Source: Actinomycetota bacterium (GTDB lineage: Bacteria > Actinomycetota > Aquicultoria > Subteraquimicrobiales > Subteraquimicrobiaceae). From it: a DNA stretch of 39,666 bases. Numbering within the stretch: the first letter of the stretch is position 1; each line of letters begins with the position of its first letter. This document shows, piece after piece, positions 1 through 39,666 of this stretch. Both the position numbers and the translations under genes were made by a program. Below the pieces are notes generated by a model, which saw only the letters and a program-made list of their open reading frames with translations, ran no database searches and was not told the origin of the DNA. Where the stretch lies: positions 1 through 39,666 of the forward strand of contig JBFMAG010000028.1 in the NCBI GenBank assembly GCA_040755895.1, given 5' to 3'.

Positions 1-141
1 GCGGATTTAGAGAGCTTAACTAGTGAACTTTCCACCGCGGGGAGTAAAATTTCTGAATCGATTTCTTCCCTCCAAAAAGTCTTAGAAGAGCTAAACCGCC
101 TTTCCTCAGAGGGAGAATCCGTAACCATAACCAGAATATAA
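1..141 (+). CDS. 3' end of a window-truncated ORF (46 codons, Leu/Ser/Glu-rich tail); product unknown
   Basis: Frame 1 is open from base 1 to TAA 139-141 (..ADLESLTSELSTAGSKISESISSLQKVLEELNRLSSEGESVTITRI*). A long hairpin-forming repeat follows 1 nt later. No family recognised; could be chance. Confidence 0.25.
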   Translation, partial: ADLESLTSELSTAGSKISESISSLQKVLEELNRLSSEGESVTITRI

Positions 142-142
142 T

Positions 143-226
143 CGATGAGCGATGTTCGATGAGCGACTTTCGGGAATAATATAAAATAAAACGCTCATCG
201 CTGATCGCTTTTCGCTCATCGAATTG
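143..226. repeat. Inverted pair of heptamer arrays (copy A of an ~85-bp element)
   Basis: 143-177 reads cgatgag/cgatgtt/cgatgag/cgacttt/cgggaat. A 14-nt A/T loop follows. 192-226 reads cgctcat/cgctgat/cgctttt/cgctcat/cgaattg, the reverse-complement type. A second copy lies at 22851-22937. Confidence 0.8.
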
Positions 227-316
227 TGAGGGGAAAATCGACATTAATGGATGGCGCTAGCCTCCTGGGAACCGAAGGTTCGTCACAAATAACCCGAGAG
301 TTGGGAGGCGATGTCG

Positions 317-589
317 ATGCATATACCAGATGGATTCTTAGAGGCAAAGACTTGGGTTTCAACGGCGGTAGTTTCCGCAGGGGCTTTGGGATACGCCGTT
401 AAGAAGGCCAATGAGAAACTGGGCGAAAAACAAGTCCCACTCATGGGCGTTGCGGCTGCATTCATCTTCGCTGCTCAGATGTTAAATTTTCCCGTAGTCG
501 GTGGAATATCGGGTCACTTTCATCCTCAAACGATCCTTGGTTATCGTTCCATTCGTTCTGATGATTGCCATCTTCATCCCTTTCTTTAA
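317..589 (+). pseudogene. cbiM: cbiM remnant (metal-binding N-terminus of the Co/Ni ECF S-component), truncated after about 65 codons
   Basis: SD GGGAGG lies 7 nt before ATG 317. The N-terminus is [39 protein letters not shown], typical of CbiM. After SGH the frame runs into unrelated residues and stops at 589. cbiQ-like sequence starts in another frame at about 500, and no cbiN is present. Confidence 0.6.
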
Positions 590-1096
590 ACCCGGTGAGG
601 TGGCAGGGGGATATAGTTTCGGCTCCTTTCGCTTGACCCTCACCTATAGTGGACTCGTAATTTTCTGGAACGTCCTCATCAAATCTTGGCTCTCAGTATT
701 GAGCATGATCATCCTCTCATCCACAACCAAATTTCCCGATCTCCTTAAGGATTGGAAAAACTCAAAATACCGAAGGTCATGATATTAATCCTGTCATTTA
801 TGTATCGCTATATTTTTGTCCTTGTCGATGAGGTCATGCGCATGAAACGAGCTCGGGATTCTCGAAATTTTGGAGGCCATAAGACTTGGCAGATCAAAAC
901 CATAGGCAACATGATTGGTACCCTTTTTATGCGCACCTATGAACGTGCGGAGCGGGTGTACGTGGCCATGGTTTCCCGAGGTTTCAGCGGGGAAATAAAA
1001 ACCTTGGATAATCTACACTTAACTGTAAGGGATTTTTGTTTCCTCTCTTTGATTATTTTGTATTTGATCTTTATTCGAGTATGGATGGTTCCATGA
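498..1096 (+). pseudogene. cbiQ: cbiQ (ECF T-component), 5'-truncated and frameshifted
   Basis: Two overlapping frames carry the gene: 501-782 (..TKFPDLLKD) and 749-1096 (GLEKLKIPKVMILILSFMYRYIFVLVDEVMRMKRARDSRNF..). Together they give a normal CbiQ. The frames overlap only in 749-779, so a single-nt indel there (aagga where aaggga would restore the frame) splits the gene. Confidence 0.6.
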
Positions 1097-1755
1097 AAAT
1101 AATAGAAATCGCCAATCTTAAGTTCACCTATCCCGATGGGACGGTGGCATTGAAGGGAATCAACCTGGATATCGAAGAAGGGGAATCGGTGGCCATACTC
1201 GGTCCCAATGGATCTGGAAAATCAACGCTCCTTCTTCAATTGAATGGTATCTTAAGGGGGGAAGGTACCATCAGGATTCGGGGTCTTTCCTTGGAAGAAA
1301 AAAATCTGAGGCGGATTCGGAGTCTGGTGGGGGTGGTCTTCCAAGATCCCGATGATCAGCTCTTTTCCCCAACGGTCTTCGATGATGTTGCCTTTGGTCC
1401 CATAAATATGGGCTTATCCCAGGAAGAAGTGAGAAAGAAAGTAAAAGAGGCTCTCGAAGAAGTGGAACTCACTGGTTTTGGAGATTGCTCAGCTCATCAC
1501 CTAAGCTTTGGAGAGAGAAAAAAGGTTTCCATCGCCACCATTCTGTCCATGAACCCCGAGATTTTGGCCCTCGATGAACCCACAAGCAATCTCGAACCCA
1601 GGGCAAGGAGACACGTCATAGATTTGCTCAAGGGATTAAAGGAAACCAAGATCGTCGCCACCCATGATATGAATCTTGCCTGGGAACTTTGTGAGCGAGC
1701 CATGTTACTTAACGATGGAAAGATTGTGGCCGATGGACAAGGGAGAAAATATTGA
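1093..1755 (+). CDS. cbiO: CbiO/EcfA-type ABC ATPase; C-terminal about 25 residues displaced into another frame (1713-1823)
   Basis: Walker A GPNGSGKST, signature LSFGERKKV and Walker B ILALDEP are present. The ATG overlaps the cbiQ stop (ATGA at 1093-1096). The expected C-terminus TREKILTNESLLVKHGLELPSL.. is encoded in the next frame up to TAA 1821-1823. Confidence 0.8.
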   Translation: MKIIEIANLKFTYPDGTVALKGINLDIEEGESVAILGPNGSGKSTLLLQLNGILRGEGTIRIRGLSLEEKNLRRIRSLVGVVFQDPDDQLFSPTVFDDVAFGPINMGLSQEEVRKKVKEALEEVELTGFGDCSAHHLSFGERKKVSIATILSMNPEILALDEPTSNLEPRARRHVIDLLKGLKETKIVATHDMNLAWELCERAMLLNDGKIVADGQGRKY

Positions 1756-1967
1756 CCAACGAGTCCCTCCTAGTCAAACATGGCTTAGAACTGCCCTCTC
1801 TTTCCACGGCTTCAAAACGCTAATTCGAGGCATCCATCAATGCACATTCCCAGATATCTTCTTATGAGCGAGGTTCAGAATTTCACATAAGGTATGAGGA
1901 TAAAAGAAATTTTGCTCAACTTATTTTCAAAGAGCAGTAACGCTAAAGAATTGATACTTCTTTCTCC

Positions 1968-2402
1968 TTACTTCCGAGCGAAAATAACCTTAGCTGGGAC
2001 CAAAATAGCAATGGCAAACAATGCCGTCCCAACGCTGCCCAGGACCAGGGGCCCAGTTTTTCCAACCATAATACTGGTAGCTAAAACTCCACCCCAGCCA
2101 AAGATGCCAGCTATTAAAAGAGTGAGCCAAGCCCATCTTTCTCCTTTCCGATAACCAGCTAAGACCACCCCAATAATCAGGGTTGCAATGCAAAGAGCCA
2201 AACATCCAATCTCTCTGTGATCTGCTCTATACAAATCCGCTAGCCTTGGGTTGGCACTAGCAAAGTCACTCCAGGTCTGGCCAGTATAGCTTTCAAATCC
2301 GGCGGTAGGCATAACGATGTCCATTAATATCCCACCTAACAATATCCAGATTGCCATAATCAGAGCTGCAATCCAACCTACAGTGATGAGTTTGCTTTCC
2401 AT
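1968..2402 (-). CDS. Small integral membrane protein (about 4 TM helices), unknown family; possibly the terminal cassette
   Basis: 144-aa ORF with SD GAGGAGGA upstream of ATG 2402 and hydrophobic segments throughout. It starts 47 nt from attC-like site 1. Confidence 0.6.
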   Translation of the reverse strand: MESKLITVGWIAALIMAIWILLGGILMDIVMPTAGFESYTGQTWSDFASANPRLADLYRADHREIGCLALCIATLIIGVVLAGYRKGERWAWLTLLIAGIFGWGGVLATSIMVGKTGPLVLGSVGTALFAIAILVPAKVIFARK

Positions 2403-2443
2403 TTTTATCCTCCTCTTTCATAATTTGTCGGGTGAGCAATTTC

Positions 2444-2535
2444 ATATAACGTTTCGAGCGTATCCGAAGTTCCGAGCGATGCGAGGAATTTGGGCGAAGT
2501 GCCAAAGGCACGAAGCCAGATACGCTCTGTTATAC
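2444..2535. repeat. attC-like site 1
   Basis: ATATAAC-gtttc-GAGCGTATC-cGAAGT-hairpin-ATTTGGGCGAAG-hairpin(tgccaaaggca)-cgaagcca-GATACGCTC-t-GTTATAC. Confidence 0.65.
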
Positions 2536-2548
2536 GATGGGCTGGCAA

Positions 2549-3391
2549 TCATATTTCACCTCGTATCTTTAGGAATTCTTCTATCAACTCTTTAATCACA
2601 ATTGATTTATAAACTATTCCTAAATCTACCATTTGAGTGGTGGCTATCACTGGAACTTTCCCCGTTGGAATGTCAATAAGTTCGATAGTATTAAAGTCCT
2701 TTCTTATAAATACAGAGGCTACAACTCCCAAAAAGAAAATACGACTACCTACTACCAGGCCTTTGCCTTTGGGAGAATAACTGCCTATGTTACAAAGAAA
2801 AACAGGACTTCCACTTGACCCTGGAAAAATTGAGGCGTCAATTAGGAATGTGGGTTTTCCTTCAAAATCTACCGAAATAGGTGTTGCGGTTATCCCTCTC
2901 CTAACAACAGGTAATAAATTCCTTCTATCAAAAATATTGCTGGGGTAACCAACGAATATAATATCTTCAACAGCGTCAATATCTTCACTTAATGATTTAT
3001 CCGAAGGAATTAACTCTGGAGTTACTGATTTAAAAAATATTTGAACGCCTTTCTGATGTAATTCGTTTAGGACTGGTGCAAAAGGCATAATGGCAACATC
3101 TATATCTTCTTGAGGATGTGCTATCCATTGTTTTTCAAAATTAGGATATTCAATCGTAAAAACTTTGCCCAAAATCGGCTTTTCACCATCACTTTGGTTA
3201 AATGCCAATTTCCCTCTGGTGGAGTCTTTAATAACATGCTTATTTGTAACCACAAATAAGTAGTGCTTATCGTCTTTTGCATAATCAAAAATAAACCCAG
3301 TACCTATGCTTATTGAGGCATCAGGAAGACTCGACTCAATTCTTACCGTTGTAAACAGTATATTCTCAAATATAGATTTGACTTCAATCAT
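2549..3391 (-). CDS. Cytoplasmic trypsin-fold (S1/Trypsin_2-like) serine protease, cassette-borne
   Basis: 280 aa with no signal peptide. Triad contexts are TNKHV (His), DIDVAIM (Asp) and PGSSGSPVF (Ser). SD GAGGAGGA lies before ATG 3391. The stop is 13 nt from site 1. Confidence 0.8.
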   Translation of the reverse strand: MIEVKSIFENILFTTVRIESSLPDASISIGTGFIFDYAKDDKHYLFVVTNKHVIKDSTRGKLAFNQSDGEKPILGKVFTIEYPNFEKQWIAHPQEDIDVAIMPFAPVLNELHQKGVQIFFKSVTPELIPSDKSLSEDIDAVEDIIFVGYPSNIFDRRNLLPVVRRGITATPISVDFEGKPTFLIDASIFPGSSGSPVFLCNIGSYSPKGKGLVVGSRIFFLGVVASVFIRKDFNTIELIDIPTGKVPVIATTQMVDLGIVYKSIVIKELIEEFLKIRGEI

Positions 3392-3423
3392 TGCACTTCT
3401 CCTCCTCTATTTGCCAGCCTTTC

Positions 3424-3501
3424 GTATAACGTTTTTGGTTGCCGAAGTCGCCGTAGGCGATTTGGACGAAGCGCAGCGAAGTCGGCAACCCCGTGTTAGG
3501 C
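3424..3501. repeat. attC-like site 2
   Basis: GTATAAC-gttttt-GGTTGCCGA-AGT-hairpin(cgccgtaggcg)-ATTTGGACGAAG-hairpin(cgcagcg)-aag-TCGGCAACC-ccgt-GTTAGGC. Confidence 0.65.
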
Positions 3502-3546
3502 GCCGTATGACGCAGGTGCCTTCTTAGCAATCGCCTTTATCTTCCT

Positions 3547-3696
3547 CCGGTGGAACTATTGGTCTACCCAGCCAATCCCTTTCGATCTTTTGCTTGCCCA
3601 ACCAGTCCCTTTCTATTTTGGGCCTGCCTAACCAGTCTGTCTCTACTTTGTCTCTCCCTAGCCAATCCTTATCAGGAACCCATCTACCAAGCCAAT
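3547..3696. repeat. Degenerate 30-bp tandem repeat, 5 units
   Basis: Units start at 3547, 3577, 3607, 3637 and 3667. Each ends in ..cc(a/t)a(g/a)cca(a/g)t (for example cccagccaat, cccaaccagt, cctaaccagt, cctagccaat, ccaagccaat). Confidence 0.75.
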
Positions 3697-3789
3697 CTTG
3701 GCGTACGTCTTGCCATCTTGCTTAATGATTCTCTCTCCAGTTTTCTTATCATACTTCTTGCCATCCTTCTCAATGTAATCCTCGCTCAT
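3658..3789 (-). CDS. 43-aa Lys/Gly-rich peptide, probably the surviving 5' part of a longer GW-repeat ORF cut by amber codons
   Basis: SD GGAGGT lies 6 nt before ATG 3787-3789. The product is MSEDYIEKDGKKYDKKTGERIIKQDGKTYAKIGLVDGFLIRIG*. The same frame continues through five TAG codons only, to a TAA inside the core of site 2. Confidence 0.4.
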   Translation of the reverse strand: MSEDYIEKDGKKYDKKTGERIIKQDGKTYAKIGLVDGFLIRIG

Positions 3790-3832
3790 TTTTGACCTCC
3801 TTCTCTTAGTTTTAGGCTCTGAGTAATATGGC

Positions 3833-3913
3833 GCCTAACGGTCCCGGTGTTTGCGAAGTGCCCCGAAGGGGGCATTTGGGTGAGCGTAGCGAACCGCAAA
3901 CACTGTGTTAAGT
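3833..3913. repeat. attC-like site 3
   Basis: GCCTAAC-ggtcccg-GTGTTTGCG-AAGT-hairpin(gccccgaaggggc)-ATTTGGGTGAGCGTAGCGAAC-CGCAAACAC-tgt-GTTAAGT. Confidence 0.65.
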
Positions 3914-3977
3914 GAGTGCGTTAGCACCGAGCCAAACGAAGTCGGCAAAGAGTTGCCCGAAGCCCTTTTGGGTATCC

Positions 3978-4256
3978 TCAGAGAACTTTTTTCACTTCCA
4001 CTACTGGATCTGCTGGTGGAGACCCCAATACTTTCTCTACAATCTTTTTAACTGTCTCCACTGGATTCTCTACCTCCTCTGGAACTTCCCAATCACAGAT
4101 TCCCATTCCCTTTTCGTCCACATAAGTATCCACTCTAATCCCAGGGGGATAGTTCTTCAATTCTTCTAAAAAACCATCCCGAACCTTCTTGAGTTCTTCC
4201 GCACTGAGCTTGGGAAGCCTATTCTTCTCGTAATGGAATAGTATTACCTTGGGCAT
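3978..4256 (-). CDS. 92-aa protein resembling the DUF4242 / SCO4226-like ferredoxin-fold family (weak)
   Basis: MPK..LSAEEL..YVDEKGMGICDWEVPEE matches, from memory, the pattern of DUF4242 proteins. SD AAGGGGGG lies before ATG 4256. Confidence 0.55.
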   Translation of the reverse strand: MPKVILFHYEKNRLPKLSAEELKKVRDGFLEELKNYPPGIRVDTYVDEKGMGICDWEVPEEVENPVETVKKIVEKVLGSPPADPVVEVKKVL

Positions 4257-4331
4257 GTTACCCCCCTTTCTTAATCCAATCTACTATTATTTGGTTGGCT
4301 GTTACTCCCCATTTGGGCTTCGGGCAATTTC

Positions 4332-4413
4332 ACTTAACGTTTCCAGCATATACGAAGTTCCGCCGAAGGCGGAATTTGGGCGAACGAAGTGAGCCGTATA
4401 TGCTGTGTTGTCC
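4332..4413. repeat. attC-like site 4
   Basis: ACTTAAC-gtttc-CAGCATATAC-GAAGT-hairpin(tccgccgaaggcgga)-ATTTGGGCGAACGAAGTGAGCC-GTATATGCTG-t-GTTGTCC. Confidence 0.65.
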
Positions 4414-4426
4414 GAAGTTGCAGAAG

Positions 4427-5167
4427 TTATTCTTTAAATTTTCTTGCTACATCCTTCAAGCTTAAAACTTCAATAGGACAATTCTTCCAATCGTGCTCCC
4501 AGCATATTATTAGATCACACTGCAATGGATCATGACCATGAGTATTGAAGTCGCTTGATCTATACTCGAATTCTGCTTTGCAGCTTATCCATCTGCCTTT
4601 AATGTTCTTTTTTCTCAGAAGAGCATCGGGGAATTTACCCCTTATTCCTTCTATCCTAAAATCTAATTCGTATGCCAAAGCTGCGAACAACAAAATCACT
4701 CCTTGTTCATTTATAGGTTCGTATACAATGCTTCGGACACCCAGAATATCGCCGGTTTCATGTAGCTGGATTTCTTCCATTTTTCTGAAAGCTTCTTCTG
4801 GTTCCTCTTCTTTCTCTTCGATTTCAGGTTCAACACCATGTAGCTTCGCTAAACCTTCATCTTGATCCTTGCCCGTCTTTTGAAAAATTCGCACTCTTTC
4901 CCTGCCACTTTGGGTTATTTTCCATATCCCTCTTTCCGACGCATCAAGTTGACCCTTTCGCTTTAAGTATTCTCGTGCCCATTGAAGCCTATTGATCCAA
5001 ATAATTTGCCCTCTTTTATATTTTCCATATTCTTCTGGATGTTCAAGAAGTTCCTGTTTCATTATTTCTTCAACTATAGGATAAACATCAGAAGTCTTGG
5101 CCGAGCCGCCTAATTTAATTAATGCTTGCAGCAATGGTATTTCGTAATCAGTAAATGATAATGGCAT
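4427..5167 (-). CDS. Winged-helix (Mrr_N-like) N-terminal domain, acidic linker and a C-terminal nuclease-like domain; cassette-borne
   Basis: The N-terminus YEIPLLQALIKLGGSAKTSDVYPIVEEIM..IWINRLQWAREYLKRKGQL..RGIWKITQSG resembles the Mrr N-terminal wHTH. The C-terminus ..GKFPDALL..ISCKAEFEYRSSDFNTHGHD..CDLIICWEHDW has a restriction-endonuclease-like look; its fold is unverified. SD AAGGAGGA precedes the start. The stop is 13 nt from site 4. Confidence 0.6.
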   Translation of the reverse strand: MPLSFTDYEIPLLQALIKLGGSAKTSDVYPIVEEIMKQELLEHPEEYGKYKRGQIIWINRLQWAREYLKRKGQLDASERGIWKITQSGRERVRIFQKTGKDQDEGLAKLHGVEPEIEEKEEEPEEAFRKMEEIQLHETGDILGVRSIVYEPINEQGVILLFAALAYELDFRIEGIRGKFPDALLRKKNIKGRWISCKAEFEYRSSDFNTHGHDPLQCDLIICWEHDWKNCPIEVLSLKDVARKFKE

Positions 5168-5196
5168 AGTTTTTATTCCTCCTTAATTGCAATTTC

Positions 5197-5242
5197 GGAC
5201 AACTACAGAATAAGTGAATTTCGTTTAATTTTCACGTTGACA
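5197..5242. repeat. Possible short or degenerate fifth attC-like site (or attI-side junction)
   Basis: GGACAAC-tacagaataa-GTGAA-tttcgtttaatt-TTCAC-GTTGACA. Its left end TTCGGACAAC is the exact reverse complement of the right end of site 4. The internal conserved core is absent. Confidence 0.3.
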
Positions 5243-5270
5243 ATATATATTAATCTTGCGCACGGCGCAA
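5242..5270 (-). promoter_or_regulatory. Candidate sigma70-type promoter reading into the cassette array
   Basis: On the minus strand: TTGCGC (5270-5265), 17 nt, then TATATT (5247-5242). Purely motif-based. Confidence 0.25.
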
Positions 5271-5528
5271 TCCGCTTTCTCTTCGTTGAAGTGCTGAATC
5301 AAAAATGGTGCACGTATCACGGAAAAACCTATCGAGGATAACAAGTCCCCTTGATGCAATCTTTGAGAAATAGCAAAAGCCACCCCATAATCCATGTAAA
5401 TTAAAACTTTCCTCCAATACAGCTAGTAGTCTTCTCCAGAAATTTCCAAGCACACTTGGAATGAAGAAAAAAGTGATTTAGAATAGTGCTAATTAACATG
5501 TGGGAAAATCCACCGGAAGTTGAGGAAG

Positions 5529-7886
5529 ATGCCGAAGAGCAGATTTCACGTCGTAGTTAAGGGAGTAGTTCAGGGGGTGGGCTTTAGACCTTTCATCTAT
5601 CAGCTTGCTCACTCGCATGAGTTAACCGGATGGGTTCTCAATTCTTCTAAAGGAGTGATCATAGAGGTAGAAGGCAAAAAGAAGGATTTGGAAGCCTTCG
5701 TCGAGGATATTGAGACCAAAGCTCCGCCCCTGGCCAGGATAGAAAGCATCGATGTGCAATCTCTTCCCCCCACGGGTTACTCTTCCTTCATCATCAAACA
5801 CAGCGTAGAGGAGCAAGAGCAATTCTTGTTGATCTCTCCGGATATCTGCATCTGCGATGATTGCCTGCGGGAATTGTTCGATCCAAATGATAGACGATAC
5901 CGATATCCCTTCATCAACTGCACAAATTGTGGTCCACGCTTTACCATCATCGAAGACATTCCCTATGACAGACCAAAGACCACCATGAAGAAATTCAAGA
6001 TGTGCCCCAAGTGCCAGGCGGAATACGATGATCCCACAAACAGGCGTTTTCACGCTCAACCGAATGCTTGTCCCAAGTGTGGACCCTCTCTTCAACTAGT
6101 GGTGAGTCGGGGGTCGGGGGTCGGGAGTGTGATTCGATGTGAGGATCCCATTACGGAGACCATCAAACTGCTGAAAGAGGGAAAGATCGTAGCCATAAAG
6201 GGGCTGGGCGGATTTCATCTGGCGTGCGATGCGGAGAACGACAAAGCCGTGGAAACCTTGAGAGTTAGAAAGAGGAGACCCGGCAAGCCACTCGCCATCA
6301 TGCTCCACGATGTGGAACAAATCAGAAAACACTGTTTGGTCTCAGAGGATGAGGAGAAGATACTCAAAAGTCCCCAGAGACCGATCGTGCTTCTCCTCAA
6401 GAAACCCGATACCTCCATCTCCCCCTTAGTGGCTCCCAATAATAACTACCTGGGGGTAATGCTTCCTTACACGCCGCTTCACTACATCCTGCTCAAGGAA
6501 TCAGGTATGGCACTCATCATGACCAGCGGGAACATAAGTGAAGAGCCCATTGCCATGGAGAATGAGGAAGCTCTGAGGAGGTTAGGGCATATCGCCGATT
6601 ATTTCCTGATGCATAACCGAGACATTTATTCGAGATACGATGACTCGGTGGTGCGGGTGATCGATGGTGAATTGATCATGATTCGGAGGGCGAGGAGTTT
6701 TGCCCCCTTTCCCATCCACCTACCCTTTAAAACCAAGGAAATTTTAGCCTGCGGACCAGAGCTTAAGAACACCTTCTGCCTGACACATGAAAATTACGCT
6801 TTCGTCAGTCAGCACATTGGGGACATGGAAAACCTGGAGACCTTCGAACATTTTGAAACCACCCTTGAACTTTACAAGAGACTTTTCAGGATCGATCCTA
6901 AGATAGTCGTCTACGACCTTCACCCCGAGTATCTCTCAACGAAATATGCTTTATCCCTAAAGGACGTAAAATTGGTGGGGGTTCAACACCACCATGCCCA
7001 CATAGTTAGCTGCATGGTAGAAAATAAAGTGAAAGATAAAGTCATTGGGATATCCTTTGATGGTTTGGGATACGGGACCGACGGCACAATCTGGGGAGGA
7101 GAAATCCTCATCGCCGATTGGAAGGAGTTTGAGCGAGTTGGTCACTTGAGATACGTCCCCATGCCCGGTGGAGTGGCTGCCATCGAAAAACCATACAGAA
7201 TGGCCTTTGGCTTCTTGTATTCATTCTTCGGTGAAGATTATAGGAATTTTAAGATTGACTTCTTAAAATTCCTCGATGAGACCGAGGTAAACATAATGAA
7301 GAGGCAAATCGATAAAAAGATTAATTCTCCCCTTACCTCCAGTTGCGGCAGATTATTCGATGCGGTTTCTTCTCTAACGAGGATCAGGGATGAAATCGAT
7401 TATGAAGGGCAAGCCGCAGTGGAACTGGAGATGATAGCGGATCCCAGCATTGAAGAAAGCTACCCCTTTGAAATCCAGACTAGGGACGAGGGACGAGGGA
7501 CGAGTATCGACTATCGACTGGTTATTGACACCAAACCAATTATCGAAGGTGTGATCAAGGACTTGGAAAATGGAGTTCCCGTGCCCCTGATAGCAGCGAA
7601 GTTCCACAACACCGTGATGGAATTCGTCTTGGATATTTGTAAGCGGATAAGAGAGCGAGAAGGTCTGAATAAAGTGGTTTTGAGTGGTGGGGTTTTTCAG
7701 AACGTTTATCTCCTAACCAATCTACCCAGAAGGCTTAAAGGGGAAGGATTTGAGGTCTTTATACAGAAAAAAGTTCCAGCTAATGATGGAGGGATATCAT
7801 TGGGACAAGTGGTGGTGGCAAACGAAATCTGCAAGGATGAAAATTTAATCCAAGGAATAGGGGAGAAAGATGTCACGGAAGGGTAA
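5529..7886 (+). CDS. hypF: [NiFe]-hydrogenase maturation carbamoyltransferase HypF
   Basis: Acylphosphatase-like VQGVGFRPF, two CxxC..CxxC zinc-finger pairs, YrdC-like KGLGGFHLACDA and a Kae1-like C-terminal half are all present. The ORF opens at TTG 5520; ATG 5529 is preferred. Confidence 0.93.
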   Translation: MPKSRFHVVVKGVVQGVGFRPFIYQLAHSHELTGWVLNSSKGVIIEVEGKKKDLEAFVEDIETKAPPLARIESIDVQSLPPTGYSSFIIKHSVEEQEQFLLISPDICICDDCLRELFDPNDRRYRYPFINCTNCGPRFTIIEDIPYDRPKTTMKKFKMCPKCQAEYDDPTNRRFHAQPNACPKCGPSLQLVVSRGSGVGSVIRCEDPITETIKLLKEGKIVAIKGLGGFHLACDAENDKAVETLRVRKRRPGKPLAIMLHDVEQIRKHCLVSEDEEKILKSPQRPIVLLLKKPDTSISPLVAPNNNYLGVMLPYTPLHYILLKESGMALIMTSGNISEEPIAMENEEALRRLGHIADYFLMHNRDIYSRYDDSVVRVIDGELIMIRRARSFAPFPIHLPFKTKEILACGPELKNTFCLTHENYAFVSQHIGDMENLETFEHFETTLELYKRLFRIDPKIVVYDLHPEYLSTKYALSLKDVKLVGVQHHHAHIVSCMVENKVKDKVIGISFDGLGYGTDGTIWGGEILIADWKEFERVGHLRYVPMPGGVAAIEKPYRMAFGFLYSFFGEDYRNFKIDFLKFLDETEVNIMKRQIDKKINSPLTSSCGRLFDAVSSLTRIRDEIDYEGQAAVELEMIADPSIEESYPFEIQTRDEGRGTSIDYRLVIDTKPIIEGVIKDLENGVPVPLIAAKFHNTVMEFVLDICKRIREREGLNKVVLSGGVFQNVYLLTNLPRRLKGEGFEVFIQKKVPANDGGISLGQVVVANEICKDENLIQGIGEKDVTEG

Positions 7887-9930
7887 AAGCTCCCAACCCA
7901 TTATATATGTCAGAACCTCAAAAGATGAAATTGAAAAGTGGGACGGGAAAAAGATCGTTGAAGCTCTGATCAGAGAAACTGACATCGAGCAAAACTTGGC
8001 CGAAAAGATAAGCCAGGAAGTGGAGGAGCAAATCATCTCCTCGAAGCTTACCACCGTTACCGCTTCTCTCATCCGAGAGCTCGTGGACACCAAATTGGTC
8101 GAGTATGGTCTCGAAGAAGCTAGGAGAAAACACGCTCGCCTAGGTGTGCCCCTCTATGATACAGAACAAGCCATCTTATACCCCAGCAAGGAAAATGCCA
8201 ACATCCCTCACAACCCCGAGGCATCAAATCTAGTCCTCGCAGAACAGATTAAGAAGCAGTTTGCCCTGGCAAAAGTCTTCTCCCAGGATGTTGCCGATGC
8301 TCATATGCGCGGAGATATTCATCTCCACGATCTAGGATATCCAGACAGACCATATTGTTCGGGGCAAAATTTGGAATACGTCAAGAAATTTGGGTTGAAA
8401 TTGCCATTCTGGGCCACCGCTAAGCCCGCCAGACACCCTGAGGTCCTTCTTGAACAGATGATAAAGATGTCCGCAGCCCTCCAGGGACATTTCGCTGGAG
8501 CCATCGGTTGGGATGCGGTGAATCTATTCTTCGCTCCTTATCTTGTGGGTTTAAGCAATAAAGAAATCCATCAACTGGCTCAGATGATGATATTCGAGCT
8601 CTCTCAGCAATCAGTGGCTCGTGGAGGGCAGACGATTTTTAGCGATCTCAACTTGTACTGGGAAGTTCCGAGGCATTTTGAGGACGTTCCCGCCATCGGG
8701 CCGGGTGGAGAATATACCGGGAAGACCTACCGAGATTACCTAAAAGAGGCACAAAAATTCATCTGGGCTCTCTTCGATGTATACAAAGAGGGAGATGCCG
8801 AAGGTAAGCCATTCTTCTTTCCCAAACCCTTGCTCCACATCACTTCAAAGTTCTTTGAGACCCCAGGACATGAAAGGTTCCTCAACCATATTTCGGAGGT
8901 GGCTAGCCTTAAGGGTAATACCTACTTCGTTTTCGACCGCGGCGATACTTACCGCATAAATGAATGTTGTAGATTGGCTTTCGAGCTCGATTCAGCCGAT
9001 TTGGCCGAGGCAAAGCAACCCTGGAAGATGAGATATTCCGCCCTGCAAAATGTATCCATCAATCTGCCGCGAGTGGCTTATCTGAGCAAGGGAAAGGAGG
9101 AAGAGCTCTTCGATAAAATTACACAACTCATGGAGCTCGCCGCCAAAGCTCATCTTCAAAAGAGAACTTTTCTCGAAAAGCTCCTAAAAATGGGCGAAAA
9201 GGGACCGCTGGCACTATTGGCCATCGAGCTCGATGGAGAACCCTATCTCCGCATGCATCGAGCCACACATCTTTTCGGCATCGTTGGATTAAATGAGCTC
9301 GTGCAGGCGCATACGGGTAAGGAACTTCATGAAAGCGAGGAGGCTCTTAAATTTGGGCTGAAGATTATCTCCCATATGAAACTCACGGCTAATAAACTAT
9401 CAAAAAAGCACGGTCTGCGCTTCGTTTTGGAGCAGACACCCGCGGAGCACGTGGCTTACAGATTTGCCACGCTGGACATGAAACACTTCCCAAAGGAAGC
9501 TTCTCGGGTCGTTAAAGGAAATATAGATTTTGGTGAAATTTACTATACCAATTCCACATACCTCAATGTGGGAGCTCCAATCGACCCCATAGAGCGCGTG
9601 ACCATTGAAGGGATGTTCCATCCCTTAATTGAAGCGGGTTGGCTCTCTCATATATGGTTGGGAGAGGCTCAACCTCCTCCGGAGTCCATCGCCAATTTCG
9701 TTACAAAGGTATTCAAAAATACTCATAACTCTCAGATAGCTTTCTCGCCCGAATTCACCTCCTGCCTTAATTGTGGAAAAATCACTCGAGGGCTCCTCGA
9801 CAGCTGCGCTCACTGTGGCTCTAAGAATATAGAGGGGATAACCCGGATCACAGGGTATTTTTCCAGAACAACCCGCTGGAATAAGGGAAAACTTGGTGAA
9901 CTCAAGGATAGACATAGGGTGACTTTATAG
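7870..9930 (+). CDS. nrdD: Anaerobic (class III) ribonucleoside-triphosphate reductase
   Basis: ATP-cone N-terminus, C-terminal zinc ribbon CLNCG..CAHCG and glycyl-radical motif TRITGYFSR..WNKGK. SD GGGGAG precedes the start. It overlaps the hypF end by 17 nt. Confidence 0.9.
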   Translation: MSRKGKSSQPIIYVRTSKDEIEKWDGKKIVEALIRETDIEQNLAEKISQEVEEQIISSKLTTVTASLIRELVDTKLVEYGLEEARRKHARLGVPLYDTEQAILYPSKENANIPHNPEASNLVLAEQIKKQFALAKVFSQDVADAHMRGDIHLHDLGYPDRPYCSGQNLEYVKKFGLKLPFWATAKPARHPEVLLEQMIKMSAALQGHFAGAIGWDAVNLFFAPYLVGLSNKEIHQLAQMMIFELSQQSVARGGQTIFSDLNLYWEVPRHFEDVPAIGPGGEYTGKTYRDYLKEAQKFIWALFDVYKEGDAEGKPFFFPKPLLHITSKFFETPGHERFLNHISEVASLKGNTYFVFDRGDTYRINECCRLAFELDSADLAEAKQPWKMRYSALQNVSINLPRVAYLSKGKEEELFDKITQLMELAAKAHLQKRTFLEKLLKMGEKGPLALLAIELDGEPYLRMHRATHLFGIVGLNELVQAHTGKELHESEEALKFGLKIISHMKLTANKLSKKHGLRFVLEQTPAEHVAYRFATLDMKHFPKEASRVVKGNIDFGEIYYTNSTYLNVGAPIDPIERVTIEGMFHPLIEAGWLSHIWLGEAQPPPESIANFVTKVFKNTHNSQIAFSPEFTSCLNCGKITRGLLDSCAHCGSKNIEGITRITGYFSRTTRWNKGKLGELKDRHRVTL

Positions 9931-9942
9931 GAGGAAACAGGG

Positions 9943-10641
9943 TTGAGATTGCAAAACCTCGTCGTAGAAGCGATCAAAACACCTTCCCTGCTTGCTTTCG
10001 GAGCCGTCTTTATCGCCGGAATAATTGTCAGTCTGGGCTCATGTGCCATAATGGAATTACCTATCCTAATTGGATATATAGGTGGGATGGGCTATTCCTC
10101 GAGAAGAAGGATATTTGCCATTACCTTACTCTTTGTTCTGGGGATGCTCACCACCTATTTAATTATAGGAATCGTCGTTGGGATGGCCAGCATGACCTTA
10201 AGCAAAATAGCTACCTTGAGTACAATTCTTTATTTAGCTATGGGAGCGGTCTCTCTCATTCTGGGACTTTACATGCTTGGCTTCATCCACCCACCCATAC
10301 CCAACCTTTCTTTGCAAAAACCTCCAAGGAGGCTGGGACTTTTGGGAGCTTATCTTCTAGGTTTGGGGTTTATCTTTTTCGAAGCACCGACCTGTCCCGC
10401 ATGCGCTCCCGCACTCATGTTAATAAGCAGTTATATGGTGACCGCTGGGAAAATCCTTTGGAGTCTCTTCCTACTTCTAACATACGTGCTTGGTCAAAGC
10501 GTGCCCATCTTGATTGCGGGAACTTTAACAGGTGTCATAAAACCCTTAACCGAGAGAGCCCATTCCTGGAAGGAATATTTTCAAATCGTTAGCAGTATTT
10601 TACTGATTCTAGTAAGTTTGGATTTATTTTGGTTGGCCTAG
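9943..10641 (+). CDS. CcdA/DsbD-family thiol:disulfide transmembrane electron-transfer protein
   Basis: Polytopic membrane protein with Cys in TM1 (SLGSCAIMELP) and a CPAC motif in TM4. SD GGAGGA lies 7 nt before TTG 9943. Confidence 0.7.
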   Translation: MRLQNLVVEAIKTPSLLAFGAVFIAGIIVSLGSCAIMELPILIGYIGGMGYSSRRRIFAITLLFVLGMLTTYLIIGIVVGMASMTLSKIATLSTILYLAMGAVSLILGLYMLGFIHPPIPNLSLQKPPRRLGLLGAYLLGLGFIFFEAPTCPACAPALMLISSYMVTAGKILWSLFLLLTYVLGQSVPILIAGTLTGVIKPLTERAHSWKEYFQIVSSILLILVSLDLFWLA

Positions 10642-10683
10642 CTTTAGAGTTAGGAGTTGGAAGTCCGGGTGTGAAAAATTCAA

Positions 10684-11268
10684 ATGGAACACAAGCACAA
10701 CAATACCGCATATAGGAGAGTCTCAAAGCGCGATAGGGTAATTATGACCTTGCTCACCATAGGGTTGGCAATTGTAGCATTGAGACCATTCGTTGCCTTC
10801 CAAAGTTTTAATCGTGCCTACTCCTTCTCTGAGAATCAAATGTACAATAAAGCAATTACCCATTATAGAAGGGCAATCCTTTTGGATCCAAAATTTAGCA
10901 CAGCCCATAGTTATCTGGCGTATTGTTACAACAAAACAGAGCAAATCGAACAAGCCATTGCCTCTTACCAACGGGCAATAGAACTCAACCCAAAGGATAA
11001 ACAAGCCCACTTGGAACTGGGTTTAATCCACTATAACCAAAAAGAGTATACCAAAGCCATAATCCATCTTGACCAAGTAGCCAAGATTGATCCACAAGAT
11101 GTCTCCACCAGAGTCTTGCTTGCTGAATGTCACGAAAGAATCGGCCAAAAGGAGAAGGCATATTCCGTTTGGAAGGAAATATTGACCATCACCCCCATTA
11201 TGATCCCGCCAAGAGGGCCTTGGAAAGACTTAAAAGATAGGAGAATGGGAAGAATTAGAAAAGAGTAG
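10684..11268 (+). CDS. Membrane-anchored TPR-repeat protein
   Basis: One N-terminal TM segment is followed by 3-4 TPR units (AITHYRRAILLDPKF.., AIASYQRAIELNPKD..). Confidence 0.75.
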   Translation: MEHKHNNTAYRRVSKRDRVIMTLLTIGLAIVALRPFVAFQSFNRAYSFSENQMYNKAITHYRRAILLDPKFSTAHSYLAYCYNKTEQIEQAIASYQRAIELNPKDKQAHLELGLIHYNQKEYTKAIIHLDQVAKIDPQDVSTRVLLAECHERIGQKEKAYSVWKEILTITPIMIPPRGPWKDLKDRRMGRIRKE

Positions 11269-11347
11269 AGTTGAGTAAGTCTAAAAGAACTGGTAGACTT
11301 AAAATACGAATTTAAGGTAAATAACTTCTCGAGTGGGGGAAATCGAT

Positions 11348-11572
11348 ATGTGCTTGGGCATACCAGCAAAGATCGTCAAAATTGACGAACGCCAAATAGC
11401 GGAGATTGAAATTGGGGGCATTATAAGGAAAGCAAGCTTGCAATTGGTTCCAGAAGCAAAGGTAGGAGATTATGTCATTGCCCATGCTGGATTTGCCATT
11501 CAAATTCTCGACGAGAAGGAGGCCCAGGAAACTCTAAAACTCCTGGAGGCATTCAGTGAAATACCTGAGTGA
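11348..11572 (+). CDS. hypC: Hydrogenase maturation chaperone HypC
   Basis: The obligatory MCLGIP N-terminus begins at ATG 11348. The ORF track starts 15 nt earlier at GTG. Confidence 0.9.
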   Translation: MCLGIPAKIVKIDERQIAEIEIGGIIRKASLQLVPEAKVGDYVIAHAGFAIQILDEKEAQETLKLLEAFSEIPE

Positions 11573-12644
11573 GTATCGAGACCCGGTCCTGGCCCAAAAG
11601 GTCATTGAAAATATCAAGAAAATCTCCCATACACCCGTCAACCTTATGGAGGTTTGTGGCACTCATACCGTTGCCATCTCCAAAAACGGGATAAGACAGG
11701 TGATGCCCAAAACGGTGACATTGCTCTCCGGTCCAGGGTGTCCCGTCTGCGTTACGGCTAATGAAGATATCGATAAGGCCATTTGGCTCGCCCGGCAATC
11801 CGGAGTTATCCTTGCAACCTTCGGTGATATGATGAAAGTCCCCGGTTCTTATTCGAGTCTTTCTGCGGAGAAGGCCGAAGGTGTAGACATAAGGGTGGTC
11901 TATTCCACCCTCGATGCTTTACAGATCGCCGATGACAATCCGGATAAAAAAGTGATCTTCTTCGGGGTGGGATTTGAAACCACCTCCCCCACCATTGCCC
12001 TCTCCATATTGGAGGCAAGAAAGCGAGGGCTCAAAAATTACTCCGTTCTGGCCCGTCATAAGCTTATTCCACCGGCAATGGCCGCGCTTCTAAGCCTTGG
12101 GGAAGTAAAACTTCATGGATTTATTTGCCCTGGGCACGTGAGTACCATCATAGGTAGTAAACCCTACAAATTCATCGCGGAAGAACACGGTATTCCCTGC
12201 GTCATTTCGGGCTTTGAGCCCTTGGATGTCCTTCAAACAATATACATGCTGGTAAGACAGGCAGAAAACGGTGAAGCTAGGGTCGAAGTGCAATATAAAA
12301 GAAGCGTTCGCTCCGAGGGAAACACAACGGCCCTGAAGATCCTCGATGAAGTCTTTGAAGTTTGCGATGCCGATTGGCGAGGCATCGGTATTATCCCAAA
12401 TAGTGGATTCAAGCTCAAGGAAGATTACTCCGACTTCGATGCGGATAAAATCTTTGATGTTGAGGTTCCTCCCCCGAAGGATGATCCTCCGGGTTGCAGC
12501 TGTGGAGAGATTTTAAGGGGGGTCAAATTTCCCTACCAGTGTAAATTGTTCGGGAAGGCTTGCACTCCTGAAAGGCCCATTGGACCATGTATGGTCTCTT
12601 CGGAAGGTGCCTGTGCAGCTTATTATCGTTACGGCACCGGGTAA
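11556..12644 (+). CDS. hypD: Hydrogenase maturation factor HypD
   Basis: Carries GPGCPVCVT and GFETT motifs and C-terminal Cys motifs. It overlaps hypC. Confidence 0.93.
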   Translation: MKYLSEYRDPVLAQKVIENIKKISHTPVNLMEVCGTHTVAISKNGIRQVMPKTVTLLSGPGCPVCVTANEDIDKAIWLARQSGVILATFGDMMKVPGSYSSLSAEKAEGVDIRVVYSTLDALQIADDNPDKKVIFFGVGFETTSPTIALSILEARKRGLKNYSVLARHKLIPPAMAALLSLGEVKLHGFICPGHVSTIIGSKPYKFIAEEHGIPCVISGFEPLDVLQTIYMLVRQAENGEARVEVQYKRSVRSEGNTTALKILDEVFEVCDADWRGIGIIPNSGFKLKEDYSDFDADKIFDVEVPPPKDDPPGCSCGEILRGVKFPYQCKLFGKACTPERPIGPCMVSSEGACAAYYRYGTG

Positions 12645-12651
12645 GGCGTTG

Positions 12652-12706
12652 GCTGGTTGGCTTGATATTTCCTGCAAATAGCGAGCTGGCAAACTAGCCA
12701 ACCAGC
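12652..12706. repeat. 11-bp perfect inverted repeat (gctggttggct / agccaaccagc) with a 33-nt loop between hypD and hypE
   Basis: Read directly from the sequence at 12652-12662 versus 12696-12706. Confidence 0.6.
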
Positions 12707-12727
12707 AAACAGATAAGTGAGGTTACA

Positions 12728-13738
12728 GTGGTGAAAGATGAAAAGATATTGTTGGCTCACGGCAGTGGTGGAAAATTGATGCACGATCTGGTGAGCCAAA
12801 TCTTTCTCAAGAAATTCCATAATCCCATCCTCGCCAAATTGGATGACATGGCCATGTTTAAATTGGGCGAAGCCAATCTGGCCTTTACCACGGATACATA
12901 CGTGGTCAGCCCCCTTTTCTTCAATGGTGGAGACATTGGCAGGCTTGCCATCTGTGGAACGGTAAATGACCTCGCGGTAAGTGGTGCCATGCCCAAATAT
13001 ATCAGCGCTGCCTTCGTCATAGAGGAGGGCTTTCCACTCTCCGATCTGGAAAAAATCCTGGATTCCATGGTTAGAGCGGCGGGGGAAGCGGGCGTGATCG
13101 TGGTTACCGGAGATACCAAGGTTGTGGAAAAGGGAGGAGCGGATAAACTATTCATCAATACCGCAGGTGTTGGAATAATTCCCGAAGGAATCAATATCTC
13201 TGGCTCGAATGCGCGAGTCGGCGACAAGGTTATCCTCTCGGGCTCCATCGGCGACCACGGAATCGCGGTGATCAGCCAAAGAGAGGGATTGGAATTTAAA
13301 ACTCAAATTAAAAGCGATTGTGCACCCCTAAATCATCTGATTGCGGAGATGCTCCAGGTGACCAGGGGGATCAGATGTCTTAGAGATCCCACGAGAGGGG
13401 GATTAGCCAGCACCTTAAATGAATTCGTTACCCAATCCAATGTGGGGATATTCATTGAGGAGCAAAAAGTTCCCATAAAGGAAGAAGTTCTTGGAGCTTG
13501 TGAAATGCTAGGCTATGATCCCTTCCACGTCGCCAATGAAGGGAAATTGGTGGCCATAGTCAATCCCGAAGATGCCGATGAAGTCGTAAAAGTGATGCAA
13601 AGAAACAAATATGGTAGGGAAGCACAAATCATAGGGGAAGTAGTTTCCAATCCTAAGGGTAAAGTTATCGTAAAAACGGCGGTTGGAGCCAGAATCCTGG
13701 ACATGCTCGTTGGTGAGCAACTGCCCAGAATCTGTTAA
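12728..13738 (+). CDS. hypE: Hydrogenase maturation carbamoyl dehydratase HypE
   Basis: AIR-synthase-like fold, an AHGSGG N-terminus and the diagnostic C-terminal PRIC. Confidence 0.93.
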   Translation: MVKDEKILLAHGSGGKLMHDLVSQIFLKKFHNPILAKLDDMAMFKLGEANLAFTTDTYVVSPLFFNGGDIGRLAICGTVNDLAVSGAMPKYISAAFVIEEGFPLSDLEKILDSMVRAAGEAGVIVVTGDTKVVEKGGADKLFINTAGVGIIPEGINISGSNARVGDKVILSGSIGDHGIAVISQREGLEFKTQIKSDCAPLNHLIAEMLQVTRGIRCLRDPTRGGLASTLNEFVTQSNVGIFIEEQKVPIKEEVLGACEMLGYDPFHVANEGKLVAIVNPEDADEVVKVMQRNKYGREAQIIGEVVSNPKGKVIVKTAVGARILDMLVGEQLPRIC

Positions 13739-13797
13739 CCTTTCACCCCAAATTTTCAAAGGTTTTAGCATCAAATATATTGAATAATGAAGAATTT

Positions 13798-13813
13798 TGT
13801 GATAAAATTCACA
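13798..13813. promoter_or_regulatory. Perfect CRP-family consensus palindrome TGTGA-N6-TCACA
   Basis: tgtgataaaattcaca lies in an AT-rich gap between convergent genes. A TATATT hexamer sits about 24 nt downstream on the + strand. Confidence 0.35.
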
Positions 13814-14035
13814 ATAAAGTAAATAGATAAATTGACTATATTGGAACAAAAATTTCTCTCACCTAAGCAAGTAGAGGTTAAAACCCTGAGTACTAAGAGA
13901 TTAATCTTTTATACCTTCATCGCCGTTTTCCTCTTGGTGCTTTTCTGGGTTTGGATCTGGTTGTTGGTTGTAATCCTATCTTAAAAACGGAGACCCATCT
14001 GGGATATTGATGGCAACGATGCAGCTCAAATGGGT

Positions 14036-14782
14036 TTACAACCCTAGTATGGATTTTAGTTTTTTGGCTTGCCTACGGCTAACCGGGATCTCACTTTCTT
14101 TGGCATCCTTCATCCGCAAAAGATAGGTTCCCCCGAACATGGGAATTATTTCTTTGACCTGATGGAGATTTACGATATATCCTCTGTGGGCTCGGAAAAA
14201 TGCTTGACCTCGAAGGCGTACCTCCAATCCCTTCAACGCAAAGGATGTGATGAAACTCTCGTGAGGCGTGTGGATGAAAGCATAATCATTTCTGGTATTT
14301 ATATATGTGATATCCTTCGTCGGGAGAAGAATGGTTTTATCTCCCCTGTGAACCGGGATTCTATCAATTTTAATGGTCTCGGGGGTAGGCAACCTTACCT
14401 CCTTCAATCGATATCCTTTCTTCCTCTCCCAAATCTTATTTATGGTTTGCGCTAATCGTTCTTCTTTGAAGGGTTTAACCAAGTAATCCAAAGCATCTAA
14501 TTCAAAAGCTTTTACAGCATGCTCACCAAAGGCTGTGACAAAAACAACGGCTGGAGAATCCGGAAGTTCTTGGAGAACTTCCGCCACATGCAGACCTGTG
14601 AGTCCGGGCATTTGAATATCCAAAAATACCACATCGTAAGTCAACGCCTTTATTAGTTCTAATGCCTCTACAGCGTTGGTGGCATCCCCAACAACTTCCA
14701 CACCTTTGATCTTTTCCAGTATGTAACGAAGCTCGGCTCTTGCCGGTGCTTCATCATCCACTATGAGTGCCTTAATCTTCAT
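14036..14782 (-). CDS. LytTR-family response regulator
   Basis: A REC domain (DDE..D..K pattern) plus a C-terminal LytTR DNA-binding domain. It overlaps the kinase gene by 4 nt. Confidence 0.88.
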   Translation of the reverse strand: MKIKALIVDDEAPARAELRYILEKIKGVEVVGDATNAVEALELIKALTYDVVFLDIQMPGLTGLHVAEVLQELPDSPAVVFVTAFGEHAVKAFELDALDYLVKPFKEERLAQTINKIWERKKGYRLKEVRLPTPETIKIDRIPVHRGDKTILLPTKDITYINTRNDYAFIHTPHESFITSFALKGLEVRLRGQAFFRAHRGYIVNLHQVKEIIPMFGGTYLLRMKDAKESEIPVSRRQAKKLKSILGL

Positions 14783-16164
14783 GAGAACCTCCCTGATGAA
14801 CCTTCAGGCAAGTAGCCAGCCTGTCGTCCCGGCGATGAGTCAGGAAAGCAAAGTATGCGAAGGGTGACTACGGTGCCCTTACCCATCTCGCTATCAATAT
14901 TGAGTCTATATTCATCGCCATAGAGACTTTTTAGCCTCTCATTAACATTGCTCAACCCTATTCCCATTCCCTTACCGAGGCCCGATAGGAGGATTTTATG
15001 CATATTGGTTGAGGGAATACCAACCCCATTGTCCTCAACTTTTATTATCATTTCCGAGTTTTTGAGTTCAGATGAAATTTTTATCTTAAGACCATTGGAC
15101 GTGAGGCCGTGCTTTACGGCATTTTCCACGATTGGTTGAAGAACCAGGGCGGGAAGCTTTAAATTTAGTGTTGAAGGATCTATGTCCTCTATTATCCGTA
15201 GCTTTTCCCCGAATCTTGCCTTTTCAAAGATAAGATAGGAATTGACGTAGTCTAATTCCTCCTCCAAAGTTACCATATCGCTTCCCCTCTCCAGAGTTTT
15301 TCTGAAAAAATCTGCGAACTGAATGAGTAGCTTCCGCGCTCTGTCGGGCTTGGTACGGCAAAACATGGCGATGGTGTTCAGGGTATTGTACAGGAAATGG
15401 GGATTGATCTGAGCCTGCAAGGCTTTAAGCTCAGCCTTACATGCAAGTTCGCGCTGTTTATCGATCTCAGAGAGTTCTAGCTGAGTACTTAAGAGGCGAG
15501 CTAATCCTTCGGCCACCGTTACTCGGCTCTCCGTCAGCTTTTCTTTGTTATCGTAATAAAACTTGAGAGCTCCAACGGCTTTACCTCTTAATTCTAAGGG
15601 CACAACGATGGCAGCCTGGAGAGGACAATCCAAAACGGGGCAACCGATTTCCTCTCGAGACTTGAGGATTCGGGTTTCATCGTACTTCAAAGATTCCCTG
15701 GTGGCTTTTGTCATGATGGGTTTTCCGGCCCTGTGATGATTTTTCCCCCCACCAGTAAAAGCCAACACAGTATTGAGATCTGTCAGAGCAACGGCTAAGG
15801 CGTCGGATTCCTTGTGAATTATCTCCGCTACTTTGCTCGCTGAATCGGAGTTTAATCCTGTCCTCAAGTAGGGTAGGGTCTGATTGGCGATTTCCAAAAT
15901 TTGGTGTGATTGCATTGCCTTTCCATGCTCCGGTTCTTCCTTTAAACTCAGGAAAACCGTCAAACTTAAAAAAATCCCCGTGGTAATAAGAGCAGTCAAA
16001 AGTGGTAGAGCTACCCTTCCTTCGAAGATAATCCCCAAACTTGGACCGAAAAGATAGACCAGAAAAGCCAGCCACGAACCAAAAACCAAACTGAAGACGA
16101 AATAAATGCATAGCTTCGAAAGAATATTTTTCCGCCTATAAAACACCCTAATCACCATACTCAC
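14779..16164 (-). CDS. LytS/YehU-type sensor histidine kinase (TM segments, GAF-like, PF06580 His-kinase, HATPase_c)
   Basis: Carries the INPHFLYNTLNTI phospho-acceptor box, N/G boxes (ENAVKHG, GIGLSNV) and N-terminal hydrophobic helices. Confidence 0.88.
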   Translation of the reverse strand: MSMVIRVFYRRKNILSKLCIYFVFSLVFGSWLAFLVYLFGPSLGIIFEGRVALPLLTALITTGIFLSLTVFLSLKEEPEHGKAMQSHQILEIANQTLPYLRTGLNSDSASKVAEIIHKESDALAVALTDLNTVLAFTGGGKNHHRAGKPIMTKATRESLKYDETRILKSREEIGCPVLDCPLQAAIVVPLELRGKAVGALKFYYDNKEKLTESRVTVAEGLARLLSTQLELSEIDKQRELACKAELKALQAQINPHFLYNTLNTIAMFCRTKPDRARKLLIQFADFFRKTLERGSDMVTLEEELDYVNSYLIFEKARFGEKLRIIEDIDPSTLNLKLPALVLQPIVENAVKHGLTSNGLKIKISSELKNSEMIIKVEDNGVGIPSTNMHKILLSGLGKGMGIGLSNVNERLKSLYGDEYRLNIDSEMGKGTVVTLRILCFPDSSPGRQAGYLPEGSSGRFS

Positions 16165-16298
16165 TTTATTGTAACTCTTAATTTCCTTGACACTTAGGTG
16201 TACTACGACTTTATTAGTTTATTACCCGCATACCATTGGTTTTATTATTATAAACCATAGCTGCTCTTTTTAATACCCTGGTTCCGCATTCATAGCAT

Positions 16299-17156
16299 TT
16301 ACAGCCAAAACCAACTTAAAACCTCAAAGTAAGCAAAGTAGAGGGCTATAATGAGAAGGAAAAGCCCAAATAAGAATCGCACCAGGGATTCTCGTAATTT
16401 AATGGTGATTTTTGATCCCAAATATGCTCCAGGGATAACCCCAGAGATTAGAAGAAGTGCTAATTTCACATCGACGTGTTTCAAAAAATAATGTGCTATG
16501 GAACCGGGTAAGGTATAGACGGTGATCACCACCAGGGAGGTACCGAAAGCCTCTTTTACGTTCTTTTCAAAAAGGATAATCATCGCTGGGATGAGTAAAA
16601 ATCCTCCTCCCAGGCCTAAAAATCCAGAGAAAAATCCACAACCAAAACCGGTTCCCAAAATTGTACTTCTATTTGATCGAAAGAAATGCTTGCCTATCCC
16701 TCCAGCAGACCTGCCTGCCTGCCGGTGGGCATGACCTGCTTCTGCCTGAGCAGAGCGATGGCCGACAGGCCTACCTGCTGTGCATGAGGGGTCGTTCCTT
16801 CCCCCTGCCTTCTGTGGAATTAAAAATTTGATTCCCAACAGCAAAATCACCAAGGCCGTGATGAGCATAATGAGATGACCTGGGAATAAGAGGGTGATTC
16901 CGGAGCCCAGAAACACCCCAATGACACCCGGAATTGCCAACTGCGAGGCTAACCTTCCATCCACGAGCTTACTTCGATGATAAATGTAAGCTCCAGTGAG
17001 AGCCGAGGGAATTATTACCAGTAGAGGAGTTCCCAGAGCTATCCAAGGGGAATAACCCAAAATTAAGCGTATTGCGGGAGTGGTGATCACTCCTCCTCCC
17101 ACGCCAAATTGGCCGGAGAGATAACCAGAAACAAAACCTATTAGGATTTCCTTCAT
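16299..17156 (-). CDS. TauE/SafE-family anion (sulfite-type) exporter with an unusual Gly/Arg/His/Ala-rich central loop
   Basis: Two 4-TM halves with GGG motifs. The loop residues, about 115-165, are encoded by a GC-rich CTGC-rich tract (16662-16814). Confidence 0.8.
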   Translation of the reverse strand: MKEILIGFVSGYLSGQFGVGGGVITTPAIRLILGYSPWIALGTPLLVIIPSALTGAYIYHRSKLVDGRLASQLAIPGVIGVFLGSGITLLFPGHLIMLITALVILLLGIKFLIPQKAGGRNDPSCTAGRPVGHRSAQAEAGHAHRQAGRSAGGIGKHFFRSNRSTILGTGFGCGFFSGFLGLGGGFLLIPAMIILFEKNVKEAFGTSLVVITVYTLPGSIAHYFLKHVDVKLALLLISGVIPGAYLGSKITIKLRESLVRFLFGLFLLIIALYFAYFEVLSWFWL

Positions 17157-17334
17157 AATTTTCCTTTATAGCTGGGCCATAAATCACGAATATTTTTCTG
17201 AAGGGGTGGGGCTGAAGAGGCGACTCTGAGCACGCCGTCCACCCCTCTTTAGATAATCATGCAGCAGATTCTGAAATACGACAAGGGTCATGGGAGAATT
17301 GACCGATGACCCATAACTCTTGATTTACGGTACA

Positions 17335-18273
17335 CTAGAGCTGCCAAGGGGCAACCCTGCCAATTTCCTGACCGAAGTTTCTCAATCTAATCGAACCGAA
17401 AACCAAGCCCGAAATACGAGCATTGATAACGGGTGTTAACACCTTGAGAATATCCGTTTCAGCATCGTAGCCGGTGAGAATACCTATCCCCAGAAGCTCA
17501 CCACGGGAATCTTTTAACCCCAATACCAGATTGAATAGCTCTATTCCCCCAGCCAAATCAATGCCGGGAGGATAGAGGGCCAAGCTCCTTAAGGGTAAAC
17601 TCAGTACCTTGGAATTAGCGAAATAGCGCTGGTATGCATTCTTCCTAATTCTAATCCTTTCTTCCCTGCTTAAAATCCTAACTTCTGGTGGAACGGGTAA
17701 TCTATGGATCCGATATCTTGAAAAGGTCCAGATCGATCGGAGGATGGGTTCAAGTTCCTTCCCCCTTTGAAGAGCAACTATGTAGTCAGGCGAGGTTAAA
17801 TTAATCTTATGATACTTTAGGGCTTCTCCGAAGGGATGAGCTATTAACCCACTGGTATCCACCACAATGAGATTGCACCCCATATCCCGCGCCTTATCCA
17901 CCATCCTCTTCGCCCCTACCAGGGTTTCAAGCATATGCCCTCTGGGGCTGTTATCCCCGACAAAGTGTAGGCTCGCGGGCTTAAGCACCTTCAGGTCTTC
18001 CTTCGGCTCTGAGGCAACGACCAATCCAATGGTTGTAGGGGGACCAAAAGTGGATTGACCCACATCGGAATCGACTATCCCCACTCGTGCTCCTCTTTTA
18101 AGGGCTCGATCGGCTAAAGCAAGGGAGAATGTTGTTTTTCCAGTATCGGGCCCTCCCAGGACAAAAATAATCCCCTTGAAAGGGGGATTCGATAATATTC
18201 TGATTGTTTCTTCCCACTGAACCGGATATTCCATCAACTCCTCCACAGTCCATTCTTCGAGCTTCCTGTTCAT
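17335..18273 (-). CDS. Clp1/Grc3-like P-loop polynucleotide 5'-hydroxyl kinase homologue
   Basis: GGPDTGKTTF Walker A followed by VDSDVGQSTFGPPTTIGL, as in the Clp1_P domain. The start is moved to ATG 18273; the upstream 16 codons lie in an A-rich repeat tract. Confidence 0.7.
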   Translation of the reverse strand: MNRKLEEWTVEELMEYPVQWEETIRILSNPPFKGIIFVLGGPDTGKTTFSLALADRALKRGARVGIVDSDVGQSTFGPPTTIGLVVASEPKEDLKVLKPASLHFVGDNSPRGHMLETLVGAKRMVDKARDMGCNLIVVDTSGLIAHPFGEALKYHKINLTSPDYIVALQRGKELEPILRSIWTFSRYRIHRLPVPPEVRILSREERIRIRKNAYQRYFANSKVLSLPLRSLALYPPGIDLAGGIELFNLVLGLKDSRGELLGIGILTGYDAETDILKVLTPVINARISGLVFGSIRLRNFGQEIGRVAPWQL

Positions 18274-18280
18274 TGAGATT

Positions 18281-18357
18281 AATGAAAAATTGAAAGTGAA
18301 AAAATAAAAATCACAATCCAAAATTAAAAATGGTAAAAGCTAAAAAGACGTAAAGCT
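18281..18357. repeat. A-rich tract phased every 7 nt (about 11 heptamers); related copy at 36401-36463
   Basis: aatgaaa/aattgaa/agtgaaa/aaataaa/aatcaca/atccaaa/attaaaa/atggtaa/aagctaa/aaagacg. It shares ..tgaaagtg.aaaa..caatc(c/t)aaaattaaaa.. with the second locus. Confidence 0.6.
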
Positions 18358-18363
18358 TTAGCA

Positions 18364-18795
18364 TTAACGGATTTTGGAGAGCATCTCCTTTGCCTTTTTC
18401 ATGATCTGAATCTCGGTTTTATATGAAAGGAGATCGATGGCCATATCGATGGGAAACCATCTGACCTCTTCGACCTCATAATCGTGATTTTGAACATTCC
18501 CGCTCTTATATTCGATGAGATAGAAATGGACGAACTTGTGATACCGAGTATCCTCGGGCTTCCAATAAAACCAGTAGTCTATCTGTCCAATCTTGTCCAC
18601 GATCTCTCCGCGAAGTCCCGTTTCCTCCTCCACCTCTCTGACCGCCGTCTCCTGTGGATTTTCTCCTCTTTCAATCAATCCCTTGGGCAGACACCAGATT
18701 TTGCCCTCACCCCTTCGAGCAAGGGCGACTTGAATTTCTTTATCCACCCTTCGGAAGATAACCCCACCCGATGAAACGGCGCGTTTGGTTTTCAT
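18364..18795 (-). CDS. NUDIX hydrolase
   Basis: Nudix box GLIERGENPQETAVREVEEETGL. The ORF opens at TTG 18810; ATG 18795 was chosen. Confidence 0.85.
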   Translation of the reverse strand: MKTKRAVSSGGVIFRRVDKEIQVALARRGEGKIWCLPKGLIERGENPQETAVREVEEETGLRGEIVDKIGQIDYWFYWKPEDTRYHKFVHFYLIEYKSGNVQNHDYEVEEVRWFPIDMAIDLLSYKTEIQIMKKAKEMLSKIR

Positions 18796-18849
18796 CTTTG
18801 TCAATCCCAATGAATTCTTCCGTCCAAATTAAGACCAGGTGGCTCGCGA

Positions 18850-19905
18850 CTAAGTAGCGAGTTTCCTCTCCGCTACCTCGCTGCCCACAATGTTGAGATC
18901 GGTCTCGCAGAACTGACATTTCCCACCTTGAATATGATACTTTGTGATACTATAGCCCCATCTCTCAATGACCAGTCTCCCACAACCGGGGCAATAGGTA
19001 TTCTCACCCGGATGACCCGGTACATTTCCCACGTAGACGAAGGAGAGCCCCTCTTCAAAACCCATTTCCCTGGCCCTCTTCAATGTCTTTGTTGGCGTGG
19101 GGTATAGGTGAGAGAGTTCCAAGTAGGGAATGAATCGGGTCACATGCCACGGGGTATTGGTTCCCAAGGAATTCTTTATCCATCTGGCAATTCCACGAAG
19201 TTGGTTTTCATCATCATTGTATGTGGGAATCACATTCGTTACCGCTTCAATGTGCATGTTCCATTTCTTCTTGGCTCGGATTGCGGCTTCCAAGATCGGG
19301 GAAAAATCGGGAACATTGGATAGCTTTTTATAAAGCTCATTGGTAAAGCCCTTGATGTCCACCCGAAATACATCAAGATAGGGGCCAATCATATCCAGAG
19401 CTTCCTGAGTGATGTAACCATTGGTCACGTAAATAGTGTAAAGTCCATTTTCCCTGCACAATCTGGCCGAATCCAAGGTATATTCAAACCAGATGGTTGG
19501 TTCATTGTATGTCCAAGCAAGCCCCTGACAATCATATCTCTTCGCCAAGTCCACAGCGTACTCTGGGGACACCTCGGTTAGACCCGAGCCCTTCTCGTCT
19601 GGACGTGCATGAGCAATTTGCCAATTTTGGCAATGCTTACACCTTAAATTGCAACCCAATGTTCCGAAGGAAAGAACTTGGCTGCCTGGATAAAAATGAA
19701 AAACGGGTTTCTTTTCCACAGGGTCCGCCGCGATCGAGGAGCATTTGGCATAGATCAGGGTGTATAATGTGCCCTCCTCATTTAACCTCGTTCCGCAATA
19801 ACCGCGTTTTCCTAAGGAGATAACACATCGTCTCGGGCAAACATTGCACCTTACCTTCTTGTCTGCTAATTTTTCATAAAGGAAAGCTTCTTTCAAAACA
19901 TACAC
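18850..19905 (-). CDS. AmmeMemoRadiSam-system-type radical SAM enzyme
   Basis: Carries the CNLRCKHCQNW radical-SAM cluster motif, an N-terminal CNVCPRRC..C cluster, a C-terminal CPGCG..CQFC motif, and overall resemblance to PFL-activase-like TIGR04337 proteins. Confidence 0.8.
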   Translation of the reverse strand: MYVLKEAFLYEKLADKKVRCNVCPRRCVISLGKRGYCGTRLNEEGTLYTLIYAKCSSIAADPVEKKPVFHFYPGSQVLSFGTLGCNLRCKHCQNWQIAHARPDEKGSGLTEVSPEYAVDLAKRYDCQGLAWTYNEPTIWFEYTLDSARLCRENGLYTIYVTNGYITQEALDMIGPYLDVFRVDIKGFTNELYKKLSNVPDFSPILEAAIRAKKKWNMHIEAVTNVIPTYNDDENQLRGIARWIKNSLGTNTPWHVTRFIPYLELSHLYPTPTKTLKRAREMGFEEGLSFVYVGNVPGHPGENTYCPGCGRLVIERWGYSITKYHIQGGKCQFCETDLNIVGSEVAERKLAT

Positions 19906-19935
19906 CCTTTGAATTTAAACCTATAAGGCATGGGA

Positions 19936-21696
19936 TTAGTCCGGAGCGATATAGGCTCGATTCCGTCCACTTTCTTTCGCTTTATACATGGCTTTGTCCG
20001 CTTTCTCAACGAAAGTTGCGACATCCTTTATATTGGGGGTAAGAGGAGTGATACCCAAACTGATGGTGATTCTATTGGGGTTGCCATTTAAAATAAACTC
20101 ATGAGCTTCCACTTTTCTTCTCAATTTTTCAGCCACAGCAAAAGCCTCCGTTTTATCGGTCTCCGGCAAGATCAATGCAAATTCGTCCCCACCGTAGCGA
20201 GCAGCCAAGTCCGCTTCTCGGATATTCCTCTTTATGATCTGTGCCATGATTTTTAGCACCTCATCCCCTCTCACGTGACCGTACGTGTCGTTTATGGGTT
20301 TGAAGAGATCTACATCGATCATAATAAGTGAGAGAGGTGAACCATAACGTAAAGCCCTTTTGAACTCCACCTTTAAGCGTTCCATGAAATTTTTATGGTT
20401 GGATAATCCGGTCAGACCATCGGTAATGGAGGTTTGCCTTAACTGTTCCACCACCTTCAAGAAGAGCCTTCGCTGAAAAGGAAAACACATTCCCCATTCC
20501 GCTAGGCCTTGGTAAATGGCGATGGCCTCTTCTCGGCAGGATTCATATCCACAGGCTCCACAATCGAGCTCATCCCGCTGATCACACTTTTCCGCGGTAG
20601 CTAATACCTCCTTGAGTTCTTCCTCCGTGGGAAAGGGGAGTTTTACCTCCTTGCTGGTAAATTCTCGCCGCATTTCAATCCATGGCAGCCTGGGAAGAAT
20701 TTGCTTGAAGTTTACCTTCCTCGGAGAGCTTTTGCTTTTCTCCTTATAATATTGCTCAATGATGTTTTTACGAGCATAGGTGCTCATATTGTCTCCCATC
20801 GCAGGTCCATCCACACACCCATCGCAGTCCAGAACGTCGATCAATTTTGGTCTTACCTCACCGCGAAGGAAGGCATCAGCCAGCTTTTCAATGCCATAAA
20901 TTCCTCGTATCACCCGAATGTCCCTATCCAAAAGAGAGTAATTGGCAATGGTTTCTCTGGGAAAACCACCACTTAAAGAAAACATCCTCAAAAGTACGGG
21001 GCGAACGGCATCCAAATTGACTGGAGGGAGGGACTCTAAATTGATATCCGCCTCTTTGAACATCAATCTTAGCTCATCAAAGGTAAGCACAGCATCGATG
21101 GCATCGGCCACAGGGTCGTCCCTGACCTCGGCTTTCGCCGCAACACAAGGACCAATGTATACTGTGGCCGTACCGGGATCGTACATCTCTTTAACTAAAC
21201 GCCCTTGCGCAATTACGGGAGAGATGATCGGAGCCAAATAAGCTAAGAATTCAGGATAATACTTCTCTAACCATGTGACAACCGCCGGACACGTTGATCT
21301 GACTATGGGTTCACCTGCCCGCTCTTTAAAAAGCTTCATATATTCATCGGCGACGAGTTCCTCACCCAAAAGAGTATCTTCCACGGAGAAGAATCCGAGT
21401 TTTTCCAAGCCGGCTGCAACCTGGGTGGGAGTTGCTGGGTAAAATGAAGCTACACACTCCGAGGCAAGAATAGCCACTACTTGATGGGAGGAGAGCAAAC
21501 CCTTCACTAAATCTATTTCAGTCTTTGCTTGCTTCGCCCCCTGGGTACAAGCATTGATACATCGACCGCAATAAATGCATTTCTCCTCAAGGACTTCTGC
21601 TTGTCCGTCCCTAACCTTTATGGCCTTCACGGGGCAGATACGCACACAACCATAACATTCTTTACATCGTTCTTCGATACTTTCGATAACCCTCAT
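19936..21696 (-). CDS. Sensory [FeFe]-hydrogenase-like protein (2x[4Fe-4S] ferredoxin, H-cluster-type domain, CxxCGxxxC FeS domain) fused to a GGDEF diguanylate cyclase
   Basis: CKECYGCVRICP and CIYCGRCINAC motifs. H-domain motifs are STCPAV (L1-like), GPCVAAKAE (L2, PCxxKxxE) and LDCDGCVDGP (L3). CGACGYESC is present, and the C-terminus has RYGGDEF with DVDLFKPINDTYGH. Confidence 0.8.
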   Translation of the reverse strand: MRVIESIEERCKECYGCVRICPVKAIKVRDGQAEVLEEKCIYCGRCINACTQGAKQAKTEIDLVKGLLSSHQVVAILASECVASFYPATPTQVAAGLEKLGFFSVEDTLLGEELVADEYMKLFKERAGEPIVRSTCPAVVTWLEKYYPEFLAYLAPIISPVIAQGRLVKEMYDPGTATVYIGPCVAAKAEVRDDPVADAIDAVLTFDELRLMFKEADINLESLPPVNLDAVRPVLLRMFSLSGGFPRETIANYSLLDRDIRVIRGIYGIEKLADAFLRGEVRPKLIDVLDCDGCVDGPAMGDNMSTYARKNIIEQYYKEKSKSSPRKVNFKQILPRLPWIEMRREFTSKEVKLPFPTEEELKEVLATAEKCDQRDELDCGACGYESCREEAIAIYQGLAEWGMCFPFQRRLFLKVVEQLRQTSITDGLTGLSNHKNFMERLKVEFKRALRYGSPLSLIMIDVDLFKPINDTYGHVRGDEVLKIMAQIIKRNIREADLAARYGGDEFALILPETDKTEAFAVAEKLRRKVEAHEFILNGNPNRITISLGITPLTPNIKDVATFVEKADKAMYKAKESGRNRAYIAPD

Positions 21697-21780
21697 TCCA
21701 ATTCACTTCTTGAATTTTAATGTCCCCTCCCTTTAACACGCTATTATAGAGTAAAAAGTATGGTGGATTCTAATCAACCC

Positions 21781-22245
21781 TTAATCCGTTACATCAACTA
21801 TCTCGCCCTGAGTGACTCCCTGCAAATCTTGAGATTTCATTTTTAACATGGCATTTATTTCTCCTCCACCTGTATACATGACTTCGACGTCCATCACGCT
21901 TTTATCGATTAAAATTCGAATTTTATTTTCAAAACAAAAGGGAGGAGTGGCTCCCACAACGTAACCGGTGAGCTCAACAACCTCTTCAGGGCTTGCTAAT
22001 CTAACTCTGGAAGTCCCCAAAACTTTTTTTAACTTCTTGTAACTCACCTTCTTATCCCCGCACGTCACTACGGCAACTGGTTCACTATCCACGAAAAATA
22101 TCACGGTTTTAATAATTTCACATAAATCCAATCCCAAAAGAGCAGCGGCTCTTTCCGCAGTTCTGGTGGGACTATTCAATAGAAAGATCTCATGAGGTAT
22201 ATCCCTTGATTGCAAATAATTGTGCACATCCACACTCGTCCTCAT
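21781..22245 (-). CDS. YbaK/ProX-type aminoacyl-tRNA trans-editing domain protein
   Basis: 154 aa with the ..KTVIF..VVTCGDKKVSYKKL..LTGYVVGATPPF pattern of PF04073. Confidence 0.75.
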   Translation of the reverse strand: MRTSVDVHNYLQSRDIPHEIFLLNSPTRTAERAAALLGLDLCEIIKTVIFFVDSEPVAVVTCGDKKVSYKKLKKVLGTSRVRLASPEEVVELTGYVVGATPPFCFENKIRILIDKSVMDVEVMYTGGGEINAMLKMKSQDLQGVTQGEIVDVTD

Positions 22246-22371
22246 TTAGCCCCTCCTTAAAAACCCATCATAAATAATTTACCCTAAGACTCTCCTTTTT
22301 AAACAGTAATAAGCCAAAAAGGAGGTAAGTATATTTACTATAACATCTCGGAATTTGACTGACAATCGGGA

Positions 22372-22833
22372 TTAACGGGCTAAAAGGAAGGCTTTCCCCA
22401 CAGCTTCCTGGGGATTTTTCGCCAGAATTATGGCCTCCACCGGTTTTCCTTCCTTTTTGAGCTCCCATGTTCCGATGCCCACTACGGATTTCCCCATCTT
22501 GAGAGCCAGTCCTATTTCGGAAAGGGTGCCGAACTCACCGCCGATGGCTATAACCACCTGTCCGGCTCGAACGACAAGAGCATTTCGGGCTTCACCCATG
22601 CCCGTTGGAATGGCCACGTCAACGTAGGAGTTGGCATGCCTCTCCTCGGTGGGAAGAATGCCCACAGTCAGACCTCCCGCACTCTTCGCACCCTTGCAAG
22701 CGGCTTCCATGACCCCACCTAAGCCGCCGCAAACCAAAATAGCGCCTCTTTGTGCAATGAGTTTACCTACCTCATAGGCAATCCCGTAGATTTTATCGTC
22801 ACACTGACCAGCCCCTATCACACTAATATACAT
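22372..22833 (-). CDS. TIGR00725 / LOG-like (SLOG-type Rossmann) protein
   Basis: ISVIGAG..VCGGLGGVMEAACKGA..GILP..PTGMGEARN..IAIGGEFGTLSEI. Confidence 0.75.
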   Translation of the reverse strand: MYISVIGAGQCDDKIYGIAYEVGKLIAQRGAILVCGGLGGVMEAACKGAKSAGGLTVGILPTEERHANSYVDVAIPTGMGEARNALVVRAGQVVIAIGGEFGTLSEIGLALKMGKSVVGIGTWELKKEGKPVEAIILAKNPQEAVGKAFLLAR

Positions 22834-22850
22834 AATTCCTCCTCTTACTC

Positions 22851-22937
22851 CGACTAGCGACTTTCGACTAGCGATTAGCGTTAGAGGAAATAATAATTAA
22901 ATCGCTCATCGCTGATCGCTCATCGAAAATCGAGCTT
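22851..22937. repeat. Inverted pair of heptamer arrays (copy B)
   Basis: cgactag/cgacttt/cgactag/cgattag/cgttaga - ggaaataataattaaat - cgctcat/cgctgat/cgctcat/cgaaaat/cgagctt. It lies directly downstream of the helicase stop. Confidence 0.8.
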
Positions 22938-22945
22938 TTTATCCC

Positions 22946-25225
22946 TTAGACCTTCTCCCTTCGGCCCAAGAGTTTATCTAAAATCTTGATGGCCGCTTGC
23001 TTATCGAGTGGTTCGTTCCAATTCCCACATTTTGGGGATTGAATGCAGGATGGACAGCCCTCCCTACACTCGCATTCCTTGATGGAGACCAATGTGGCCT
23101 TCAGGAGTTTCTCACAAAGTTCATATCCCCTGGCGGCGATGCCGACCCCACCTTCGAATCCATCATAAATGAAGATTGTGGGCATCCCCGTGTGAAAATG
23201 AAGCGGGGTGGAGACTCCTCCGATATCCCATCTATCACACATGGCATACACGGGAAGCAAAGCGATTGAAGCATGCTCGATGGCATGAATCCCACCAGCC
23301 AACTGTGGATTATCCAGCTTTAGCTCATCCGCAACTTTGTTGGGTATCGTAAACCAGAAGGCCTCGGTTTTAAACCTTTGAGGGGGTAGGTCCAACTCCT
23401 CCACCCCCAGTATTTCGCCCGTAAAAATCCTCCTTTTTTGGTAGGCGATTATGTGACTGGTCACATCGACCTCCCCGAAGGAAACAGGGGTGAAACTGAA
23501 GTCCTTTCTTCTGATTTCGCTGAGGACCCTGAGGGTTGTCTCTTCCCGGGGCTGCGTATAATAATCACCATAGGTGGGTTTGACGAAGGCAACCTTTTCG
23601 TCCAGGTCGAGCTCCACAACAAGATAGGAATCGCCCTGATGTAGATATATCGCCCCCGGATGGATGTAGATGAAGGCCATTGCCGAATCTATCGTTCCCA
23701 GGAGAGTTCCCGATTCCATCTCAACGATGGAGTAAGTATCCTGGGAAGCTGAGCGAATATTCACGAATTGAGCGGGGAATTCACGTTTCATCCAGAACCA
23801 CTTGGATTTCCTCTCCAACAACTCACCTTCCTCCGCTAACGATTTCACCATGCTCAAGAAGAATTTCCCGAAGTATTCCTCATCTTCAGAGGATAAGGGT
23901 ATCTCATAGGCGGCACAGAGCAAATGCTTGGAAAGAATATAGGGATTTTCAAAATCGATGATCGCCTGTTCATGGCTCCTACCAAAAAAAGCACCGGGAT
24001 ATCTCATATAGTATTGATCCAGGGGATCATCTTGAGCAACCAAAATGGCTAGGGAGGCATCTTGCTTCCGCCCGGCTCTCCCCGCTTGCTGCCAGGTGGA
24101 GGCAATGGTTCCAGGGAAACCGTTGATCACACAGGCATCCAGTGTCCCAATATCGATGCCCAACTCTAAGGCATTGGTTGAACTCACTCCTAAAAGCTCC
24201 CCCGAAAATAGCCGTTGTTCTATCGCGCGTCGCTCCGGAGCGAGGTAACCGGCTCTATAGGAGCTCGTCCTGGATAAAACATCCGGACTATCTTTGAGCT
24301 CATCCCTGGCATATTTGAACACCAACTCCGCCGTGCGTCGAGATTTGCTGAAGGTGATGTTTTTGATGGCTTTTTTCGCCAGTTGGACGAAGAGGTAAGT
24401 TGCTTCGGAGTTGGAACTCTTTCGCCTTTCCTTGCTCTGATCCAAGTACGGGGGATTCCAGAATAAGAAGAATTTTTCACCGCAAGGGGAACAATCCCTG
24501 TCCACGACCTCAACCTCGACACCAGTGAGATTTTCCGCCAATTCCTTGGGATTTGCCACCGTGGCTGAAGATAAAATGAACTGCGGCTTTGAACCATAAT
24601 GGGCACAAACTCTTCTTAAACGCCGAATGATATTGGCCACGTTGGAACCAAAAACCCCCCTTAGAGCATGGACTTCATCGATGACCACATATTTTAAATT
24701 GAGGAAGAAATTCGCCCACATTCTGTGGTGAGGCAAGATTCCGTAGTGAAGCATATCCGGATTGGTGAGGACTATATTTGCGTTGCTTCTTATTCGGGCT
24801 CTTTCATCGATGGGCGTATCACCATCGTAAGTGGCGGGAATCTGACCCTGCAATTTAAACTGGCGAAGGATCCTTAATTGATCCTGAGCCAGTGCCTTTG
24901 TGGGGAAAAGATAAAGAGCGGTGTTCCTCCGGTTCTTCAAGATCGCTTCGAGCACTGGGATGTTATAGCATAAGCTCTTGCCGCTAGCCGTCCCCGTGAC
25001 TATGGTCACGTTTTTCCCTTGTCTCACGAGATCGATGGCCTGTACTTGATGACGATAGAGCTTGATTATCCCAAGTTTGCGCAAACTCTCTTCCAAAATC
25101 TCGTGGAGGGATTGTTTAAGAACACCAAAGGTCGCTTTCCTGGGTGGAATTCTTTTCAAGTAAACGATTTGTCCCCGGTAGTTCTCGTCCCTTTTTAAAG
25201 CCTCGATGAATTCAAGGATATCCAT
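22946..25225 (-). CDS. MrfA/YprA-type DEAD/DEAH-box helicase with a C-terminal DUF1998 (MZB) zinc domain
   Basis: GTASGKS Walker A, DEVH box, helicase C motifs (QQAGRAGR) and a C-terminal CECREGCPSCIQSPKCGN four-Cys module. Confidence 0.88.
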   Translation of the reverse strand: MDILEFIEALKRDENYRGQIVYLKRIPPRKATFGVLKQSLHEILEESLRKLGIIKLYRHQVQAIDLVRQGKNVTIVTGTASGKSLCYNIPVLEAILKNRRNTALYLFPTKALAQDQLRILRQFKLQGQIPATYDGDTPIDERARIRSNANIVLTNPDMLHYGILPHHRMWANFFLNLKYVVIDEVHALRGVFGSNVANIIRRLRRVCAHYGSKPQFILSSATVANPKELAENLTGVEVEVVDRDCSPCGEKFFLFWNPPYLDQSKERRKSSNSEATYLFVQLAKKAIKNITFSKSRRTAELVFKYARDELKDSPDVLSRTSSYRAGYLAPERRAIEQRLFSGELLGVSSTNALELGIDIGTLDACVINGFPGTIASTWQQAGRAGRKQDASLAILVAQDDPLDQYYMRYPGAFFGRSHEQAIIDFENPYILSKHLLCAAYEIPLSSEDEEYFGKFFLSMVKSLAEEGELLERKSKWFWMKREFPAQFVNIRSASQDTYSIVEMESGTLLGTIDSAMAFIYIHPGAIYLHQGDSYLVVELDLDEKVAFVKPTYGDYYTQPREETTLRVLSEIRRKDFSFTPVSFGEVDVTSHIIAYQKRRIFTGEILGVEELDLPPQRFKTEAFWFTIPNKVADELKLDNPQLAGGIHAIEHASIALLPVYAMCDRWDIGGVSTPLHFHTGMPTIFIYDGFEGGVGIAARGYELCEKLLKATLVSIKECECREGCPSCIQSPKCGNWNEPLDKQAAIKILDKLLGRREKV

Positions 25226-25475
25226 TTTTGCCCTCGAGGGAAAAGATCGCTCCCGATTTATAGCTTAAAGCCGTGAGGTAAAATGGTCAATGAAGAAAAT
25301 CGTGGTGACCCTTTTAGGGTCGCTCTTAAGGTCGCTCTTGAAGAGTTTCGCTAGCAGGCGAAGGGGTCAGCTTAATCAGAGGTTCCAGGGTGCCCATGGG
25401 TAACCCGGTGAAGCCTATTCCCCACCGACCTCGTGCCCTATTTACAACTTGCTTTAGGCAAATCCTGAAACGCCG

Positions 25476-26480
25476 CTATTGCTTTATCAAAAGTTCAGCT
25501 ATCTGCACGGCGTTAAGAGCGGCTCCCTTCCGCAGATTATCAGAGACGATCCACAGATTAAGCCCGCATCTTACGGATTCATCCTCTCGAATTCGACCCA
25601 CATAGCATGCGTCCTTCCCCGCAGCGAAGATGGGCATGGGGTAAGCCAAGTTCTCCGGATCGTCGATGACCACCACTCCGGGTGCATTCTCAAGGATTCG
25701 ACGGGCTTCAGAGGCTGAAATCTTCCTTTCGGTTTCGATGTTTACCGCCTCCGAATGGGCGACGAAGACGGGCACACGAACACACGTTGCGGTGATTTTC
25801 ATCTCGGGTTCGCCAAATATCTTCCGGGTCTCATCGACCATCTTCATTTCTTCCTTGGTGTAGCCATTTTCCAGGAATACATCGATGTGTGGCAGGAGAT
25901 TGAAGACTATCTGATGGGGATAAACCCCCGAAATAATCTCCTCCCCGGCAAGATATGCCTTCGCTTGATCCAAGAGCTCTTGAACGGCTTTCCTCCCCGT
26001 ACCGGAGACCGCTTGATAGGTGGAAACCACGATTCTTCTTATTTTTGCTCGATCGTGAAGAGGTTTTAAGACCACAACCATCTGGATGGTTGAACAATTC
26101 GGATTGGCGATGACGCCCTTATGATCCTTTAAGGCTTCCGGATTAACCTCGGGAACCACCAAGGGAACATCCTCTTTCATGCGAAAAGCGCTGCTATTAT
26201 CGATGACTATAGCTCCCGCCTTCACAGCAAGAGGGGCGAATTCCTCACTTATGGAAGCTCCAGCGGAAAATAGGGCGACATCCACATCTTTGAAGGAATC
26301 GGGAGAAAGTTGCTCAACGGCTACCCCCGTTCTCCTAAAGGTAAGCCTCCGACCGACGGATCTTTCGGAGGCAAGCAATCTCAGATTGGCAACGGGAAAA
26401 TTTCTCTCTTCCAAGATATTTCGCATTTCCTCACCGACGGCACCCGTTGCCCCCACTATGGCAACGTTATACTCCTTCAC
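25476..26480 (-). CDS. asd: Aspartate-semialdehyde dehydrogenase
   Basis: [11 protein letters not shown](P) motif and active-site NCSTIQ. Confidence 0.93.
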
Positions 26481-27711
26481 AAATTACTGCCTCCTTACCG
26501 AGATTGAATTTCCTATGGACGGTCTTCACCGCTCTCTCAACCTCCTTGGCATCGACCACGCAGGATATCTTGATGGAAGAAGTGCTGATCATTTGAATAT
26601 TGATATTTTCCTCAGCAAGAGCGCTGAACATATCGGCGGCTACTCCGGGGTGAGTCTTCATTCCTGCTCCCACCAGGGAAACCTTGGCAATATTTTCGTC
26701 GTAATAAGGACCTCGGGCCTTGAGTTTCTTGACTATGGATTCCAATGCCCGCCCAACTCTCCTTAAATCCTCCTTGACAACGGTGAAGGAAATATCGGTG
26801 AACCCCTTTTCGCTCACATTTTGAATGATCATATCCACATTGATATTGGCATCCGCCAAAGTTTTGAAGATCTTGGCGGCGATTCCGGGTCTGTCGGGGA
26901 CATCTCGGATGGTGACTTTGGCTTCTCCGATGTCATAAGCGACTCCACTGATTATAGCCCTCTCCATCATTTGGTCTACCTCCTTTACCAAAGTTCCCGC
27001 TTTATCCGAAAAGCTGGATCGAACATGGATTAGAACACCGTGATTTCTCCCATACTCAACCGCCCGAAGCTGAAGCACTGTAGCACCACTCGCCGCCAGT
27101 TCGAGCATCTCCTCGTATGAGATAACGGGGAGCTTTCGGGCATCGGGCACCAACCGGGGGTCGGCTGTGTACACACCTTCCACGTCCGTGTAAATCTCAC
27201 ACACATCCGCCTTGAGCTTGGCGGCCAAAGCTACGGCTGTGGTATCCGATCCGCCCCTTCCCAAGGTCGTGATATCTTGATCCACGGTGACACCCTGAAA
27301 GCCTGCGACGATGACGATCCTTCCCTTTTTTATTTCATCGAGGATGCGTTCGGTTCTTATGTCCATTATCTTGGCTTTGGTGTGAGTCGTATCCGTGAGG
27401 ATCCCAACCTGGGGACCGGTGAATGAGATAGCATCGTATCCCAGGGCGTTAATGGCCATGCTTAAAAGGGCGATGGAGACTTGTTCCCCCGTGGCCAAGA
27501 GCATGTCCAATTCTCGCTCGGGAGGGGTGGGAGTAATCTCATGAGCCATTTTCAGGAGTTCGTCCGTGGTTCCACCCAAAGCGGATACCACAACCACAAC
27601 CGCATTTCCCCGCTCCTTTGTCTCAACTATGCGACTGGCTACATTTTTAAGACATTCAGTATCGGCAACCGAAGTCCCACCGTATTTTTGCACGATGATG
27701 CCCAACTTCAT
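26467..27711 (-). CDS. lysC: Aspartate kinase (two C-terminal ACT domains)
   Basis: [11 protein letters not shown]-terminus and a GGSDTTAV motif. It overlaps asd by 14 nt. TTG 27705 is an alternative start with better SD spacing. Confidence 0.92.
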
Positions 27712-27715
27712 CCCT

Positions 27716-27935
27716 CCATTAAGCTCACAGCTATTTTAGCAATCGGAGGGCAGTTAAGCAAGAAACAGAATTGCCTGCTAAAAATTTGACTAGCTCCCAT
27801 GTAGAAATACTTACAACTCAAACCGCGAATGCGCATTCTCCTTTGGGATCAACATATCTGAAAAGATGTCTTCACGGCAGGCATAGGGATTGAGACTCTA
27901 TGGAATATCCTGCATACTCCTGGCACCAGAACCGA
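27716..27935 (-). promoter_or_regulatory. Candidate lysine (L-box) riboswitch-like leader with an SD-sequestering element
   Basis: Minus-strand GGUGCCAGGAGUAUGC, CUGCCGUGAAG and GCUAGUCAA resemble the L-box segments GGUGC..GAGUAUGC, GCCGAAG and CUGUCA. CCCUCC (27749-27744) can pair with the lysC SD GGAGGG (27717-27712). The resemblance is partial. Confidence 0.3.
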
Positions 27936-28052
27936 TGAAGTAGCTTATCAAGCCATCAAGGAAGTTACCCCCAAAGCCATATATCACAAGGAAGACGGGT
28001 CGTGATTGTAAAGCAGAAAAGATTTAGGGGAAAGTCCTTGTCAACCCTCAAT

Positions 28053-28516
28053 TTATTGGTAGAAGAGATTTTCTACGATTTTTAGCATGAAACTTAAATC
28101 TCTAGCTGTCGCCAAGCAACCAGACTCTTTATCAGGAGCGCGTCTTAGGTAAAAAACTTTTTTGGAAGCCGGCGTGACTGAAGGACCTTCGGGTATGAAA
28201 ATGGCTTGCTGAAAATAGCCTACAGCCCTCTTCTCATTGGGATATCTCACCAGTTTTATGGGTTTTTCATAGTTAAAAACCACCACGGTACAACCCTTCT
28301 GGTAAGCACTTTCTACAAAATTGGGTCCTGCGACACACTTTGCTACGTGGTGTAGGCTAAAATTACCTTTTCGCCTTCTTCCCTTAATTCATCGAAGTAT
28401 TTATCTCTGGGGCGGAGGATGATCTTTCTCCGGGAGATTTTCCCCTCTTTGGATGTCCTCTCCACCCTTGTCGGGAGGTAAATCTCAATGAATTTAGTCC
28501 TCTCTTGAATCTTAAT
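28053..28516 (-). pseudogene. 5'-truncated, frameshifted paralogue of the lipoprotein gene at 31898-32481
   Basis: Frame A (..RRKIILRPRDKYFDELREEGEKV..) stops at TAG 28343-28345. Frame B continues (..KGCTVVVFNYEKPIKL.., the 77-aa ORF). The frames overlap only in 28346-28388. It shares DKYFDEL and the following beta-rich pattern with the 32-kb copy. There is no signal peptide and no start codon. Confidence 0.45.
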
Positions 28517-28534
28517 TTAGCACATTGTAATTTT

Positions 28535-30073
28535 TTACCTCAGCGACGCTCTGTGGATCATCACCGCTGTCTGGTCTCTTCTCACAAGTTGTTCTGGTCT
28601 GAAGCTCTTATCACCATAGCCCTGCACTATGCCTTGATCCTTGGCCGTCTCTATGTATTGCCACGCCCAGTGAGCCTGTGGGACATCTGTGAAGTATCCT
28701 ATGTAAATTGTATTCATTGAAATGCCCAAACCTCTCACGAGCATGGTCGCAAGCTGAGCCCTAGTGGCGCAATCCTCTGGACCGAATCGTTCGTCACCGT
28801 AGCCCTGCACTATCCCTTGATCCTTTGCCGTCTCTATGTATTGCCACGCCCAATGATCTTGTGGAACGTCGGTGAAGTATCCCCTGTACTCGGTATTCAA
28901 CGGAATTCCCAGGGAATTCACGAGCATCTTGACAAACTGTGATCTGAAGATGGGATCGCCCGGGCGAAAGAGTCCATCATCGTAGCCGGAGACCACTCCC
29001 TTACTGGCGAGGTATTCTATCTCACCATATGCCCAGAAATCCCTGGGGACATCAGAAAAATTTGGTACAGGTTTAAGAGTGAAGTCGATATTTGGGGTCT
29101 CATTGGGAGCGGTGACGGCGACGATGTCCGCGGTTTCCTCATTGGGTTTATCGTTGTAAAAGACATCGATGAAATCCAAATTGTTATAGGTGAAAACCCT
29201 GTAACTTCCGCTTCTGAGACCAATGATTGTATAATTTCCATTCTCATCCGTTGTTTCCCACTTACGGTCGCCATCAATTTGGGCACAGATATATATGTTC
29301 TCCAGGGGTTGACCATTGATGTCGGTCACCCTGCCGGAGATGGTGCCCCCTTTGGTGAGGGCAAAGTTTATGTTCGGAGTCTCATTGGGTGCGGTGACGG
29401 CGATAGTATCTGCGGTTCCCCACTTCAATTTGTTATCATACCACTCATCTATGTGACCCTGATCATTTGAGGTGTAGACCTCGTAGAATTCCCATGAGGG
29501 AAGACCAATGAGAGCATAATATCCATTCTCATCCGTTAAAGTTGAAATACTAGCCTGCCATCCATATTTATTCGTAATTACTTTGATGTTTGCCAGTGGA
29601 TTGCCGGCTTCATCCGTTACCCTACCTGTGATTTTGCCCCCAACTGATAGGACAAAGTTTATGCCCGTGGTCTCCTGAGAAGCATTGACCACGACGGTAT
29701 CGGCGGTCAAGGGTGTGAGCTTGTCGTTGTAGTATTCATCCATATAACCTTGGTCATTCCAAGTTGAGACCCAGTATTCTCCGGATGGAAGACCAGCGAT
29801 TCTGTAGTGACCATTTTCATCCGTTAAAGAAACGGGACCTACCTCAGGAGGTTCTTCAGGAGGTTCTCCCCCCAACCAAGTAGCGGTGGCCTGAACGATT
29901 ATACCAGCCAGTGGATTGCCGGCTTCATCCGTTATCCTACCCGAGATGGAACCATCTTGGGCAAGAACCTCCGGGGTAGTGGAGAAAATGGTAAAACCCA
30001 TTAAGATGAGCACCATAAGCTTTGCTACCATGCTCTTATAATTTGTTCTTTTTAGATGACTTAAGTAGCGCAT
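28535..30073 (-). CDS. Secreted envelope protein: signal peptide, 3-4 CarboxypepD_reg-like Ig-fold repeats and 3 C-terminal SLH domains
   Basis: Repeats G(S/K/T)I(S/T)GR(I/V)TD..G.PL. The SLH units are FSDVPRDFWAYGEIEYLASKGVVSGY and two near-identical FTDVPQ(D/A)HWAWQYIETAKDQGIVQGYGD (about 183-nt period, 28.59-28.88 kb). SD GGGGGA lies before ATG 30073. Confidence 0.85.
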   Translation of the reverse strand: MRYLSHLKRTNYKSMVAKLMVLILMGFTIFSTTPEVLAQDGSISGRITDEAGNPLAGIIVQATATWLGGEPPEEPPEVGPVSLTDENGHYRIAGLPSGEYWVSTWNDQGYMDEYYNDKLTPLTADTVVVNASQETTGINFVLSVGGKITGRVTDEAGNPLANIKVITNKYGWQASISTLTDENGYYALIGLPSWEFYEVYTSNDQGHIDEWYDNKLKWGTADTIAVTAPNETPNINFALTKGGTISGRVTDINGQPLENIYICAQIDGDRKWETTDENGNYTIIGLRSGSYRVFTYNNLDFIDVFYNDKPNEETADIVAVTAPNETPNIDFTLKPVPNFSDVPRDFWAYGEIEYLASKGVVSGYDDGLFRPGDPIFRSQFVKMLVNSLGIPLNTEYRGYFTDVPQDHWAWQYIETAKDQGIVQGYGDERFGPEDCATRAQLATMLVRGLGISMNTIYIGYFTDVPQAHWAWQYIETAKDQGIVQGYGDKSFRPEQLVRRDQTAVMIHRASLR

Positions 30074-30127
30074 TTGCTTTCCCCCGTCTAAAATACTCAT
30101 TTAACCTCGTTAAGTGATTGCAAATTT

Positions 30128-31375
30128 TTACTTCAAAGGACCTGTAAGAACTTCTCCAGAGATAGCATCCACGTAGACTTCTCCTTTATCGGTTTGCAGA
30201 CACCAAACGGGCTTAAGATCGGTACCTTCTTCGTCAAACAAGGGAGAATGATAGGCGAATTCGACTTCTTCTATGGTTACGGGAAGACGAGGTTTGAAAT
30301 TATCCGCTATCTTTGAAGCAGCCTTCTCCACCGCTTCCTTTGGTGAGAGGATTCTATTTGAAGCACCCTCTTGGAAAGAGGGGGTATAGGACAAACAATG
30401 AAATATGCCATTGTCACTCACAATGATATCTATTTGAGGACCACCGGGACCAACAATGGGAATCCCCTCAATCTTTGGTCTGTATTCAAAGCACCAGGCG
30501 ATGATATCGCTTTCTCCCGTGGAGAGTCTCTGTTGATTGATGGTTGAGACTTTTGAGAGGGAGTAACCTTCTTTGAGACCACCCGTCTTTTGGATGAACT
30601 CTTCCGCCTTTTTTCTGGCTTCTTCTTCACTCATCTTTGTGGGGATGGTTTCCAGGCTTTCATTGCCGTAAGTGAAGGCACCGGTGGGATAGAAGGAGAT
30701 ACCGTTTTCCCCATCGGTAAAGCTTTCTATTCCCTTAAATTCTTTTCTTTCAAGAATTCCCTGAAGCAATCTTTGTGCCAATTCTTCCGCTTGCACCTCC
30801 TCTTTCTCAATGGAAACCGAAGCAACCAGGGGTTTCTCTTCGCTCAAAGGTGTTTCCACCAGCACCTTCCCTTGAGCCAAGGAAAGAGGAGCTTGGGCAT
30901 GAGCCCTACCTCCACCGAAGAGATTCTTCAGGGCGAGCCAAAGGCGATGCCAGAAGGGTTTAGGGGCTCTCGTTAGATGGAAGGGAGTCCCCAGGTAATT
31001 GCTTTCATTCCACTGGTAAATGGCATTCTCATCGGAATATTCTTCACCTGTATAATTTGTGTAACCCGGTGGAGGATTGAAGCCATGCAACCAATCATAG
31101 CGGTGGTTCAGGTAGCCATCGATGGCCCAGCCCTCCTTCTCGTAACCTGCAAGTCCTTTATCGTGATTTGCTTTGATGAATGATGACCACAGGGTATCCG
31201 CCGGGGGTTCAATGCTTCCCGTAACGTATTTAAAGAATTGGTCAGTTATATTCTCGTCTCTATCCTCTGTGCTCAAATCGCGATATCCAAGAATGAGATT
31301 AAGCCCTCTATTGAAGGCATACCGCCAGCCATTTCGCCTTAATGCATCACAAGCCGCAAAATAAAGCCATTCCAC
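30128..31375 (-). CDS. C-terminal part of a secreted protein with two PepSY-like modules; probably one gene with 31456-31920
   Basis: The C-terminal ..SPKEAVEKAASKIAD..VWCLQTDKGEVYVDAISGEVL is PepSY-like. The ORF has only a GTG start with no SD. Its frame stays open upstream to 31516 without any start codon. Confidence 0.6.
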   Translation of the reverse strand: MEWLYFAACDALRRNGWRYAFNRGLNLILGYRDLSTEDRDENITDQFFKYVTGSIEPPADTLWSSFIKANHDKGLAGYEKEGWAIDGYLNHRYDWLHGFNPPPGYTNYTGEEYSDENAIYQWNESNYLGTPFHLTRAPKPFWHRLWLALKNLFGGGRAHAQAPLSLAQGKVLVETPLSEEKPLVASVSIEKEEVQAEELAQRLLQGILERKEFKGIESFTDGENGISFYPTGAFTYGNESLETIPTKMSEEEARKKAEEFIQKTGGLKEGYSLSKVSTINQQRLSTGESDIIAWCFEYRPKIEGIPIVGPGGPQIDIIVSDNGIFHCLSYTPSFQEGASNRILSPKEAVEKAASKIADNFKPRLPVTIEEVEFAYHSPLFDEEGTDLKPVWCLQTDKGEVYVDAISGEVLTGPLK

Positions 31376-31455
31376 ATCCCGATCGGGGTAACCGGGAGTA
31401 TCATACCCATAGAGCTTGCTCGTTAAACTGGAGGTAACAAAGCCGTATCTCCACT

Positions 31456-31920
31456 TTAGGGAGTCGGCATTGGATGTATCATCTTTGATCCAACATCCCT
31501 CTTTTGAGTGGTTGGTTCAGTGCTAACACCCCAATATTTAAGACATAGTGCTGCTTCCCAGGTATTTATGGTGGGACCGGCGGATGGCTCGTCGGGATCA
31601 ACGGGATAGGAAGGATCGGGTGGATAGGGGGGAGCATAACCGTGACCGGTATAGTAGATAAAATCGCTATACCTACCAGTGGTGTAGAAGTCCCAGGCTT
31701 GAGCATCCTCAAGCTGATCCCGAATCCATCCCAGGTTGATAAAGAACCAATCATCAACTACCAGAGCATCGTCACGATTAAGATCTTTCAATTTTACATA
31801 GTCATCTACGTAAAGAGCGGAAAAACTCATCTCAGCATAAGCTGGAAAACTGTACCCAGTAACAAGCAAAAAGACCAGAAGTAATACCACGAGATTCTTA
31901 ATCTTTCTTGTTCTCATCAT
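31456..31920 (-). CDS. N-terminal part (signal peptide, Pro-rich region) of the same secreted protein
   Basis: SD GGAGGAGGA lies before ATG 31920. The signal peptide is MMRTRKIKNLVVLLLVFLLVTGYSFPAYA|E. The ORF ends at 31456 while the downstream frame is already open. Confidence 0.6.
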   Translation of the reverse strand: MMRTRKIKNLVVLLLVFLLVTGYSFPAYAEMSFSALYVDDYVKLKDLNRDDALVVDDWFFINLGWIRDQLEDAQAWDFYTTGRYSDFIYYTGHGYAPPYPPDPSYPVDPDEPSAGPTINTWEAALCLKYWGVSTEPTTQKRDVGSKMIHPMPTP

Positions 31921-32481
31921 GGATCCTCCTCCCAAATTTTTTGACGATCTCTCTGATTTTTGAAATATCTTTACGAATCACAAACCCACCCCTTAACAAA
32001 TGAAGTATTTCAACTCCATTTTCTTTTGGGAGCACAAAGAAAGGTCTCTTATCCCCTTCTGAGATCCAATCAACACCTGATCTTTCCACATAGAATTGCT
32101 CCTTATATTCAAGAACTACAACTTCAAGACCGGCCTGGATGTAGTAAATCGAATAATTAAAAGGTCTCTTAATAGGTCCACCAACTGAGAGGAAAACCTC
32201 CTCACAGGCCTGTCTCAGCTCATCGAAGTATTTATCTTTTGGTGTTAGGACTTTACCCTTTTTCTTTTTCCAAATGGTAATACCCTCAAGCTCTTTGGGT
32301 ACCCAAGCCCTATTCCCGTACTCATCTCTTGGACCAAGCTTATAGTATTTCCTGTCTGGCTTTTGAGGTTTTACTTCTCTCCCACCCCCTCTTTTTCCAA
32401 AGTGCCTTTACACCCAGTAAAGATGGGGAAAACAAAGAAGAGGATGAGCAATATTCCCAAAATTCGATGAAACTTTCTCAT
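31898..32481 (-). pseudogene. Lipoprotein gene split by a frameshift in a C5/G5 run
   Basis: SD AGGGTGG precedes ATG 32481. MRKFHRILGILLILFFVFPIFTGC carries the lipobox and stops at 32371. The mature part (VKPQKPDRKYYKLG..KKFGRRIHDENKKD) is open in the next frame down to 31898 with no start of its own. One extra G in GAGGGGGTG (32385-32389) restores a single ORF. Confidence 0.6.
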
Positions 32482-32612
32482 ATGCACCACCCTAAACATA
32501 ACTTACCATAGAAAAATAACACCGGTGAAGATGGGGAAAATTTCAAAATTTTTTCTGTGGTGGTAAACTTGAGGAAAATGCTGGTAAGATGGGGCTAAAC
32601 AGAGATGCTTAA

Positions 32613-32824
32613 ATGAAAATAGCTTATTTTGATTGCTTTTCGGGAATATGGCGACATGGTCTTGGGTGCACTTTTAGATGCCGGGCTTCCCATCGAGGTG
32701 CTCCGAACCGAACTCGAGAAGCTTCCGCTCAAAGATTATGAAATAAAGGCGAAAAAGTGGAAAAATTGACATCGCCACACTAAAGTATGCATTCAAGCTC
32801 AAGAAAAGTATCGTGCGTGTTTGA
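32613..32824 (+). pseudogene. larC: larC (nickel-pincer cofactor nickel insertase, DUF111) N-terminal remnant with two frameshifts
   Basis: Three segments in three frames: MKIAYFDCFSGI / GDMVLGALLDAGLPIEVLRTELEKLPLKDYEIKAKK / GKIDIATLKYAFKLKK. Together they reproduce the conserved LarC N-terminus (..DCFSGISGDM.LGAL.DAG..). The remaining ~330 codons expected from a typical ~400-aa LarC are absent. Confidence 0.65.
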
Positions 32825-32901
32825 AGAGTAAAATCCCTTTACCTTGATCTTTAATGATTCCTCGCGAAGCTGACCTGGAATAGAAAGACCGGGGAAGGTG
32901 G

Positions 32902-34260
32902 TCATTCAATTTGGCATCTCTTCAGCAAGTTATTCCAATCTTCGTCAACCTTAGCTTGAAATTCCTCCATGACGTGCCGATTCTCTGGTTTAAATAAATG
33001 TTTGAATCTGCCTTGGGGTTTGAGCCATTCCACGAGAGGTTTCTTCTCCTTAGGTTTATGCGTCAACCTCCAGTTGCCATTTTCTACTTCATAGAGTGGC
33101 CAGAAGCAGGTTTCCACGGCGAGTCTAGCCATCCTTATCGTTTGATTCGTGGGATATCGCCAGCCTCGAGGGCAGGGAGCCAAGATATTCAAAAAAGCGG
33201 GTCCTTCGGCATTGAAAGCCTTCTCAGCCTTGGTGACTAAATCCCGCCAGTGACTGGGGGAAGCCTGCGCCACATAGGGAATGTTGTGTGCGGCTACACA
33301 GGCCGTCAGATCCTTCCGGTTCTGCGTCTTGCCCGGTATCACCTTGCCCACAGGAGAAGTTGTCGTCCATGCTCCCAAGGGTGTGGCACTTGAGCGCTGT
33401 ATACCCGTATTGTGGACTACAATTCCGTCAGCAATGAAATTATGCTCGTCCTCTACTCTTAAATCTAAAGTAGGCTCACATCCTGCTAATCTTATATTTT
33501 TTATTTTTTCAGTGTCAAAATATTTATTTTCTAAATTTTTTAAAACGACGACTTCATCTCCGACCTTGATTTCTGCCAATGTTTTCCAGACAAAGCTATC
33601 TCTTCTACCTCTACCATTTCTTTTTAAAACTAAAAAAGGATGATTTGCGGTTGCTTTTATTGAATGGTGTAAGGTTTCAACTCCATAAACCTCTCTTATT
33701 CCGTTATCAAATACACCAGTGCATCTTCTCAAAACTAACTGATGAGTCTTTTGGTCGAAGGCATATATTTTATCTCCCTCTTTTACCTCGGTTATTTTCT
33801 TAAGCCCATTTTCAGTCATTATTAAACAAGAGGTGCTCAGACAATTCATATACGCTTGATTGTCATAGCAGACATAGACCATTCGGTGTCCTCTTTCAAA
33901 AACTCCGGAGAGGGCTTGGAGACCGATGTCATAGGTGCCACCATCTCCACCGAAAGCAACGAATCTTATATCTCTTCTATCCATTTTCCCCCTCCTCATC
34001 AGGACCCTATAAGCCGACTCCACACCACTTAAAGTCGCGGCGGCGTTCTCGAATGCATTGTGGATATAGGGAACTTCCCAGGCGGTTGAGGGATAGATCG
34101 TCGTGGAAACTTCAAGGCAACCCGTGGGACAGCAGACGACCACGGGTTTGTCGGTGGCCATAAGGACCTGCCTGACGATGATCGTGGCTCCACAGCCAGC
34201 GCAAAGCCTATGTCCAGAGGTAAATCTCTCCTCCCTAAAGGACAATTCCTTGATGCTCAT
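32902..34260 (-). CDS. porB: 2-oxoacid:ferredoxin oxidoreductase beta (TPP-binding) subunit, interrupted by a mini-intein
   Basis: CAGCG.., GGDGGTYDIG..YDNQAYMN and TGIQRSSATP..TTSP extein motifs. Length is 452 aa, against about 307 aa once the insert is removed. Substrate (pyruvate versus other 2-oxoacids) is not determinable. Confidence 0.88.
   Translation of the reverse strand: MSIKELSFREERFTSGHRLCAGCGATIIVRQVLMATDKPVVVCCPTGCLEVSTTIYPSTAWEVPYIHNAFENAAATLSGVESAYRVLMRRGKMDRRDIRFVAFGGDGGTYDIGLQALSGVFERGHRMVYVCYDNQAYMNCLSTSCLIMTENGLKKITEVKEGDKIYAFDQKTHQLVLRRCTGVFDNGIREVYGVETLHHSIKATANHPFLVLKRNGRGRRDSFVWKTLAEIKVGDEVVVLKNLENKYFDTEKIKNIRLAGCEPTLDLRVEDEHNFIADGIVVHNTGIQRSSATPLGAWTTTSPVGKVIPGKTQNRKDLTACVAAHNIPYVAQASPSHWRDLVTKAEKAFNAEGPAFLNILAPCPRGWRYPTNQTIRMARLAVETCFWPLYEVENGNWRLTHKPKEKKPLVEWLKPQGRFKHLFKPENRHVMEEFQAKVDEDWNNLLKRCQIE
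33409..33843 (-). mobile_element. Class 1 mini-intein (145 aa, no homing endonuclease domain) in porB
   Basis: It starts at Cys140 (CLSTSCLIMTENG, block A). Block B is TANHPFL, block F is LDLRVEDEHNFIA and block G is DGIVVHN. The +1 Thr of TGIQRS follows. The coding DNA is visibly more AT-rich than the flanking extein DNA. Confidence 0.85.
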
Positions 34261-35474
34261 GCGACCACCTCCACTTCTTTGAGCCCCAGGTAATCAAGGG
34301 GCTTCTCCACCTTTCCTCTCTTGGATATCTCAAGAAGAGCTTCAAAGGCACGCCTCGCGTGCTCCGGTTTAAACTCTCTGCCACCCAAACCATAGATGAA
34401 ATTGACCACTAGCGGTCGTTTTTCCAGATCATAAAGGGCCGCTTTCACTTCACCAAAGAGAGGACCAGCCGCACCGGGTGAGGTCGCTCGATCCAGCACC
34501 GCTACAGCCTTGAGATGCTGCAAAGCCTCACAGAGTTCCCGGGCGGGAAAGGGCCTGAAGACACGCAACTTAAGAACACCAACTGGATGACCTTCTTTTC
34601 TCATCATGTCCACGGTGTGCTTGCTTGTTCCCGCCGCCGAATTCAAGGCAATCACTGCGACCTCGGCATCATCCAACCTATACTTCTCAAAGAATCCATA
34701 TTCCCTGCCAGAAAGGGTCCTAAATTCCCTGCCAACCCTCAAAATGACCTCCTTAGAGCGCTCCATGGCCTCGATTTGAGCTAGCTTATGCTCGAAATAA
34801 AAACCGCCGAGACCATCAAAGGGTCCAAAGGTTACGGGATGCTCGACATCGAGTAAGGAGAAAGATGGTTTGTACTCCCCAACGAAGTTTTTCACACTCT
34901 CGTCTTCGAGAAGTTCAACGCGCTCAATGCTGTGGCTGACGATGAACCCATCCATATTCACCATGACCGGGAGGCGCACTTTCTCATCCTCACCGATTCG
35001 AACGGCTTGAATTATATTGTCGTATGCCTCCTGAGCGCTTTCAGAATAGATCTGAATCCAGCTGGAATCCCTGGCTCCCATGCTGTCTGAGTGGTCGCAA
35101 TGGATATTGATGGGAGCGCTCAAGCAACGGTTGACATTGGTCATGATTATGGGGAATCTCATACCAGAGGCGACGTAAAGGATTTCCCACATCAAAGCCA
35201 AGCCTTGAGATGAAGTGGCCGTCATGACCCTGGCTCCCGCAGCCGCGGCTCCCACGCAAGCGCTCATAGCCGAATGCTCACTTTCAACCGCAATATACTC
35301 CGTATCCACCAATCCATCAGCCACGAAAGTGGCAAACTCCTCGGCGATATCAGTCTGAGGTGTAATGGGATAAGCCGCCACGACGTCGGGATTTATCTGC
35401 CTCATCCCTTGAGCAACGGCTGCATTTCCGGTGATGGCCACAATCTTCCCAGTGATTTTAGCCATCTGGCTCAC
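34257..35474 (-). CDS. porA: 2-oxoacid:ferredoxin oxidoreductase alpha subunit
   Basis: N-terminus ..GNAAVAQGMRQINPDVVAAYPITPQT... It overlaps the beta gene by 4 nt. Confidence 0.9.
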   Translation of the reverse strand: MSQMAKITGKIVAITGNAAVAQGMRQINPDVVAAYPITPQTDIAEEFATFVADGLVDTEYIAVESEHSAMSACVGAAAAGARVMTATSSQGLALMWEILYVASGMRFPIIMTNVNRCLSAPINIHCDHSDSMGARDSSWIQIYSESAQEAYDNIIQAVRIGEDEKVRLPVMVNMDGFIVSHSIERVELLEDESVKNFVGEYKPSFSLLDVEHPVTFGPFDGLGGFYFEHKLAQIEAMERSKEVILRVGREFRTLSGREYGFFEKYRLDDAEVAVIALNSAAGTSKHTVDMMRKEGHPVGVLKLRVFRPFPARELCEALQHLKAVAVLDRATSPGAAGPLFGEVKAALYDLEKRPLVVNFIYGLGGREFKPEHARRAFEALLEISKRGKVEKPLDYLGLKEVEVVA

Positions 35475-35748
35475 CGCCTTCTGCCATCTTTATGGCCTCT
35501 GGTGAGCATTCAACCGCGCAAATCCCACAACCCTTGCAATAATCATAGTCTATCCCAATCACCTTCCCCTCCTTAACCTTGATCGCTCCATCGGGACAGT
35601 AAATCCAGCAAACGAGACATTGCTTGCAGGTCTCCTCATTCCACACCGGGTGCTCCGAACGCCAACTCCCCGTTCTATACCATCGAGCCGTTCCGCCAAA
35701 GGGGATTAGCGCACCGGGCATCAACTTCTCCGCGCGCCATTCTTTCAT
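35458..35748 (-). CDS. porD: 2-oxoacid:ferredoxin oxidoreductase delta subunit (2x[4Fe-4S])
   Basis: CKQCLVCWIYCPD and CKGCGICAVECP motifs. Confidence 0.88.
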   Translation of the reverse strand: MKEWRAEKLMPGALIPFGGTARWYRTGSWRSEHPVWNEETCKQCLVCWIYCPDGAIKVKEGKVIGIDYDYCKGCGICAVECSPEAIKMAEGGEPDG

Positions 35749-36317
35749 TCGCTCTTCACCTCCTCAAAAGCTCGCCGAATGGCTCTAACGTTCCCCTCGA
35801 TGACTTTCGGCGAGAACTTATCCGCGAATACCTCCTGGAAATGCTCGGTTGTGCTCCCGAGATCCAGAACTTTGGTAGCCTTGATGAGAGCACCGATCAT
35901 AGGGGTGTTCGGGATGGGTCTTCCCAATTCCTCATGAGCGATGGTGGAGGCATCGACGGTGTAAACTTTCGCTTTTTCTAAACCGAGTCTTTCCTCGATC
36001 TTGGAAGGTGGTTCAGGCGTGTTCACTATGAGGACGCCATCTTTGGGCAATCCTTGAGCAACGTCAATGACATCGAGAAGGGTGGGATCTAAAACAACCA
36101 CGACTTTCGGATTTTCTATGCCGCAGTAAATGCGGATGGGGTCCGAAGAGAGACGAGTGAAAGCCTGAATGGGTGCTCCCATCCTCTCAGGTCCATATTC
36201 GGGGAAAGCCTGGACGTATCTTCCTTCGGCTAAAGCAGCTTCGGCTAGAAATTTGGCTGCGGTAACCGCTCCCTGACCTCCCCTCCCATGCCACCTTATC
36301 TCCACAAGTCTCTCCAC
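35745..36317 (-). CDS. porG: 2-oxoacid:ferredoxin oxidoreductase gamma subunit
   Basis: RWHGRGGQGAVTAAKFLAEAA motif. SD GGAGGTGA lies before GTG 36317. Confidence 0.88.
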   Translation of the reverse strand: MERLVEIRWHGRGGQGAVTAAKFLAEAALAEGRYVQAFPEYGPERMGAPIQAFTRLSSDPIRIYCGIENPKVVVVLDPTLLDVIDVAQGLPKDGVLIVNTPEPPSKIEERLGLEKAKVYTVDASTIAHEELGRPIPNTPMIGALIKATKVLDLGSTTEHFQEVFADKFSPKVIEGNVRAIRRAFEEVKSE

Positions 36318-36400
36318 ATCCTATCACCTCCAAAGATAAATTCTCTGAAATCGCCAGACTCAATAAAAAGTATAGGCTAAACATAAATCTCAATTAAGTC

Positions 36401-36463
36401 TCAAATTCAAAATCCAAAATGAAAGTGCAAAATGACAATCTAAAATTAAAATGTTTGAAATCT
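36401..36463. repeat. A-rich heptamer-phased tract, second copy (upstream of the por operon)
   Basis: tcaaatt/caaaatc/caaaatg/aaagtgc/aaaatga/caatcta/aaattaa/aatgttt. Roughly 35 of 40 positions are shared with 18283-18335. Confidence 0.6.
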
Positions 36464-36706
36464 GGCTGACCAGCATATTTTCAAATTCTCAAGCATTTTG
36501 AGAACGATTCAGCTGACTAACTTAACTGACAATATATTCCAATAAAGAATATTTGAAAACTATGTCCTCAATGTAATTTGCCAAAATTTGTGGTACATCC
36601 AGACTAAATAAAAAAATATACCCAATAACACAAAAAAGCATTTAAGATTGTGTGAGCGGTTGGTTTGAGCCAGCCAGTGGTTTGAACTCAAAAATATCCG
36701 AAGTCC

Positions 36707-37303
36707 CTACATTTCCCTTCTTCCTTCGAGGGCTTTACCCAAGGTGACCTCGTCGGCGTATTCCAGATCTCCTCCCACGGGCAGCCCACTGGCTATTCGG
36801 GTTACTTTCACTCCCAAGGGTTTAATTAATTTTGCGAGATACATGGCTGTAGCCTCGCCCTCGATGTTAGGATTGGTGGCGATGACTACCTCCTTTACCT
36901 CCTGACCCTTTAGCCGCTTGAGAAGTTCTCCAATCTTTATATCCTCGGGACTGATGCCCTCAATGGGAGAGATCGCCCCCTGTAGTACATGATAGAGTCC
37001 TTTAAACTCCCCCGTTTTTTCCAACGCTACGATGTCTCTTGGCTCTTCGACCACACAGATAATTGAACGGTCTCGCTCAGTATCTCGACAATATTGGCAG
37101 ATCTCTTCGTCCGTGACATTGAAACAAATTTTGCAAAATTTTATCTTTTCCTTTACCTTGAGTATGGCTTCAGCGAGCTTTTTCACATCCGCAGGAGGTG
37201 CCTTGAGCATATAAAAGGCGAGTCTTTGAGCCGATTTTGGTCCGATCCCCGGAAGCTTAGACAGCTCTTCGATTAAATTTGCCACGGGCGTAACATAGTA
37301 CAT
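36707..37303 (-). CDS. recR: Recombination protein RecR
   Basis: [14 protein letters not shown] HhH motif, a C4 zinc finger (CKICFN..CQYC) and a Toprim domain. SD AGGTGG fits ATG 37303 better than GTG 37312. Confidence 0.92.
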
Positions 37304-37396
37304 GAATCCCACCTTTGTGGATCAGGAAGGAGGGAGAAGTCTAGAGGGAAATCCTTTCCCCTCATCCCTTTAGACTCATCCCTTATCCCTGATAGA

Positions 37397-37729
37397 TTAG
37401 AAGAGTCCAGGGATGCTCAGTCCCCCGGTTAACCGACTCATTTTCTCCGTCGCTAAATCCCGAGATTGGCGGAGGGCTTGGTTGACTGCAGCCAATATCA
37501 TTTCCTCCAGTATTTCAACATCATTGGGATCCACTGCAGCCGGATTTATCCTTATTCCCAGAATCTCTTGCTGACCATTGACCACTGCAGTGACCATCCC
37601 GCCACCAGCGCTTACTTCCAGCCTTTCCTTTGCCAACTCCTCTTGTATCTTGGCAATTTCCTCCCGCATTTTCTGAATTTGCTTGAGCATCCTACCATAA
37701 TTTCCCTTCACCTTGGCACCTCTTTTCAC
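37397..37729 (-). CDS. ybaB: YbaB/EbfC nucleoid-associated protein
   Basis: MLKQIQKMREE..VSAGGGMVTAVVNG pattern. The GTG start overlaps the dnaX stop (GTGA). Confidence 0.88.
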   Translation of the reverse strand: MKRGAKVKGNYGRMLKQIQKMREEIAKIQEELAKERLEVSAGGGMVTAVVNGQQEILGIRINPAAVDPNDVEILEEMILAAVNQALRQSRDLATEKMSRLTGGLSIPGLF

Positions 37730-39492
37730 TGTGTTTCTTTAAATTCATCTATGATCTCGGCATCGAAACTGTCCTGAACCAATTTCACTATCGAGGATTC
37801 GGAGGGTTCTTCCACATCCGAATCATCCTGTAAGTCCTCCATCAAGGAATCCTTTTGAGCGATTTCGTCCTGAACGATGGAGACCCTCTCCTTTTTCTCC
37901 TCTAACACACAGAGAATCTCAACATCGACCTCCAGGATTTCCTTCAGTGATTGCTGCACAATTGCTAAGTTAGGGGGTTTTTCCACTTCATTTTTATGGA
38001 AATTCGCCCCCTCATTGAACTCTAAGATTATTGCTTTACCCTCAACTTTGGATGGCTTACATTCCAAAAGTAAAGCGTAGGTTGGAATTTTTTTCTTTTT
38101 GACCCGCTCCAAAATTACCGGCCAAGCTCTTTTCACCCTCTCTATGTCCACCTTCCTGCCACCGGTCGCAGGTTTCTCGTTTCCGGTTTTTCCCTCTTGT
38201 ACCGGGGTCGCTATGTCATCGCTACTCACAACCGGTGCCTTGCGCTCAGCCGCTTCTAATTTTGCTTCTTGTATCCTTTGCGCCATATCATGGTCGGGTT
38301 TTGAATCCGGCCTCTCTGAAGTTCTCTTTTCAACTCGTTCCCTGCTGGAGACCGCTTTCTCAAGTTCCTCAATTCTATAAAGCAAACCGTTCAGGGACAG
38401 ATCGACATCAAGTTTTATCATTTTCACCAGCGCCATCTCCAAGAGCAATCGGGCGTCAGGGTTCCACCGCATTTCGTTATGAGCTTCGGACAATATCTCC
38501 ATGAATCTTACTACTTCAAAGGGCTGAAAGTGATGCACTTGGACCTGCATTCTGGCGAAGGCCTCGGGTGTGGTATTTATGATCTCATCGGGGTCGTCGG
38601 CATTTTGAATCAAGAAAAGGTCTCGAAAATGCTCCGTGAGTTCCTTTGTAAACTGCCTGATGTCTCTCCCGCTCTCCAGCAGCCTATCCACAAAGAAAAG
38701 GGCATCCGTAATATCTCGTCTGGATATGATATCCGTAATTTCAAATAGAAGGTCTAAATCGATTAGTCCCAAAAGTGTGGTCACATCATCTATTTTTACA
38801 CTCTTCCCGCTAAAGGAGGAAAGTTGATCAAGAGTTCCTATGGCATCCCTTAAGGATCCTTGAGCTTGCTTGGCGATTAAAGGTAAGGCTGCTTCATCGA
38901 TCTTTATCTTCTCTTCATCGGCGATTCGACGAAGGTGCTTGACCATATCAGAAACCAAGATGCGCCTGAAATCAAATCTCTGACACCGAGAGAGAATCGT
39001 GGGAAGAACCTTATGGGGTTCGGTGGTGGCTAGAATAAATATCACGTGCGAGGGAGGCTCTTCGAGTGTTTTTAGGAGGGCATTGAATGCCTCCGGGGTG
39101 AGCATATGAACCTCATCTACGATATATACCTTTTTTCGACCCTCCGTTGGTGAAAAATGGACCTTTTCCCTTAAGCTCCGAATTTCATCGATCCCTCGAT
39201 TTGAAGCCGCATCTATTTCAAGAACATCCACACAGGAACCATTGGTTATTTGCTCGCAAATATGACAGTTATTACAGGGGGTTGGAGTGGGACCTTCAGC
39301 GCAGTTAACAGCCTTGGCAACGATTTTGGCTACGGTGGTCTTGCCCGTCCCCCTTGGTCCACAAAATAGGTAAGCGTGGGCAACTCGATTTTGTTGGATA
39401 GCATTGGCAAGGGTGCGCGTGATATGCACTTGGCCTACTACTTCCTCAAAAGTTTGGGGGCGCCATTTTCGGTAAAGTGATATATAAGCCAA
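37726..39492 (-). CDS. dnaX: DNA polymerase III subunit gamma/tau
   Basis: YRKWRPQTF, GPRGTGKTT, a zinc module (CAEGPTPTPCNNCHIC) and SRC sensor motifs. SD GAGGTGA lies before TTG 39492. Confidence 0.93.
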   Translation of the reverse strand: MAYISLYRKWRPQTFEEVVGQVHITRTLANAIQQNRVAHAYLFCGPRGTGKTTVAKIVAKAVNCAEGPTPTPCNNCHICEQITNGSCVDVLEIDAASNRGIDEIRSLREKVHFSPTEGRKKVYIVDEVHMLTPEAFNALLKTLEEPPSHVIFILATTEPHKVLPTILSRCQRFDFRRILVSDMVKHLRRIADEEKIKIDEAALPLIAKQAQGSLRDAIGTLDQLSSFSGKSVKIDDVTTLLGLIDLDLLFEITDIISRRDITDALFFVDRLLESGRDIRQFTKELTEHFRDLFLIQNADDPDEIINTTPEAFARMQVQVHHFQPFEVVRFMEILSEAHNEMRWNPDARLLLEMALVKMIKLDVDLSLNGLLYRIEELEKAVSSRERVEKRTSERPDSKPDHDMAQRIQEAKLEAAERKAPVVSSDDIATPVQEGKTGNEKPATGGRKVDIERVKRAWPVILERVKKKKIPTYALLLECKPSKVEGKAIILEFNEGANFHKNEVEKPPNLAIVQQSLKEILEVDVEILCVLEEKKERVSIVQDEIAQKDSLMEDLQDDSDVEEPSESSIVKLVQDSFDAEIIDEFKETQ

Positions 39493-39666
39493 TCATCTCA
39501 CCTCATGGGGGGTGAGCGGAATGCTCTTTCTCATTATAACAAAGAAAGCCTTGGATGGGCGCTTTCTTGAATTTTTGAAAAAGTTTTATTCCCCGAGTAA
39601 ATTTAGAAAACTGTCACGACACAAGTCAGCGTGCGCTTCACCCCTTCGATTCCTTGAATTTTAACG

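Follow-up and report, generated by a model that had tools for sequence, protein, structure and literature searches.

The window, a stretch of 39,666 nucleotides, is the entire contig of an Actinomycetota metagenome-assembled genome (MAG). Between cbiO and hypF, it contains five minus-strand units, each with its own ribosome-binding site, interspersed with four structured sites less than 1 kb apart. The array lacks an intact recombinase; an attI-like site and, at a distance of 50 bp from the array, the pseudogene of a recombinase complete the interval (Table 1).

Table 1. Coordinates of the features identified between cbiO and hypF in the window
Feature	Position	Strand	Observation
Conserved chromosomal flank following cbiO	1756..1847	.	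homology with L193 stops at 1847
IS110-flank remnant, 42 bp	1918..1959	.	95% identical to L193 4766-4807
Terminal unit	1968..2450	-	starts TTATATGAAAT; ORF 1968-2402, 144 aa, predicted membrane protein
Site 1	2440..2540	-	R1 87.2 bits; DNA fold of + strand z = -3.3
Cassette 4, 979 bp	2451..3429	-	ORF 2549-3391, 280 aa
Site 2	3420..3506	-	R1 82.5 bits
Cassette 3, 409 bp	3430..3838	-	frameshifted ORF 3524-3789
Site 3	3829..3917	-	R1 84.9 bits; 83% identical to L193 4881-4944
Cassette 2, 499 bp	3839..4337	-	ORF 3978-4256, 92 aa, then own site
Site 4, recombination site of cassette 1	4328..4418	-	R1 104.4 bits; DNA fold z = -3.2
Cassette 1, 865 bp	4338..5202	-	ORF 4427-5167, 246 aa, then own site
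attI-like site	5203..5251	-	conserved with L193 up to crossover G5203|T5202; minus strand ...AAACGAAATTCACTTATTCTGTAG|TT
Recombinase pseudogene, internal fragment	5253..5309	+	~codons 66-84 (LAHSAIRFLFVEVLNQKW); 95% identical to L193 7186-7242
Recombinase pseudogene, 3' fragment	5310..5373	+	last 20 codons (HVSRKNLSRITSPLDAIFEK) and stop; profile and L193 homology

The initial annotation had placed four attC-like sites of one common architecture in this interval. Their location was confirmed, with lengths of 87-101 bp. A covariance model made from these four sites (R1) scored them at 82-104 bits (E 1e-18 to 1e-23), the best other match in the 39.7-kb window reaching 9.6 bits, and the pattern CCAAAT..ACTTCG..AACGTT occurred three times, compared to zero in 100 shuffles. 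Their R''/R' boxes match the RYYYAAC/GTTRRRY consensus, as proposed. The anatomy of the sites is directly visible: a bulge-free stem of 9-12 bp, free to vary in sequence but always paired, with spacers of 1 nt versus 5 nt in ~90% of 101 family sites, and a loop in which a small hairpin accompanies the conserved, unpaired motif TTCGCCCAAAT. Covariation of the stems, also proposed beforehand, is likewise observed, with compensatory changes in 10 out of 20 pairs across the four sites (RNAalifold). Double changes affect 18 out of the 20 pairs in an alignment of 127 family members, which is biased towards structure because it is model-fitted. Among these members, 91% of the cells pair, compared with 68% after shuffling and 25-37% with slid partners.

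Complementary half-site brackets are directly observed around the cassettes and read as first described (TTGTCCGAA / TTCGGACAA for cassette 1). At other loci, the outer bases of 40 adjacent site pairs showed a mean complementarity of 5.6/7, versus 3.5 for random pairs. The attI-proximal TTnnnnnnn was complementary to the R'' of the first site at 7/7 positions in 12, and at 6/7 positions in 4, of the 21 loci of co-oriented layout having an attI plus a downstream site. The unit lengths of 409, 499 and 865 bp were confirmed, the fourth being corrected from 980 to 979 bp, and two stop codons do lie 13 nt from the 7-nt box. The description of one minus-strand ORF per unit, each with its own Shine-Dalgarno sequence, was confirmed; the ribosome-binding sites are of the GGAGG type, and the ORF of cassette 3 is frameshifted. 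No minus-strand promoter-like site was found within the array.

L193 is a close relative of the window (DNA identity of 91-94% in the flanks, HypF 92% identical) that retains the same cbiO-hypF interval with a wholly different cassette set, no cassette protein being common to both. The comparison of this interval with a relative, which the initial annotation had suggested, thus showed cassette content replaced between conserved flanks. On one side, window 519-1847 corresponds to L193 346-1676 (94% identity); on the other, the window from 5310 on corresponds to L193 from 7763 on (91% identity). The L193 array contains three R1 sites, all on the same strand. Window 5201-5251 aligns with L193 6874-6924 at 94% identity, the homology stopping at AAC|, the attI junction, and the sequences diverge directly past G|TT, where the window reads TTGTCCGAAAT and L193 reads TTAAGTGAAAT. 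This turnover at the exact crossover is a direct observation, and it bears out the proposed insertion of cassettes by G|TT crossover, since homology ends at that point and everything between the conserved flanks has changed. As in integrons, an attI lies beside the integrase gene, insertion occurs at G|TT, and the cassettes are promoterless, co-oriented, single-ORF units whose content varies between strains.

In L193, the conserved attI adjoins an intact recombinase gene (278 aa, 6990-7826) and a promoter-like TTGACA-16-TAGAAT, a candidate cassette promoter (Pc) designated on 11/12 consensus matches only, which is directed into the array and lies in a region deleted from the window. Two L193 segments, 6925-7185 and 7243-7762, are absent from the window. 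A profile of 120 family members matched window positions 5290-5370(+) (E=0.0012), the sole match in 1757 translated segments. The earlier statement that the window holds no tyrosine recombinase is therefore valid for intact genes, but overlooked the two fragments at 5253-5373. A CALIN is defined by at least two attC sites spaced by less than 4 kb, with no IntI nearby and no intI pseudogene within the element. By its anatomy, with a conserved attI (5203-5251) and an integrase pseudogene both in view, the locus does not fit the initial classification as a CALIN-type array or the distal part of an integron, and reads as a complete but decayed platform. It probably represents what is left of a chromosomal platform for gene capture, integron-like in its working, in an uncultivated Actinomycetota bacterium. 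We consider it likely that the region 1848-5373 is a sedentary chromosomal integron-type platform that has lost its engine and falls outside the canonical class.

The site pattern was present in 108 GTDB genome stretches, compared to ~8 estimated by chance, and the pattern-bearing stretches yielded ~160 R1 matches, many of them in arrays. Recombinase genes or their remnants adjoin the arrays in nine of the R1 loci, always in one relative orientation, and in 80 metagenome loci fetched by the recombinase alone, 31 out of 31 R1 matches lay on the recombinase strand. Site family, recombinase family and attI are directly seen to occur together in more than 100 MAGs or metagenome contigs, with many phylum labels, bacterial and archaeal, although much of this taxonomic breadth depends on the MAG binning of short contigs. 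In the lineage of the window and L193, the recombinase gene points away from the array, whereas in all other examined loci it is upstream of and co-oriented with it. The attI profile of the co-oriented loci found no match in the window. Thus, there are at least two platform layouts, with attIs that are not homologous in sequence.

The recombinases of this family are IntI-like but lack the ~40-aa IntI-specific insertion. Residues 208-254 of IntI1 and 175-239 of VchIntIA are replaced by ~4-23 aa in the L193 orthologue and the L079 family. In 112 out of 120 homologues, 65-68 aa separate the two catalytic motifs, versus 106 in IntI1. They scored 215-236 bits with the IntI model TIGR02249, under its cut-off of 265, and 243-245 bits with NF040815, over its cut-off of 220; the IntI of L195, a locus from related Actinomycetota used as a control, reached 487 bits with TIGR02249. 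The additional domain specific to IntI (I2 helix, patch III region), which defines integron integrases, is absent from the presumed cognate enzyme. XerA matched over the whole length of the recombinase at 147 bits, a similarity about equal to that with VchIntIA, while the N-terminal domain is nearer to IntI (236 bits with TIGR02249 versus 199-204 with XerC/XerD models). PGAP already labels the family ambiguously, as 'site-specific tyrosine recombinase/integron integrase' (NF040815). These proteins are probably identical with those of two groups described by Smyshlyaev et al. 2021 (PMC8138268), the 'Cand' subgroup, which is Xer-related and comes from candidate phyla, and the 'integron-like' subgroup of simple tyrosine recombinases. 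For the latter, that article calls the IntI insertion 'not fully conserved'. In the text consulted, neither group is connected with cassette arrays, attI or attC-like sites.

A proxy canonical attC model (R2) was built from eight sequences, aadA7 and seven archaeal attCs. With filters off, it gave no match at E<=10 at the four sites of the window. As a control, it retrieved three of five class 1 sites, missing two, at 39-63 bits, as well as two sites in L195, reaching 62.6 bits there next to a genuine IntI. No proxy-canonical match was found in the 80 metagenome loci fetched by recombinase. A reading of the sites as canonical attCs was therefore not supported: R2 is blind to them, they have no bulges, and the 1-nt versus 5-nt spacers replace the unpaired central spacer of 5-6 nt. 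Provisionally, we regard them as non-canonical sites that possess R boxes, 'not canonical' being a proxy result because R2 rests on eight sequences and missed two of the five class 1 sites. Canonical-type and R1-type sites occur together in two loci (L035 and L092), so true IntIs may also use R1 sites.

This mixture bears on the possibility that the array is ordinary integron debris (CALIN), in which divergent attCs are served by a canonical IntI elsewhere and the insertion-less recombinase is an Xer-like bystander. The consensus fit of the R''/R' boxes, the canonical integrons with bona fide IntI in related Actinomycetota (L195) and the very diverse attCs accepted by IntI1 (PMC9668308) point in the same direction. 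However, the insertion-less recombinase adjoins attI at the orthologous locus, and dozens of independent loci link such recombinases to R1 sites in a fixed orientation. Moreover, the recombinase-fetched loci lack proxy-canonical sites and R1 sites lack the bulged bases that IntI reads, which makes this explanation unlikely. What is found is a coherent triad of insertion-less IntI-like recombinase, attI and bulge-free hairpin sites, with classic G|TT turnover and recurrence in hundreds of environmental contigs. Both the site class and the recombinase class are widespread and without the defining features of textbook integrons.

In its working form, preserved intact in L193, the platform has its recombinase gene next to hypF, transcribed away from a ~110-bp region that carries attI and divergent promoter-like sites. 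Circular cassettes, each made of one ORF and one ~90-bp imperfect palindrome, would be inserted at the G|TT of attI, so that integrated cassettes become bracketed by their own complementary R-box halves (TTCGnnTAAC / GTTAnnCGAA), and would be excised by recombination between adjacent palindromes. The palindrome would act through its structure, that is, its variable but always-paired stem, unpaired loop motif and small hairpin. Such a system departs from canonical integrons in having neither the I2/patch-III insertion nor extrahelical bases for the insertion to read. Catalysis by the insertion-less recombinase is suggested by co-location and by the logic of the junctions, and the single-stranded folding of the sites and the identity of the exchanged strand are likewise inferred. 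In the window, two deletions have eliminated the promoter-like region together with the bulk of the recombinase gene, and an IS-associated event probably clipped the distal end; L193 4766-4807, the counterpart of the IS110-flank remnant, sits 3' of an IS110 transposase gene (3585-4604) in the L193 array. Following these events and the frameshift in one cassette ORF, the five units would be immobile in the absence of a recombinase working in trans.

The same platform could also operate with Xer-like chemistry, as dif modules or the CTX-phage attP hairpin do, on double-stranded sites or hairpins that mimic duplexes rather than on single strands with replicative resolution. The Xer architecture of the recombinase with its full-length XerA match, the perfect duplex stems without extrahelical bases and the short palindromes of Xer-site type in attI are in keeping with this chemistry. 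Nonetheless, it seems improbable to us, given that the conserved unpaired motif and an internal loop that keeps its 1 x 5 nt form would be meaningless in duplex DNA, and that stems free to vary in sequence while keeping their pairing indicate recognition of the folded form, not of duplex sequence. It is highly improbable that the sites are genome-wide REP, terminator or RNA-level palindromes behind genes with no role in recombination: although they lie close behind stop codons and covariation by itself cannot separate DNA from RNA pairing, they are not dispersed behind core genes without brackets, but amount to four copies, all inside the variable interval and none behind the ~30 core genes of the contig (R1), with complementary brackets, links to recombinase and attI, wholesale cassette replacement in L193 and no match in Rfam.

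Chromosomal integrons of the sedentary type, whether intact or decayed (Cury et al. 2016, PMC4889954), share with the folded-site platform proposed here a recombinase, attI and (putative in the present case) promoter region beside a promoterless co-oriented array, the G|TT crossover, RYYYAAC/GTTRRRY-type boxes, complete cassette turnover among close relatives and cargo such as toxin-antitoxin and defence genes. They also share its routes of decay, integrase loss and IS activity (CALIN with intI pseudogene, PMC4889954). The present family differs in lacking the IntI insertion, the extrahelical bases and the 5-6 nt unpaired central spacer, and in having a loop motif, an inner hairpin and sequence conservation across phyla, in sites to which the proxy attC model is blind. 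In the inverted-integrase integrons of Treponema, other Spirochaetota and some archaea (PMC9668308), attI is 3' of the recombinase and cassettes are co-oriented, as in most loci of the present family but unlike the divergent layout of the window's own lineage. Those integrons encode a bona fide IntI that includes the additional domain, and their attCs are canonical. All nine archaeal ones reported are of the form R''-AAnTC-L'' with bulges. Xer systems (archaeal XerA, CTX-phage attP hairpin, Acinetobacter pdif modules) resemble the present one in recombinase length and architecture, in duplex-like hairpins with an unpaired centre and in gene modules bounded by recombinase sites. Yet the recombinase here is dedicated, encoded in cis with its own attI, and serves ordered unidirectional arrays with structured palindromes of 80-100 bp rather than 28-bp dif-like sites. 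In chromosome-dimer resolution, Xer/dif pairs a single housekeeping enzyme with one 28-bp dif site close to the terminus and no cargo arrays; the platform has a dedicated attI, a variable array and a recombinase that can be dispensed with, as its decay to a pseudogene in the window shows.

Tentatively, the window could contain one decayed example of an extensive system, so far unrecognised, that is a sister to integrons, with I2-less recombinases, their own attI and bulge-free hairpin sites that have a conserved loop motif in place of extrahelical bases, a reading that we rate slightly below even. It would be spread among uncultivated bacteria and archaea, its cassettes probably moving between them. 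No earlier account of a system combining insertion-less recombinases with bulge-free sites was found in the searchable literature. The prevailing view is that gain of the I2 helix made an Xer-like enzyme an integron integrase using folded single-stranded attC, and the 'lack of intermediates' is an obstacle to reconstructing this transition (PMC7790495). If true, the sister system would be either the missing Xer-IntI intermediate ('proto-integron') or a second, independent solution for folded single-stranded sites, and many arrays filed as integrase-less would have a cognate enzyme. Its confirmation would provide a natural system to study hairpin-site recombination without I2, bear directly on integron origin, extend cassette-based gene exchange further into Actinomycetota, candidate phyla and archaea, and mean that an entire class escapes present integron surveys.

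The terminal unit has no site of its own, with no R1 match and no CATATAAC partner to its left, and that of L193 also lacks one. The ORF of cassette 2 had no family match, and a degenerate extra half-site lies at 3934-3977, between this ORF and its site. The frameshifted ORF of cassette 3 consists of a 43-aa head followed, in another frame, by a tail of DWLGR repeats. The cassette 1 protein contains Mrr_N (Pfam, E=9e-15) and a nuclease-like C-terminus, and PADLOC matched it weakly with a type IV restriction enzyme, while that of cassette 4 is a trypsin-like protease (Pfam Trypsin_2) that matches the PADLOC defence candidate PDC-S45 over its full length (321 bits). A candidate anti-phage protein and an Mrr-like nuclease as cargo are in keeping with the idea that such arrays serve as banks of defence genes.

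A re-reading of the window sequence placed the four attC-like sites, sharing one architecture, where the initial annotation had located them. Aligned on the ORF (minus) strand, they read TTCGnnTAAC, 1-4 nt, a 9-12 nt arm, a loop with TTCG(C/T)CCAAAT, a 5-7 bp hairpin, ACTTCG, the complementary arm, approximately 5 nt ending in AAC, and GTTAnnCGAA; the conserved loop is the TTCGCCCAAAT loop. The covariation attributed to the sites was recovered, with compensatory changes at 10 of the 20 pairs (RNAalifold, four sites), and folding of the four sites as ssDNA gave z-scores of -1.6 to -3.3. The three-block pattern matched three times in the window and never in 100 shuffles. A covariance model built from the four sites (R1) scored 82-104 bits at them and at most 9.6 bits in the rest of the window, and an Rfam gathering scan of the window returned no match. 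Because the stems vary freely with conserved pairing and constant unpaired features, we infer that the site would act as a folded single strand; the strand that would be exchanged is proposed from the same features. Measured between half-site crossover points, the proposed units of 865, 499 and 409 bp stood, and the fourth, given as 980 bp, is 979 bp long. Each unit holds, as annotated, a single ORF on the minus strand, preceded by a ribosome-binding site of the GGAGG type. For the terminal unit, a search of the window for the partner GTTATATG found none in the right place, and R1 detected no site of its own.

The cbiO-hypF interval was compared with that of a close relative, L193 (JGI contig 3300032204 Ga0326299_1000010), which holds wholly different cassettes. 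The neighbourhood cbiQ-cbiO ... hypF-nrdD-hypCDE is common to both, the flanks share 91-94% DNA identity and the HypF proteins are 92% identical. In the L193 interval, which also carries an IS110-family element, all genes lie on the minus strand (147 aa, a DUF2283/DUF4258 pair, 229 aa with zf_Tbcl, 436 aa and 117 aa), and comparison of all cassette proteins found none common to L193 and the window. R1 retrieved three sites in L193, on the same strand as in the window. The attI region is shared up to and including the G of G|TT, immediately beyond which the two sequences diverge, the junction being CTGTAG|TTGTCCGAAAT in the window and CTGTAG|TTAAGTGAAAT in L193. The integron-style reading of the initial annotation was, thus, right in function, with cassette turnover at a fixed crossover.

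The segment between array and hypF in L193 holds, on the plus strand, an intact gene for a tyrosine recombinase of 278 aa. Two adjoining fragments of the window align to separate parts of L193 and, therefore, represent this recombinase gene minus two segments. In L193, the first of the segments missing from the window contains the start codon together with a promoter-like TTGACA-16-TAGAAT pointing into the array. A profile of the recombinase family gave a single match in the window (E=0.0012). The earlier statement that the window contains no tyrosine recombinase is, consequently, correct for an intact gene and incorrect for a remnant, which is present beside attI. Given the conserved integrase-attI and flank, and cassettes that are entirely replaced from a fixed crossover onward, the locus is best read as a decayed chromosomal integron-type platform. 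Insertion of the array at a secondary (attG-like) site was first raised because an attI profile of the co-oriented loci had no match in the window even at E<=1000, and was rejected in view of the lineage-specific attI conserved in L193. The inverted orientation of the remnant is not anomalous, as L193 shows the divergent layout to be native. A weak Pfam match to HKR_ArcB_TM in ORF 5225-5395 is spurious, because this ORF crosses the pseudogene.

Coordinates of features in the window and in the other loci
Feature	Locus	Positions (strand)	Remark
Recombination sites 1-4	window	2440-2540, 3420-3506, 3829-3917, 4328-4418	
Terminal unit	window	1968-2450	
IS110 3' flank piece	window	1918-1959	42 bp, at distal end of array
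attI region	window / L193	5201-5251 / 6874-6924	
Recombinase fragment 1	window / L193	5253-5309 / 7186-7242	
Recombinase fragment 2	window / L193	5310-5373 / 7763-7826	
Recombinase-family profile match	window	5290-5370 (+)	
Trypsin-like cassette ORF	window	2549-3391 (-)	
Cassette 3 ORF	window	3524-3789 (-)	frameshifted
First-cassette ORF	window	4427-5167 (-)	Mrr_N protein
Extra degenerate half-site	window / L193	3934-3977 / 6381-6440	
IS110-family element	L193	3508-4866	transposase gene 3585-4604
cbiQ	window	311-1096	several short ORFs
NrdD	window	7870-9930	686 aa, no intein
NrdD	L193	10415-13549	1044 aa, two intein insertions
DsbD-like membrane protein and TPR protein	window	9943-11268	between nrdD and hypD
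PorB	window	32902-34260 (-)	452 aa, intein inside
Bona fide IntI and attCs	L195	2815-5178	two canonical-type attCs downstream, co-oriented
R2 and R1 sites	L035	8-1959	
R2 and R1 sites	L092	482-6270	
R1-type sites, IMG/VR contig	L199	4831-5613	three sites
R1-type sites, IMG/VR contig	L198	293-1223	
R1-type sites, IMG/VR contig	L196	592-685	

Canonical integron membership did not hold for this platform, as the recombinase lacks the IntI-specific insertion and a proxy attC model missed the sites. In an alignment with IntI1 (query 100% identical to annotated IntI1), the recombinases of L193 and of L079, another locus of the family, were without residues 208-254. The L193 protein aligned to the VchIntIA structure (2A3V) in two stretches, with approximately 42 residues skipped, and its alignment to XerA (4A8E) was continuous and scored similarly. 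The catalytic motifs are spaced by 65-68 aa in 112 out of 120 homologues, compared to 106 in IntI1. Against TIGR02249, the recombinase scored 215-236 bits, below the cut-off of 265, whereas the IntI of L195, a more distant Actinomycetota relative, scored 487 bits. The L195 locus lies approximately 5 kb from a hypF whose product is 74% identical to that of the window, on a 433-kb contig.

The proxy for canonical attC (R2) is a small model, built from attC-aadA7 and seven archaeal attCs of Ghaly et al. (PMC9668308), which have an R''-AAnTC-L'' layout with bulges. As controls, R2 found three out of five attCs in plasmids R46 and pFBAOT6 and two sites beside the L195 IntI (62.6 and 27.2 bits). At the window's sites, this small proxy found nothing at E<=10 with filters off. 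Its matches overlapped none of approximately 160 R1 sites and were absent from 80 recombinase loci; R1, in turn, found none of the class 1 attCs. The pairing is, therefore, consistent, with insertion-bearing IntI beside bulged attCs and the insertion-less enzyme beside bulge-free sites, which makes structural sense because the insertion docks extrahelical bases (MacDonald 2006, reviewed in PMC7790495). Two MAG contigs (L035 and L092), however, carry both site types on one strand; the R2 sites of L092 are found upstream of an insertion-less recombinase remnant.

A stricter site pattern, searched in GTDB species genomes, matched 108 stretches, compared to an estimated chance expectation of approximately 8. 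On these 8-kb blocks, R1 retrieved the approximately 160 sites, many of them in same-strand groups within a block. Their labels include WOR-3, Aminicenantes, Chloroflexota, Spirochaetota, Ignavibacteria and Patescibacteria among Bacteria and Methanophagales, Thermoplasmata, Bathyarchaeia and Heimdallarchaeota among Archaea, a breadth that the binning of short contigs may inflate. In a model-fitted alignment of 127 members, pairing reached 91%, against 68% in shuffled and 25-37% with slid partners, and double changes were present at 18 of the 20 pairs. The complementary half-site brackets first described for the window proved to be general (5.6/7 vs 3.5/7 at random, 40 adjacent pairs). The R''-side spacer measures 1 nt in 94 out of 101 sites, and the R'-side spacer 5 nt in 90 out of 101. 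R1-type sites were also observed in three IMG/VR 'viral' contigs, with no family recombinase near them.

Recombinase copies or 5'-truncated remnants adjoin arrays in nine GTDB loci, always upstream and co-oriented. Directly 3' of the recombinase stop lies a conserved region of approximately 85 bp with two short palindromes, ending in ..ACGAG|TTAnnCGAAAT. In the 21 loci with this attI and a downstream site, the bases following G|TT complement the R'' of that site at 7/7 positions in 12 and at 6/7 in four. We fetched 80 metagenome loci from the recombinase protein alone, and their R1 matches (31 out of 31) were on the recombinase strand, nearly all downstream. In the window lineage, the recombinase is divergent and the attI sequence different, whereas the majority of loci are co-oriented. 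The recombinase family is large: its best 120 database clusters, 72-94% identical, belong to Nitrospirota, WOR-3, Stahlbacteria, Acidobacteriota and others, and are named 'site-specific tyrosine recombinase/integron integrase' by PGAP. Among the array-adjacent recombinase genes of the GTDB loci, most (L006, L026, L044, L050, L092, L101 and L063) are 5'-truncated or frameshifted remnants, with the 3' end and attI kept; enzyme loss with array retention, therefore, seems common in this family.

Cury et al. (2016; PMC4889954) found no complete integron in Actinobacteria among complete genomes, and Ghaly et al. (2022; PMC9668308) described integrons from archaea whose IntI and attC are canonical. 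The family motif and six archaeal R1-site contigs are absent from the supplement of the latter study, which is uninformative because its MAG filtering could account for the absence. Smyshlyaev et al. (2021; PMC8138268) listed a Xer-related subgroup, 'Cand', without placing it in a cassette context. Escudero et al. (2020; PMC7790495) considered I2 acquisition the key innovation and pointed out that intermediates are lacking. Within the searchable literature, outside which most subscription journals lie, no insertion-less integron-type system, or triad of insertion-less recombinase, attI and bulge-free sites, was found. Sequence comparison makes the locus a decayed member of what appears to be a widespread form of the integron principle that has so far gone undescribed.

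The cassette cargo of the window looks defensive. The trypsin-like protein was matched over its full length by the PADLOC candidate PDC-S45 (321 bits), and the Mrr_N protein has a weak type IV restriction-enzyme match. The cassette 3 ORF consists of a 43-aa head and a tail in another frame, which has five DWLGR-containing repeats at intervals of approximately 8-11 aa and stops 19 nt short of site 2. In one cassette, in the window as in L193, a further, degenerate half-site (CTTCGGGCAAC and a short hairpin) separates the ORF stop from the functional site; it may represent the relic of an older site, or a fused cassette. The IS110-family element of L193 lies at an attC-like site in the array and bounded by TATGAAAAGG / CCTTTTCATA; it recalls IS1111-attC elements, which target integron sites. 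A piece of the IS110 3' flank is left in the window.

Genes on the window contig include those for DnaX, LytTR and GGDEF regulators, HypDEF, NrdD and PorAB; named relatives are Candidatus Oleimmundimicrobium, Subteraquimicrobiales and Aquicultor, in the class Candidatus Aquicultoria. No exact-protein record matched NrdD, the Mrr_N protein or an aspartate kinase, and the remaining look-ups returned only two short Logan contigs from one run, both breaking at sites. The cbi operon had been called decayed, consistent with the fragmented cbiQ of the window and the intact one (257 aa) of L193. The DsbD-like and TPR genes are absent from L193, where hypC occupies that place. The blastn alignment of nrdD breaks at window positions 8630/8632 and 8965/8968, corresponding to the L193 inteins. 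The PorB (pyruvate:ferredoxin oxidoreductase beta subunit) of the window contains an intein, with a C-terminal splicing motif scoring above the cut-off and a similarity to DnaB/GyrA inteins at residues 140-246.

Follow-up and report, generated by a model that had tools for sequence, protein, structure and literature searches.

A predicted class-1 mini-intein at the TPP/Mg-binding loop of a PorB-type oxidoreductase subunit from an Actinomycetota bacterium

The locus described here raises the question of whether an insert of 145 residues, which breaks the TPP/Mg-binding motif of a 2-oxoacid:ferredoxin oxidoreductase subunit, is an intein that splices out of its host protein and, if so, by what route it reached this site. 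The window, i.e. the whole stretch of DNA analyzed, comprises positions 1 to 39,666 (39,666 nucleotides) of contig JBFMAG010000028.1 from the Actinomycetota bacterium assembly GCA_040755895.1. In the list of open reading frames, the porB precursor CDS (32902..34260, minus strand) encodes 452 residues with a computed mass of 51.2 kDa and is composed of an N-extein, a mini-intein, and a C-extein. The N-extein (residues 1–139; 33844..34260, minus strand) carries the CxxC/CPTGC Fe-S cysteines, the GGDGG motif (33937–33951), and YDNQAYMN, while the C-extein (residues 285–452 and the stop codon; 32902..33408, minus strand) starts with the +1 Thr (33406–33408) of TGIQRSSATP and covers positions 127–296 of the PorB profile. 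The initial annotation had placed a canonical mini-intein at 33409–33843 (residues 140–284), and these boundaries proved correct to the base: the insert reads CLSTSCLIMTENG...ADGIVVHN and is flanked by ...VCYDNQAYMN and TGIQRSSATP....

The host gene is the last of four adjoining genes, for the gamma, delta, alpha, and beta subunits, arranged in the order porG-porD-porA-porB, all on the minus strand. The gamma subunit, PorG/PorC (190 residues; 35745..36317), matches Pfam POR and TIGR02175 PorC_KorC (217.6 bits versus 81.1), the delta subunit PorD (96 residues; 35458..35748) is a 2x[4Fe-4S] ferredoxin-like protein with Fer4 domains and a TIGR02179 PorD_KorD match above the cut-off, and the alpha subunit PorA (405 residues; 34257..35474) contains the Pfam POR_N and PFOR_II domains. 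The gamma and delta subunits score above the "pyruvate/2-ketoisovalerate family" subfamily models. The best NCBIfam match of PorA is PorA_Arch (532.5 bits, cut-off 550), and that of PorB with the insert removed is NF008819 (383.8 bits, cut-off 405), ahead of the VorB-type profile NF008818 (324 bits). Since both scores lie just below the equivalog cut-offs, pyruvate is a best guess for the substrate, and porGDAB most likely encodes a four-subunit pyruvate:ferredoxin oxidoreductase of the 2-oxoacid family. PorB carries, within this operon, both the GDG...N TPP/Mg-binding motif and the Fe-S cysteines.

Three intein-specific profiles match the insert alone above their cut-offs: Pfam PF14890 Intein_splicing (E 6.8e-15, 55.6 bits, cut-off 35.8), TIGR01445 intein_Nterm (29.1 bits, cut-off 24.5), and TIGR01443 intein_Cterm (27.5 bits, cut-off 15.6). 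The insert also matches solved mini-inteins by sequence, with NpuDnaB (4o1r) at 5.7e-10 and further matches to Spl DnaX and Ssp DnaB. Its AlphaFold2 model (pLDDT 93.5) is all-β and adopts a predicted HINT fold; in Foldseek searches with this model, the best 14 PDB matches are all inteins (TMq 0.79–0.86), with TM scores of 0.83–0.86 to the Ssp DnaB, Npu DnaB, and Mtu RecA mini-inteins and 0.86 to NpuDnaB. As judged from profiles, predicted fold, and catalytic residues, residues 140–284 (33409..33843, minus strand; 145 residues, computed mass 16.5 kDa) are confirmed as a real, canonical class-1 mini-intein.

All the splicing blocks named in the initial annotation are present, and their key residues are invariant among the 118 homologous PorB inteins that could be parsed among 120 listed homologues. 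The Cys1 codon, which provides the block A nucleophile (33841..33843, minus strand), directly follows YMN and is invariant (118/118), as are Thr65 and His68 of the block B TxxH motif, T65-A-N-H68 (33640..33651, minus strand), which aligns with the TGNH/TANH of DnaB inteins. Blocks F and G, LDLRVEDEHNFIADGIVVHN (33409..33468, minus strand; TIGR01443), contribute Asp127, His134, His144, and Asn145, again invariant in 118/118, and the +1 Thr of TGIQRSS is kept in every parsed homologue (118 proteins, 64 GTDB loci). A second cysteine, Cys6, had been put forward as an alternative N-terminal junction. This suggestion was not borne out: 116 of the 118 relatives have Ser or Thr there, while Cys1 is invariant, and a junction at Cys6 would strand CLSTS within the conserved YMNTG motif.

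The DnaB mini-inteins (Ssp, 1mi8/6frh; NpuDnaB, 4o1r) and Mtu RecA are close structural counterparts of the window intein: they have a HINT fold like that of its predicted model (r.m.s. deviation of 2.0–2.7 Å), the same catalytic set (Cys1, TxxH, block F Asp/His, His-Asn), and a similar size of ~140–155 residues, with 26–30% identity and significant phmmer matches. The window intein differs from them by its +1 Thr and an extra invariant cysteine, Cys41, and by its host, a TPP/Fe-S oxidoreductase subunit instead of a replication or repair ATPase. Moreover, the DnaB and RecA minis used in structural work are largely engineered, whereas the window mini-intein arose by deletion in nature, and its parent form still exists in a sister lineage.

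The insertion point lies between the Asn and Thr of the YMN/TGxQ segment, in the TPP-binding domain. Pfam TPP_enzyme_C covers residues 46–140 of the precursor, which correspond to profile positions 2–88 of 151 only, and the match therefore stops where the insert interrupts the domain. Likewise, the unspliced protein matches NF008819 (1.9e-109) in two stretches on either side of the insert, while the spliced sequence matches it in one stretch (positions 9–296 of 300). Excision of the intein in silico yields 307 residues that align without gaps to the PorB structure 9bt4_C (4.8e-89; ...cvdneaymntgiqrssgtp...), to the oxalate oxidoreductase beta subunit 5c4i_C, and to the Moorella PFOR 6cin_A, in agreement with the earlier claim that removal recreates YDNxxYMNTGxQ. 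GGDGG and YDNQAYMN+TGIQRSS line up with the GGDG and DTEVYSNTGGQSS of 6cin_A. Many of the closest orthologues are empty alleles, and they confirm the exact insertion point in gap-free alignment. Among these, P0121 and P0122 (306 residues, 84% identical) come from another Actinomycetota MAG in a dnaX-ybaB-recR-porGDAB context syntenic with the window, and the empty site in L002 reads ...GCTTACATGAAT/ACGGGGATTCAACG..., the bar marking the insertion point.

Full-length inteins give rise to mini-inteins through loss of their endonuclease. In the window PorB protein, a Pfam search gave no match to the PF14528 endonuclease domain; lacking this domain, the window copy is a mini-intein incapable of homing by itself. 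In P0001/L001, the nearest relative, this intein is 366 residues long and includes a LAGLIDADG endonuclease of 221 residues exactly at the place of the joint in the window. Alignment of the two DNA sequences shows that exactly 663 nt, the 221 codons of the LAGLIDADG domain, are absent from the window, between ...AAAAATT and TAGAAAAT..., with a 2-nt microhomology; the earlier view that 145 residues leave no room for an endonuclease stands. The joint is located at Leu104/Glu105 of the intein (33529..33534, minus strand). An intermediate of 326 residues is found in L013, a related Actinomycetota MAG. On these alignments, the window intein is a clean in-frame deletion derivative of the 366-residue LAGLIDADG intein, and the loss of the endonuclease appears recent. 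The AT-rich run at ~33495–33540 spans the joint of the deletion.

The foreign base composition proposed initially was also found: GC is 0.34 in the intein versus 0.51 in the exteins, and GC3 0.27 versus 0.56. Between the window, L001, and L013 lineages, nucleotide identity is 96.5–99.5% for the intein versus 87–94% for the exteins, and third-position divergence is 2–4 times lower in the intein. Across the 118 homologues, intein and extein identities are uncorrelated (r = -0.01), and in 99 of them the intein shows higher identity than the exteins. Taken together, the disparities in identity and GC point to recent horizontal spread of the PorB intein, seemingly across both prokaryotic domains. 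The exteins differ between the window and L001 mostly at third codon positions (36 of 53 differences in the N-extein, 25 of 42 in the C-extein), which indicates that the host gene is under purifying selection.

At least 219 GTDB species-representative genomes from Bacteria and Archaea, all of them MAGs or SAGs, have an intein at the insertion site used in the window. An intein at YMN/C...HN/TG(I/V)QRS is seen in 118/118 parseable proteins of the 120 listed matches and in all 64 parseable GTDB loci. These PorB inteins, from uncultured Omnitrophota, Aerophobetes, Planctomycetia, Hadarchaeota, DPANN, and others, are known from database entries only and are 61–97% identical to the window splicing domain; most have 366–370 residues with an endonuclease, which the window copy lacks. 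The shortest PorB intein found, of 141 residues, belongs to the Hadarchaeota MAG L007, and the window intein, with 145, is among the shortest. A search with the intein only against 1.84 billion cluster representatives returned 17 clusters at E<1e-30. PorB accounts for about 13 of the best 150 clusters, the others being from other hosts with identities of 39% or less, and no closer non-PorB donor was found in this set. Among the nearest non-PorB relatives are the SufB inteins P0249 and P0259, with the T4-type phage portal inteins P0258 and P0263 scoring similarly; the mycobacterial SufB intein is one example of the SufB type. SufB, an Fe-S cluster assembly protein, is like PorB a non-replicative, Fe-S-related host. 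Its inteins occupy a different host and insertion site and, with 39% identity at most, represent a separate allele and not the source of the PorB intein. When IMG/VR was scanned with an alignment of the PorB inteins, it gave distant inteins only (at most 39% identity over the best segment of at least 75 residues, and 43% for two fragments of ~50 residues) and no match at the 45–95% level typical of PorB-intein loci, leaving a viral vector unsupported. DnaX, NrdD, and helicases are classic intein hosts; the DnaX (588 residues), NrdD (686 residues), and helicase of the window contain no intein domains, and no tRNA or Rfam match was detected anywhere in the window.

The data are very probably explained by a canonical class-1 mini-intein that splices out of PorB, a selfish element late in its homing cycle that has lost its endonuclease. 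It would have arrived in this Actinomycetota (Aquicultoria-like) lineage as a 366-residue intein with its LAGLIDADG endonuclease, drawn from a pool of low-GC donors common to many uncultured anaerobic Bacteria and Archaea; one in-frame 663-nt deletion would then have removed the whole endonuclease in this genome. The intein may be retained because an essential active-site loop tolerates precise excision only. Following the standard class-1 pathway, translation would give a 51-kDa precursor with an interrupted TPP/Mg-binding loop, and splicing would proceed through an N-S acyl shift at Cys1, trans-esterification to Thr+1, cyclization of Asn145 assisted by His144, Asp127, and His134, and an O-N shift. 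Splicing is expected to yield a beta subunit of 34.7 kDa, with the restored loop ...YDNQAYMN-TGIQRSS... and MVYVCYDNQAYMNTGIQR as the predicted ligated junction peptide, and the excised intein of 16.5 kDa. Binding of TPP and entry into an active four-subunit assembly would be expected of the spliced subunit only, and it is reasonable to suppose that enzyme activity depends on splicing. A second, intein-free oxidoreductase, if encoded beyond this one contig, would make splicing dispensable.

Retention could also reflect domestication, conditional splicing (for example through oxidation of Cys1 or a Cys1–Cys41 disulfide) gating the maturation of the oxidoreductase by redox. Such a role is compatible with the intein identity and would add a function beneficial to the host. 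All 118 PorB inteins have Cys41, to which the canonical mechanism assigns no function, and in most of these splicing domains (n = 118) Cys1 and Cys41 are the only cysteines. Mini versions persist intact in many lineages, as 20 of the 64 GTDB loci that were parsed hold endonuclease-free inteins, all without internal stops, and conditional splicing that responds to redox state or substrate is reported among other inteins (PMC5790916, PMC5238726, PMC10663303). However, the difficulty of a precise deletion from an active-site loop fully explains the persistence of mini-inteins, and the mobility signature, together with the finding that many of the closest orthologues are empty alleles, is what a purely selfish element predicts; a regulatory intein is unlikely. 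One form of it, a redox-gated maturation switch of an oxygen-sensitive enzyme in which Cys41 would trap Cys1 under oxidizing conditions, seems quite improbable. If true, new oxidoreductase would mature in reduced cells only, under a post-translational control common to hundreds of uncultured anaerobic Bacteria and Archaea.

It is very doubtful that the insert is instead a splicing-dead relic, inactivated by the endonuclease deletion or other changes and leaving porB as a non-functional or crippled precursor. Endonuclease removal can abolish splicing, as for the Mja TFIIB intein cited in PMC7765530, the joint is the block of lowest confidence in the model (pLDDT 79), and the full open reading frame is uncalled in the database, where the protein starts at Met138. 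Against this, the frame of 452 codons is intact with every catalytic residue kept, the predicted model has a confident HINT fold, the exteins diverge from those of relatives mainly by synonymous changes, and natural PorB mini-inteins of 141–224 residues with comparable linkers are widespread and intact. That the insert is a lineage-specific accessory domain of PorB, or an autoprocessing domain of BIL or Hedgehog type, that is not spliced out is hardly credible: Foldseek does return BIL and Hedgehog Hint domains (6y75, 2lwy, 1at0, 6tyy) and Pfam PT-HINT and Hint match below threshold, but BIL structures first appear at rank 15, below the 14 intein matches, the profiles that pass their cut-offs are intein-specific, the C-terminal His-Asn is followed by the +1 Thr inside an invariant catalytic loop, close orthologues lack the insert entirely and without a gap, and relatives hold a LAGLIDADG endonuclease within it. 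BIL domains, moreover, occur at variable, poorly conserved sites in hypervariable proteins and usually lack a +1 nucleophile or do not ligate their flanks.

The PorB mini-intein extends the list of intein hosts to an enzyme of central carbon and energy metabolism, most likely pyruvate:ferredoxin oxidoreductase, at its TPP/Mg loop. In published surveys, hosts are mainly replication, repair, and nucleotide-metabolism proteins, replication and repair accounting for 61–67% (PMC4760082), and conserved functional sites are the usual location of inteins (review PMC7765530). No description of an intein in PorB or PFOR was found in the full-text literature searched. The host is therefore new to that literature, as the initial annotation had surmised, but it is not rare in databases, where automated annotation already labels such proteins: some entries are named "PorB/intein/homing endonuclease" by JGI and one is a "DOD-type homing endonuclease" in UniRef. 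The understanding of how inteins work is unchanged. The locus and its two closest relatives form an unusually clean homing-cycle series in one lineage, from the empty site through the 366-residue endonuclease intein and the partly deleted 326-residue form to the 145-residue mini-intein. Being small, natural, of the Cys1/Thr+1 type, and of known parentage, the mini-intein could be considered for use in protein engineering.

The deposited NCBI protein from the contig comprises 315 residues, leaving out the N-extein, and is most simply a gene-caller artefact. Such omission of the N-extein is a recurrent annotation error, through which metabolic reconstructions from MAGs can miss or miscall PorB.

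The porB precursor is encoded by an ORF of 452 aa on the reverse strand (32902..34260), and its residues 140–284, which start with CLSTSCLIMTENG and end with LDLRVEDEHNFIADGIVVHN, occupy 33409..33843 (-) between ...VCYDNQAYMN on the N side and TGIQRSSATP... on the C side. Along the window, GC is 0.30–0.36 over the insert versus 0.50–0.60 on both sides; on codons only, the intein has a GC of 0.34 and a GC3 of 0.27, versus 0.51 and 0.56 for the exteins. As the residues map exactly to these positions and the flanks and the GC drop agree, the initial annotation, which had placed here an AT-rich insert unlike the flanking extein DNA, is accurate to the base.

The insert alone scores 55.6 bits against Pfam Intein_splicing (curated cut-off 35.8, E 6.8e-15) and passes both TIGRFAM intein-end models (N-terminal, 29.1 versus 24.5; C-terminal, 27.5 versus 15.6). 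Its sequence matches the solved mini-inteins NpuDnaB 4o1r (5.7e-10), Spl DnaX, and Ssp DnaB. The AlphaFold2 model, obtained with 19 homologues as input, is all-beta (pLDDT 93.5, pTM 0.86), and its best 14 Foldseek matches in the PDB are inteins (TMq 0.79–0.86), led by the Ssp DnaB, Npu DnaB, and Mtu RecA minis, with an rmsd of 2.0–3.7 Å for the top 11. The catalytic set is complete, with Cys1, Thr65/His68 (TxxH), Asp127/His134 (block F), His144-Asn145, and Thr+1, the first C-extein residue, all of which are invariant across 118 homologous PorB inteins. The profiles and the residues thus bear out the proposed canonical mini-intein with all splicing blocks.

Without the 145 residues, the protein has 307 aa and forms one gapless alignment with 9bt4_C, the PorB chain in the solved structure of a four-subunit PFOR (4.8e-89), and likewise with 5c4i_C (oxalate oxidoreductase beta) and 6cin_A (Moorella PFOR TPP domain), which confirms both the beta-subunit host and the exact junction. 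The structure alignments pair GGDGG with GGDG and YDNQAYMN/TGIQRSSAT with DTEVYSN/TGGQSSKAT. In the D. africanus PFOR structures, this segment holds the Mg ligands and the substrate-contacting Asn, which would place the junction immediately behind this Asn. The spliced sequence covers positions 9–296 of 300 of the NCBIfam PorB profile with 383.8 bits, slightly below the 405-bit equivalog cut-off, and porA, porD, and porG lie upstream; a fair label for the host is PorB-type, probably pyruvate. Judging from the position of the insert, enzyme activity would depend on splicing. The NCBI protein of the same contig, P0003 ('MAG: pyruvate ferredoxin oxidoreductase [Actinomycetota bacterium]', 315 aa), begins at Met138 (33847-33849), two residues ahead of the intein, and lacks the whole N-extein with the TPP GDG motif and the Fe-S cysteines, which looks like a gene-calling artefact due to the intein.

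Searching with the spliced extein retrieved intein-free PorBs, the best two of which, P0121 and P0122 (306 aa), are 84% identical and confirm the insertion site. The P0122 locus, from an Actinomycetota MAG, has the same dnaX-ybaB-recR-porGDAB order as the window, and the DNA of the empty allele is continuous through the site. With the precursor as query, the site is occupied (YMN/C...HN/TG[IV]QRS) in all 118 parseable sequences among the 120 matches listed: 74 inteins are of ~366 aa with a LAGLIDADG domain, and the others are shortened to 153–356 aa in several different ways. Scanning GTDB species-representative genomes revealed at least 219 loci with a PorB intein, all in MAGs or SAGs, from Bacteria (Omnitrophota, Aerophobetes, Planctomycetia, Clostridia, Patescibacteria, Poribacteria, Dependentiae) and Archaea (Hadarchaeota, DPANN groups, Heimdallarchaeota, Bathyarchaeia, Methanophagales, Methanosarcinales). 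Related MAGs thus carry both empty and occupied alleles. Among 64 parsed loci, 44 have full or near-full inteins and 20 have minis of 141–212 aa, and none has an internal stop. A Hadarchaeota MAG contig (L007, 583-1047) encodes an archaeal PorB with the same intein in a shorter, 141-aa form, 75% identical to the window intein over the junction-spanning query, so that Bacteria and Archaea both have closely related minis. Two homologues from the representative search, P0242 (798 aa) and P0251 (633 aa, truncated), carry one intein at YMN/T and a second, LAGLIDADG-bearing one, terminating in Gly-Asn rather than His-Asn, within the GDG motif (GGDG[G/A]/CYS...NGN/SYDIG), so that inteins occupy at least two different sites in PorB.

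The host had been called unusual. The standard survey puts the emphasis on replication, repair, and nucleotide metabolism (61.5–66.9% of intein hosts belong to COG category L; PMC4760082), and we found no description of the PorB host or this insertion site in the literature searched; however, the occupied allele is abundant in metagenomes, and automated pipelines already label such proteins PorB plus intein or homing endonuclease. The main value lies in the natural series of full, partial, and mini forms and their cross-domain spread, and in the way splicing may be linked to anaerobic metabolism.

The nearest relative, P0001 on JGI contig L001, is 89% identical in the exteins and 97% in the splicing domain, and has a 366-aa intein. 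The window intein corresponds to this intein with exactly 663 nt (221 codons) deleted: the entire LAGLIDADG domain is gone, ...VVVLKNL is joined to ENKYFDTEK..., and there are 2 nt of microhomology at this joint (33529-33534), which the AT-rich run singled out initially spans. An intermediate of 326 aa is found in Ca. Subteraquimicrobium carltonvillense UBA2594 (Actinomycetota, Aquicultoria; L013, 2602-4503), where a 120-nt deletion has removed the C-terminal 40 residues of the endonuclease. The right-hand borders of the two deletions lie one nucleotide apart, just before ENKYF, so two independent deletions end almost at the same point, perhaps because selection preserves the C-terminal splicing lobe, or because the A-rich sequence is locally prone to deletion.

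At the nucleotide level, the window and L001 share 87.3% identity in the N-extein and 91.7% in the C-extein, against 96.5% and 97.6% in the two lobes of the intein; third codon positions have diverged 2–4 times less in the intein, and the N-exteins do not differ in their final 33 nt. Similarly, the L001 and L013 inteins are 99.5% identical over 978 nt, versus 90–93% for the exteins. In the 118 homologues, a biased sample as they are matches ranked by total score, identity to the window in the intein shows no correlation with that in the exteins (r = -0.01), and in 99 of them the intein is closer to the window than the exteins are, although PorB itself is highly conserved. At the sequence level, these patterns and the low GC are the signature expected of a recently homing element; they are not what an old resident diverging together with its host would show. 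The viral contigs searched contained no close copy, and in other hosts the inteins closest to the PorB intein, those of SufB and T4-type portal proteins, share at most 39% identity with it.

The best-supported reading is that the element would be a splicing-competent selfish mini-intein at a degenerate stage of the homing cycle. It might in addition be a conditional, redox-gated intein, for which the one argument is Cys41 (33721-33723, -): this residue, outside the canonical splicing residues, is invariant in 118/118 PorB inteins, most of whose splicing domains have exactly two cysteines, Cys1 and Cys41, whereas DnaB mini-inteins have Ser at the aligned position. A splicing-dead relic is unlikely, as the frame and the catalytic set are intact and extein changes are mostly synonymous. 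The insert has every defining feature of a class-1 intein that sequence can test, is predicted to splice, and shows no departure from canonical intein biology; the evidence contradicts a non-intein domain of accessory, BIL, or Hedgehog type. Such a selfish mini-intein would be retained because viable loss needs precise deletion from the catalytic loop, a logic established in the field (PMC7765530).

The wider contig, whose protein NCBI labels 'Actinomycetota bacterium', looks like an anaerobic Actinomycetota chromosome, with dnaX-ybaB-recR, hypF/D/E, nrdD, and a GGDEF protein with a hydrogenase-like part. The region beside the por operon is variable: ~5.2 kb (27712-32901) separate porB from an aspartokinase gene, comprising an SLH/CarboxypepD_reg surface protein (28535-30100), two ORFs without Pfam or NCBIfam match (30128-31375 and 31456-31935), and ~1 kb of low GC that contains no long ORF (31936-32901), while aspartokinase directly follows porB in the close relative L013, and HAMP/GAF and HD genes occupy this region at the empty-site locus L002. 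In the GGDEF protein (19936-21696, -; 586 aa), a domain resembling the [FeFe]-hydrogenase large subunit and Fe-S motifs are combined with a diguanylate cyclase (GGDEF) domain at the C terminus; the protein may have a role in H2/redox-sensing signalling.
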